Source: Malacoraja senta
Lineage: Eukaryota
Assembly (NCBI GenBank): GCA_038087875.1
Contig: CM075988.1
Coordinates: 1,364,001-1,428,000, forward strand
Reading direction: 5' to 3'
Length of the DNA stretch: 64,000 bases
A program made the position numbers and the translations under genes. Position 1 is the first letter of the stretch. Every line of letters starts with the position of its first letter. Shown here one piece after another: positions 1-64,000 of the stretch. The notes under the pieces were generated by a model, which was given only the letters and a program-made list of their open reading frames with translations, had not been told where the DNA came from and searched no databases.

Positions 1-186
1 TTGAAGTTAAGTACCTTGGAATATTTAGATCGTAACCTCGGTCACTATGTAAGCAATTGTCTGAAAAGGGACAATTTCCAACACCCAAGAAAGGGAGTTT
101 GTGGAGTGCCTCCGAGATGGATTTTTAGAGCAGCTTGTACTGGAGCCTACCAGGGAAAGGCAATTCTGGATTTAATGTTGTGTAAT
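1..186 (+). mobile_element. CR1 LINE ORF2 fragment (5' part of the copy that resumes at 2326)
   Basis: Endonuclease-region peptide ..GKAILDLMLCN continues as EPDLIRELKVKEPLGG at 2326. Confidence 0.8.
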
Positions 187-2325
187 AGAAACATAGAAAA
201 TAGGTACAGGAGGAGGCCATTCGGCCCTTCGAGCTAGCACCGCCATTCATTGTGATCATGGCTGATCGTCCCCATTCAATAACCCATGCCTGCCTTCTCC
301 CCATTTCCCTTGATTCCACTAGCCCCCAGAGCTCTATCTAACTCTCTCTTAAATCCATCCAGTGATTTGGCCTCCACTGCCCTCTGTGTCAGGGAATTCC
401 ACAAATTCACAACTCTGAGTGAAAACGTTTTTTCTCACCTCAGTCTCCCCTCTATTCTAAGACTGCAGTAAAGACGTTCTTCTGCAGTTGTATAGGGCTC
501 TGGTGAGACCGCATCTGGAGTATTGTGTACAGTTTCAGTCTCCTAATTTGAGGAAGGACATCCTTGTGATTGAGGCAGTGCAGCGTAGGTTCACGAGATT
601 GATCCCTGGGATAGCGGGACGAGCCCTATACAGCTGCAGAAGAACCTCTCTACTCCTGTACTGAAATCCTCTTGTTATCAAGGCCAACATTCCATTAGCT
701 TTCTTCACTGCCTGCTGTACCTGCACGCCAACTTTCAGTGACCGGTGTATATGGATACCCAGGTCTCGCTGCACCTCCCCCTTACCTAACCTAACCCCAT
801 TGAGATAATAATCTGCCCCCTTGTTTTTGCCACCAAAGTGGATAACCTCACATTTGTCTATATTATACTGCATCTGCCACGCATCTGCCCACTCACTCAA
901 CCTGTCCAGGTCATCCTGCAACCTCCTAACATCTTCTTCACAGTTCACACTGCCACCCAGCTTTGTGTCATCCACAAACTTGCTAGTGTTGCTCCTAATT
1001 CCCTCTTCCAAATCATTAATATATATGGTAAACAGTTGCAGCCCCAACACCGAACCTTGCGACCCTCCACTCGCCACTGCCTGCCATTCTGAAAAGGACC
1101 CGTTCACTCCTACTCTTTGCTTCCTGTCTGCCAACCAATTTTCTATCCACGTCAACACCCTACCCCCAATACCATGTGCTCTAATTTTAGTCACCAGTCT
1201 CCCGTGCGGGACCTTATCAAAGGCTTTCTGAAAGTCTAGATACACTACATCCACTGGCACCCCTTCATCCATTTTACTTGTCACATCCAAAAAAAATTCC
1301 AGAAGATTAGTCAAGCATGATTTTCCTTTCATAAATCCATGCTGACTTGGACTAATCCTTTTACTGCTATCCAAATGCCCCATTATTACCTCTTTAATAA
1401 TTGACTCCAGCATCTTTCCCACCACTGAAGTCAGGCTGACTGGTCTGTAAATTCCCTGTTTTCTCTCTCGCTCCTTTCATGAAAAGTGGGATAACATTAG
1501 CCATGCTCCAGTCCACAGGAACTGATCCGGAATCTATTGAACATTGGAAAATGATCACCAATGCGTCCACTATTTCTAGAGCCACCTCCCTGAGGACCCT
1601 GGGATGCAGACCATCAGGTCCAGGGGATTTATCATCCTTCGGTCCCATTAGCCTACCCAATACTATTTCTCATCTAATTAAAATTTCTTTCAGTTCCTCT
1701 ACCCCCTCAGATCCTCTGTCCTCCAGTACTTCTGGGAGATTGTTTGTGTTTTCCTTAGACAGATCCGAAGTACCTGTTCAACTCTTCTGCCATTTCCTTG
1801 CTCCCCATAATAATTTCACCCGTGTCTGCCTTCAAGGGACCCACATTTGACTTTGTTATTCTTTTTCCCTTACATGTCTAAAGAAGCTTTTACTGTCCTT
1901 CTTTACATTCCTGGCCAGCTTCCCTTCGTACTTCATCTTTTCAACCCGTATTGCCCGTTTTGTTTCCTTCTGTTGTCCTATGAAAGTTTCCCAATCCTCT
2001 GGCTTCTGGCTACTCTTTGCTGTGTTATACATCTTTTCTTTTAGTATTATTCTATCCCTAACTTCTCTTGTCAGCCACGGTTGCCTCCTACTCCCCTTAG
2101 AATCTTTCTTCCTTTTTGGAATGAAATGATCTTACGTCTTCCGGATTATGCCCAGAAATTCCTGCCATTGCTGTTCCACCGTCATTCCTGCTAGGATCCC
2201 CTTCCAGTCTACCTTGGCCAGCTCCTCTCTCATGCCTTCATAGTCCCCTCTGTTCAACTGCATCACTGACACTTCCGATTTAACCTTCTCCTTCTCAAAT
2301 TGCAGATTAAAACTAATCATATTAT
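187..2325 (-). mobile_element. CR1 LINE (RT plus 3' end), nested antisense in another CR1
   Basis: RT motifs (VYLDFQKAFDKV, SQGSVLG, KFVDDTKLGG) in ORF 535-1425; CR1 3' tail with a TTCTATG-type repeat near 187-200; short inverted piece at 467-620. Confidence 0.92.
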
Positions 2326-4645
2326 GAACCGGATTTGATAAGGGAACTCAAGGTAAAGGAGCCATTAGGAGGTAGAGACCATAATATGATACGTTTTAAT
2401 CTACAATTTGAGAGGCAGAGGGGAAAATTGGAAGTGTCAGTATTACAGTTGAGCAAAGGGGACTAGGAGGCATGAGGGAGGAGCTGGCCAAAGTTGACTG
2501 GAAAGAGACTCTAGCAGGGATCACAGTGGAACAACAATGGCAGGTATTTCTGGGAATAATACAGAAGGTGCAGGATCAGTTCATTCCAAAGAAGAAGATA
2601 GATTCTAAGGGGAGTAAGAGGTGACCGTGGCTGACAAGAGAAGTCAAGGACAGTATGAAAAAAGAGAAGTATAACATAGCAACAATGAGTGGTAAGTCAG
2701 AGGATTAGGAAACTTTTAAAGAGCAACAGAAGATAACTAAAAAAGCAATACCGGGAGAAAAGATGAGGTACGAAGGTAAGCTAGCCAAGAATATAAAGGA
2801 GGATAGTAAATGCTTCTTTAGGTATGTGAAGATGAAAAAAATTAGTTAAGACAATTGTCAGTCCTTTGAAGACAGAAACAGGTGAATTTATTCTGGGGAA
2901 CAAAGAAATGGCAGACGAGTTTTTACAGGTACTTTGGATCCGTCTTCACTAAGGAAGACACAAACAATCTCTCAGATGTACTAATGGCCAGAGGTCCTAG
3001 GGTGACGGAGGAACTGAAGGAAATTCACATTCGGCAGGAAATGGTGTTGGATAGACTGATGGGACAGACGGTTGATAAATCCCCAGGGCCTGATGGTCTG
3101 CATCCCAGGGTACTTAAGGAAGTGGCTCTAGAAATCATGAACGCATTGGTGATCATTTTCCAATGTTCTATAGATTCAGGATCAGTTCCTGTGGATTGGA
3201 GGGCAGCTAATGTTATCCCACTTTTTAAGAAAGGCGGGAGAGAAAACAGGGAATTATAGGCCAGTTAGCCTGACATCGGTGGTGGGGAAGATGCCGGAGT
3301 CAATTATAAAAGATGAAATAGTGGCACATTTGGATAGCAGTAACAGGATCGGTCCGAGTCAGCATGGATTTACGAATGGGAAATCACGCTTGACTAATAT
3401 TCTGGAATTTTTTGAGGATGTAACTAGGAAAATGGACAAGGGAGAGGTAGTGGATGTAGTGTACCTGGACTTTCAGAAAGCCTTTGATATGGTCCCACAT
3501 AGGAGATTAGTGGGCAAAATTAGAGCACATGGTATTGGGCGTCGGGTCCTGACATGGATAGAAAATTAGTCGGCAGACAGGAAACAATGAGTAGGGATTA
3601 ACTGGTCCTTTTCAGAATGGCAGGCAGTGACTAGTGGGGTACCGCAAGGCTCGATGGTGCTAGGACCGCAGCTATTTAAAATATACATTAATGATTTAGA
3701 TGAAGGGATTAAAAGTAACATTAGCAAATTTACAGATGACACAAAGCTGGGTGGCAGTGTGAACTGTGAGGATGCTGTGAGGATGCAGAGTGACATGGAC
3801 AGGTTGGGTGAGTGGGCAGATGCATGGCAGATGCAGTTTAATGTGGATAAGTGTGAGATTATCCACTTTGGTGGCAACAACAGGAAGGCAGATTATTATC
3901 GGAATGGTGTCAAGTTGGGAAAAGGGGAAGTACAACGAGATCTGGGGGTCCTTGTTCATCGGCCACTGAAAGTAAGCAGGCAAGTACAGCAGGCAGTGAA
4001 GAAAGCTAATGGCATGTTGGCTTTCATAACAAGAGGAGTTGAGTATAGGATCAGAGGTCCTACTGCAGTTGTACAGGGCCCCAGTAAGACCACACCTGGA
4101 GTAATGTGTGCAGATTTGGTCTCCAAATTTGAGGAAGGACATTCTTGCTATTGAGGGAGTGCAGCGTAGGTTCACCAGGTTAATTCCCGGGATGGCGGGA
4201 CTGTCATTTGTTGAAAGAATGGAGCGACTGAGCTTGTATACACTAGAATTTAGATGGATGAGAGGGGATCTTATTGAAACATATAAGATTATTAAGGGAG
4301 TGGACATGCTAGAGGCAGGAAACATGTTCCCGATGTTGGGGGAGTCCAGAACCAAGGGACATTGTTTAAGAATAAGGAGCAGGCTATTTACAACAGAGAT
4401 GAGGAAAAACGTTTTCACCCCGAGAGTTGTGAATCTGTGGAATTCTCTGCCTCAGAAGGCAGTGGAGGCCAATTCTCTGGATGCTTTCAAGAGGGAGTTA
4501 GATAGAGCTCTTAAAGATAGCAGAGTCAAGGAGTTTGGAGAGAAGGCAGGAACGGGGTACTGTTTGTGGATAATCAGCCATGAGCACAGTGAATGGCGGT
4601 GCTGGCTCAAAGGGTGAATGGCCTACTCCTGCACCTATTGTCTAT
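2326..4645 (+). mobile_element. CR1 LINE ORF2 (frameshifted) and 3' UTR
   Basis: Consecutive broken ORFs with KSPGPDG, NYRPVSLTS, YLDFQKAFD and FTDDTKLGG; 3' tail CCTATTGTCTAT. Confidence 0.93.
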
Positions 4646-6003
4646 AAAAGGCTAATAGAACGTACTAATTTATTTCTACATGCCACTAATTCATCTGTCA
4701 GATGAATGCAGAGCCTTGAATTTTGTCATTTTACCATATTTTCCTAGTTTGACTAAAAGTAGAGAAATATTTATTGACAGGCTCGGATTTTAGCTAGCAG
4801 TTTTGCTATGCTATTCTGCCACATTACATTACTCTTTCAAATTTTACCTCACCAACTATTTTGTTTAAACCCATATCAATTGCCCAAGTTATTTCATCTA
4901 TTAGGACTGTAGTCCAGGCATGAGTCAAGTGAAGCCCATCCTAATGGAACAGGTCTTACTTTGCCAAGTACAGTACATCAAACCACTCTCGTACAACAGA
5001 GGGGAATAGAGTTAATGTTTCAGATCAATTGTAAAAAAAACTAAGAAAAGGTAGTGATAAAACAAGTCTGAAATGCAGATAAAGATGGAAGGGGTAACAC
5101 AGAAAGTGTGAGATATGGTGACCGAAGGACAAAAGGGGTGATAGAGCAGGGTGATATGGGGATTAGTCAATAGCAAGATGTCGATATGGGGAAGATGAAT
5201 AATTAATATCTGTCGTTGCTGCAAATCTGAAATAAAAACAAAAAAGGCTCTTTTTTCCCCCAGCATTTTCTGTTTTGATCCCATTTAATTAATCAGTAAA
5301 TCAGTTGTCTGTGGAAAGAGAAGGAGAGAAATGTTTCAAGTATAAGATTGTCAGTATGAAATTGCCAGAAGGAAAGAAAATCTTAAAGCAGCTGAAAGTT
5401 CTGACATGAATGGATGCAACTGGGTGATGATTTAATGATAGACAAAGGGCAAGCAAGAACAGAGGGAAGAATTTTGAATTTGCAGAATGAAAATTAAAAA
5501 GCTGCAGATCCTGACAAAAAAACTGATAATTCTGGACGAACAAGTCAGAAAGATAAACAGTGAACGTTTTACATTTCTGGGGCCATTCACAAAATTGGGA
5601 AAGAGAAATATTCATAAATCTACAAGTAAGAAAGTGTGCAAATTCCTTGGCTTTGTTAATATGGGTACAATGCCGAAAATACAGTATCTGGTTAGGCCTG
5701 AGAACGTGTGCTGTGTACACGTCTGGGCAGTAACATCATTTACAAGATCAAGACATTGCAGATGACAGGAAGAAGCAGTCAGCCAGGATCTCAATGATCA
5801 TCTTCACTTACTGCGAGAGGTTACACTAGCTGAATCGCTGTCCTGATAGCAGAAAAAGTCAAGAAGAGAAACAAAGCATTCCAAAATTGTATGGGATGCT
5901 GACTGGGCAAGTCAGGGGATATTATTTTCTGTAATCTGCGGTCGTTCAGTTAGAATGACCAGTAAAGAAAAATTCAAAAAGAGAAACACATTCATAAAGT
6001 GGG

Positions 6004-6295
6004 AGGCACAGTGGCTCAGAGGTAGAGTTGCTGCCTTACAGTGCTGGAGACCTGGGTTCGATTGCGGAGTTTGTATGTTCTCCCCTAGACTGCGTGGGTT
6101 TTCTCCAAGATCTTCGGTTTCCTCCCACACTCCAAAGACGTACAGGTTTGTAGGTTAATTGGATTGGTTAAACTGTAAAAAAAAAAATGTCCCTACTAGT
6201 GCGTGTAGGATAGTGTTAATGTGTGGGGATTGCTGAGCGGTCCCGACTCGGTGGGCCGAAGTACTTGTTTCCGCACTGTACCTCTAAACTAAACT
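6004..6295 (+). mobile_element. tRNA-derived V-SINE (HE1-like)
   Basis: tRNA-like head (GGCACAGTGGCTCAG..GGGTTCGAT), V-domain GGAGTTTGTATGTTCTCCCC..GGTTTCCTCCCACACTCCAAAGAC and LINE-like tail ending CTAAACTAAACT. Confidence 0.85.
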
Positions 6296-6859
6296 GAAGT
6301 GGGTTACTTAGGTCAGCAATGTAGTGCCTCAAAGGACTGTGAAATCAGAATCTCACGGAACATCAAAAAGATCTGTTTTAAAAAGACAACTGTGAAATGT
6401 TACAATTTTATCTTCACTGTGAACTTCAATCTTGGAAATCAAATGGAATTGAAGAGCTTTACTGCAGAGGAAAATACTGGAGAAGTGACAAAAGAAACAA
6501 CAGAAGTTGGAATCTGTAGCTAAAAGCAAACTGCTAGAGGAACCCTGTCCATTTGCAAAGGCAAATGGACAGACGACATTAAGTAGCTCCCGTTTGCTTG
6601 CCATTTAATTCCTCTTCCCACTACCACACCCACCTAATGAACTTGGTCTCCTCCACTGCCAGGGTGAGGTCAAACGCAAACTAGGTTGAACAGTATCATA
6701 GGTAGACACAAAATGTGTCTCAGCAGGACAGGCAGCATATCTGGAGATAAGGAATGGGATGAGAGACGCCACAGATGCTGCCTATCCTGCTGAGTTCCTC
6801 CAGCATTTTGTGTCTACCTTTGATTTAAACCAGCATCTGCAGTTCCTTCCTACACAAGA

Positions 6860-7965
6860 ACAGTATCGTGTTCAGTTCTGGGTGCCATGTTAGAGAAAGG
6901 ATATTGTCAAGTTGGAACGGTACAGAGCAGATTTACGAGGATGTTACCAGTACTCAAGGCTCAGCTCTATAGAGAGAGGTTGAGCAGGCTAGGACTCTTC
7001 TTTGGAGTGCAGATGGATGAGGGGTGGTCTTATAGAGGTGTATAAAATCATGAGAGGAATAGATCGGTTAGATACACATAGTTGCTTGCCCAGAGTAGGA
7101 GAACTGAGGACCACAGGACATGGGTTTAAGGTGAAAAGATTTAATAGGAATCTGAGGGGTAACTTTTTCACACAATGGGTGGTGGGTGTTTGGAACAAGC
7201 TGCAGGGTTGAGGCAGGGACTATCCCAATGTTTAAGAAACTGTTAAGCAGGTAAGAATGATGAGTCAAGACTGTTTTATTGTCATATGTCCCAGATAGGA
7301 CAATGAAATTCTTGCTTGCTGCAGCACAACAGAATACCTGAGGCAGCGACTTCGATAGATCCCTTCGATGGTGGGGAGGTCAGAGCCGGTGATGGACTGG
7401 GCAGTGTTCACAACTTTTTGCAGTCTTTTCCGTTCCTGGACGTTCAAGTTGCCGAACCAGACCACGATGCAGCCAGTCAGTATGCTCTCTACTGTGCACC
7501 TGTAGACGTTCAAGAGAATCCTCTTTGACATACCGAATCTCCGTAGTCTTCTCAGGAAGTAGAGGCGCTGATATGCCTTCTTTATAATTGCATCAATGTG
7601 CTAGGTCCAGGAAAGATCTTCAGAATGATGCATGCTCAGAAAATTGACGTTTTTGACCCTCTCCACCTATCGACCCATTGATATAAATAGGATTGTGGGC
7701 CCTCATCCTTCCCCTTCCAAAGTCCACAATCAGTTCCTTGGTTTTACTGATGTTGCGAGCCAGGTTGTTGTGCTGGCACCATTTGGTCAATCGGTTGATC
7801 TCACTTCTATACTCTGACTCATCACCATGGATTGGACAGGTTTGGAGCGATATGGACCAAACGCAGGCAAGTCGAACTAGTGTAGCTGGGACATTGTTGG
7901 TTGGCGTGGACAAGTTGGCCGAAGGGCCTGTTTCCACCTGTATGACTATGATCTATGAGTCTATA
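6860..7965 (+). mobile_element. CR1 3' fragment interrupted by a Rex1/Babar LINE fragment (7257-7825, minus), all inside a Penelope remnant
   Basis: CR1 RGGLIEVYKIMRG and tail CTATGATCTATG; minus-strand YRCTVESILTGCI..WFG and LARNISKTKELIVDF (Rex/Babar-like); Penelope endonuclease-end DNA at ~6600-6700 resumes at 7967. Confidence 0.8.
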
Positions 7966-9394
7966 ACAGCACCTCATATTCTTCCTGGGTAGTCCCCAAG
8001 ACAATGGCATGAACATTGAATTCAATATCAGTTAACTCACTCCTCTGTCTCTCTTTCTTTCCCTTCTGATCTATCCAAGTTAGCTCAACACCCCCTTATT
8101 TTCAACCCCTTTCCTCCCAGCTCTCCATCATTGTTTTCTACCCAATCCTTTCCCATCCAATCTGCCAACACACTCTTCCAACTGGATCCCTAACCCCTCC
8201 CCGCACCGTTCTCATCTACCTACCATCTATCTCCCTTATTTGGTTTCACTCTTCCTTTCTTATCCAGATTCATTAATCCAGGCCCTGTATTGATTTAAAG
8301 AGAGAATTTTCTTCTGTATCTCAAAATGTTGAGGTGATTTGTGAATTCTTGAAGGGTGAATTTCTGCGACCTGTAATGTGGGGTTGTCATTACTTGAAAA
8401 GCAAACAATGTGAGGGCTATGCAGCAAAGGGAAGGGAATGCATCAGACTGCAAAATACTTTCCATGATCAGGCACAAACTGGATGCATGGACAGTATAGC
8501 TTCATTTGATAATTCTCTGCATTATCCATTATTTCATTCCCAATTATTCTCACAAAGAAAAAACTAAAAGTGCCAACATGTGATATTGAAGTTGGGCCAC
8601 ATAACTGCTTCATTCCACTTTAATCAATTCAACACATTTGCATGGTCTTCTTCAAGTAACTGGCAGCCCGTTTTGGCCAAGAGGTTTGCCCATAGTCCTC
8701 CAGGGCATTCTGTAACAAGTCATCTTAATATACTTAATATATTCTAAAGAAGGGTCTCGACCCGAAACGTCACCCATTCCTTCTTTCCAGAGATGCTGCC
8801 TGTCCCACTGAGTTACTCCAGCATTTTGTGTCTACCTTAATATACTTGGACCTCTTGTACAATTGTATTACATCCTGCGTACCCATTGTCTTGGCTTTTC
8901 AAACGAACAAGCTATTCCAATGAACACACAATTCACTCTGCAAATCTTAGAATCATTACTAATGTTATGGGAGCCATAATCTAATTAGCTGTGCAAATGT
9001 AAATACATTGTGGAGATGCAGTGAGGGCCAGGTGAAGCAAATAAGTATTTTTCTTCAGATTACAAGTACACCAACCAAACAATTCTCAAAAGACAAGTTA
9101 CACAGATTAGTTTATGTTTTACTGACAATAACCTGGATCTAAATGCATGTTGCTGAGAGAACAAGCTTTGTAAACCAATCTGGACAGTAACTGATTTAAT
9201 TAATATCATATTACAAGCAGTAATCAGTTTGATACTCATCAGCAAGCCTTTTATATGAGAGAGGTTCTAACATTTCACAGATGAACCAATAACACAGCTG
9301 CTCACTTTCAGATTCCGTTTTAAGAATGGCATAAGCGGGAATAGGCTCCTTTCCTCTAGTGCTGGGTTTTAGGTGAAGGTAGATTTGTACTCAC

Positions 9395-9524
9395 CCAGGC
9401 ACTTCACAGGAATGACCATGTGAGTGTGACCATGACATTGTTTCTTTCCCTTCTTACACCAGTTCTCAAGGCTGATCGGTTTATTTGCTTCCATCACATT
9501 GGTAATTTGAAGCTCTGGATAAAC
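9395..9524 (-). CDS. APLP2: APLP2 exon 3 (E1 domain)
   Basis: Acceptor TTGTTAG|GTT and donor CTGG|GTGAGT; 130 nt. Encodes [43 protein letters not shown](G). Not in the ORF track; read manually. Confidence 0.96.
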
Positions 9525-10162
9525 CTAACAAAAGTAAATGTCACATTTACATCAGACAGATTTATATTTACAGATTTTGTTTAATTTGGGTTCATTTGTT
9601 TGTTGTATTTTTTCATACCTCTAGCTTCCCTCGCTCCTGACTCGGTCAGAAGGGTCTCGACCCCAATCATCACCTATTCCTTTTCTCAAGAGATGCTGCC
9701 TGACACACTGAGTTACTACAGCATTTTATGTCTATCTTCACATTTGTTTCTTGGATGGCAGGATCCATTTTGACATCCAATGCAGTGGTTGTGGTTTGCC
9801 TCTGGCCTGGAGCCGTGAATACTTCCAACCACTGACAGGTTCGGTAACTCCTGTGCAAATGACGAACTTGAATTCAGGATCATCAACCTGAAATGTTAAA
9901 ACTGTTTCTCTCCCTGCAGTTTTTTCAGATTTTCATAGTTTATTTTACATCAACAGCATTTAAAGAATTTGGTTGTATTTTACTACCTGGGAAATAAATG
10001 CTATTAATGGGCTCCATGAACGACACAATATTTTTGACAGGGCAATTGAATGATCGATGGGAGTGAGCTTGCATTAACTTCTGTTCACCTCAACAAAATA
10101 TGGTCGCATTGCAAAATTTTAGGCCGACTGTTAATAATAAAGGACATATGCTCACGACTCAC

Positions 10163-10336
10163 CTCCTGACAATATTGCTGAATCTCTTCTTTGTTCCCCA
10201 GGCAGCTTTTGGTTCCTGAAGGATCAGATTCCCATTTTCCATTGTGGATATTGATATGCATATTGAGCTTTCCACAGAACATGGCAATTTGTGGCTCTGC
10301 TACTGCAAATCCAGCTCCAGTATTTGCTGCTAATGC
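10163..10336 (-). CDS. APLP2: APLP2 exon 2 (E1 growth-factor-like domain, N-terminal part)
   Basis: Acceptor TTTCAG|GCA and donor GAG|GTGAGT; 174 nt. Encodes [58 protein letters not shown], closely matching APLP2 [27 protein letters not shown]. Confidence 0.97.
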
Positions 10337-10677
10337 CTGAAACAAAGAAACAAAAGCTTCACCAGCAGGTCATCGCTCAACAACCACCAACATTATTCAC
10401 AGTAATCCGGCAAGCATTTGAATTATTTCTTAATTTAGTCACCGGATCTAATCGTCCAGCGATTGCTGTTCATTCCACATAACTGCACAAGGTGTTAGAA
10501 GCAGCCAGGATGAAAGCAGCATCACAACAGTAGAATGTAGAAATGCCTCAGTAGACATGTTACAAAATGAAGAACAGTTACATATCATGAATAAAATGAA
10601 TAACGGACAAGGTACCATAGGACTTCACCACATTCCATTTAGAACTGATTAGCTGCTTACCAACCAGAGGCAGTATG

Positions 10678-11460
10678 ACAATAGACAATAGGTGCAGGAG
10701 TAGGCCATTCGGCCCTTCGGGCCAGCACCGCCATTCAATATGATCATGGCCAATCTTCCACAATCAGTACCCCGTTCCTGCCTTCTTCCCATATCCCCTG
10801 ACTCCACCATCTAACTCTCTCTTGAGAGCATCCAGAGAATTGGCCTCCACTGCCTTCTGAGGCAGAGAATTCCACAGATTCACAGCCCTCTGTGTGAAAA
10901 AGTTTTTCCTCATCTCCGTTCTAAATGGCTTACCCGTTATTCTTAAATTGTGGCCCCTGCTTCTGGACTCCCCCAACATCGGGAACATGTTTCCTGCCTC
11001 TAGCATGTCCAAACCCTTAATAATCATATGTTTCAATAAGATATCCTTTCATCCTACATTCCAGAGTATACAAGCCCAGCCGCTCCATTTTATCAACATA
11101 TGACAATCCTGTCATCCCAGGAATTAACCTCGTGAACCTACGCTGCACTCCCTCAATAGCAAGAAGGTCCTTCCTCAAATTTGGAGACAAAAACTGCACA
11201 CAGTACTCCAGGTGTGGTCTCATTAGGGCCCTGCACATCTGCAGAAGGACCTCTTTGCTCCTATACTCAACTCCTCTTGTTATGAAGGCCAACATGCCAT
11301 TCACTTTCTTCACTGCCTGCTGTTCCTGCATGCTTACTTTCAGTGACTGATGAACAAGGACTCCCAGATCTCATTGTACTTCCCATTTTCCCAACTTTAC
11401 ACCATTCAGATAATAATCTGCCTTCCGGTTTTTGCCACCAAAACCTCACATTTATCCACA
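10678..11460 (-). mobile_element. CR1 LINE 3' fragment
   Basis: RPHLEYCVQF and IEGVQRRFTRLIPGM; 3' UTR near-identical to 4100-4645. Confidence 0.9.
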
Positions 11461-13341
11461 TTTATGAACTGGATACACGAACGCACGGAATACAGGAACA
11501 GGTTCAAAGACAGCGAACAGGTAAATTCCAACTTCAGGTAATGCAGGCCTCTCTTTATCATCTACCCAGCTTTGCTTCTCCACACCCCACCCAAAACTTT
11601 CTTTCCACACCCTGACCCCTGCCCACATCAAAGATAGACACAAAAATCTGGAGGAACTCAGCGGCAGGCAGCATCTCTGGAGAGAAGAAATGGGTGCGTT
11701 TCGGGTCGGGACCCTTCTTCTTCAGAAGATTCTCGACCCGAAATGTCACCCATTCCTTCTCTCCAGAGAAGCTGCCTGCCCCACTGAGTTACTCCAGATT
11801 TTTGTGTCTATCTTCGGTTTAAACCAGCATCTGCAGTTCCTTCTTACACATCCTGCCCACATCATGCAGTTTCTTTCCAGTCCTCCACCCTCTCATTACC
11901 CATTCCTCTCTTCTCCAGGACCCCCATTCAGAGAACTCAGAGACATCATGGACACTGGCACCACGGAGTCTCCTGTCAACAAGGACACAATTCCCGCAGG
12001 GAGAGTCTTCAGGGACATCAGCAGTTTCCCTGACTTCTCACATCCTGTAGGAGGAACATTGCAGCACCATTGCCTGCCACCATTTCTGCACTAAAACCAA
12101 GAGCACACTCACACACAAGAAATAGCAGACTACACCTTTACCTCCTGTCTCCCTCCGCTTAGCCTTTCCTCAGCCTCGAGTCAAACCCTCACACTTTAAC
12201 CTCATCATTTCCGACCAACTATTTCCCCTCTACTCCATCAGTTCAGATGAAGGATCCTGACCCAAAATGTCGCCAGTCTATTTCTCTCCGCAAGGCTGCC
12301 TGAGCCACTAAGTTCCTCCACCAAGTTGTTGTCCCCCCCACCCCCCACAGTGAACAGGGCATCTGGTAAGTAGCATTGGATGAGCCAGGGTGTTGTTGTT
12401 GCGATTGAAAGCCTGTGACTTAGGCGGAGCAGAGGGACCAGGGCTGGGATTGTTACTGCTTGTATATCATATAAGAATCTGGCTGCAAATGTACAAAGAA
12501 TGATTACTAAATTTGCAGACAAAATTGTGTTGTTCATGACGAGATAGACACAAATTGCTGGAGTAACTCAGCGGTACTGGCAGCATCTCTGGAGAGAAGG
12601 AATGGGTGATGTTCTGGTCGAGACCCTTCTTCAGAATGAAAGTCATGGGAAAGGGAAATGAGATGCTGCCTGTCTCAATGAGTTACTCGGGCATTTTGTG
12701 TCTATCTCAGTTTAAACCAGCATCTGCAGTTCCTTCTTACACAGGTCATATACAATGGAGGAGCCGGCGTGGGGGGACCACCGTGAGGGAGGGGGAGAAC
12801 AATGGACTACCTGGGGGCAGGGAGAACAAAGGAGGAGCCGGCGTACTTTGTAACTTTGTCAGCGCCGTAGGTGGCCACTATTTGCATACCTTGGGTATGC
12901 AAGCAAAGAATCTCACTGTGCCTTGTTGCATGTGACAATAAAGTATTCTGTTATTTTTGGGCACTTCCTGAAACACTCTGGAATGTTGTCCAAGGCACTG
13001 GGGATTTATCAACCTTTAATTCAATCATTCCCCAACTAACACCTATTTACAATGCCATTTTATGTCTCCTCCTTGAATCTACTACTATCCCTAATTTTGC
13101 TTATTCCTTAAAATTAAATCTCTCGTTTCATTTTTGTTCCAGACAGCAATGAACAATTTTGTAGTTTATCAACGTGCTCCTGAATGAGTGGCCATTGTAA
13201 ATCCAAAATCAACCGCGTAAGTTTGAGAATCTATCTTTACATAGTTAGATTCAAGACCCTTGTTTTAAATCCACAATGCCACTTCTCATCTTATTGAAGA
13301 AATTTACTATATTATAATTGCTCCATCCCAAGACAAGAGAC

Positions 13342-14350
13342 GTGAGTCAAGAGTGTTTTATTGTCATAGACAGAACAATAAAATTCTTACTTGCAGAAGC
13401 ACAACAGAATATGTAAACATAGTACTCTGTAAACATTATAATAAACGAGGGGAAAAAATTAAGTAAATATACACACTGAATTTTTGGTGTGTGTGGGGGG
13501 GTGTTTATGTGGGGGGGAGGTGTATGTGTGTGCACGTGTGTGTACACATACACGTCCACTCTCGCTGCTTCCCCTCTGTGCTCCTCCTCCAGACGAGAGT
13601 TCGGCAACATCCTTTCTCGCCGCTCCCCCTCTATGGCGTCTGAAGAAGGGTCTCAAACCAGAACATCACCTATTCCTTTTCTCCAGAGATGTTACTCCAG
13701 CAGGGGTGAAATGAGTGTGGCCAGGGTGGTGTGGGTCTCTGATGATGCTGGCTGCCTGTTTGAAGCTGTGACTCCTGTAAATCCAATTCAATGGTGGGGG
13801 GGTCAGTACCCGTGATGGACTGACTGGGCAGTGTTCACCATATTTTGCAGACTTCTTCGTTCCTGGTCATTCAAGTTGCTGAACCAAGCCGTGATGTAAC
13901 CAGTTAATACGCTCTCCACTGTGCACCTGTAGAAGATAAAGAGAGTCCTCTCTGACATACCCAATCTCTGCAATCTTCTCAGGAAGTAGAGGCATTGATG
14001 GGCTTTCTTTATAGTTGCATCAGCATCCTGCGTCCAGGAAAGATCTTCAGAGATATGCGCACCTAGGAATTTGAAGCTTTTGGCCTCTCCACCATCGTCC
14101 CATTGATATAGACAAGTCTGTGGGTCCTCTTCCTTCCTCTTCCAAAGTCCACAATCAGTTCCTTGGTCTTCCGACATTGAGAGTCAGCTTGTTGTGTTGG
14201 CATTATTTGGTCAGTCAATCAATCTCACTTCGATACTCTGACTCATCATCATCTGTAATTCGTCCGACAACATTGATGTCCTTGGTGAATGTGAAGGTGG
14301 AGTTCACATGTGAGTGTAGAGCGAGTAGAGTAGGGGCTGAGCACGCAGCC
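13342..14350 (-). mobile_element. Rex1/Babar-like LINE 3' fragment with a Penelope-end insertion
   Basis: FKFLGAHISEDLSW..LYFLRRL..FYRCTVESVLT; tail ACAATAAAACACTCTTGACTC. Confidence 0.8.
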
Positions 14351-15869
14351 TCGTGGTGCTACCGTACTGATGGTTATCAGGGAAGAAGAGGGGCCTCACA
14401 CAATAAGATTATTAATTCTCTTTCAACACTCATTGCGGCATAACTTGCCTTCCAGTTTAGTCTGTCAGATTTGTCCATAATTTAATCCTGCACCCAATCC
14501 AGGTATTGCTCCTCCACAACACTGTTACTAATTTGACTAGCCTGTTCCTTGCATGTAGATTTAAGTTACCCGGGTTACATTTGTACCTTTATTCCACATT
14601 TTCATTCCTTTTTTAATGCCATTCCCAACATTGCCATTAGTATATGGAGTCTATGTGGGCAGAACTATTGCACACCCATGATATGAAGTTTGGACATTTA
14701 TTTCCCTGCAACTGGGTGGAATTTCTCTGTGTTCCAGTTTACTCCAATGTTCATTGGCTGCTGTCAGTTCAGTTGAGTTTATTGTCACATGCACCGAGGT
14801 ACAGTGTACCCCAGCAGTATGAACATTCACTTCTCTAATTTTAGGTAGTCCTTACTTTCTCCCCCCCTTCTCAGCTCTCCCTCAGCCCTCTGACTCCACC
14901 TCTTCCTTTTTCCCTCCCGCCCCCCCCCCCACCCTCACATCAGTCTGAACAAGGGTTTCGACCCGAAACGTTGCCTATTTCCTTCGCTCCATAGATGCTG
15001 CCTCACCCGCTGAGTTTCTCCAGCATTTTTGTCAACCTAGCATTTTTTGACATTAACTTCGCTTATTTCTAAATTTACACTGTAGCTCTGTTTGATTTCC
15101 ACCCTCGATTTATCTGCCTTTAGTTTTTCCTTTCTCCTTCCTGTCTTAATCTCTCCCTTGCTTTTCCATTTCTCCTTCTCCCTGCATAGGTTCCCATCTC
15201 CCTGCCATTTTAGTTTAAACTCTGACACCATTTGCTAACATTCTCCTTGGACATCAGTAGCAGTTCTGGCTAGGTCCAGCCTGCCCACATGTACTAATCC
15301 TACCTAACACAGAACTGGTTGCAAAGATCCAGGAATTTGAACCCACCCTTTGAACAGTTCCTCTCAAAACACATTCAAATAAAAGATCCGGCTATTTTGT
15401 CTTTAACTAGCAAGCGGCACTGGTAACAATAGTGAGATTACTACATTAAAACATGTCTTTTATAAAGAGGACCTCCAACTCCCTATATTCAGCTTCAAGA
15501 ACCTCATTCCTTTATAATCTGTCATTCATACTGATATGTTGTTTAATGTAGTTTATTGTCACATGTACAGAGGTAGTGAAAAGCTTTTGCATCATAACGT
15601 GGCGTTTGTACTTCCCCTTCACAATGTCCACAGCTGCTCTGAATATCCTTGGCCCTACTACCTCAATATCACATTTCAAATATCACCGCAACATCTTGAT
15701 GATCAATATGCAAATCCAGAGTTTTCTTTATGAGCATTTCATATTGACATCACATTTCATATTCATCAGACTGAAGAAGGGTATTGACCCGAAACGTCAC
15801 GCATTCCTTCTCTCCAGACACTGCCCGACCCGCTGAGTGACTCCAGCACTGTGTGACCTTCTTCCATGA

Positions 15870-16194
15870 TGCATGCCGCCCCCCACGTGAATCTGCGGAA
15901 TGGCAGGGGGTGGGCCAGCAGTCCCCCTCGGATTGGCGGGTGATGTCAGGTCATCGTTTGTGAGCGCCGTCCTTGCATGCGGCTGACGTCATGGCGCAGG
16001 GCGAGCGGATATGCGTGTAGGCAGGCGGTTCGATGCGGTTCCCGGATACTCGGCACCCAGTTCCCCACTTCCCCCCCCCTCACCCTCCTGACCCCTCATC
16101 ACCCCCTCCCCCCCCCTTCAAGCACTGGTAATGTTCACACGTTAATAATGTCCTGTTTGCCAGCTTGTTGACCCTCTGTGTTCCTCTCCTGCAG
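15870..16194 (+). promoter_or_regulatory. Promoter-like CpG-rich segment and 3' splice acceptor of the intronic ZNF unit
   Basis: CACGTG at 15884, ATTGG at 15932, TGACGTCA at 15984 followed by ATGGCG; polypyrimidine tract ending CTCTCCTGCAG at 16194. Confidence 0.5.
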
Positions 16195-16320
16195 GGTTTA
16201 TGAGCCGTTGCTGTGGACCGAGAGAGGGAACGTGAGCGGCCATTGAAGGCGGCCAGGGTGCCGGTGAGCCCTCCCCCATCTGCTCGGTGTGCGGGCTCAG
16301 CTTCGAGGGGCTGAGCTTCG

Positions 16321-17095
16321 GTGGAGGACCACATGGCAGGGCACAACAAGGAGAAGCATTATGAGTGCGACGTGTGTGGCAAGGCCTGGCAGCACCTGAG
16401 CCTGCTGGATACCCACCGGCGGGTGCACACGGGAGAACGCCCCTTCAACTGCTCGGAGTGCGGCAAGAACTTCACCCGCTACGACAGCCTGCGCACAACC
16501 GCGTGCACTCCGGCAATTGTCCCTGCGGCTGCTCCGACTGTGGAAAGAGCTTCAAGATGCCACACGAGCTAAAGATGCACCGGCGGGTGCACATGGGCGA
16601 GAAGCCCTTTGACTTCTCCACCTATGGCAAGAGCTTTGCCCGGTTGGCCAGGCTGCGGCTGCACCGGCGGGTGCACAGCAGTGACCAGCCCTTCACCTGC
16701 TCCGACTGTGCCAAAGGCTTCAAGTCGTCGCCAGACCTGATGCACAGGTGCCTGCACACCGTGGAGCGGCCCTACACCTGCAGCGACTGCGACAAGGTCT
16801 TCATCCGCTCCAAAATCCTGCTGGAGCATCAGCGCACCCACACTGGCGAGCGCCCCTACACCTGCGCCCAGTGCGGCAAGGGCTACACCTGCTCCAAGCT
16901 TCTGTCCCACCAGCAGGTGCACACCGGCGACTGTCCCTTCCCCAGGCCCTTCGGCTGCTCCTATTGTGGCAAGAGCTTCATGACAGCGTATGACCTGAAG
17001 GTCCACCGGCGAGTGCACACGGGCGAGAAGCCCTTTGGCCGCTCCACCTGCAGCAAGAGCTTTGCCCGGTTGTCGGGGCTGCGGGTGCACCGGCG
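16321..17095 (+). pseudogene. C2H2 zinc-finger array pseudogene (~9 fingers), antisense within APLP2 intron 1
   Basis: CxxC..HxxxH fingers with TGE(R/K)P linkers in two frames (frameshift near 16490). Several fingers have lost a Cys or spacing; the array is cut mid-finger at 17095. Confidence 0.88.
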
Positions 17096-17759
17096 TGTGG
17101 AAGAAAAATTAATGTCCTTCCTTGCTTAATTTTGACTGGAATCGAGCAAGGTAACAAAAGGGGTGTTTTGGATGTGACAATTGGCAGCTCTCGCTTGACC
17201 AGGTGCAGAAGAGGTTCATGGGAATCAGCAAAGTAAGATTAGATGCATAACCTCTTGTCTGGGAATGTGTTGAAGGGTGGATGGTAAATGTAAAGATGTA
17301 ATGGTAGAGAAGATAACGAAACTTGTTTTCCCTTCGTGAGGAGTTACAATAGATCACCCGTGCCCCCTACCGCTAGTAGCGTAGATACATTGCAATAAAT
17401 GGGAGGCTTATGATTGGCTTGGAGAGGGGATGGAGGTGTGGGCTGCCTGAAAGGTGAGATAGAATAATGTCAAGATGCCCTTGTATTGTGTTTGACTTGT
17501 ATTAACCATCTGTTGTTGAATAAGATTAACATAAGCGAAAAGTATATTATGACTAATGAAATAATTGGTACCTGTGTAGTTGATAGAATATTTTTGTAAA
17601 GTAGTATCTAATTCTGCTCTGAACTCAGAGAACTGGTGGGCAGTTTACTGCCGCCATCTCTCCATGATATCATGCAATAAAGTCTCTTGAAGCAAACCTG
17701 CGAAGTCTGTTATTTTTAGTGTTCCTTTAATTTCCCTCTAAATGAATTTCTTCCCCAGA
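17096..17759 (+). mobile_element. Putative 5' LTR of an ERV/Gypsy element
   Basis: Starts TGTGGAAGAA and ends TTCTTCCCCA(GA), an imperfect inverted terminus; AATAAA at 17676; directly followed by a PBS-like 18-mer. Confidence 0.7.
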
Positions 17760-17762
17760 ATT

Positions 17763-17780
17763 TGCCGTAGTCATCAGGAT
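17763..17780 (+). other. Primer binding site complementary to tRNA-Ser 3' end
   Basis: TGCCGTAGTCATCAGGAT matches TGGCGTAGTCGGCAGGAT (complement of the vertebrate tRNA-Ser 3' end) at 15/18 positions. Confidence 0.7.
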
Positions 17781-18812
17781 CCCAATTGTAACGGGATTCG
17801 AACGAATACAAGGGGAAATAAAAGGGAAGGATAAAATAGTCCCCACTGAAAGAGGGACGGGGGCATCCCAGAGAAGGGAGAGCCCCGACAACCTAGCTAT
17901 ATGGCCGGTGACTCACGCTGAGCCAAGAGGCCTGTGGGATGAGGAACGATTGTGGAGAAGATAAATGGGAGCATGTGCGCTATAGAAATTGAAAGGTGAC
18001 TTTGAGATTTACGGACGGGGTATGCAAACTGTAAATCGAATATTATAAGACATTTTCCGCGAAAACATAACTTTTGTTTTAACAGACTTGTGAATAGAAT
18101 ATAGGAGGAAATAGTGGTCGATTGGAGAAATCTGATCCTACTGATAAAGGGAGGCCTGAGGAAAAGAACAGGCGGTCCAGGAGGGAAAGATGCAGATAAG
18201 AAAGAACATTGCCAAGGTGATAAAAAAGACAAAAAGTACACTGGGAAAAGATAGGAGATCCCATTGCTCCACTGGGATCGCCAGCAGATGTGGTAACAAA
18301 AAATAACGGAGATGACCAATGTCCCTAAATTTTTTGTGTCCCCTCAATATATGCCTCGGAGGTAAGGTGGTACAGGCGGCTGTGATCAGATTGTCTAATA
18401 CAATGGAAGAAGAACCCATGGCTAAAGATTATAGAGCAGAGCAAGATGCGCCACTCTGCGAAAAAAGCGTAGTATGACATGGGTGAGTGTTGACGCCATT
18501 TTACCGGACTGCAATTTACAATAATAATAGTAATATTTACAATGATATTAACTAAATATGTGAAGTGATAGATGCTATATACAACACTGTTCCCTACAAC
18601 ACGGATTACACCAAAGATGATAGAGCGGATCAATCTTTGGAACGGATTACACCAAAGATACGAGAGGAACATTGCCCGCTGAATCGGGAGTGCCGACGCT
18701 TGAGGCTCTCCCGCCAGACAGAGAGCCTGGTGCCAGCCGCCTTCATCTGGTATCGGGGGGACCGAGAATCAGTCCTGGATCAACTCAGGAGTGGAGGAAA
18801 TGTCCTCTTCCC

Positions 18813-18844
18813 CAAAGATACTATAGGAGCCTCCAGTATCTTTG
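18813..18844. mobile_element. 32-bp hAT-like mini element
   Basis: TIR CAAAGATACT/AGTATCTTTG; perfect 8-bp flanking duplication CTCTTCCC at 18805-18812 and 18845-18852. Confidence 0.75.
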
Positions 18845-19049
18845 CTCTTCCCTGCGACCTGATGTAAGCGCAGATTGTATAACTGTGGAGTCGGTCCCCA
18901 CTACCAAAGATGTCGCGTTTTGCATTTAAAAATGGCGGCCGTGACGTTCCGTTACCATACTACACGTCACTCCATTGGATTTCGGAGGAGTGGTCTATCT
19001 TGCTCCTCTAGTATCTTTGCCCATGGCTGCAGTCATGATAGGTGACTGC

Positions 19050-19410
19050 CATTTAGAAGGATGAGAGGGGATCTTATTGAAACATATACGATTATTAAGG
19101 GTTTGGGACACGCTAGAGGCAGGAAACATGTTCCCGATGTTGGAGAGTCCAGAACCAGGGCCACAGTTTAAGAATAAGGGGTAGGCCATTTAGAATGGAG
19201 ATGCAGAAAAACTTTTTTCACCCAGATAGTTGTGAATCTGTGGAATTCTCTGCCTCAGAAGGCAGTGGAGGCCAATTCTATGGAGGCTTTCAAGAGAGAG
19301 TTAGATAGAGATATGATCAATGGATATGATGAGAAGGCAGGAACGGGGTACTTGTGGATGATCAGCCATGATCACAATGAATGGCCTACTTCTGCATCTA
19401 TTGTCTATTG
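19050..19410 (+). mobile_element. CR1 LINE 3' end
   Basis: Matches the 4250-4645 CR1 3' region; tail CTATTGTCTATTG. Confidence 0.88.
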
Positions 19411-20384
19411 AAATATTGTTCTCAAGAGCATTGATGAGTACCGAGATTGTTATGAAATATACAGTTTGAAAATTCTTAGATGCCCTTAATCACCTCCAAA
19501 CTCAGCTTCCCCAGTGCAATCTACCCGATCTTCTCAGCTTACTTGTTCCAAATCATTTAATCACATTTCCTTCACCTTTAGATTTGACCTCTCAATTAGT
19601 CCACTGTCAGCCTGCTTACATGAAATCCAATCCATCATCCCTCTCCCGCACAGGAGCTTGTAAGTCTGTCCTCTATATTATATCTGTATTCCATTGAACA
19701 AAATTGAAGGCTTCTATCTGCCATTAAAATTCACCCACAATCACATTCTTGAAATTTTATTCAAAATACATCTGGCTCTTCACATTTCTCTTTCAGTAGT
19801 GAGATAATTCATCCATAATCTGTTAGCATTTACATAATTCCCATTTGCTTTGGAACTAATTTACTAAATAACATATCAACCAACAATATATTTAAATACA
19901 AAATAGTAAATATATTTAGTGCAAATGTGCTGCCATTATTAACCTCATTAGAAATCTAGACAAAATATATTTCCTTGAATGAATTTTCAACACACTTGTC
20001 TGTCACCCGCAGATGAATCAGTTAATGCAAACGGTTTCAGGTTGGTCCAAGCTGGAACGTCACAGCCGTGACTGTGCAAATTGCAGCTAATACTAGTCCA
20101 TCCTTTCTCACGGGTCTGCTTTGTCTTCTGTAACTCCTGAATATTCCACAACAGTGATTAATTGCTACATTGGAGTTCCTCCCCAGGTTATTATGGGGTT
20201 CTTTCAGTTCCAGAATACTGTTCGTAACCTGAACAGTTTACGTCGGATATGCAGCCACCCGACAGCGTATATAACAATAAAAACATGCGGCAACCAAGGG
20301 CAACATGTAGTTGCATTTAATTCAGCCATTCAAATTTGTCTGCAAGGTGCAATAATATTTTCACAAATTGCGTGCCCACATAGC

Positions 20385-20818
20385 AGAAGATGCCTGCAGC
20401 CCGACAACACCTAACAAATGCTCGTTCGTAAGACGGTGCAGCTCGTTCGTAAGACGGAGCTCCGACCAGCGCGGCTCGTGGACTTCGGGAGCCGTGGTCT
20501 CCTGGGAGGTAGCGGCCGCTCCAGGCCGCTGAGAGTGTTCACCCGACGCCAGAATTTCATCATCCGGCGAGAGGGCCTGAAGCATCGGGCTGCCGTATTG
20601 GCGACTGCAGAGGCCTCAATAGGCCCCGACTGGGACTGGGATGGGACTGGACTTTGCTGCCTTCCCCCACAGTGGGAACCATTGTGGGGGGATGTTTTTA
20701 TGTTTATTGTTAAATTCTTTAATGTTATCTTTATTTGTGTGCTGCATGGCAAGTCAAATTTCACTACACCAATTGGTGTACGTGACAATAAATGTCCTTT
20801 GTCCTTTGTCCTTGTCCT
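20385..20818 (+). mobile_element. Non-autonomous retroelement with Rex/Babar-type tail
   Basis: CpG-rich body, then GTGACAATAAA and a (TGTCCTT)n tail; no coding similarity recognised. Confidence 0.5.
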
Positions 20819-21495
20819 ACATGAGTACGGCATTCATAACCTGGAAAGGACCTGGAAATGAATCAGCATATGGTGTAGAAACATCAACAACAACAAAAAT
20901 CTGGATTCAGATGGCATCTCTGGATTGATTGTTGCCCCAATACATAACAAGGTCAAGGATGGCAAGATCAACTGCTGTCTTCGAATGGAATATTTCAGCA
21001 ATCAAGTCGTTGAGAAGTGGAGCAGGCATCCAGATCAGTTAACAGCAGTACCTATTCAAATGGAGGCAGAGGTGGAAATCCAAATAATTAAATTTGGATC
21101 CCAAATAATTAAAGTTACAATGGAAAGAAACCAAGATGAAAGAGAGCATCTGTGTGCAGCAGACAAAAGAGGCCATGCATGATCAGCCAAATATCATTTT
21201 TCCTTCAATCATTCAGAGGATGTTGGCATTAGTGATCATTACCAAAAAGGTACACTGCCTTCTTGAATCATTGAAAGTCATGTAGTTAAGATTCTCTCAC
21301 ATTCATTTTAGGTAGCAAACTTGGTTTCTTGGTCCTCCAAAATATTCCAAATGGAATTGTAACTGGAGGTGGTAACGAAAACAGTAGCAAAAAAGGAAAC
21401 AAGAGTATTTCTGAACAAATATGTTGTGTGATTTGAAGCCAAATTCATTGCTTGGAGCAACAATCTATCTCCTATATTAACTCAACGGATCCTAA

Positions 21496-21631
21496 AGCCC
21501 CTGTCGCGGACAACTACATACCCCTTCTCAGTGGTACCGGCCCCGCGCGTCCACACGATGCCCGTACTTTTCAACGCGACGACGAGGTCGCGTAATTTGC
21601 GTGCCAAGGACATGTAAGTGGGACAGGGCCT
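21496..21631. mobile_element. PIF/Harbinger-type MITE
   Basis: Ends AGCCCCTGTC.. and ..GGGACAGGGCCT, with TAA on both sides. Confidence 0.7.
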
Positions 21632-23069
21632 TAAAGCATCAGTAAAGGAAATGGTCAGTCGACATTTTAGGTTCGGACTCTTCATCTTGACTGAAAGAGT
21701 TGAGGGGAGGTAATTACTATAAAAAGATTGTGGGGGGCATTGATTCCCTGCATGTCTCCCATGATGTCCTGATTCACTGATCCTTGCCCCTTCCCAGTGT
21801 TTTCCATTACAACTGTAGAAGGTGCAACACCAATCCATTCATGTCCACCCTCACTACCATCCAGGGATCTAATCAGCCTTTACAGGCGAGGCAGAGATTC
21901 ACTTGCTCTTTAGCTAACCTTGAGCATTGCCTTCAGTGATCTTGATGTGGCCTCCTCGACACTGGTGTGTCTGTCCTCGGCTTCCTCCACTACCAGGATG
22001 ATGCCGTGCAAAAACGAGGGACACTACTATATTCCGCCTGCATAGTCAACAATCTGATGGCATGAACATTGAATTTTCCAATTTCAGGTTACCTGCTCCC
22101 CTTCTGTCAATTTCTCTCTGCTTCTGAGCCAATTTGTAACAATTTCTTTCATCACAAATGTTGCCTCATATGTCTCAGTCCATAGAATCAGAGAGTCAAA
22201 CACAGACCTTTGGATGCTTCATGTCCATGCCAATCAGAGGATTTAACTGAGTTTTGTTTTTGTCCCTTTCTCCCTCCCCTTCTGATCTACTCAGATTTAT
22301 CCATAACACACTTATCTATAAACCTACCCCAGCCCCCTAGTTTGAGTCTCCAGCATTTTTGTCTACCTTCGATTTTCCAGCATCTGCAGTTCCTTCTTAA
22401 ACAACAGCCCCCTATCATCCAGTTTTTCCCCTCGCCCATGCACTCCTTTGGCCCATACACCCACTGGGTCCCCTTGTCTCACTGTCCTTTAACCCATCTT
22501 GTCACCCTATCCCCTGAATAGAGGTTCAATGCTTCCTAATGGATTATTACCTCTGAGCCCTTGTCACTATTCTCACCTTTTCCTTCCCAATGAGATTCCT
22601 ATGTCAACCTTCCTCATTTCGATCCTCCTACTGCTTGCCCTGCCCCTCATCTCTTTTATTGGCTACCACTCCTCTACACTTTTAGTCCAAACTAGACCAA
22701 GCGTGGACCCATAGAGTCCACCTCCCCAACGCAATATTCTACCACTCACCTACATGAGGCGATGTTCAGTGAAAATGCCGATTCCAGCCCGGCAAGACTC
22801 CCCCAACTGCGCAGGCATGGCTGACGGGTCCCTGTTGTGATGCCACAGATTGCCGTTGTGACGCGAGTCAAAATGGCGATCTCAAAATGGCGGTGGGCCA
22901 ACTGTGCAGGTGCGGCTAACGATCCCAAAATGGCAGTGGGCCCGGCATCCTTAACTGAGCACGTGCGGATAGCGCGCCAGGCAACCTGCCCCCAACTGCG
23001 CAGGCGCGGCTAACGGGGAGCACAGTTAACGGAAAGAAAAGTAAACATTTATTAAGGGAATAACTTGGG

Positions 23070-24223
23070 AATAAGTGAGTTCATTATTCTGAAAAACGCA
23101 AGGAATCATGGGATTTGTCAAAGGTTGTAAGGTATAAATAAGAATCGAGGGGGAGGGAGAGACTGAGCAGGGGAGAGAGACGGGAGACCGGGCGGGGAGG
23201 GAGGGAGGGCGGGGGGTGAGGAGGGAGAGAGGAGGGAGGGAGGGCGGAGGAGCGGAGGGAGGGTTGGGGGGGATGGTCCCCCCCACCCACCCCCCTCCCC
23301 GCTTGAGATGTCCGGACCGATGGGACACCGGCCCCCAGGCCCAGCGTGGAGAAGCGCCAACCCCAACCCCAACACCAGCGGCCCCAGACCCACAGCCAGC
23401 CCAACCCCAACACAGCGACCCCAACCCCAACTCCAGCCCAACCCCACTCCAAATCTAGAGGAACCCGCTCCCCGATGGACGACTATGTGCCAGTTCTCCC
23501 ACGGCCTCAGCCGCTACCCAAATACAAGCCTACCTTGCACACCCCCAGCTTCTGCCCCTACGGTACCCGCTGCCACTTCATCCACAACCCCGAGGAGGAG
23601 AGGGCCTGCGCCAGAGCGCCAGCCTGGGCTCAGCCTCCTCTGGCCTGGCGCTAGACTGAGTCGCCTTGCTGGCCCGGACTCTAGGCTTGGGATTGGGCAA
23701 GGGAGGGGAGGAGGTTGCTGCTGCCGCCAGCACCACCATCACCAACAGTACCCGCAGCTCCAGCGGATGCCTGGCCTTCCATGGCCGGCAGGAGCCCATC
23801 CGCAGACTCTCTCTCCAACCAGGACGACTCCAGCAGCAGCGGCTCCGAGTCGCCCCTTCTTCGAGAAGGGCCGGCGGCTGTCCATCTTCAGCAGGATCTC
23901 GGTGTCGGACTGAGGGGAGGTGGGTGGAGGTGTAGGGCTGCCGGCCACACGGCGGGACAGGCAGAGCCGAGCTGAAGCCAGCGGCTGCAAGTCCAGGGTC
24001 GCCCCACCAGCCCAGGGCCACCCCGGACACCACCGGACAGGGACGGGACACCACGGAGGGGACGGGAATGGCCCAACAGCAACCCGCTGCGACGGAGAGC
24101 CGAACCCGACTATGGACGAAATGCAAGCCTGCACACAATGCAGCACCACCGTTGCCAAGACTGTTTTATAGCTAGTGACCTATGACCTGGGCATGCACAG
24201 TCGGAATACCGAACTCGCTTATT
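23070..24223. mobile_element. Unclassified TIR element with gene-fragment cargo
   Basis: Ends AATAAGTGAGTTCATTATTCTGA.. and ..TCGGAATACCGAACTCGCTTATT; both ~65-bp ends match those of 33685-34407 in reverse orientation. Confidence 0.8.
23488..23913 (+). pseudogene. Degenerate ZFP36/TIS11-family (ZFP36L-like) fragment: tandem CCCH remnant and C-terminal CNOT1-binding motif
   Basis: Across frameshifts: [14 protein letters not shown]..[35 protein letters not shown] and GRRLSIFSRISVSD-stop (cf. RHPKYKTELC..FCPYGPRCHFIHNAEE and RRLPIFSRLSISD). Confidence 0.88.
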
Positions 24224-24833
24224 ACTTAGTCAAATGGAATGAAACTTGATACTGCACACCCCAGGCGAATGGTGAGTAAGGTGGGCCTAAAATTGTAGCG
24301 CTATCGTGTACCGGTTTGGTTGTATTCCGGGCAGAAACAGGCATACAATAAAAAATACACTTTTTAGTCATATTTTTTACGTTTATTAAGGGAAATACTT
24401 TGTCAAATCGAACAAAACTTGATACTGCACACCGCACGCTAGTGGTAAGGCGGGCCTAAAATTGTAGCGCTATCGTGTACCGTTTTGGGTGTATTTTGGG
24501 CATAGTGGGCACATACATACATACAAGATGAGAGCTTTAGTAATATACTAGACCAAGAGTGTTTGCGGAGGGGGGGCATGCGGCGTCACACACACACACT
24601 AACCACCCACACACACACACACTAACCACCCCCCTTGATATTATATTAATATTATTAATTTGCTCCTTTTACCCCATAACCGCCCTATCCACTGATGCAT
24701 AGCCCCCAACTCGCAGGCGCGTCTAGAGAGGGGGGGGGGGTAGAGAGTGTGGGCAGAGAGAGAATGGGGAGAGACAGAGGGAGAGGCAGAGACAGAAGGG
24801 CAAGACAGAGGGAGAGGGAGAGGGGGAGTGGAG

Positions 24834-25033
24834 NNNNNNNNNNNNNNNNNNNNNNNNNNNNNNNNNNNNNNNNNNNNNNNNNNNNNNNNNNNNNNNNNNN
24901 NNNNNNNNNNNNNNNNNNNNNNNNNNNNNNNNNNNNNNNNNNNNNNNNNNNNNNNNNNNNNNNNNNNNNNNNNNNNNNNNNNNNNNNNNNNNNNNNNNNN
25001 NNNNNNNNNNNNNNNNNNNNNNNNNNNNNNNNN
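24834..25033. other. Assembly gap (200 N)
   Basis: Run of N. Confidence 1.
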
Positions 25034-25224
25034 CCCAACGGGTCTGCACTTGGTCTAGTATTCTATAAATATATAATATATATGACTTGTGAATATGACT
25101 AATCATATATAATTATGTATAATTGTATTCTATAAAAATAATATGAATATAATGGTGAGTTTTTTTAATATAATATATATAATTTTGAATATAATATATA
25201 ATTAATAATCTATATATATATTAG

Positions 25225-25259
<35 letters not shown>

Positions 25260-25492
25260 TGTATAATAATATAGTTTAAATAGAGTGCAACACGGAAATA
25301 GGCACCCCGTGGTGTAATATGGGCATTGGACACTAGATGGCGTTTACTTTTCCGATCTCATTTTCTAATTAGTTTAATTAATTAATGTGCAACTTTTGGC
25401 ACTGACGAGTTATGACTTCCTTCTCAATTATATCTGGGGTCTGAAGCACGTTCGGGGTCCAGTCCCAACGGGTCTGCTCTTGGTCTAGTCTA

Positions 25493-25885
25493 TCTATATA
25501 CTATTAAAACTCTGTGTGTGTGGATGGATGTGTGTGTGGATGTGTTTATTTATATGTGGGTGCATTTGGCCTTTGATTCCTTGCTCCGCCAAAACCACAC
25601 GCGAAAACTCTGCGATTTTTTCCATTTCGCTAGACATTTCACTTTTGCATACCCTAACCCACTCCTTATTAGATTTAGACATTCTTATGTACACATTTTA
25701 AAATAAAATCCATCCCCCCCCCACTCACTCATTTTGTCTCCTCCTGCTGGCCAGCCACCGTAACGGCTGCTGCCGACCGGCTCTGCTCAAACAACGCCAC
25801 CATTTTTTTCTTTCGCTAGCGATTTTCGCCCCGGGGTCTGAAGCACGTTCGGGGTCCAGACCCAACGGGTCTGCTCTTGGTCTAG
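25493..25885 (+). mobile_element. Short non-autonomous Helitron
   Basis: 5' A|TCTATATACTATTAAAACTC; 3' hairpin AGACCC-AAC-GGGTCT then GCTCTTGGTCTAG|T. Similar 3' ends also finish at 25058 and 25488. Confidence 0.8.
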
Positions 25886-27132
25886 TTTCATCTAAATATG
25901 TGCAAAATTTCATGTAGTTCCGAGACGTGGGTCACGAAAATGGATTTCTAGAAACATTTTTGATGCTCAGTATCACAATATATATTCATGCGAGACATCT
26001 GTAAACAGAAGAATGTCGGCAGTTTCATCATTTTACTGATAATCAATGCATGCCGGAATGGAGTTATGGAGACAGAAGCCCAGAATCAATCAATCAATCA
26101 AGAATCAACTGGTTACTATATTGGGGGAAAAGGGTAGCATTATCATTCCAATTGGCAAAGTTAGTGGCTTAGTAGCATTATTTATGTTTTTTAATCTTAT
26201 AAATTAACAGCTTGAAAATTCAAGAGATATTATCAAGTCAAATCTCAAACAAAAACGGCAAACAATGCTTACAGAACAAGACTGAAACTCTGAGTAGTTA
26301 GTTTGAAAATGTACAGCTCAGTCCCTTTATATATCAAAATAAAGCATTATCAAGCAGTAACAAATAGTTACATTAATTATATATACAAACCAGCATCACC
26401 CAAAGCTCATCATTCTCTATAAAGATAGGATTTATAATTTTTCATGACCTTGACAGTAATAGAGAATCCAAATAAGTCAAAAGAATTGTCATGTTAAACC
26501 ATAGTTATATTTTGGCCACCTTTTCCAACCAACTCATGAAGTATTATGTTAATATTCTATTTAAATGCAAGCTCTTGTCAATCAGCACCTTATAAAACAA
26601 TGCAGTTAAATCCTATTAAAACCACAAGATTTAAATCACAAGCCTCATGCTGGAGAGCATAATTCAAACGACCGAAATATACAACAAACAACAGAAGCCA
26701 AGACAATCCCAGGCCTGGGAAATATGCATCCGCCACTCTTACCTGGTTAGCTGCCAGTTCACCCACAAATTATCTATCTACAGAACACCATAACAGCAAT
26801 ACAAAAATCAAAAAAATTGATATTAATGTGTGCAAATTAACACTTCAACAACCCAAGACTTTAAGCCACACAATAAAACAAATTCAAAAATAGTACGTAA
26901 CATCATTAAGTCCATTAAACAGTTTTCAGTGAACTGACCTGCAATGACAATCAATGAAAATAAACTGCTGACAAACCACAAAATAAGCACATTTCCAATT
27001 AAGAACAAGAAACAAAGTACTGTTGACAATTTATAAATGTTTTTAACATGCACTGCCCTTTCAATATACAGTAAGCCTGACAAGGCCCCTTATAAGCATT
27101 AGCAAACACAGCGACACAAGTAGATCCACTTT

Positions 27133-27133
<1 letters not shown>

Positions 27134-27166
<33 letters not shown>
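27134..27166. repeat. (CA)n microsatellite
   Basis: Direct reading. Confidence 0.95.
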
Positions 27167-27168
<2 letters not shown>

Positions 27169-27719
27169 CCACAAGTACAGTGCTGAGGAAATGCACACAG
27201 TTGGAGGTGCTGCTATTTGCATGTAATAACAAACCAAGGCTGGGAAAACCAAAAAATATCCCACATTAATATTCAAAGATGTCCAGGGCAGTTAATTTCA
27301 CTGTGCTAGTCAATATTTATCTTTCAAGTTATACAATTTAAATATCTGGTCATTTCACATCGCCATTTGTAGGGAAACATGGTGTACAATTTGGCTGCTC
27401 TATTTCGTACATTACAATCACAACCACATTTCAAAAGTATTACACTGGTTGTAAAGCATTTTGGAAGTCATGAATGGTGCTATCTAAATTGCAATCTGTC
27501 CTTTCTTACATACCCAGCTATGCATACACCTTCCAGCTGCTCAGAGACTCCAACAGAGACTCTACTCACCCCTCTTCCCCCAATTCATGGGGCAAAATAT
27601 TTCATCAAAGTAATAACTTTCAGTTGTTCAATCCTGCTGGTCACTTCATGTTATGGCAGGACATAACCATAATAGCAATGATGTACAGAGGGATCTTAGG
27701 GTCCATGCCCATAACTCCC

Positions 27720-28360
27720 TTAAAGTAGCAATACAAGAAGATGGAGTGTATGGCATGACAAGAAGTTTTTAAGTATGACATGACAAGAAGGTGTATGGCA
27801 TGCTTGCCTTCATCGGTCAGGGCATTGAAAGTCCTGCACCTTTATAGCAGTTAGGTGCAATGGATCGCCCCATTACAGGAAGGATGTGGAGGCTTGGGAG
27901 AGGGTGCAGAATGCTATTTGGATTAGAGGTTATTGGCTACAAGGAGGTTAGAGAAACTTGGATTGTTTTCTTTGGAACATTGGAGGCTGAGAGGAGAACT
28001 GATAGAAGTATATAAAAATTATGAGGCATAAATGGGATAGAAGGAAGAACATTGTCCCCGGAGTGGAAATATTAAGGAGAGGAAATAGTGTTAAGATAAG
28101 ATTGGAAAGATTTTAAGGGTGTATGCAGGACAGGATTTTTTTTAAAATTAGACAGTGAGTGCCAGGAACGCACTGCCAGTGGTGGTGAAGGAAGCAGATG
28201 CAACAGCAGCTTTTGGACAGCTAAATTAATACGCAAGAAATGGAGTGATAAGGATTACATACAGGCAGAAGGGATGCGTTTAATTTGACATCACGTTCGC
28301 ACAGGCATTGCGGGCTGAAGGGCCTGGTCCTGTGTTGCATTGTTCTGTTCTATGTACTGT
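27720..28360 (+). mobile_element. Degenerate CR1 3' fragment
   Basis: Eroded similarity to the CR1 3' coding end and UTR (GGCTGAGAGGAGAACTGATAGAAGTATATAAAA). Confidence 0.7.
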
Positions 28361-28438
28361 AGCACAGTGATTGCATTTTAGAACTAACAATTCACATGTT
28401 GGCAAATAAGATGGAGATACATTGAAATGCCACCACTG

Positions 28439-29757
28439 AACTATTTAAATTAATCTAATTAAACAATTTGCAGTGTGAAACATTTCAGTATTGATTATGA
28501 TTAACGACAGTGATTATCAGAAAACCATAACTGCTTCACAATCCTTCTTTAAAGAAGCGAACATACTACCCTTCCCAATGATTAAAGGCAGACTAATTGG
28601 CCTGATATTCTTCCTTTTCTCTCTTCATTTATCGTTAACATGCTATATTTGCTATTTTCTGGTCGCCTGGCATTGTCCTAAAATCTAAAATAACAATTGA
28701 ACTGAGCAAAATCAATAGATTTATTAAACGACATGAAATTAAATTTTGGTTTTTGATTAAATGGACATTAAATAGGATATCACGAACAGAATAGAGAAGG
28801 AAGAACCAACTAATGTGTGCCTGGACTTTAGGACTTCAACAAAATGACACACACTATTAACAAACAAAATGTATGCAGATACAAAGGACTGCAGATGCTG
28901 GTTTAATAAAAGAGCTGGAGTAACTCGGCAGGTCAGGCAGTATCTTTGGAGAACATGGATAGATGATGTTTCAGGTCAGGATCCTTTTCCAGTTCTGGGG
29001 GTGATATAGCTGAGGGAATAAAGTATCACAACAATGCATCCACTAACTTTGTAGCCAACAGAAGGCAGAAGCCATCAGGTCTAGGGGACCTGGTTTTAAT
29101 GCTTTTAATATTGATTGTAAAAGAAAAGTGTTTTCTTTTATTTTACTGTGCTCGATACTCTTATTCCTGCTGTGTGTACTGCTCTTTGTGCTTTCGCTAA
29201 AGACAAGTACAAAACACATTCTTAATATCTCAGTGATATCCTTCCTATCTCCTTTGTTGTACCTGTTGCAACATCTTTTGGTAACTTTGGACAAAAATAA
29301 TTTGAGAGGCAAGAGGAAGTAGGATAGAAAAATGAAAATGATGTAGAAGCTGAGGTTAGACACAAAAAGCTGGAGGAACTCAGCGGGACAGGTAGCATCT
29401 CTGGAGAGAAGGAATGGGTGACGTTTCGTGTCGAGACTCTTCTTCAGACCTAATTAACTATTTAAATTAATCTAATTAAACAATCTGCAGTGTGAACCAT
29501 TTCAGCATTGATGACGATTAAGGACAGTGATTATCAGAAAACCGCAACTGCTTCACAATCCTTCTTTAAAGAAGCAAACATACTACCCTTCTCAATGATT
29601 GATGGCAGACTAATTGGTCTGATATTCTTTGTTTTCTCTCTGCATTTATCGTTAACATGCTATATTTGCTCAATTCTAGTCACCTGGAATTATCCTAAAA
29701 TCTAAAATAACAAATGAACTGAGCAAAATCAATAGATTATTATACAACATTGAATTA
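28439..29757 (+). repeat. Local ~300-bp direct duplication (28439-~28740 and 29456-~29757)
   Basis: Both copies start AACTATTTAAATTAATCTAATTAAACAAT and align to the end; the ORF track shows near-identical peptides. Confidence 0.92.
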
Positions 29758-30129
29758 AGAAGGGTCTCGACCTGAAACGTCACCCTTTCCTTCTCTCCAG
29801 CGATGCTGCCTGTCCCGCTGAGTTACTCCGTTTTTTTGTGTCTATCTTTGGTTTAAACCAGCATCTGCAGTTCCTTCCTTCCTACTGTCTTCAAAGGTTC
29901 GCTACTTTCTGATTGGTAAAATGGGCTTGAATGTCTGACCCCTTAATTTGCGAGTAATCCCAGTTCTAGATTAAACTTTAATAGGGAATCATCTCTCGCT
30001 CTGTAGATCTTTCAGTCCTATGTAATTATTGTAATGCTGGTATTTAAAAAAAATCATGATTGACTAAACATTAACTGCAGTGATCCAAACCAAGAGCTCC
30101 AAAGGTAGATTTATAAAAGTTTCTGACAT

Positions 30130-30449
30130 CACAGATACTGGTAGGTACACAAAAATGCTGGAGAAACTCAGCGGGTGCAGCAGCATCTATGGAGCGAAGG
30201 AAATAGGTACACAAAAATGCTGGAGAAACTCAGCGGGTGCAGCAGCATCTATGGAGCGAAGGACATAGATAACCTATTTCCTTCGCTCCATAGATGCTGC
30301 TGCACCTGCTGAGTTTCTCCAGCATTTTTGTGTACCTAATTCCTTCGCTCCATAGATGCTGCTGCACCCGCTGAGTTTCTCCAGCATTTTTGTGTACCTT
30401 CGATTTTCCAGCATCTGCAGTTCCTTCTTTAACACAGATACTGGTAGGT
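30130..30449. mobile_element. Penelope-terminus derived palindromic insertion with 17-bp TSD
   Basis: Two ~62-bp units then two inverted units; CACAGATACTGGTAGGT at 30130 and 30433. Confidence 0.75.
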
Positions 30450-30883
30450 TTTGCAGTTTTTTTTATCTTGCTCTATTTTATAATTTAGAACGCACTCAAT
30501 GTGTTCAAAAATAATGCAGATGCTGTAAACCTGATATAAATGCAGAAAATGCTGGAAACAAATAGGTTGGACAGAACTGTAAAACTGATCTCTTATCTGA
30601 CTACTCAGAAATCTTCATGGTTTGGTATCTGGTTCACCAAATTATACTGGCCATGATTCCTTCCCACTCACTGGAGACCCACTTCCTCCGTTCCCTTTAA
30701 ATCCAGCTGCTACACTAAATAATTTATAATACTGTAACATCTTGAAAGAAAGTTAGTTAAAAGCATTTTAAGATATGCATACAAATCCAATAGACCAGTA
30801 AACCCATTAATTGCAATAGCAAAGTCCAAAGCGAGAGGGATCAGAGGAGTTACATTGTATCTGCAGAAAGAGAAACAGAGTTA

Positions 30884-31520
30884 AAGGCCTGTCCCACGGG
30901 CAGGCGGTTACTGGCAGTGTAGCAGGAAGTTGGGACCACGTGTGGACCGCCAGAGACCGCGCATGGCCCGCGGGGTCGGTCCCACGCAGACCGCCGGGAC
31001 CGCATGTAGTTGGTCCCGACACCGTGCGGTGCTCAGAAACGCTGACACTGTTCAAAAATCTCGGCCTACCGCCCAGCCGCCGCGAGCATTGCCAGTGCGC
31101 CGCGAGCACCGCCTGTACGCCGCGAGCACCGCCTGTACGCCGCGAGCACCGCCTGTACGCCGCGAGCACCGCCTGTACGCCGCGAGCATTGCCAGTGCGC
31201 CGCCTGTGCGCCGCGAGCACCGCCTGTACGCCGCGAGCACCGCCTGTACGCCGCGAGCACCGCCTGTGCGCCGCGAGCACCGCCTGTGCGCCGCGAGCCG
31301 TCTCGACGTCATCGCTTAGCGCGATGACGTCATCACCCGACGCCGCGCGACGTCCATTCCAGTCGGCCCGTGGGACAGGCAGTGCGGTGACCACCCGGCA
31401 TACTCGCGGCTCGCATGCTCGTGGGACGCATCCGAGCGGCGCTCCCGCAGCATACGTGCCGCGCTCCAGCGGTAGCCGCGCGGTCCCCGCCAGTAACCGC
31501 CTGCCCGTGGGACAGGGCCA
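30884..31520. mobile_element. PIF/Harbinger-type MITE with internal 20-bp minisatellite
   Basis: ~30-bp TIR (..CCTGTCCCACGGGCAGGCGGTTACTGGC) and TTA on both sides; (CGCCGCGAGCACCGCCTGTA)n at ~31078-31298. Confidence 0.85.
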
Positions 31521-31715
31521 TTAATGGTTCGCCCAAAGACTCAGTGTAAGAAATGGGGAACCAGGGAGAAATTAAGTTGGTTTTAACATGCAGAGGTTTG
31601 GGGAGTGGTAGAGGACAAAGGAAATATCTTTGATTGGGTGGGGACATGGATAAGCGGTTGATGAAGCCATCTGTTTGACAGTCTAATGAGGCTAAAGAGG
31701 GAGCATAAATGAGCA

Positions 31716-32746
31716 ATGTTACAAACATTTTGAGATTTTAAAAATAAAGTCTGCAATTTATCCCATCAGATAAAGCATAAAAAGAAGTTTAATTTGACAC
31801 CTAATTCACTTTCATATCTTCAGTATTAAAAAGGTTATGGCCATTTTCATACTCGGAAATTAGCATCTTGTTCCCTATTGCTTTTCCATTGACTTACACA
31901 AAAGCTGTGATCGAGGACAGTCAAAAGCCCATAACTTTCTTAAAAATTAAGAGAACTGAAAGAGATTTCCAGTTATTATAGATTGAAGCATTCTGAAACA
32001 AATATGAAACAATCTTACTTAGAAGACATGAAATTAAAGCATATAATTAGTTAGTTACCTAATTGTAGCTAATTACAAAATTCAATTACTAGATCTAAAC
32101 ATCTATCAATTTCTTAAGAATAGATTAACATTTTTAAAAAGCCTAAGTGTCCAAATAACAGTCACACAAGAATTCACAATATAACATAATTTTTAAATCT
32201 CATTGTCATGAATTTACAGGCCAAATGGAAGGAATTGAATGTTTAATACCTGTAAATTAATCGGCATTTAATTCATCTTGCGAGTGAGGATTTCTGGAAC
32301 GCGATCATTTGGAACGTTGATTTGCGGTGAATTTAACCCCGTATCGGCATGAAAAATTCTGCCGTTAGTTCGGGGAATAAAATCACCGTTTGCATGAAAA
32401 AATATTAATTAAAGGCTTCTTAAGAAGCACTTTTATACATTAAAATAAACCACTTTCGTTTACCTGTCCCGTACGTGAAATCCGTCCCCGTTATCGGCTT
32501 CAGAAGCTGATGTTAAAATGACTCCAGCGCTGACATTGTCGATTTAATAAAAATAAAAAATACACAAAACGCCCCTAGGAACGATTTTTCAGCAAACGCT
32601 TGTACTCCAACGAAATATAATACAGGACAAGGGAGGAGAAACCCGCGTTTTAAACCCGCCCCCCCCCCCCTTAAAGGCGCCAAAATCGCGCACACGGCCA
32701 GTGACAGAATTACAGCGACACTGAAGGTAAGTATTGTAACATACCT
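31716..32746. mobile_element. ~1-kb non-autonomous DNA transposon (superfamily uncertain, possibly Kolobok-like)
   Basis: Short inverted ends ATGTTACAA../..TTGTAACATACCT; composition differs from the flanks; no TSD seen. Confidence 0.45.
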
Positions 32747-33684
32747 ACATAAATAGGAATATGTAACAGGTGTCACAGCTATAGGGAATACCCAACAGAA
32801 TGGAAATGCAAGAAACGCCTTGCACTATTTAGGGAGACAGACAAATTGACCTGATATTACAGATGGATAACCTACAGCAGAACTGCTCTTTTAACAAGTG
32901 AGACTTTCATGGACTGATTGCATGTTGCTTACAGAATCAATATTTTCTCCTCCCTGCCCAGCATTCTCAGCTCCAATGGGCTTACTTGTCTGACACCAGA
33001 GTCCTGAAACAGTCTATTCTACGTTCTGATTACCATCTTTGAAATTGTACAATATCTGTTCCAACACAGAATCCCTGGTCTCTGACAACTCAAGAGAAGG
33101 GATATTTAGGACAGTATTGAGAACCTCCTGTCCTATTATCAGGAACACACAGGAGCGTTGCACCAGCCAAACAGTCAACCCACACTCCATCAAGCCCCAC
33201 TTGTGGCAGAAACCTGTTAATCCCACATTGGTCTCATCAGCCATCTCACAACAAATAGAACAGAAGTGTAATCAAGTCATTCTCAATCCAGTATAACTGC
33301 CTCCGAAAATAATAATTATGTAGCATCAGGCAGACCAGAGTTTGAGTACCAAACAGTTCTGGTCACTACACTGTGGCAAAGATGTGATTGCACTAGAGAG
33401 GAAATTTATGAGGACGCTGTCATCATCCATGAAAGTCTTACTCTCTCCCTTGCTGAAAGAACTGGTCAATTCTGCTGTCGATTTTTCTGACAACTTTAAG
33501 GTGAGATTGATGAGGCTGGTATTGTTTTCTTTGGAAAAGAGGCAGAGGAAAGATCCAATTAAGAAATAGAAACAAGGAACTGCAGATTACAAAAGAAGAC
33601 AAAGTGCTGGAGTTAGTCAGCAGGTCAGACAGCATCTCTGGAGAACATGGAGAGGTGACGTTTCAGATAGAGACCTTCACACCT

Positions 33685-34407
33685 AATAAGCGAGTTCGGT
33701 ATTCTGACTGCACATGCCCAGGTCATAGGTCACAAGCGAAAAACACTCTCGGCAGCCGTGCTGCGGCATGGAAACAGAACTGCGCCTCATCTGCAGCCAG
33801 GATCAATCCCGGGTCTCCGGCGCCACAATCGCTGCCGAACCGCCACTAGACCATCCCCTCCCGAGTGCCCCCCCCCCCCATCGTGTGGCGGCGGCCAGCG
33901 ACGTCGGGAGTCAGACGGGAACGACGCCCACAGCCAGTGCTGAGAAGCCGTGCTAAATCCAGCTCAACTCTGCTTGTCTTGCCGGGTTAACTTACCAGCC
34001 CTGCCTGGACTTACGGGAACGGCGGCCCAGGCTTAGAGCCAGCACAGAGAAGCAGCGCTAACTCCACGGCTCCAGGCTGGTGTCCCATCAAAGCTGCAAG
34101 TTAACCCGGCGAGACAGGCAGAGTTGAGCTGGTTTTAGCGCTGCTTCTCTGCACTGGCTGTGGGCGCCGCACCCATCTGACTCCCGACGTCTCTGGCCGC
34201 CTCCGGACCTGGGGGGGGGCACTTGGGAGAGGACGGGGATGGTCCAGTGGAGGTTCGGCAGCGATTGCGGCGCCGGAGACCCGGGATCGATCCTGGCTGC
34301 AGATGAGGCGCAGGTCTGGGGCACGGCTGCCGAGAGTTTTTATCGCTTGTGACCTTTGACAAAGCCCATGATTCCATGCGTTTTTCAGAATACCAAACTC
34401 GCTTATT
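33685..34407. mobile_element. Unclassified TIR element with foldback interior
   Basis: AATAAGCGAGTTCGGTATTCTGA..TCAGAATACCAAACTCGCTTATT; interior arms ~33727-34000 and ~34092-34355 are inverted copies. Confidence 0.85.
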
Positions 34408-35039
34408 AAGTTACGATGAAAATATGGAATTAAATATACAGGAACCTATTTCACTTAAGGCTCAAAAATAAGGGAATATAGATTTAAAGCAGAATTTGAA
34501 AATCATTTTTTCTATCCAGAAGGGCTTGGAACTCGTTGTCTTAAACAATGGTAGAGGGAGAAACACTGATAAAATGCTTTAAATAGCTGGAATTAGCCAG
34601 GACCTGTGTGGTAATTCCAAGAATTGGAATATGGAATTAAGATAATTATTTTTTCACTTAACACACAGGATGGGCTGGATGGTCTACTCTTGTGCCATAC
34701 ACCTTCCTACAACAGGAATGGTATAGAGGATATTTTGGGTACATGGGAAATAAACTACCCGCTGTAGTAATCCTGTAGTATGCCTGTAAATTATATTGGG
34801 GATGTCAGAATAGCAAGGACCAGCATTTATTACCAGAGAGGTACTGCAGTAAATCATGCACATGTGTAAATTAACATGTATGCAGTTACATACATGCATA
34901 ACTGTACGCATATAAACTTCATATAGATTAGAGAAATCAAATTAAACTGGAGTGTATTTGGGATAAAGATCTAGAATAAACTATTATGAAACTAATTGTA
35001 ATAAATCGTGCTTTAAAAGGTACTAACTTAAAGTCTCTC

Positions 35040-36325
35040 AAGTATTGTGTTCAGTTTTGGTCACCGTGTTATAAGAAAGATGTTGTCAAACTGCAAAGGG
35101 TGCAGAGAAGATTTACGAGGATATTGCCAGGACTCGAAGGCCTGAGCTATATGGAGAGGCTGAGCAGGCTAGGACTTTATTCCTTGGAGTGCAGGACGAA
35201 GTGGAGTAATCTAATACAGGTGTACAAAATCATGAGAGGTATAGATCAGGTAAATGCACAGGGTCTCTTGCCCAGAAGAGGGGAAGAGAGAACCAGAGGA
35301 CATGGGGTTAAGGTGAGAGGGAAAGATTTGATAGGAACCCGAGGTGTAACTTTTTTTTCACACAAAGGGTGGTGGCTGTATGGAATGAGCTGCCAGAAAT
35401 GGTAGTTGAGGCAGTTACTATCGCAACGTTTAAGAACCATTTGGACAGGTACATAGATAGCAAGCACGTGCCGTCAGGGTAGGCAAGGTAGGCACTGCCT
35501 ATCCTGACTAAAATTACAAAATGATAATTATTAAATATAAATAGTAAAGGCACGGGAGAATTATGCCTACCTAAGAGATCGATCTCTTAGGTCAGCATAA
35601 TTCTCCGTGCCTTTCATGCGCAGTACATGTAATACGGAAAAGTGTGTGCAGCCCACGTGCCGTGGACGCTGCTTCAAGCTGTCAATTTCAAGCAGAGCTG
35701 AAGGCAACTGAAACTCTGCCTTTGCAGCGTGGACTGCGTACTGCGCATGCGCTGCGCAAGCAGCTGTAAAGTGGGAAGCGGCTGTAAAAGGACAGCGCCG
35801 CCTGGGGGGGGGGGGGGGGGGGGGGGGAAAGAGTTCCTTTCACAGCCTGTGTCCACTGCCCGCTGTCCTAATATCCCTGGCCAGACTCACCACACGCTGT
35901 GAAAGGAACTCTCCCCCAATTGGTCCCTTGAACTAGTATAGTCATTCAATAAGATCACAACTGATTCAACTTGTCCCGGTGTGCTCCCGTTTTTCCCACC
36001 ATCTCTCCACCTGCCGTCACCCTCCACCCCCCACCCATTCAATAATTCAGAATGAAGGAGATTTGGAAGACTTGGGCAAATTGAATTGTTACTTTCTTTA
36101 TTTTTATTCTTTATTTTTATGTAGAGAACAATCTGCGCATGCGCGGTTTAAGTTTTTTGTTTTAAAGCCGACTGACTGCCTACCCTGAGTAATTACTCAC
36201 GGCACGTGCCTGATAGATAGGACACGTTTATAGGGATATATGCCAAACACAGGCAGGTGGGAATAGTTGGCCAGCATGGGCAAGTTGAACTGAAGGGCTC
36301 GTTTCCACATTGTATGACTCTGACC
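35040..36325 (+). mobile_element. CR1 3' fragment interrupted by a hAT MITE
   Basis: YCVQFWSPCYKKDVVKLQRVQRRFTRILPGL; the 3' UTR resumes after 36213. Confidence 0.85.
35461..36212. mobile_element. hAT non-autonomous element
   Basis: TIR CAAGCACGTGCCGTCAG / CTCACGGCACGTGCCTG; perfect 8-bp TSD ATAGATAG (35453-35460, 36213-36220). Confidence 0.9.
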
Positions 36326-37919
36326 AAATGACTCCAAATCATATCCCTTGCACCCACACTCATCTCATCCAATGTCGACAATTCCTTTCCTCCTCAAACC
36401 CCTAGATACAGCCTGACCCTCAGATTCTCCAGCAGATTGGAACCCCCTTTCCCTCGTTTCTATATGTCATCAAACCAGCAACTGTCATAATCTTCCTACT
36501 GAGTGGAGCCCAAAGCTCCAACATGTACATTTATTAAATCTCACTGCAATGTCATGCAGATTTTAACATGCACTATATACACGTTAGCTCTGCTGGGAGA
36601 CCACAAGAAAGTCAGGATTTCAGCTTTGTCAGCATATCAGCTTTAGCATGGATATTTTTGTCCCAAAGTGAATGATGATTCACAGATTAAAAGAAAGTTT
36701 AAAAAAAACACATGATCTTTCAAGATTCAAAGAGGAAGAAGCTGCTCATTGGTTTATGCAAATTGGATTGCTGTTCACAGAAAACAGACCCATCGACCAT
36801 CACCAATCCAAATTTCAAGCAACTTACCCAGTCATGGAAAAATAGAAAACTTTTACTGACTGAAGTCAATGAATGTTCAACAATGAGATCGTTAAAGATA
36901 ATTTCCCAACATCAGCACGGTACAGTTAATTATGAACAACGGCAATGATGTTCAAATGTGCTAAAAATAGTCTTGAAGCTTATGCAACAGTATGAAATCT
37001 CAGTGAATCAGATCACAGATCCTGACAAAAATTGAAAGGAATTATGTAGACAGGCTTTGATCTTTTTGAAATAGCTGCTTTTTGTCTGCCTCTACACATA
37101 ACACAGGCAGAACAGCACAGTAAAGGCCCTTCAGCCTACAATGTCTGTGCTGAACATGATGCCAAGATAAACTAATCTCATCTGTTTGCATGTAATTCAT
37201 AATCCCACATTCCCTGTTTATCCATGTCTATTTAAAAGCCTCTTAAATGCTACTATCGTATCTACCTCCACGACCACTTTTGTCAGTGCATTCCAGGCAC
37301 CGACCACCCTGGTGTGGATAGCTTGCCCCATACATCTCCTTTACACTTTGCCCCTCTCATTCTAAAGATAAGATAGACACAAAAAGCAGGAATAACTCAG
37401 CGGGACAGTCCTGAGGAAGGGTCTCGACCCGAAACATCACCCATTCCTTCTCTCCAGAGATGCTGCCTGCCCCGCTGAGTTACTCCAACTTTTTGTGTAT
37501 ATCTTTGGTTTAAACCAGCATCTGCAGTTCCTTCCTACTCATTCTAAAGCTATGCCCTCTAGTCTTTGACATTTCTACCCTGAGCTAAAGATTCTTACTG
37601 TTATTTGAAACGGGCCCAGCAATTCAATTTATTCCCAAATCCAAACATTAATGCTTTTGAAACAGGCAAATGGCGTACATCACACACCTGCATACAATGA
37701 CCCGATTATTGGAAATCAATGCTGCATATAACACAAACTCTAGGCTAAGTATCAGAATCAAATCTCTCCTGAACAGGCAGACAAGCTAGCAATCTTAGGC
37801 ATGCTGAGATAAAAGCATGTCTTCAGCAATGCACATTAAAAATGCCACCCAAGAGGAAATGTATTACATGCTGCAGCATGGAAGAAAGTAATTGAGGCAA
37901 ACAATCTGTGTAAATGTTT

Positions 37920-39030
37920 ACATACCTTGTACATCTCCTCCCACCCTGCCTCTTGCAAAGACACTCTCCCCCACCCTCCATCTTTGCTACATCTGCTCCC
38001 AAGATGAGGCTTTCCATTTGAGGACATCCAAGATGTCCTATTTCTCCCCCCCTTTCTGTCATAGATGGATCCCTCATCCACATCTCCTGTGTCTCGTAGT
38101 TCTGCTTTCTCCAATAGACAGAATAAGGATCCCCAGGTCCTCGCCTTTCACCCTACCAGCCTCCAAATCCAACATATCAATCTCCAACATTTCTATCACC
38201 TCAAATGTGATCCCACCAGTCACATTTTCCCGTCCCCACCCAGTTCTGCCTTCTGCAGAGACCACAATTCATCCCTTTCCACCTTAAACCACCCCTCCCC
38301 AAGTAATATCCCTTACAACCGCAGATGTAATACCTGTCCCTATACCTCCCTCATCACCTTCTTCCACAGCAGTCCTTCCAGGCAATGGTTCATATGTCTC
38401 CTCATACTGCATCCGGTGTTCCCAATGTGGCCTCCTTAACATCGGCAAGACCAAGCATAGACTTGGCTACCGTTATGCGAGGGTATGACAGTAGCCAAGT
38501 GGATCTCCAAGTGGATCTACTGTATCTCCCAATTGCTAACCATTTTAACTTCCCTTCCCATTCCCATGTCGTTCGCCTCTTCCATTGAAACAGAGTATGT
38601 CAACATGCCAAGTGGAGGAATAGCACCTCATATTCCACAGGTAGCTTGCAACCCAACAGTATGAATCCTGAATTCTCCAATTTCAGGTGAACCCACCTGG
38701 AGCTGCACTTATTTCTCCCCTCTTCCACCTACATTTGTTCCTCTTGCTTCACAATTCTCAACTCTTCAATCCTTTCATCTCACATCTTCTGCCATTATCT
38801 AACCATCTGTGTATCACCCCCCTACCTAACCTGCATCACCTATTACCTGCCAGGTTTTGTTTTGCCCTTCCACTCTTCCAGGTTTCCTTCCTCTCACCCC
38901 CAACCACAATGAGTATGAGGGGTTCCGACCTGAAAGGTCACCTATCCATGTTCTCCAGAGAAGTTGCCTGACCCCCTGAGCTACTCCAAAACTGTATTTT
39001 TTTGTAAACCAGCATCTGCTGTTCCTAGTT
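37920..39030 (+). mobile_element. Degenerate Penelope-like element 3' part
   Basis: Eroded homolog of 46803-47810 (VLAFHPTS..RCNTCPY, endonuclease end, terminal repeat). Confidence 0.7.
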
Positions 39031-39615
39031 TCTAACCTCAGCACTTTTGCTTGTATCTGTATTATATAACATTGCGTCATGACATTTCTTCAACATTGAC
39101 TATGAGGCTTCATCAAGATATTTTATTCAGACAATGAAAACCAACATTTCATAACAGGACTAAAAAAAGGCATCAAGTTATGAGCAAAGATCAAGCTGCC
39201 AGGGGAACCTAACAGGTCAGGCAGCATCTGTGAAGAAAGTTGGATTTCCATTTATTATTACTGCCTGACCCACCAAGTTTTTCCAAACGTTTTTTTTTTT
39301 TCTCCGGATTCCAGCATCTGCATTCTTTTGTGTATCCCAGTTATGACCCCTTCCGTTTGCGTTGTCTCGAGGGCTAAAATAATCTATATTTCAGTCTCCA
39401 CTGGTTTTCAAAAACATATTCTCCCTTCTTACCATTATTTCACATTTTAAACTACAGTAACCAGCACTTCTCATCTTCAACTTCGAAGAAAGCGAGTCCA
39501 TTAGGTCCATGCCAGCTCCCGAGGGAACAATAGAAGGAACTGCAGATGCTGGTTTAAACCGAAGATAGACAAAAGGCTGGAGTAACTCAGACAGCATCTC
39601 TGGAGAAAAGGAATA

Positions 39616-39649
39616 GGTGACGTTTCGGGTCGAGGCCCTTCTTCAGACC
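39616..39649 (-). ncRNA. Minimal type I hammerhead ribozyme motif in a Penelope terminus
   Basis: Minus strand reads GGT CTGAAGA A GGGCCTCGACCC GAAAC GTC ACC: intact core, stem II, palindromic ACGT stem III and stem I GGT/ACC. Confidence 0.65.
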
Positions 39650-41729
39650 TGTTCTCCAGATTTTTGTGTCTCTCCCAAGGGATCAATCCCATTCCTTGAA
39701 CAAAACACAAAGTACTAGAGTACTCAGCAGGTGATAGAAGTCTCCTTGCGTCTCCATTGTCCTGCAGCACTTCGTGCTCCAGCATCTGCAGTTCCTTACA
39801 AATCCCATTCCTGCTCCAGCATCTACGGTCTCTCGTGAATCCCTTTCCTGTTCTTTCTTCCCTGTATTCCTGCAACTTATTCTCTCTCACTCATATCCAT
39901 CAACTCCCCCTTGGTTTTCTCCACTACCATGGGATGATTGAGTAAAGTTCATTTTTAGAACAGTTAATTAAGCTACCAATGCGTTGTTGGTCTGTGGAAG
40001 GAAACTGGAGCCCCCAGAGGAAACCTGTGATGCCACAAAGAGAACATGCAAGCTCTGCAGACGGAATTGATTGCAGATCCCGTGAACTGTTACTATAACC
40101 TTTGCTATATCTTGCCACCCTTCGAGTTTCTTCCAATAGTTATTGCGATAAACCGTTGCCACGTCCATGCAAAACTTCGTATTTCATGCCTTGTAGTTAC
40201 TCCTGCTCTCATGAGGATTAATACAAAGAGAAGTTATGATGTAAACCTTCTGCCCATTACCTTTGATGCTCTTGAACTTGTTCCAATTACAAGCAAAAAT
40301 TCCACTGAAAGATACATTTGATTAACAATAGATACTGTAATTTTAACACATTTATTTGCAAATGTAACCAAAACTGTGAAGTCTCGACAAGAGAACATGG
40401 AAGTCACTGAAACAGCAACACACAACTGTAATATATTGCCAGCTGGCGCACTCGTGTTTAGGTATTATGCAGACTATTTGCAAAGTTTTTGTTTTGATCT
40501 ATGTGATGCCCAAACAAAAATATTTCCAGGCAGCCAACACTGTGCCTGATTAATAGTTTGTGCAAGGAACAATGTGAGGAATCGCAAATTGGTGCCAAGT
40601 GCCAGAAATGTAGATCAAGAATACGCTATACAGTCCACAGTGCATCAGCAAAGTTGCATTTTCTAGCACAAGTTCAAAACTAGAGCTATTAGCAAAGGAA
40701 AATACTACAGGACTGCTTCCAGAAATACTAAATCTATTCCAAGAATTGGAAAATGCCAATGTTAAAGCCTCCAACAGAATGAAGTCAGGTCTCCCCAGTA
40801 ATCCCCCCAAAACAACTTCATGACACTGGGAAAGGATCAACTGTCCAAAGGCCATTCACCCATCTGTAAACAGTGGAGTGACAGTCACCCTCTCAGAGAT
40901 TCAGGACCACCGACCACCAGGGCTGCAGTGGTATAGCAAGACCAGAGGGTTCACCTCGTCACTAATGTCATCCCAATGTCAGCCCATGCATTTCTGCGAC
41001 ACAGTCTACCAGGAACATCACACCCACCTGCCAGAAACATCCCCAAACCAACAGTCCATGGTCTCACTTACCCCTCTTCCCTGAGCACACAAATGGCCCT
41101 CCAGGACACGTACGCTGCCTTCTCTATCCTCACCATCAAAGGGAACCCACACAACCTGCCCCACCTACATTGGGATGGACAGCAAAATCCCTTGTTTCTA
41201 TCACCTCCTAACCAACGATGAAGACAACCTCTTCCCCTCCAACTCCCAGTTCAAGGCATAACTTTCCTCCCTCCCTCCCTCCCTCCCTCCCACGTTGGGT
41301 ACCCTCCCCCAAGGCTCATCCACACAAAGCCTCCCAATTCATAGACACAACCACCCCTCCTCCTCCTCCCCGATGCTTCCAAATTATTGTTCTCTTTTCC
41401 CCCCTCAACCCACACCACCACCATTCTGGTGTCTGCACCTACGCTCCACACTTGCATCTCCCACCCACCGTCTCCCTCGTTAACCAACCCCTACAGTCCT
41501 TCCCCTCCTCAGCCTGACCACAACTCCTCCCTCCCTCCCTCCCTCCCTCCCTCCGTCAGCCACCACAACCCTCAGTCAGCGGCCACAACCCCTCTCTCCC
41601 CTCGTCAGCCTGACCACAACCCCTCTCTCTGCGCCTCAGCCAGACACCATAATAACCGTTGCATCCTCTCCTCAGTCTGACCACAACCACTCCCTTCAAG
41701 CCTCAGCCAGACACCACTGCCCCTCCCTC

Positions 41730-42215
41730 CCTCCCTGCCCCCGGCCCAGCGCAATGCAGCCCGCACCCACTCCATGCAGCCTCCGTCTCCCGGCCCCGCG
41801 CGGCCCCATCCCACCAGGCCGGGCAAGGGGGCTACTCCCCGGCCGGCGATGTGGCGCAGAGCCGGGCGGCCGGCAGTGATTTCTGCGGTAAATCCAAGGG
41901 CGGAGATAACGGGGCCGGGTCGCCACCCTCCTGGGGCGGACGGACGGACGGACGGGACACGGCGGGCTCCTTACCTCGACATAGGCAGCCCCCACGGGCT
42001 GTGCCGCCAGCAGCAGCAGCAGGCGGCCGACAAGGGCAAGGACGGCTCCGGTTGCCATGGTGGACCTGCTCCCGCTCCCGCTCCACTCAGCCTCTCGTCC
42101 CGAGCGTCGACACCAGCTCCTGCGCGCCCCCGATCATCGAGCAGCGGCGCGCCCCCAACACACGCAGCCCAACGTGCTCGCTCACGAACCGCACGCCCTC
42201 CACCTGCGCTTCTGC
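41730..42215 (-). promoter_or_regulatory. APLP2: CpG island / promoter and 5' UTR of APLP2
   Basis: GC- and CpG-rich stretch spanning exon 1 in an otherwise CpG-poor background. Confidence 0.8.
41975..42058 (-). CDS. APLP2: APLP2 coding exon 1 (signal peptide), amyloid beta precursor-like protein 2
   Basis: ATG at 42058 gives MATGAVLALVGRLLLLLAAQPVGAAYVE (84 nt, phase 0), followed by donor GAG|GTAAGG. It resembles the human APLP2 N-terminus (..GRLLLLLL..GYIE) and lies in a CpG island. Confidence 0.93.
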
Positions 42216-42232
42216 TCCATGTTACCAAGTAA

Positions 42233-42360
42233 TGCCCCTGTCCCACTTAGGAAACCTCTGGAGACTTTGTGCCCCACCCAAGGTTTCCGTGCGGTTCCCG
42301 GAGGTTTTTGTCAGTCTCCCTACCTTCTTCCACTACCTGCAACCTCCGGGAACCGAAGCA
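42233..42360. mobile_element. Harbinger-type MITE end upstream of APLP2 exon 1
   Basis: TAA|TGCCCCTGTCCCACTTAGG resembles the TIRs at 21496-21631 and 30884-31520; the other end was not found. Confidence 0.55.
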
Positions 42361-43774
42361 ATGTCTTCGCACCTTACCTCTTTCCTCCATCTCCCATTCT
42401 TCAACTCTACACATTTCCCCCACTCTTCTGTCTCCCAGCTTCTCCCACATACCCCCACTCCAATTCTCCTCTCAGTCACTCTCCCTGACCCAACTCTCTT
42501 CATCTTTCTGTTTCTCTTCATCCAAATCCCATCTAGTTGAGCAAAATGGGAGGTGTTCTGTCAGGGCGACCTTCACTGGGACCAGAGTCTAAACGTGTTG
42601 GATATCCAGGGCTGTTAATAAGCAAAATAGGTGAGGATGCTGGAGAGTTCAGATGAGGGAAAACTTAGTGTAGGGTACTGTCAGGGGGAAATGGTGGGAA
42701 GAAACATGTTGCACACAGAAGTAGAAATAAGGTAAACAAATTTGAGGGACAAGATAAGTAAATGGGTATAATATATTTGCCATTACAGAGATTTGGGTTG
42801 CAAGGTGCCCAAAGTTGGGAAATAAATTGATTTTTTTAGAAGAGATAGGAAAAATGATAAAGATGGATTATGAAGAATGGAATAAAATTAGTAGAGAGAA
42901 AGGATCTCAATTAGTAGAATGAATGTTGGGTGGAATTAAGAAACAGAGAAGGGTGGAAAACAATGGTAGGAGTTGTCCACAGGCCTCCAGGCAGGAGTGG
43001 CCATATAGTTCAGAGAATGGGAGGCAAATGCAACCAAAAGTAATACAATTTTCATGGAGAAATTTAAGCTATATCTAGATTGGGCAAACCAGATTGGTGT
43101 AATGATATGGAGGATAAATCCATGGAATGTATGAGATGGTTCACAAGATCAGTGTGCTGATTAACCGTCAGTAACAGGCTGTTTTATACTAAATATGTGG
43201 ATGAATTTTGGGGAATGATTTTGTTCAATTCTAAACAGTTTTGCCTTGTTTACATTTAACTGCATTGCACCACCTCCAAGCAATTATAGACTTCCGTAGA
43301 TATGGAGACCAAATCTTGCATGCATGATGAGAGATTTATTTTCCACAAAGGCCCTGTGGAATTGCAGGAATTTGTTGCGATTAAAGACAACATTCCATTT
43401 GTAACTGAATCATCTGCTGTATCTGGAGATTAAATGTATGCATTGCATAAATTGCATTGAAGCAGCTCACTGTGGTTCTAATGTATATCACCATTGCAAA
43501 TTGCTTCTCACTTTAAAAATATTTAAAAACTCGTATGCCAAAGTCATAGTGTTGCAGATTAAAAAGATGAGGCAAATTGTTTAGTTAAAGTGGGCAAGTT
43601 CAGTCGGCAGAACAGACAGGGGCAGGACAGGAAACAAGCTGGGTCCAAAACACAAAACTGCATTTATTTTAATGCAAGAAGCTTTACATGTAAGGCAGAT
43701 GAACTCAGGAAATCGAAAGACATCTTGGATTGTATTATTATAGCCATAACAAAAATATAATTAATAGATCAGAA

Positions 43775-46220
43775 GGTCATAAATGATAGGAACAGAATTA
43801 GGCCATTTGACCCATCACGTCTACTCCGCCATTCAACCATTGCTGATTGATCTCACCCTCCTAACTCCATTCTCCTGCCTTCTTCCCATAACCCCTGACG
43901 GTCATACTAATCAATAATCTATCTATCTCAGCTTTGAAAAGATCCATTGGCCTCCACAGCCTTCTTTGGCAATGAATTCCACAGATTCAGCACCCACTGA
44001 CTAAAGAAATTCCTCCTCATCTCCTTTCTCAAGGAACATCCTTTAATTCAGTGGCTATGACTTCTGGTCCTAGACTCTCCCACTAATGGAAACATCCTAT
44101 TCAGTAAGTTTCAATGAGGTTCCCCCTCATCCATTGAAACTCCAGCGAGTACAGGACCAGTGCCATCAAACGCTAATTATATGTTAACCCACTCATTCCT
44201 GGGATAATCCTTGTAAACCTCCTCTGGACCCTCTCCAGAGCCAGCACATCCTTCCTCAGGTAAGGGGCCCAAAATTGATCACTATACTCCAAATGCAGCT
44301 TGACCAGTGCCTTATAGAGCCTCAGCATTACATCTCTGTTTTTGTACTCTAGTCTTGAAATAAATACTAGCATTGCATTTGCCTTCCTTATTACCAATTC
44401 GACTTGCAGATTATATTTTGGGAATCTTGCACCGGCACTCCCTTGCACCTCCGATTTCTGGATTCTCCCCCCATTTAGAAAATTCGTACTACCAAAATGC
44501 ATGACTCCACACTTTACTACACTGTATTCCATCTGCCACTTCTCTGCCCACTCTCCCAACCTGTCCAAGTCCTTCTGGAGAGTCCCAGCTTTCTCTACAC
44601 TACCTGCCCCTCCACCTATTTTCGTATCATCTATAAACTTGGCCACAAAGCCTTCAATCCCCTCATCCAAATCATTAATATACAATGTGATTAGTAGCGG
44701 CCCCAGCATTGATCCCTGCGGAACTCTGCTAGTCACTGGCAGCCAACCGGAAACACCCTCCCCCCCCTTTATTGCCACTCTTTGCCTTCTGCCATCGAGC
44801 TAACCTGCTATCCATGCTAGTATCTGGCCTTTGGTAGCATGGGCTCTCATCTTCCTTAGCAGTGGAGGTGTTGGGCAAAGCGATCGCCAAGCCTGCGCTT
44901 GGTCTCACCGATGTAGAGAAGTTGACAGATTGTGGAGGCGTCAAGGTGTTCCAGGTGTCAACTTCTCTACATCGGTGAGACCAAGCGCAGGCTTGGCGAT
45001 CGCTTCACCCAACACCTCCGCTCAGTTCGCAATAACCAACCTGATCTCCCGGTGGCTCAGCACTTCAACGCCCCCTCCCATTCCAAATCTGACCTTTCAG
45101 TCCTGGGCCTCCTCCATGGCCAGAGTGAGTCCCACCGCAAATTGGAGGAACAGCACCTCATATTTCTCTTGGGTGGTTTACACCCCAGCGGTATGAACAT
45201 TGACCTCCAATTTCAGATAGTACTTGCTTTCTCCCACAAGCCTACTGTCTCCACCTCTTCCTTTCTTTTTCCCGCCCCCCCCGACATGTCTGAAGAAGGA
45301 TCTCGACCCGAAACGTTGCCTATTCCTCCTCTCCATAGATGCTGCCTCACCCGCTGAGTTTCTCTAGCATTTTTGTCTACTTCGATTTTCCCAGCATCTG
45401 CAGTTCTTTCTTAAACTTACCAAACACAAAAGTCAGACTAACTATGACTACAGTTTCCGCTCTTCTGCTTTGCTCACTTCTTGTACAGTGGGGTAATATT
45501 GGCAATTTTCCAATTGTCTAGAACCATTCTTGACTCTAGTGATTCTTGAAATATCACTGTCAATGTCTCCACAATCTCCAAAGCCACCTCTGTCAGAACC
45601 CTAAGGTGCAGTCCATCCAGGTGACTTATCCACCTTTAGCCCTTCAGTTTCCCAAGCACCTTCTCTTAGTAATAGCCACTTCACTAACTTCCACCCCCTG
45701 ACTCTCTTAAATTTCAGGCAGGTTGCTGGTGTCTTCCACTGTGAAGACTGATGCAAAAAAGTAATTCAATTCCTCTACCATTTCTTTATTCCCCATTATC
45801 ACCAGCATCATTCTCCAGCAACCCAACGTCCACTCTTGCCTCTTTCTTACTCTTTATATAACTGAAGAAACTCTTGCTATCATCTTTTATATTATTGGCG
45901 AACATACCTTCGTATTTCATCTTTTCTCCCCGTATTGCCTTTTTAGTTACCTTCTGTTGTTCTTTAAAAGCTTCCCAATCCTCTGACTTCTTTGCGATGT
46001 TATATACCTTCACTTTTCATTTTATGCTGTCCTTGACTTCCCTTGTCAGCCACGGGCTCCTCATTCTCCCCCTGGAATCTTTCTTACTCTTTGGAATGAA
46101 AAGATCCTGCATCTTCTGGATTATTCCCAGAAACTCCTGTTCCACCATCATTCCTGCCAGGATCGCTTTCCAGTCAACTTTGGCCAGCTCCTCCATCATG
46201 CCTCTGTAGTCCCTTTTGCT
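43775..46220 (-). mobile_element. CR1 LINE (broken ORF2) with Penelope insertion
   Basis: VPQGSMLGPLL..KFIDDTKIGG and SPWLTREVKDSIK. Confidence 0.88.
44862..45415 (+). mobile_element. Penelope-like element 3' fragment (GIY-YIG endonuclease) with inverted 5' piece
   Basis: RCSRCQLLYIGETKRRLGDRFTQHLRSV..GMNID; 44862-44930 is an inverted copy of ~44955-45020; hammerhead-like motif near 45290. Confidence 0.88.
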
Positions 46221-46224
46221 AGGC

Positions 46225-49200
46225 TGAATGGCCTACTTCTGCTCCTACATCTTATGGCCTTACTTCAGCCATTCAGCCTATCGAGTCTGCTGTCCCATTC
46301 GATCATGGCTGATCTTTTATTCCCTCTCAACCATTCTCCAGCCTTCTCCCTGTCATTTTGTCACCCTAATCAATCTCTGCTTTAAAAACCCTCTGTGTCA
46401 ATGAATTTCACAGATTCACCACTCTTTGCCTAAATAAATTCCTCCTATCTCCAATCTCAGTCCTTTTATTCTGAGGCTGTGACCTCATTGGTAGGTTTCA
46501 ATGAGATCCCCACTCATCTTTGTAAACTACAGCGAGTAGAGGCCCAGAGCCATCAAATGCTCATACGTCAACCCAACCATCCCTAGAATCATTCTCATAA
46601 ACCTCTGCTGGACTCTCCAACTCCAGTACATCCTTCCTCAGATATGGGGCCCAGAACTGCTCACATTATTCCAAATGTGGTCTGACCAGCACCTTATGAA
46701 GCCTCAACATTACATCCTTGCTTTTATATTCTAGTCCTCTTGAATATAAAAGCAAGGATGTAATGTGCCATCCTTACTACTGACACAACCTACAAAATTA
46801 CCTGTGTAAGAAAGAACTGCAGATGCTGGTTTAAATCGAAGGTAGACACAAAATGCTGGAGTAACTCAGCAGGTGAGGCAGCATCTCCGGAGAGAAGGAA
46901 TGGGGACGTTTCAGATTGAGACCCTTCTTCAGACTGGTGTCAGGGGAGGGGGCGGGACAAAGATAGAATGTAGGCGGAGACAGAAAGTAGTGGGAGAACT
47001 GGGAAGAGGCAGGGGATGGAAAGAGAAAGCAAGGGCTATCTGAAGTTAGAGAAGTCAATGTTCATACTGCTGGGGTGTAAACTACCCAAGGGAAATATGA
47101 GGTGCTGTTCCTCCAATTTGCACTGGGCCTCACTCTGACAATGGAGGAGGCCCAGAACAGAAAGGTCAGATTGGGAATGGGAGGGGGAGTTGAAGTGCTG
47201 GGCCACCGGGAGATCAGGTAAGTTAAGGCGGACTGAGCAGAGGTGTTCAGTGAAACGATCGCCGAGCCTGCGCTTGGTCTCGACGATGTAGAGAAGTTGA
47301 CACCTGGAACGGCGGATACAGTAGCTGAGGTTGGAGGAGGTGCAAGTGAACCTCTGCTTCACCTGGAAAGACTGTTTGGGTTCTTGGATGGAGTAGAGGG
47401 GGAAGGTAAAGGGACAGGTGTTGCATCTCCTGCGGTTGCAGGAGAAAGTACCTGGGGAGGGGGTGGTTTGGATGGGAAGGGACGAGTTGACCAGGTAGTT
47501 CCGGAGGGAACGGTCTCTGCGTAAAGCAGAAAGGGGTGGAGATGGGAAGATGTGGCGAGTAGTTGGGATCCCGTTGGAGGTGTTGGAGGATTATATGCTG
47601 TATGTAACGGCTGATGGGGTGGAAGGTGAGGACAAGGGGGACTCTGGCCTTGTTGCGAATGGGGGGAGGGGGAGTAAGAGCGGAGCTGCAGGATATCAAG
47701 GAGACTCTAGTGAGAGCCTCATCTATAATGGAAGAGGGGAACCTCCGTTTCCTAAAGAATGAGAACATCTCCGATGCCCTGGTATGGAACACCTCATTCT
47801 GGGCGCAGATGCAAAATAACCTTTTGGGAATCCTGAATCCTACAAGCACTCCCAAGTCCCTTTGCACTTCTGATTTCTGAACCCACTCTGCATTTAAATA
47901 GCCTTCACCTTTATGAAAGTGAATGACTGTACAATTTGCTACGCTGTATTCCATTTGCCACTTCTTTACCACTTTCCCAACCTGTCCCAACAGATTCCCT
48001 GTTTCCTCAACACTAGCTGCCCCTCCACCTATCTTTGTATCATCCGCAAACCTGGCCACAAAGCCATCAATTCTATTATCAGGTCATTAACATATATTGC
48101 GAAAAGTAGCGGACCCAATACCGACCCCTATGGACAGTACTAGTCACCATTAGCCAACCAGAAAAGACCCTCTTTATTCCCACACTTTGCCTTAGAGTCA
48201 TAGTGTGATACAGCATGGAAACAGTCCCTTCGGCCCAACTTGCCCACACCGGCCAACGTGTTCCAGCTACGCTAGTCCCACCTGCCTGCGTTTGGTCCAT
48301 AACCCTCCAAACCTGTCCTATCCATGTACCTGTCTAACTGTTTTGTAAACTTTGGCGGAGCCCAGACCTTCTAGTCCTAGCAACATCCTCGTAAATCTTC
48401 TCTACCATTTGCAGCTTGACAACATCTTTCCTATAACATGGTACCCAGAACTGATCACAATACTCTAAATGCACTCACCAACGTCTAAAACTACAACTTG
48501 ACCTCCCAACATCTATACTCAATACTCTGACTGAAGGCCAATGTGCCAATAGCCTTTTTGACCACCTTATCTACCTGCGACTCGACCTTCAAGGAACCAT
48601 GTACCTGCACTCCTAGATCTCCTAGTTTCTTAAACAGTGGAGTTACATTCACAATTTTCCAGTCCTTTGGAACTATTCCTGACTCTAATGATTCTTGAAA
48701 GATTACTACGTATGCATCCACGATCTCTACAGCTATCTTTTTCAGAACCCCAGGGTTTTTTTTACTAATTATGTAGCAGAAAACCCTGGTATCCTCTTTT
48801 ATATTATTGGCTGGATGAATTTCATCTTTTCTCTCCTTGCTTCTTTAGTTTTTTGGGGGGCTTTTAAGGGCCTCCAAATCCACAAGCTTCCCACTAATCT
48901 TTGCCATATTATATGCCTTCTCTTGCTTTTCTGCTGTATTTGCCTCATTCTTCCTAAAATATGTTTCTTCCTCTTTGGGATGAAAAAATCCTGCGTCTTC
49001 TGAATTACTGGGAGAAACTCTTACCATTGTTGCTCCACCATGCTAGGGTCCCTTTCTAATTAACTTTTACCAGCTCCTCCCTCATGCCCCTGTAGTTACC
49101 TTTAGTCAACAGTAATACGGATACATCTGATTTTGGCTTCTCCCTCTCAAACTGCAGGTTGAATTCTATCATATTATGCTCACTGCCTCCTACGGTTCCT

Positions 49201-49620
49201 TCACCTTCTCTAATCAAATCTGGTTCATTACACACCAAATTCACAATTTCCTTTTCCTCAGTGGGCTCGACAATGAGCTACTCTAAAAATCCATCTCATA
49301 GGCATTCCACAATTTACTTCTCTTAGGATCCAGTACCAAGCTGATTTTCCCAGTCAGCCTGTATATTGAAATTCCCCATGACCACTGTGTCATTACATTT
49401 CTTGCATGCCTTTTCTATCTCCTGCTGCAATTTGTCCCATTTATCCTGGCTGCTATTCAGAGGTCTGTATATAACTCCCATCAGGGTCTTTTATGTAGTT
49501 TCACAATTCTACCCAGAAGGATTCTACATCTTCTGATCCTATGTTGTTTCCTGCTGAGGATTGTATTTCATTCCTTACCAACAGAGCTACTCCACCCCCT
49601 CTGTCCAGCTGCCTGCCTTC
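46225..49620 (-). mobile_element. Cluster of CR1 fragments (interrupted by Penelope)
   Basis: FADDTKIGG, ESQVDKVVKKA, EPDLIRE and CR1 3' UTRs. Confidence 0.82.
46803..47810 (-). mobile_element. Penelope-like element (RT thumb / GIY-YIG / terminal repeat)
   Basis: RVPLVLTFHP and QRFTCTSSNLSYCIRRSRCQLLYIVETKRRLGDRFTEH. Confidence 0.9.
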
Positions 49621-50947
49621 TGGAGAGTGGGCAGATTTTAAAAGTGAGAAAGAGAGAGTTCAGGATCAGCCATTGGAGATAGGCAAGGCTTAAAACAACA
49701 TTTCTGTGTTTGCACTGAGAAGGTCATGGACGCAGGGTCTACCGTTCTTAGTCATCTATATTAACGACAGATGAAAATATAGTTGGCATGGTTAATACAT
49801 CTGCAGATTACACAAATTTTGTGGTTATAGTATACAGTGAACAAGATTCACTAAAATTTCAACAGGATCTAAGTCAACTGGGAAAAAGGCGAATGAATGG
49901 CAGATGGAATTATTCACAGTGTGAGATGTTACACACTGGCCAGGTAAACCACCACATGACTTACACAGTAAATAGCAGGGGCCTGGAGAGACCTGAAGGA
50001 CACAGGTACAGAATTTCCTGAAAATGATGACTCAGGTGGATAAGTTGGAGCAGAAGGCGTTTGGTACCTTCAGAAGGATGTTATTAAGCTGCAGCTGGTG
50101 TAGAAAATAGTCACAAGGATGAGAATAGAAGACATGAATCAGTAGGTGAGGTTGGATAGAGTCATAGAGCATCAAAACAGGGCCAACTTGCCCTTGCCAA
50201 CCAAGTTGACGCATCTACACTGGTCTCATATGCCTGCGTTTGGCCCATATCCTTCTAAAGCTTTTCTGTCCATTTATGCCCAATACCTATTTTATGATAT
50301 TAATAAAGTATAAACAAATTGTATGCATAATTTATTGGTCATCAAATTCAGGACGTCAATTCAAGTCAAGTTCATTGTCATATGAGTGTATGGTAAGGTA
50401 TAGGTTTAATGAAAATCTTGCTCTCAGCAGCATCACAGGCGTATTTCATCATATGACACATGCAGGATTGCTCGACTTTGGCCCAGCATTGGATTGTTGC
50501 CAGCCAGGCCGACTGGAATAATGTTGTTAGCTACAGGCAGGATATAACATGACTACAACATGACTGGGCTCTGAAGAAATGTTTCCATGATCATCAACCC
50601 CCAAATTGCTGTACTGATACTGCACAAATGTGAGGCTCAAGGGCCCAAATTATGACAATGTACTTCATTTCAGCATCTGAAAAACGGTTGAATATTTCAA
50701 CTTCAACTTTTATCAAACATGGATTAAACATGATAGAGAAAATACCGGAATCAATATTGGCAATATGTAAAGGGACCTACAAGTGAGAGGGAAAAGCTTG
50801 ACCTACTCTTCGGGAATTGGACAGGGCAAGTCACTGAAGTGTCTGTGGGTGAGCTCTTTGGGATCAGCAGCCACAGTTCTAATTATGTTTAAAATAGTTA
50901 TGGATAAGGACAGGCCTGGTCGACAAGTTCAAGTTGTAAATTGGGGA

Positions 50948-52397
50948 ACGGCCATCTTTCATGGCCTGACCCTGCAAACATGTATGGTCCCTGCCTGCTT
51001 CAAAGTCTCCACTATTGTCCCTGTACCCAAAAAGGCAAGGATTACTTGTCTTAATGACTGCAGGCCTGTCGTTCTGACCTCTGTAGTCATGAAGACACTC
51101 GAAAGGCTTGTGCTGGCCAAGCTGAAAAATATCACGATCCCCCTGCTGGATCCTATGCAGTTTGCATATCGGGCCAATAGATCTGTGGATGATGCAGTCA
51201 ACCTGGGCCTGCACTTCATCCTACAGCACCTAGACCGCCAGGGGACCCATGCGAGGATCCTGTTTGTTGATTTTAGCTCTGCATTCAACACCATTGTGCC
51301 AGAGCTACTACACTCTAAACTTTCCGAGTTGACTGTGCCTGAACCCCTCTGTCGGTGGATCACCAGCTTCCTGACAGACAGGAAGCAGCATGTGAGGCTG
51401 GGAAAGCACATCTCGGACCCGCAAACACTCAGCATAGGAGCACTGCAAGGCTGCGTACTCTCTCCTCTCCTCTACTCTCTCTACACCAACGACTGCACCT
51501 CCACAGACACCTCTGTCAAGCTTCTCAAGTTTGCGGACGACACAACCCTGACTGGACTGATCCAGGGTGGGGAGAAATCTGCCTACAGACAGGAAGTGTC
51601 ACAGCTGGCGTCCTGGTGCCGTAGCAACAACCTAAAGCTCAATGCTCTTAAGACAGTGGAATTGATTGTAGACTTTAGGAGAGCGCCCCCTCCCTTCACC
51701 ATCAACAACACCACAGTCACATCTGTGGAGTATTTTAAGTTCCTGGGAACATCATCTCCAAGGACCTTAAGTGGGGGGCTACCATCGACTCCACAGTCAA
51801 AAAGAGGATGTACTTCCTACGGCAGCCGAGGAAGCACAATCTGCCACAGGCAATGATGGTCCAATTCTACACGGCCATCATAGAGTCTGTTCTCACCTTC
51901 TCCATCATGGTCTGGTTTGGCTCAGCCACCAAGCACGACACCTGGAGGCTGCAGCGAATCGTCCGATCAGCAGAGAAGGTTATTGGCTGCAACCTTCCCT
52001 CCATTGATGAACTGTACACTGCAAGGGCCAGGAAGCGAGTGGGCAAGATCATCTCTGACCCCTCTCACCCTGGCCACAAACTCTTTGAATCACTTCCCTC
52101 TGGAAGGTGACTCCGGTCTGTCAAAGCTGCCACAGCCAGACATAAAAACAGTTTTTATCCACGAGTAGTTGCTCTACTCAACAGCCAAAAATCTGTAGCC
52201 TCCCTTTGATCTGGTATTTTGTTGGTTCACATGCTTGATCAATGGTGTTTTATCATTAATGTTTTATTATTATTAATGTTTAGTGTTTTCTGAGTCATTC
52301 GTAACTGTCACTGTATGTCATGTTGTTACTTGTGGGCGGAGCACCAAGGCAAATTCCTTGTATGTGAATACTTGGCCAATAAACTTACTTACTTACT
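50948..52397 (+). mobile_element. Rex1/Babar LINE, 5'-truncated, RT largely intact
   Basis: [45 protein letters not shown] and KFADDTT; tail AATAAA(CTTA)n; inserted in a + strand CR1 remnant. Confidence 0.92.
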
Positions 52398-52909
52398 TGC
52401 AAAAGTTGATTGGAGAACATTATTTGCAGGCAATGGAACAATGGAAAGTGGCATACTACTGAAAGTGTGATGGTGAGACTTGAAGGAATGCACGCAACTG
52501 TAGAGTGAAGAGCAAGGCAGGTAGGCACTCTGGATGAGATATTGATTATTGAGGCTCTGGTCAGGGAGAAAAAAGGACCGATGGGTCAGGTATTGGCATC
52601 TGGAATGAAGTGTTTCCCGGAGGGATACAGGGAATTGAGGAACATACTTAAGAAGGAAATCAGGAGGGCAAAAAGCAGGGCATGAAACTGCAAGGACAGA
52701 TAAGATTAAGATAAAAGGTTTGACAAGGTTCGGCATGGTAGGCTGCTCTGGAAGGTTAGATCGCATGGGATCCAAGGATTGGATAGCAAATTGGCTCCAT
52801 GGAAGAAACCAGAGGGTGATGGTGGAAGGTTGCTTCTCGGACGTGCCTGAATAATAGAGGTTGGGCAGGCTAGGACTTTATTCTTTGGAATGCAGGAGAC
52901 TGACAGGTG

Positions 52910-55900
52910 TCATAGAGTATTAGAGTGTGGAAACAGGTCCTTCGGCCCAACTTGCCCACACCGGCCAACAATGTCCCAGCTACACTAGTCCCACTTGCCT
53001 GCGCTTGGTCTATATCCCTCCAAACCTGTCCTATCCATGTACCTGTCTGTTTCTTAAATGATGGGATAGTCCCAGCCTCAACTACCTCCTCTGGCAGCTT
53101 CTTCCATCCATCCATCACCCTTTGTGTGAAAAAGCTACCCCTCGAATTCCTATGAAATCTTTTCCAGCTTACCTTGAACCTATGTCCTCTGGTCCTCAAT
53201 TCCCCTACTTTGGGCAAGAGACTCTGTGCATCTACCCGATCTATTCCTCTCATGATTTTGTACACCTCTATAAGATCACCCCTCATCTTCCTGCGCTCCA
53301 TGGAATAGAGATCCAGCCTACGCAATCTCTCCCTGTAGCTTACACACTCTAGTCCTGGCAACATCCTCGTAAATCTTTTATGAACCCATTCAAGCTTGAC
53401 AATATCTTCCCTATAACATGGTGCCCAGAACTGAACATAATATTCTCGATGCAGTCTCACCAACATCTTATACCACTGCAACATAACCACCCAACTTCTA
53501 TACTCAATGCTCTGCTGATGAAGGCCAAAGTGCTAAAAGCCTTTTTGACGACCTTATCTACCTGCGACTCGACCTTCAAGGAACCATGCACCTGTACTCC
53601 TAGATCCCTCTGCTCTACAACACTACCCAGAGACCTACCATTTACTGTGGAGGTCCTGCCCTTTTTGACATACCGAAATGCAACACCTGGCCAATCGATC
53701 GAGATCCTGCTGCAATCTTTCACAACCATCTTCACTATCTGCAAAACCACTAACTTTTGTATCGTCAGCAAACTTGCTAATCTTGCCCTGTATGTTCTCA
53801 TCCAAATCAATGATGCAAATGACAAACAGTAACGGTCCCAGCACCGAACCCTGAGGCACGTCACACGTCACAGACCTCCAGTCCGAGAAGCAACCTTCAA
53901 CCATCACCATCTGCTTCCCTCCATGGAATCAATTTACTATCCATTCAGCTAGGTGGACACAAAAAACTCAGCGGGATAGGCAGCATCTCTGGAGAGAAGG
54001 AATGGGTGACATTTTGGGTCGAGAGCCTTCTTTAGCTATCTCTCCTTGGATCCCATGCGATCTAACCTTCCAGAGCAGCCTTCCATGCAGAACCTTGTCG
54101 AACTCTTTACTGAAATCCATGTACACAACATCTACAGCTCTGCCCATATCGACCTTTTTGGTCATATCTTTAAAAAAATCAATCCGATTTTTGAGACACG
54201 ACCTCCCATGTACAAACGATGCTGACTATCTCTAATCAGCCCTTGCCCATCCAAATGCCTGTATAACCTATCCCTCGGAATACCTTCTAGTAACTTTCAA
54301 CTACAGATGTTAAGAGCACCTCCTATAGTTCCCAGCATTCTCCCTGCGGCCCTTCTTGAAAAGAGGCACAACATTTGCCTCCCTTCAGTCTTCCGGCACC
54401 TCTCCTGTATTTAAGGACAACTTGTGAATTTCAACCTGGGCTCCCACAATGTCCTCAGATATATCCGATCAGGCCCTGGAGACTTGTCTATCTTCATACA
54501 CAACAGTACCTCCAGTACTTCTTCGACGGTAACACTGACTGCTCTCAAGACACTTCCATTGACTGCCCCTCAAAACCTCATTGACATCCTCAAAAAAAAT
54601 AATTTGAGGATGTAACTAAGAAAATGGACAAGGGAGAGCCAGTGGATGTAGCGTACCTGGACTTTCAGAAAGCATTTGATATGGTCCCACAGAGGAGATT
54701 AGTAGGCAAAATTAGGGCACATGGTATTGTGAGTAGAGTGCTGACATGGATTGAAAATTGGTTGGCAGACAGGAAACAAAGAATAGGGATTAACGGGTCC
54801 CTTTCCGAATGGCAGGCAGTGACTAGTGGGGTACTGCAAGGCTCGGTGCTGGGACCGCAGCTATTTACAACATACATCAACGATTTAGATGAAAGGATTC
54901 AAAGTAAAATTAGCAAATTTGCAGATGACACAAAGCTGGGTGGCAGTGTGAACTGTGAGGAGGATGCTATGAGAATGCAGGGTGACTTGGACAGGTTGGG
55001 TGAGTGGGCAGATGCAGTTTAATGTGGATAAATGTGGGGTTATCTACTTTGGTAACAAAAATAGGAAGGCAGATTATTATCTAAATGGTGTCAAGTTGGG
55101 AAAATGGGAAGTACAATGGGATCTGGGGGTCTTTGTTCATCAGTCAATGAAAGTAAGCATGCAGGTACAGCAGGCAGTGAAGAAAGCGAATGGCATGTTG
55201 GCTTTTAGAACAAGAGGAATCGAATATAGGAGCAAAGAGGTCCTTCTGCAGTTGTACAGAGCCCTGGTGAGACCACACCTGGAGTATTGTGTGCAGTTTT
55301 GTTCCCCTAATTAGAGGAAGGACATTCTTGCTATTGAGGGAGTGCAGCGTAGGTTTATCAGGTTAATTCCCGGGATGGTGGGACTGTCATATGCTGAGAG
55401 AATGGAGCGGCTGTATACACTGGAGCTCAGAAGGATGAGAGGATATCTTATTAAAACATAAGAATATTAAGGGTTTGGACACGCTAGAGGCAGGAAACAT
55501 GTTCCCGATGTTGGGGGAGTCCAGAACCAGGGGCCACCGTTTAAGAATAAGAGGTAAGCCATTTAGAACGGAGACTGAAAACACTTTTTCACACAGAGAG
55601 TTGTGAGTCTGTGGAATTCTCTGCCTCAGAGGGCGGTGGAGGCCGGTTCTCTGGATACTTTCAAGAGAGAGCTAGATAGGGCTCTTAAAGATATGGGGAG
55701 AAGGCAGGAACGGGGTACTGATTGGGGATGATCTGCCATGATCACATTGAATGGCGGTGCTGGCTCGAAGGGCGAATGGACTACTTCTGCATCTATTGTC
55801 TATTGCCCCAAGTACCTCCGTCCTACTGTCTTTCTTTTTGGTAAATACAGAGGAGAAATACTAATTGAGGACCTTGCCTATCTCCTGTGGCTTCACACAG

Positions 55901-57150
55901 AGGTGACTGCTTTGATTCCGGAGAGGTCCCACTCTCCTCTCTCTAGTTACCCTTTTCCCCCTTATGTATTTATAAAATCTTTTGGGATTGTCCTTAATGC
56001 TACCCGCCAGAGCTATCCCCCGGCCCCTTTTTCCCTTCTGATCACCTTTTTTTTTAATGTACTCCATAGTTCCCGAAACTCCTCCAGAGATGCACTTGAT
56101 CCTAGCTGCCTATACCTGTCCCATGCATTCTTCTTGTTTTTGACAAACGCCTCAATTTCCCTCATCAGCCAAGCTTCCTTGCGTTTGCTTGCTTTGCCCT
56201 TCACTCTAACGGGGATGTACATATCCTAAGCTTTCGTCAGCACTTTTAAAAACATCCCACTTGGCCGATGTTCCTTTCCCCTCAAATAACCTGCTCCGGT
56301 CAACTTGAGCGAGACCCTCTCTCATACCCTCAAAGTCGGCCTTACCCCAGTTGAGCATTTTAGTATGTGGACCTTCTTCGTCCTTATCCATAACTATCTT
56401 AAACTTAATCGAACTGTGGTCACTGGTGCCAAAAGGCTCCTCCACAAACACTTAATTAAATTGTCCTTCCAAATTTCCCAATTCTAGATCCAGTGCTGCC
56501 CTCTCACGTGTGGGGGCCGATAAATACAGCTTAAGAAAACTCTCCTGAACACTTTTGAGGAATTGCACCCCATTTAAACCCTTCACACTATGATTTTCCC
56601 AGTCAATATTGGGAAAGTTAAAATCCCCTACTACAACAACAACCTTATTTGACCTGCAGGTGTCTGCAATCTCCTGGCATATTTGTTCTTCTAATTCCCG
56701 TTGACTATTCGGGGGTCTGTAGTACACCCGCAACAAGGTGATCATCCCTTTCTTGTTCCTCAGCTCCACCTACGTAGCCTCACGAGACGAACCGTCCGTA
56801 ATGTCACCTCTGCCATGACATTCTCCTTAACCAACAATGCAACCCCACCTTATCCTTTTCCCTCACCGCTGTCCCTCCTGAAGCTCCTGTAACCCAGAAC
56901 ATTGAACTGCCAGTCCTGGCCCTCCCTTAACCAGGTTTCAGTCATGGCTAAAACGTCCCAGTCGCTCGTACCTCTCCATGCTCTAAACTCATCTGCCTTA
57001 CCCGTCAGGCCCCTTGCATTAAAATATGTGCAGTTTAAATCAATCCTCCTTCCTCACTCTTCGCCTTTCATCTGCCTATTCTGCCCACTAACCTTTCCCA
57101 CACCACCCTCCATACCAACCTCTAGTCTCTCACGTGCCTGTCTTGTACGA
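52910..57150 (-). mobile_element. Long CR1 LINE (minus) split by a nested plus-strand CR1
   Basis: Endonuclease (VYYRPPN..VGDFNFPNIDW) at 56452-56769; RT and 3' end at 52910-54585. Confidence 0.88.
54595..55805 (+). mobile_element. CR1 LINE 3' half, same subfamily as 2326-4645
   Basis: YLDFQKAFD..FADDTKLGG; tail CTATTGTCTATTG. Confidence 0.92.
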
Positions 57151-58079
57151 GATCCCACCCGCTGCCAGAAGTGTACAAAATCATAAGGGGGATAGAGTGA
57201 ATGTACAGACTCCAAGGTAGGGGAAATCAGGAAGTATGAAGTAGGTTAAGATGAGAAGGCAAAGATTTAATAGGAATTTGAGGGACATCTTTTTCCACAG
57301 AAGATGGTGGATATGTGGAATGAACTGCCAGAGGATGTAGTTGAGGCAGGAACAATAACAACATTTATAAAGCATTTGGACAAGTACATTCAGTAGATAG
57401 ATAAGGTTTAGAGAGATATGGGGCAGGCACGGGCAAATGGGACTAGCTTGGATGTGGCATTTGGTTGGCATGGACGAGTTGGGAAGGACCTATTTCCGTG
57501 TTGTGTGAGCAAATCAGGCAGCATATGTGATAAGGGAAACAGAGTTCATGTTTTAATGAAAAATAACTCTTCATCAGAACTGTATTTTAACATTAATTTT
57601 ACCTGATTCTCAGAGCGAGGCTTAACATGGTACCAGATTGAAACGGAAATTGTCAAGATTGTTTGTCATATATTCCGGGGCTAGAACAATTACTTTTTAA
57701 CTTGCTGCAGATTAGACAAATAAATAAATGAGAGACACAACAAATTGGAGTAACTCAGCGGGTCAGGCAGCATCTCTGGAGAAATGGAATATATGACCTT
57801 TCTGGTCAAGACCCTTCTTCAGACACATGGAATATGTCTATAGTCTGAAGAAGGGTCTCAACCCGAAACATGACCTATTCCTTTTCTCCAAAGATGTTGC
57901 CCGATTCACTGGGATACTCCAGACTTCTGTGTCGATCTTTGGTTTAAACCAGCATCTGCAGTACCTTCCTACAAATAAATAATCTGTTTGAAGAAGGGTC
58001 CCGACATGAAACGTAGCTTATCCATTTTATCCAGGGATGCCTGACCCGCTGAGTTACTCCAGTACATCTTCATGCAAAG

Positions 58080-59070
58080 TCTATTGTGGTGCAATGATGA
58101 GGTAGGGTTGTGCAGGGTGGTTGATGAGCCTGATGGTTGCTGAGAAGAAGCTGTTCTTCAATCTGGGGGTAACAGTTCTCAGGCTCTTGTACCTTCTTTC
58201 CAATGGTAGCAGCAAGATAAGAGCGTGGCCAGGGTGATGTGGGTCATTGATGATATTATCCTCTGTATTGAGGCAGGGCTTTCTGTAAACCCTCTGATGG
58301 GGAGAAGCATAATACCTGTGATGGATCGGGCATTGTCTACCACTTTCTGCTGTCTACTTTGTTTCTTTGCATCGAGTTACCGAATTAAGCCGTGATGCAA
58401 CCAGTCAATATGCTCATGCCGTTCTTCTATAGAAGTATTCAGTGAGATGTTGAATCTTCTCAAACATCTGAGAAAGCAGAGGCTGTCTTTGTGATTGCAT
58501 CAATGTGCTGGGCCTAGTACAGAGAATCAGAGATGAGCACACACAAGAGCCTGACTCTCTCCCCCAACATCCTGCCATTGAAGATAAGTGTACAGCCCCT
58601 CGACATTCCCTTTCTGAAGTCACCATCAACTCTTTGGTCTTGCAAATGCTGACCATGATTATCCATCAAATTATCAATTTCCTTTCTATACTGACTCATT
58701 ATTACCATTAAAGAACACAAAGTGTTGGAGTAACTCAGCAGATCAGGCAGCATCTCTGGAGAACATGGATAGTTATCCATATTCTCCAGCGATGCTGACT
58801 GACCTGCTGGGATACTCCAGCACTTTGTGCCCTTTTGTGATTTAACAAGCATTTGTACTTCTTTGTTTTTCCATTATTACAAACAGTTTGTATCTTTGGT
58901 TAATTTAAAGATAGGTTTGGAACTGTGTCTGGCGATGCAGTTGTTGGTGTAGAGCGAGCAGAGCAGGGGACTGAGCGCAGAGCCCTGAGGTGCCCCTGCG
59001 ATGAGGAGGTGCGGTTGCCAATTCATAGATTGAGGTCTGCGATGGGGAGGTCAAGGATCCAGTAGCAGTG
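58080..59070 (-). mobile_element. Degenerate Rex1/Babar LINE with Penelope-end insertions
   Basis: Eroded similarity to 13700-14350 (KTKELMV..). Confidence 0.6.
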
Positions 59071-59095
59071 GGAGAACTGAGTTGACATAATTGGT

Positions 59096-60390
59096 TTGGG
59101 CTTCGCCCCTCCCGCTAATCTCTTTCTTTCTTTCCTCCTCCCCTCCATTTCTGCCCCCACCACTAATATCCCATACCTTCCCCATATTCTCTCTTTGTCT
59201 CTAAACTACTCTCAACCTCCATTCTGCCCACCCCATTCTCCACTCTCCCCCATGCCCCTCTCCCATCCCCTCATACCTCCATTCCCCCACATCCCAATTC
59301 TCCTCTCTCCATCCACAAAGATTCCTCACCCCCATTCCCCCTCTCCACCCACTCCATTCTCCACCCTAATTCCCCCCACATACATTTTTGCCCACCCCTA
59401 TTCTTCCGATCTTATTCTCCCCATAACCCACCCACATTTTCTACTTTCCCCTCTTCCTCTACCCCATTCTCTCACCACCCCATTGCCCCCTCCAGCCAAT
59501 CTCTCTTTATCCCCATTCCCCTCTCTGGCTTCTTCGCTCTCCCCACCACTCTCTGCTTTCATCCAGTCTTCTGTTCTACCATTTATTCTTCCCTCTTCCC
59601 AAAACCATTCCCTCCTCTTTTTCTCTCTCCCTCTCCCCATTATCTGCATGCCCCTCCGCCAGCCCTCATTCCCTTCTTATTATCCCCCTCAGCATTTCCC
59701 CCTCTCAGCATCCATTACTTCCCGCTCTCCCCACCTCTATTCCCCCACTCCACTTCTCCCAAACCCATACTTAGTTCTACCCCAGTCGCCCCTCTTCCAA
59801 CCCCCATTCTCCTCTTCCTACATCCCATCTCCCGTCGTCTCCGCTCACAGCCTCCACTGCCCTAACCAGTCTCCTCCACCTGCAACTCCCATCATCTCTT
59901 CTCCCCATTCTCTCGTCTCCCATCAGCCCCATCCAAACCCCCATTCTTCCACACCTTCCCCCTCTCCCAGCCCATTCCCCCCCACCCCATACCTGCCCTT
60001 GCCTACCTCTTCCCACTTCATTTTCACCTCAATCTTCTCTCCCATTCCTCCTTCCCTCCCTGATCCTCCCCTCATACTCCTCAATCTTATTTTCTCCTTC
60101 CCATCCCTTTTCACCATTCTCTCTCTCCCAACACCATTCTCTGCCACCCTACCCAGATTTTCCTCTCCATCCACCATTCTCCTCCCAAACCCCTATTCTT
60201 TTCCCTCTTCTACCCCCGCCACATTCTCCATCCTCATTCCCAATTTGCCCCTTCTCCTGCCCAAGCCATCCCTCTCCCCCTACCCCCCCTCTCATCCCCC
60301 ACCCTTGCCCCTCTCATCCCCCTCCCCTGCCCCCTCGCATCCCCCACCCCTGCCCCCTCGCATCCCCCATCCCTCTCCCCCCCTCCCCCC
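59096..60390. repeat. Pyrimidine-rich low-complexity tract (CCCATT/CTC-like)
   Basis: ~1.3 kb almost devoid of G on the + strand. Confidence 0.9.
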
Positions 60391-61125
60391 AGTGGCGGCG
60401 CCGGGCGCGCGGCCGGCCGGCCAATGGCAGCGCGCGGCGGGCGGGCCGCTCTATGCTAATGCGGGCGGCGCTGCTCCATTCTGCGGCCCGAGGTGAGCAC
60501 CGGCCGATATTTACCTGCCGAGCGGGCAAGCGGGCCGGGTCAGCGGGCGTGCCGGGGAGCTGCGGCCGTGTGTGGGAGGCGGTAAGTACGGGCGCGGGCT
60601 CCGGGCCGCTGTCGGGCCGCGCCGCTCCTTCGATGCCGCTTCCCGCACTCTTGTTGTTTTAGTCGCTCCCAAAATGGCGGCGGCGGCTCCGGCCCGGCCC
60701 CGCTCCGTCCGTCCGCCCGCCGGCGGCCCGGGGTGGCGGTGCTGGCTGGGCTGAGTACGCCGAGCGCCAGGCAGGCGGCGGGGCCGGGATCTGGGGCCGG
60801 AGGACGGCGGCAGGAGCTGCTTTAACTCCGTGTCCGGCGGCGCCGCCCGCTCGCCCGCGCCGGTGGTACGGTCCGGCCCGGCCCGTCTGGGACACTGCAC
60901 CTCGGGGTCACCGCGGGGGGAGCCGCCTCCAGGACCCTTCCTCCCTCGCCCCGGGGCCACCGCCCGCACTGCGGCACCCCCGCCCTCCATCCACCACCCA
61001 CCCACCCGGCCCCCCGCTTGCCCAGCCCCGCGGCCGCAGCCGCCTCAACCGCAGCTCTCGCCCCCGTCCCTGTCCGCAGCCTCAGGTGGAGCGTTCCGCC
61101 CCGGCCTAGGGGAGGGCCGGGACCG
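60390..61125 (+). promoter_or_regulatory. CpG-island promoter with probable non-coding first exon(s) of a gene divergent from APLP2 (candidate PRDM10 by synteny)
   Basis: Very high CpG density, CCAAT at 60421, YY1-type CAAAATGGCGGC at 60670 and + strand donor-like sites (GTGAGC 60493, GTAAGT 60582, GTACGG 60866). Gene identity rests only on the human PRDM10-APLP2 head-to-head arrangement. Confidence 0.7.
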
Positions 61126-62100
61126 TGGGGGTGGGGGGCAGTAACTGGGGGTCCGGCTGTGTGGGCGGGGATAGTGACTGGGGGTGGGGGGCAGTGTCTG
61201 GGGGTGGGGGGCAGTGACAGAGAGACTGAGAGGAGGTGGAGGGAGGCAGTGACTGGAGTTTTCCCCCCATCCCCCAAGTGAGGGGGATGGGGGTAATGAT
61301 TGAGGCATCTTGATGAGGGATGGGTGTGCAGAGTGGAACTGGTGGGTAGTTGGAGGGAGTCGGTAGGGGTGGTGGTGATAGCAGTAGGGGTTGTGGCAAT
61401 GGCAGGTGTCAGTGTTGGAAATGGTGTGGGTCAGCAGGGGGTGGTGCTGATGGTAGTGGGAAGTGAGGGTGATGGCAGTAGGCAGGGATCAGTGGGAAGG
61501 AAGGGTGGTGATAATGGCAGTGGGCACAAGGGGTGGTGATGGTGGCAGGGGTCAGTGGGAGTGGTCCACGGCTAGCTGGGCAATGATTGAGGGGGGAGGA
61601 TGACAGGGAGGGCGGGGACATTGTTGCGTGGGCAGCAGGAGGCAATGATTGAGGTGTCTTTTGATGAGGGCAGTGAGGGTGATAATGACAGAGCAGTAAG
61701 GGTGGTGGTGATGGCAGTGGGGGTTGTAGCAATGGCAGGGGTCAGTGGTAGTGATGGCAGTGGGCATGGGGGTAGTGGGTGGTGAGGGCAATGGCAGGGA
61801 TCACTGGTAGTGACAGCAGTGATGGTGACTGGTGATGGCAGCTGGCATGGGCAGTTGGCTGAGTCAGTGAGGGTGATGGCCGGGTATGGGGGCAGGGGCA
61901 AAATAATGCCAGTGGGCAGGGCCAGTGGGAGTGATTATGATGCAGTGCGTATGGGGGCAGGGATGGTGATAGCAGTGAGCAGTGGTCATTGGGAGTGGTG
62001 GTGATGGCAGTGGGTATGAGTGGTGGCAGGTGCAGTGGTAGTATTGATGGCAGTGGGCATGGGGACAGATGGTGATGGCAGGTGCAGTGGTGTGAGGGCT
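61125..62100. repeat. G-rich low-complexity tract (GGTGATGGCAGT-like)
   Basis: Direct reading. Confidence 0.85.
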
Positions 62101-62535
62101 ATTAAGTGTGCACAGTGGAGGTCTGCTGAGGATTTGAGATAATAGGTGAGAGGAGTGGTAACGAAGGATGAGGCGTGACCTGATGAGGATAATGAGGATT
62201 GTTAAACAATGCACTCTGGCTTGCTGGCATTCCACTGATCACTGACAGGACTTTGTACAGAAAAGTATCATGTACCAATCCCTCTTTACTCCATTGTGGA
62301 TGTGGTTGTGTGCAGAATAATTGATTGATTACAGTACGAACGGCCATTCAGCCTCAGTATTGGCTTTGTTTAAGAGCAGTCCAGATCATACTGCTCCGCC
62401 AGCCCCTGCAAACTTTCCTCAGATACTTGCACAGCTTTCCATGGAAGGCTACAATTAAATCTGGCTCCATTACATGTGCATTCCAGCCAGCTCCTGTGTT
62501 TTGAAGAAATCTGCTACTTTTGCTGAGGAACTTCA

Positions 62536-64000
62536 AGAGTCAAGTCAAGAGTGTTTTATTGTCACATGTCCCAGATAGGACAATAAATTCTTGCTTGCTG
62601 CAGCAAAACAGAATATGTAAACAGTACATAATGGGAGAAAAAAAGAAAAAAGTTCAGTGTGTATATATATATATATATATATATACACACCTACACACAC
62701 ATGCTCAATAAATAAACAAATATAGTTCAATAATATAATAGTCTGTTGCAGTTCAGAGCTTATTTGTTGTAGTGTTTAATAGCCTGATGGCTGTAGGGAA
62801 GAAGCTGTTCCTGAACCTGGACGTTACATCTACCCAATCAATTCCTCTCATGATTTTGTACACCTCTATAAGATCTCCCCTCATCCTCCTGTGCTCCATG
62901 GAATAGAGACCCAGCCTACTCAACCTCTCCCTTTTGCTCACACCTAGTCCTGACAACATTCTCGTAATTTCGTTTCTGAATCCTTTCAAGCTTGACAATA
63001 TCTTTCCTGTAACATGGTGCCCAGAGCTGAACACAATATTCTAAATGCAATCTCACCAACGTCTTATACAACTGCAACATGACCTCCCAACTTCTATACT
63101 CAATACTCTGATTGATGAAGGCCAAAGTGCCAAAAGTCTTTTTGACCACCTTATCTACCTGCAACTTCAATTTCAACGAACCATGCACCTGTACTCCTAG
63201 ATCCCTCTGCTCTACAACACTACCCAGAGGCCAACCATTTACTATGTAGGTCCTGCCCTTTTTCGACATCTCAAAATGCAACACCTCACACTTCTCTGTA
63301 TTAAATTCCAACAACCATTCCTTCGCCCGCCTGGCCAATTGATCCCGATCCTGCTGCAATCGTTCACAACCATCTTCACTATCTGCAAAACCACTAACTT
63401 TTGTATCATCAGTAAACTTGCTAATCTTGCCCTGTATGTTCTCATCCAAATCATTGATGTAGATGCCAAACACTAATGGGCCCTGCACCGACCCTGAGGC
63501 ACACCACTAGTCACAGGCCTCCAGACTGAGAAGCAACCCTCCACCATTACCCTCTGCTTCCTTCCATTTAGCCAATTTTCTATCCATTGCTAGCCAATTT
63601 GCTATCCATCTCTCCAAGGATCCCATGTGCTCTAACTTTCCAGCCTACTATGCGAAACCTTGTCGACTGCTTTGCTGATGTCCATGTATACATCTACAGC
63701 TCTGCCCTCATCAACCTTTTTGGTTACGTCTTCAAAAAAATCAATCAGATTTGTGAGACATGACTTCCCACGTACAAAACTCTGACTATCCCTAATCAGC
63801 CCTTGCCCATCCAAATGCCTGTATAACCTATCCCTCAGAATATTCTCCAGTAACTTACCAACTACAGATGTTAAGCTCACTGGCCTACATTTCCCAGCAT
63901 TTTCCCTGCAGCCCTTCTTGAAAAAAGGTATAACATTTGTCACCCTCCAGTCTTCTGGCACCTCTCCTGTATTTAAAGATGACTCGTAAATTTCAACCAA
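62536..64000 (-). mobile_element. Rex/Babar 3' tail (62536-62827) followed by CR1 RT fragment (62828-64000)
   Basis: TSRFRNSFFPTAIRLLN plus AATAAAACACTCTTGAC tail; CR1 KFTDDTKVSG and RPVSLTSVVGK. Confidence 0.88.

Follow-up and report, generated by a model that had tools for sequence, protein, structure and literature searches.

Here we describe a non-autonomous DNA transposon of the ISL2EU (PHIS/Harbinger-like) type, one copy of which occupies positions 23073-24220 of the window, by which we mean the whole 64-kb stretch of skate DNA analysed (G000:C12:1364001-1428000, within a 1.94-Gb assembly). This decayed copy very probably holds half of a host ZFP36 coding exon, likely acquired in one template-switch capture and likely spread in trans to hundreds of sites. 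The features of a Pack-TIR are present: host sequence lies between both terminal inverted repeat (TIR) ends, the parent gene is not flanked by the transposon, and copies have their own target-site duplications (TSDs). We regard the family as a Pack-TIR whose carrier has not been reported before and whose scale is unusual for an animal. Literature searches returned no prior report of this Pack-ISL2EU family, which may be catalogued in Repbase or Dfam.

Anatomy of the window copy

The element is 1148 bp long (23073..24220, + strand), with end B on the left and end A on the right, and is a decayed member of a subfamily marked by an 11-bp and an 18-bp deletion. On its left stand the target base A and the first AT of the TSD (23070..23072, +), as assigned from the sequence itself, the family tally and empty sites, and on its right the second AT and the target base T (24221..24223, +). 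End B (23073..23148, +) consists of a 22-nt TIR and a B-specific subterminal region and matches the family majority at 88% over 78 nt. Further inward, the remnant of a 5' GC-rich arm (23286..23478, +), partly lost in this copy, provides an ATG directly before the cargo. The captured fragment of ZFP36 exon 2, from the third paralogue and likely tristetraprolin (TTP), occupies 23479..23935 (+), as delimited by alignment to the parent. It is followed by a 3' GC-rich arm (23936..24137, +) and by end A (24138..24220, - strand), which comprises the TIR and an A-specific subterminal region and matches 33684-33769 at 86% over 87 nt.

That last match belongs to a second element of the same ISL2EU family, a cargo-free foldback MITE of 717 bp (33688..34404, +; end A left, end B right; flanks A-AT and AT-T). 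An earlier note on this DNA, made from the sequence alone, had observed that the two ends of 23070-24223 recur at 33685-34407 in opposite orientation, and the alignments agree (86% over 87 nt and 82% over 78 nt); likewise, ends A and B have in common only the outer repeat, which is the 22-nt TIR. The foldback seen in the second element was also confirmed, since it is self-complementary along its whole length (75.6% over 767 aligned nt) and its predicted DNA fold of -329.7 kcal/mol (z -30) was equalled by none of 20 shuffles. The same note had called the two interiors unrelated, which does not hold: the 3' arm of the window copy, including end A, aligns to the foldback majority at 65% over 327 columns, and the pack and foldback majorities match at 76% over 264 nt and 69% over 327 nt beyond the ends. 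As the arms of the pack element match the foldback family, the cargo sits midway in a related MITE. Minimal MITEs of 170 bp and 295 bp with the same ends (L114 and L170) indicate that the family needs little sequence.

Several other features were seen in the window. The segment 24381-24440 is a neighbouring unit of the repeat that received the pack element and looks like a diverged empty site. A frameshifted C2H2 zinc-finger array lies at 16365-17126, a further TIR element with TTAA at each end and a 20-bp tandem repeat inside lies at 30881-31524, and remnants of CR1-type LINEs are common throughout.

The captured exon and its parent gene

Across the family the cargo is about 0.55 kb of ZFP36 exon 2. 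It begins in the middle of finger 1, ends about 27 nt beyond the stop, has 72% GC and lacks poly(A). In the window copy it contains the end of finger 1, a broken finger 2, the C-terminus with its stop codon at 23911-23913, and about 22 nt of 3' UTR. The frameshifted ZFP36-family segment reported in the earlier note is thus present, with a CCCH remnant and the terminal RRLSIFSRISVSD-stop. This cargo differs from the parent by 8.9% over 429 columns and from the majority of the copies by 7.0%.

Host genes of the ZFP36L1/L2 type (L061 and L062, with Tis11B_N) were rejected as the parent, as their similarity is confined to the finger and the final ~70 nt. A search with a Rhinoraja ZFP36-like protein, which the cargo matches at 85%, located the parent on contig C3041: a structurally intact third ZFP36 paralogue (L159) with a TATA box, a 13-codon exon 1, a 1.2-kb intron and exon 2. 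The majority sequence of 56 copies differs from it at 13 of 541 columns (2.4%). The parent carries two compensating 1-bp breaks, and a near-identical unbroken protein (P0003) exists; the breaks are probably assembly errors. No TIR was found around the parent in 20 kb of C3041, which cover ~17.6 kb upstream and, up to the contig end, ~130 nt downstream of the stop.

Exons of Med29 lie on C3041 about 70 kb upstream of the parent and on the same strand, and PAF1 is on a different small contig. Human ZFP36 is linked with MED29 in a chromatin loop, as noted in PMC3999108, and adjacency to MED29 as in human makes the parent likely to be the TTP orthologue. A 25-row tree groups two cargo copies, the parent and two skate-like proteins with support of 100/99; having left out mammalian TTP, it separates the parent from the host L1/L2-type genes only. 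A literature search for TTP/ZFP36L1 evolution in the elephant shark gave no match.

The cargo has states in common with Rhinoraja that differ from the present parent, namely LAEL and a shorter Gly run, which suggests capture early in skate history. In a 28-row tree of the copies no inner branch is well supported, so that capture and speciation cannot be ordered from it.

Amplification and decay of the copies

A 35-nt motif across the 3' junction occurs 158 times in the assembly at ≤3 mismatches, against 0 for the control, and some of these matches are segmental duplicates and not separate transpositions. The motif detects 43 of 71 cargo loci retrieved, from which we cautiously estimate a copy number of about 260, bearing in mind that the groups overlap and are biased to well-kept copies; candidates at first look numbered 357-743. 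The earlier note had named two findings that would speak against its reading, a ZFP36 piece confined to this site with its own TSD or poly(A), and ends unpaired elsewhere in the genome. Instead, cargo copies stand at separate sites with their own TSDs, and the loci retrieved include 69 distinct elements with both ends. Seven near-equal cargo matches 15-55 kb apart at G000:C13:44199-200678 probably form a tandem segmental array and do not represent separate jumps. Many variants of the two ends and of the cargo are also covered by contigs from three coded organisms (A, B and D), and the source sample may be one of these.

The copies differ from their majority by 6.8% (4.5-11.2%), and the closest pair among the 56 is 3.3% apart, near-identical copies having been removed beforehand. 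Frameshifts are present in 49 of the 56, together with 33 stop-gains. Half of the copies (28/56) carry the 11-bp frameshift deletion, by which finger 2 loses its first Cys, and 16 of these 28 carry the 18-bp deletion as well, a nested pattern that points to successive non-coding masters. The protein was therefore not needed for amplification, since a master with a destroyed finger 2 gave rise to half of the copies. A near-length protein search found no annotated pack protein product at 1e-12 among 85 candidates.

It is conceivable that the same element amplified as we propose and that selection has since preserved some of the copies or of their RNAs, either as a one-finger TTP fragment with the C-terminal motif or as sources of antisense or piRNA acting on the parent. 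The majority frame is open from the element-supplied ATG through the natural stop, and two of the 56 copies (L160 and L165) have an unbroken frame between finger 1 and the stop; L160 has the ATG as well. Furthermore, pN/pS of the copies is 0.60 (CI 0.54-0.65), slightly under a neutral expectation of 0.77 that was drawn from non-cargo DNA with a crude model. Copies found by protein search are biased to low pN, however, and in the least biased subset, copies found by DNA search without frequent-allele sites, the value is 0.68 (0.59-0.77). With this bias, the crude neutral model, the frameshifts in 49 copies and the descent of half of the copies from a master that already lacked an intact finger 2, maintenance by selection appears quite improbable. 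Cargo evolution has been mostly neutral, perhaps with weak constraint; the copies are in decay, and a working protein is unlikely to come from them. Most likely the amplification was selfish and involved no function of the protein, and the element family is probably now inactive.

Capture junctions

Identical 5' and 3' cargo junctions recur across the copies examined. Cargo-free relatives (the L133 insert, L022 and L007) run on from the 5' junction point, GGGCCG|GRGACC, where the element overlaps the parent by 4 bp (GCCG); at the 3' junction the overlap is 2 bp (AG), which is within chance. A single capture event is likely. No second host cargo was found in 13 other interiors, inspected by eye and by BLAST against each other and against the gathered proteins; these consist of rearranged GC-rich family modules, SINE/LINE-like pieces and flanking DNA. 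The earlier note's picture was borne out in that the family is non-autonomous, has fixed asymmetric ends, and has captured a host gene fragment and moved it. Its proposal of exchangeable cargo is not supported by these interiors, as one host-gene cargo with one pair of junctions is all that was found.

Because the cargo lies within one exon, an RNA template is possible: a retrocopy or other cDNA from the ZFP36 mRNA might have landed in the MITE and been amplified later. The absence of the intron from the cargo and the frequency of CR1-type LINE remnants in the window fit such an origin. A LINE retrocopy, however, is expected to begin at the mRNA 3' end, whereas the cargo ends ~27 nt after the stop with neither poly(A) nor a TSD of its own, and microhomology is present at the 5' junction. 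We consider the mRNA origin very improbable and keep to a likely template switch, on what was probably genomic DNA.

Target site, carrier and autonomous partner

Candidates for the ends numbered 1092 for end B and 1347 for end A at first look, of which 40 each were scored. That the ends are paired elsewhere in the genome was established by the 69 elements, whose flanks are AT..AT in 62, GT..GT in one (L053) and mismatched on one side in six; beyond the duplication, an outer A is present in 59 of the 69 and an outer T in 59. With the two flanks blasted separately, empty paralogous sites for five of five elements show 4 bases against 6 in the filled site, and three further empty sites are mostly AATT. 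Insertion thus goes into A|AT|T and duplicates the 2-bp AT. At AT sites this is formally indistinguishable from blunt insertion into WA^TW, L053 being the one element that discriminates. No clean TSD had been recognized in the earlier note; both window elements in fact read A-AT-[AAG...CTT]-AT-T, with AT duplicated, which places their true limits at 23073-24220 and 33688-34404.

A search with HTH_Tnp_4 gave 23 matches, 20 of which were extended to 10 kb. Thirteen of these transposase loci belong to one family and seven to another without these ends. Both ends were recovered in five of the 13 (L089, L090, L145, L148 and L150; 1.5-5.4 kb), and all five hold transposase remnants. The exact end type of the pack element, including end B of the window copy, is found in L089, L090 and L148, and variant ends in L145 and L150.

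A single open transposase ORF was identified (L083/L133), with the Pfam domains THAP, HTH_Tnp_4 and DDE_Tnp_4 on the L083 ORF; it encodes 527 aa with the DDE residues present (L083:664-2247 = G000:C4:41095150-41096733). By tblastn, L089, L090 and L148 match it at 63-80%. A convergent YqaJ remnant on L133 (PF09588, 25.1 bits, cut-off 22) is found also in L148, with an 84% DNA match; L148 measures 5.4 kb, including insertions. In the autonomous copies, end B lies upstream of the YqaJ ORF and end A upstream of the THAP-DDE ORF. None of the 20 transposase loci fetched is a fully intact autonomous copy. The L133 copy with the open ORF has no A end of its own, the A end at L133:2477 having been rejected because it belongs to a nested non-autonomous insert.

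The features given for ISL2EU by Han et al. 2015 (PMC4482050) are an A|AT|T target, a THAP-HTH-DDE ORF and a YqaJ ORF; the TIRs there "usually" start with GG, a wording that makes this start a tendency and not a defining rule. The TIRs here start with AAG. From the AT TSD and the THAP-HTH-DDE plus YqaJ partner, the superfamily is ISL2EU. The earlier suggestion of a Crypton-like tyrosine-recombinase element or a TA-targeting DDE element, in keeping with the lack of a long TSD beyond WATAAG..CTTATW, has virtually no probability and is ruled out by DDE_Tnp_4/THAP/YqaJ coding sequence bounded by identical ends, by empty sites that read AATT and not TA, and by a 22-nt TIR, Cryptons being described as without TIRs in PMC3212892.

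The open ORF differs from a full-length Leucoraja model at 15 residues (97% match). Its pN/pS of 0.66 is not distinct from the 12 broken copies (0.61-1.69), and domestication is possible. Of 1046 homologues, the 120 best are headed by the 97% Leucoraja model and partial Rhinoraja models. The named sequences that follow are mostly from marine invertebrates (oyster, echinoderms, amphioxus, corals), with some teleosts, and reach ~57%; no named shark or other ray is among these 120. According to PMC9179366, ISL2EU was not detected in elephant shark, gar and coelacanth, and among the vertebrates tested there it was in teleosts only. Together, this absence and the spread of homologues make horizontal entry of ISL2EU into skates plausible.

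Other related loci were observed as well. L134 and L135 (G000:C1:124.08 Mb and C341) represent a second ISL2EU-like family without these ends, with an HTH-DDE ORF and a convergent YqaJ-like/PHD ORF at ~34-39% to the first family. L142-L145, L147, L149 and L150 form a sister subfamily with the same transposase and variant subterminal ends. A Rhinoraja protein named SETDB1-like (P0233) is 64% identical to 54% of the transposase, a possible fusion or mis-joined model.

Discussion

The proposed history would begin with ISL2EU copies bearing the same A and B ends, which exist and encode THAP-HTH-DDE and YqaJ, and with their many internally deleted or rearranged derivatives, which range from 170 bp to ~2 kb and include the 33.7-kb foldback. 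During gap repair or fork switching in one derivative, synthesis may have switched to ZFP36 exon 2 at the 4-bp GCCG microhomology and come back to the element at the 2-bp AG ~27 nt past the stop. Amplification into A|AT|T sites, by what would be cut-and-paste transposition with the family's transposase likely acting in trans, seems to have passed through successive masters with first the 11-bp and then the 18-bp deletion. The family would now be dead, its cargo decaying close to neutrally.

Among animal Pack-TIRs surveyed by Tan et al. 2021 (PMC8277862), 4 of 370 were multicopy, frog examples had 3-5 copies, and 87% rode on hAT or Tc1/mariner elements; multicopy examples given there include Pack-hAT-N8_XT with the CAPSL 5' UTR and Drosophila Ssk-FB4. 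The present family resembles those multicopy cases in holding GC-rich host sequence within TIR ends, distant from the parent and with short microhomology, and in the later amplification of copies by transposition with separate TSDs. It differs from the Pack-TIRs of that survey in its at least 158 copies, its ISL2EU carrier, its coding-exon cargo, and its age and decay. Because the screen in PMC8277862 kept young cases with unique parents, old high-copy families may be undercounted. With the ISL2EU (IS4EU) group of PHIS it shares A|AT|T, the AT TSD, the convergent YqaJ ORF, a short TIR and an autonomous size of ~5 kb; unlike that group as presented in PMC4482050, its TIR starts with AA, and gene capture is not among the features drawn from that account. 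Like plant Pack-MULEs and Pack-CACTA, as characterized in PMC8277862, these are non-autonomous TIR elements that carry and multiply gene fragments; they are of another superfamily and kingdom, and the plant elements have many cargos, in contrast to the one host cargo here.

In scale, the family exceeds the multicopy frog cases of PMC8277862 by 30-50 times. It also extends ISL2EU to cartilaginous fish, against the absence published in PMC9179366 for the non-teleost vertebrates tested there. The capture is a traceable vertebrate case of the Pack type, with the partner, cargo-free precursors, both junctions, the parent and a succession of subfamilies in one genome.

For the skate itself, the cargo copies keep ancestral ZFP36 sequence, and they will complicate mapping and annotation of the ZFP36 gene. 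They also make it testable whether small RNAs from mass-copied fragments of a regulatory gene act back on the parent. We think it unlikely, though worth stating, that a horizontally acquired ISL2EU made several hundred dispersed near-copies of a TTP exon of which some act on the parent pathway, through small RNA or antisense or as a one-finger protein, a fragment that keeps the C-terminal motif we take to be deadenylase-recruiting. If copies did act on the parent pathway, a vertebrate gene family would have been built by a DNA transposon.
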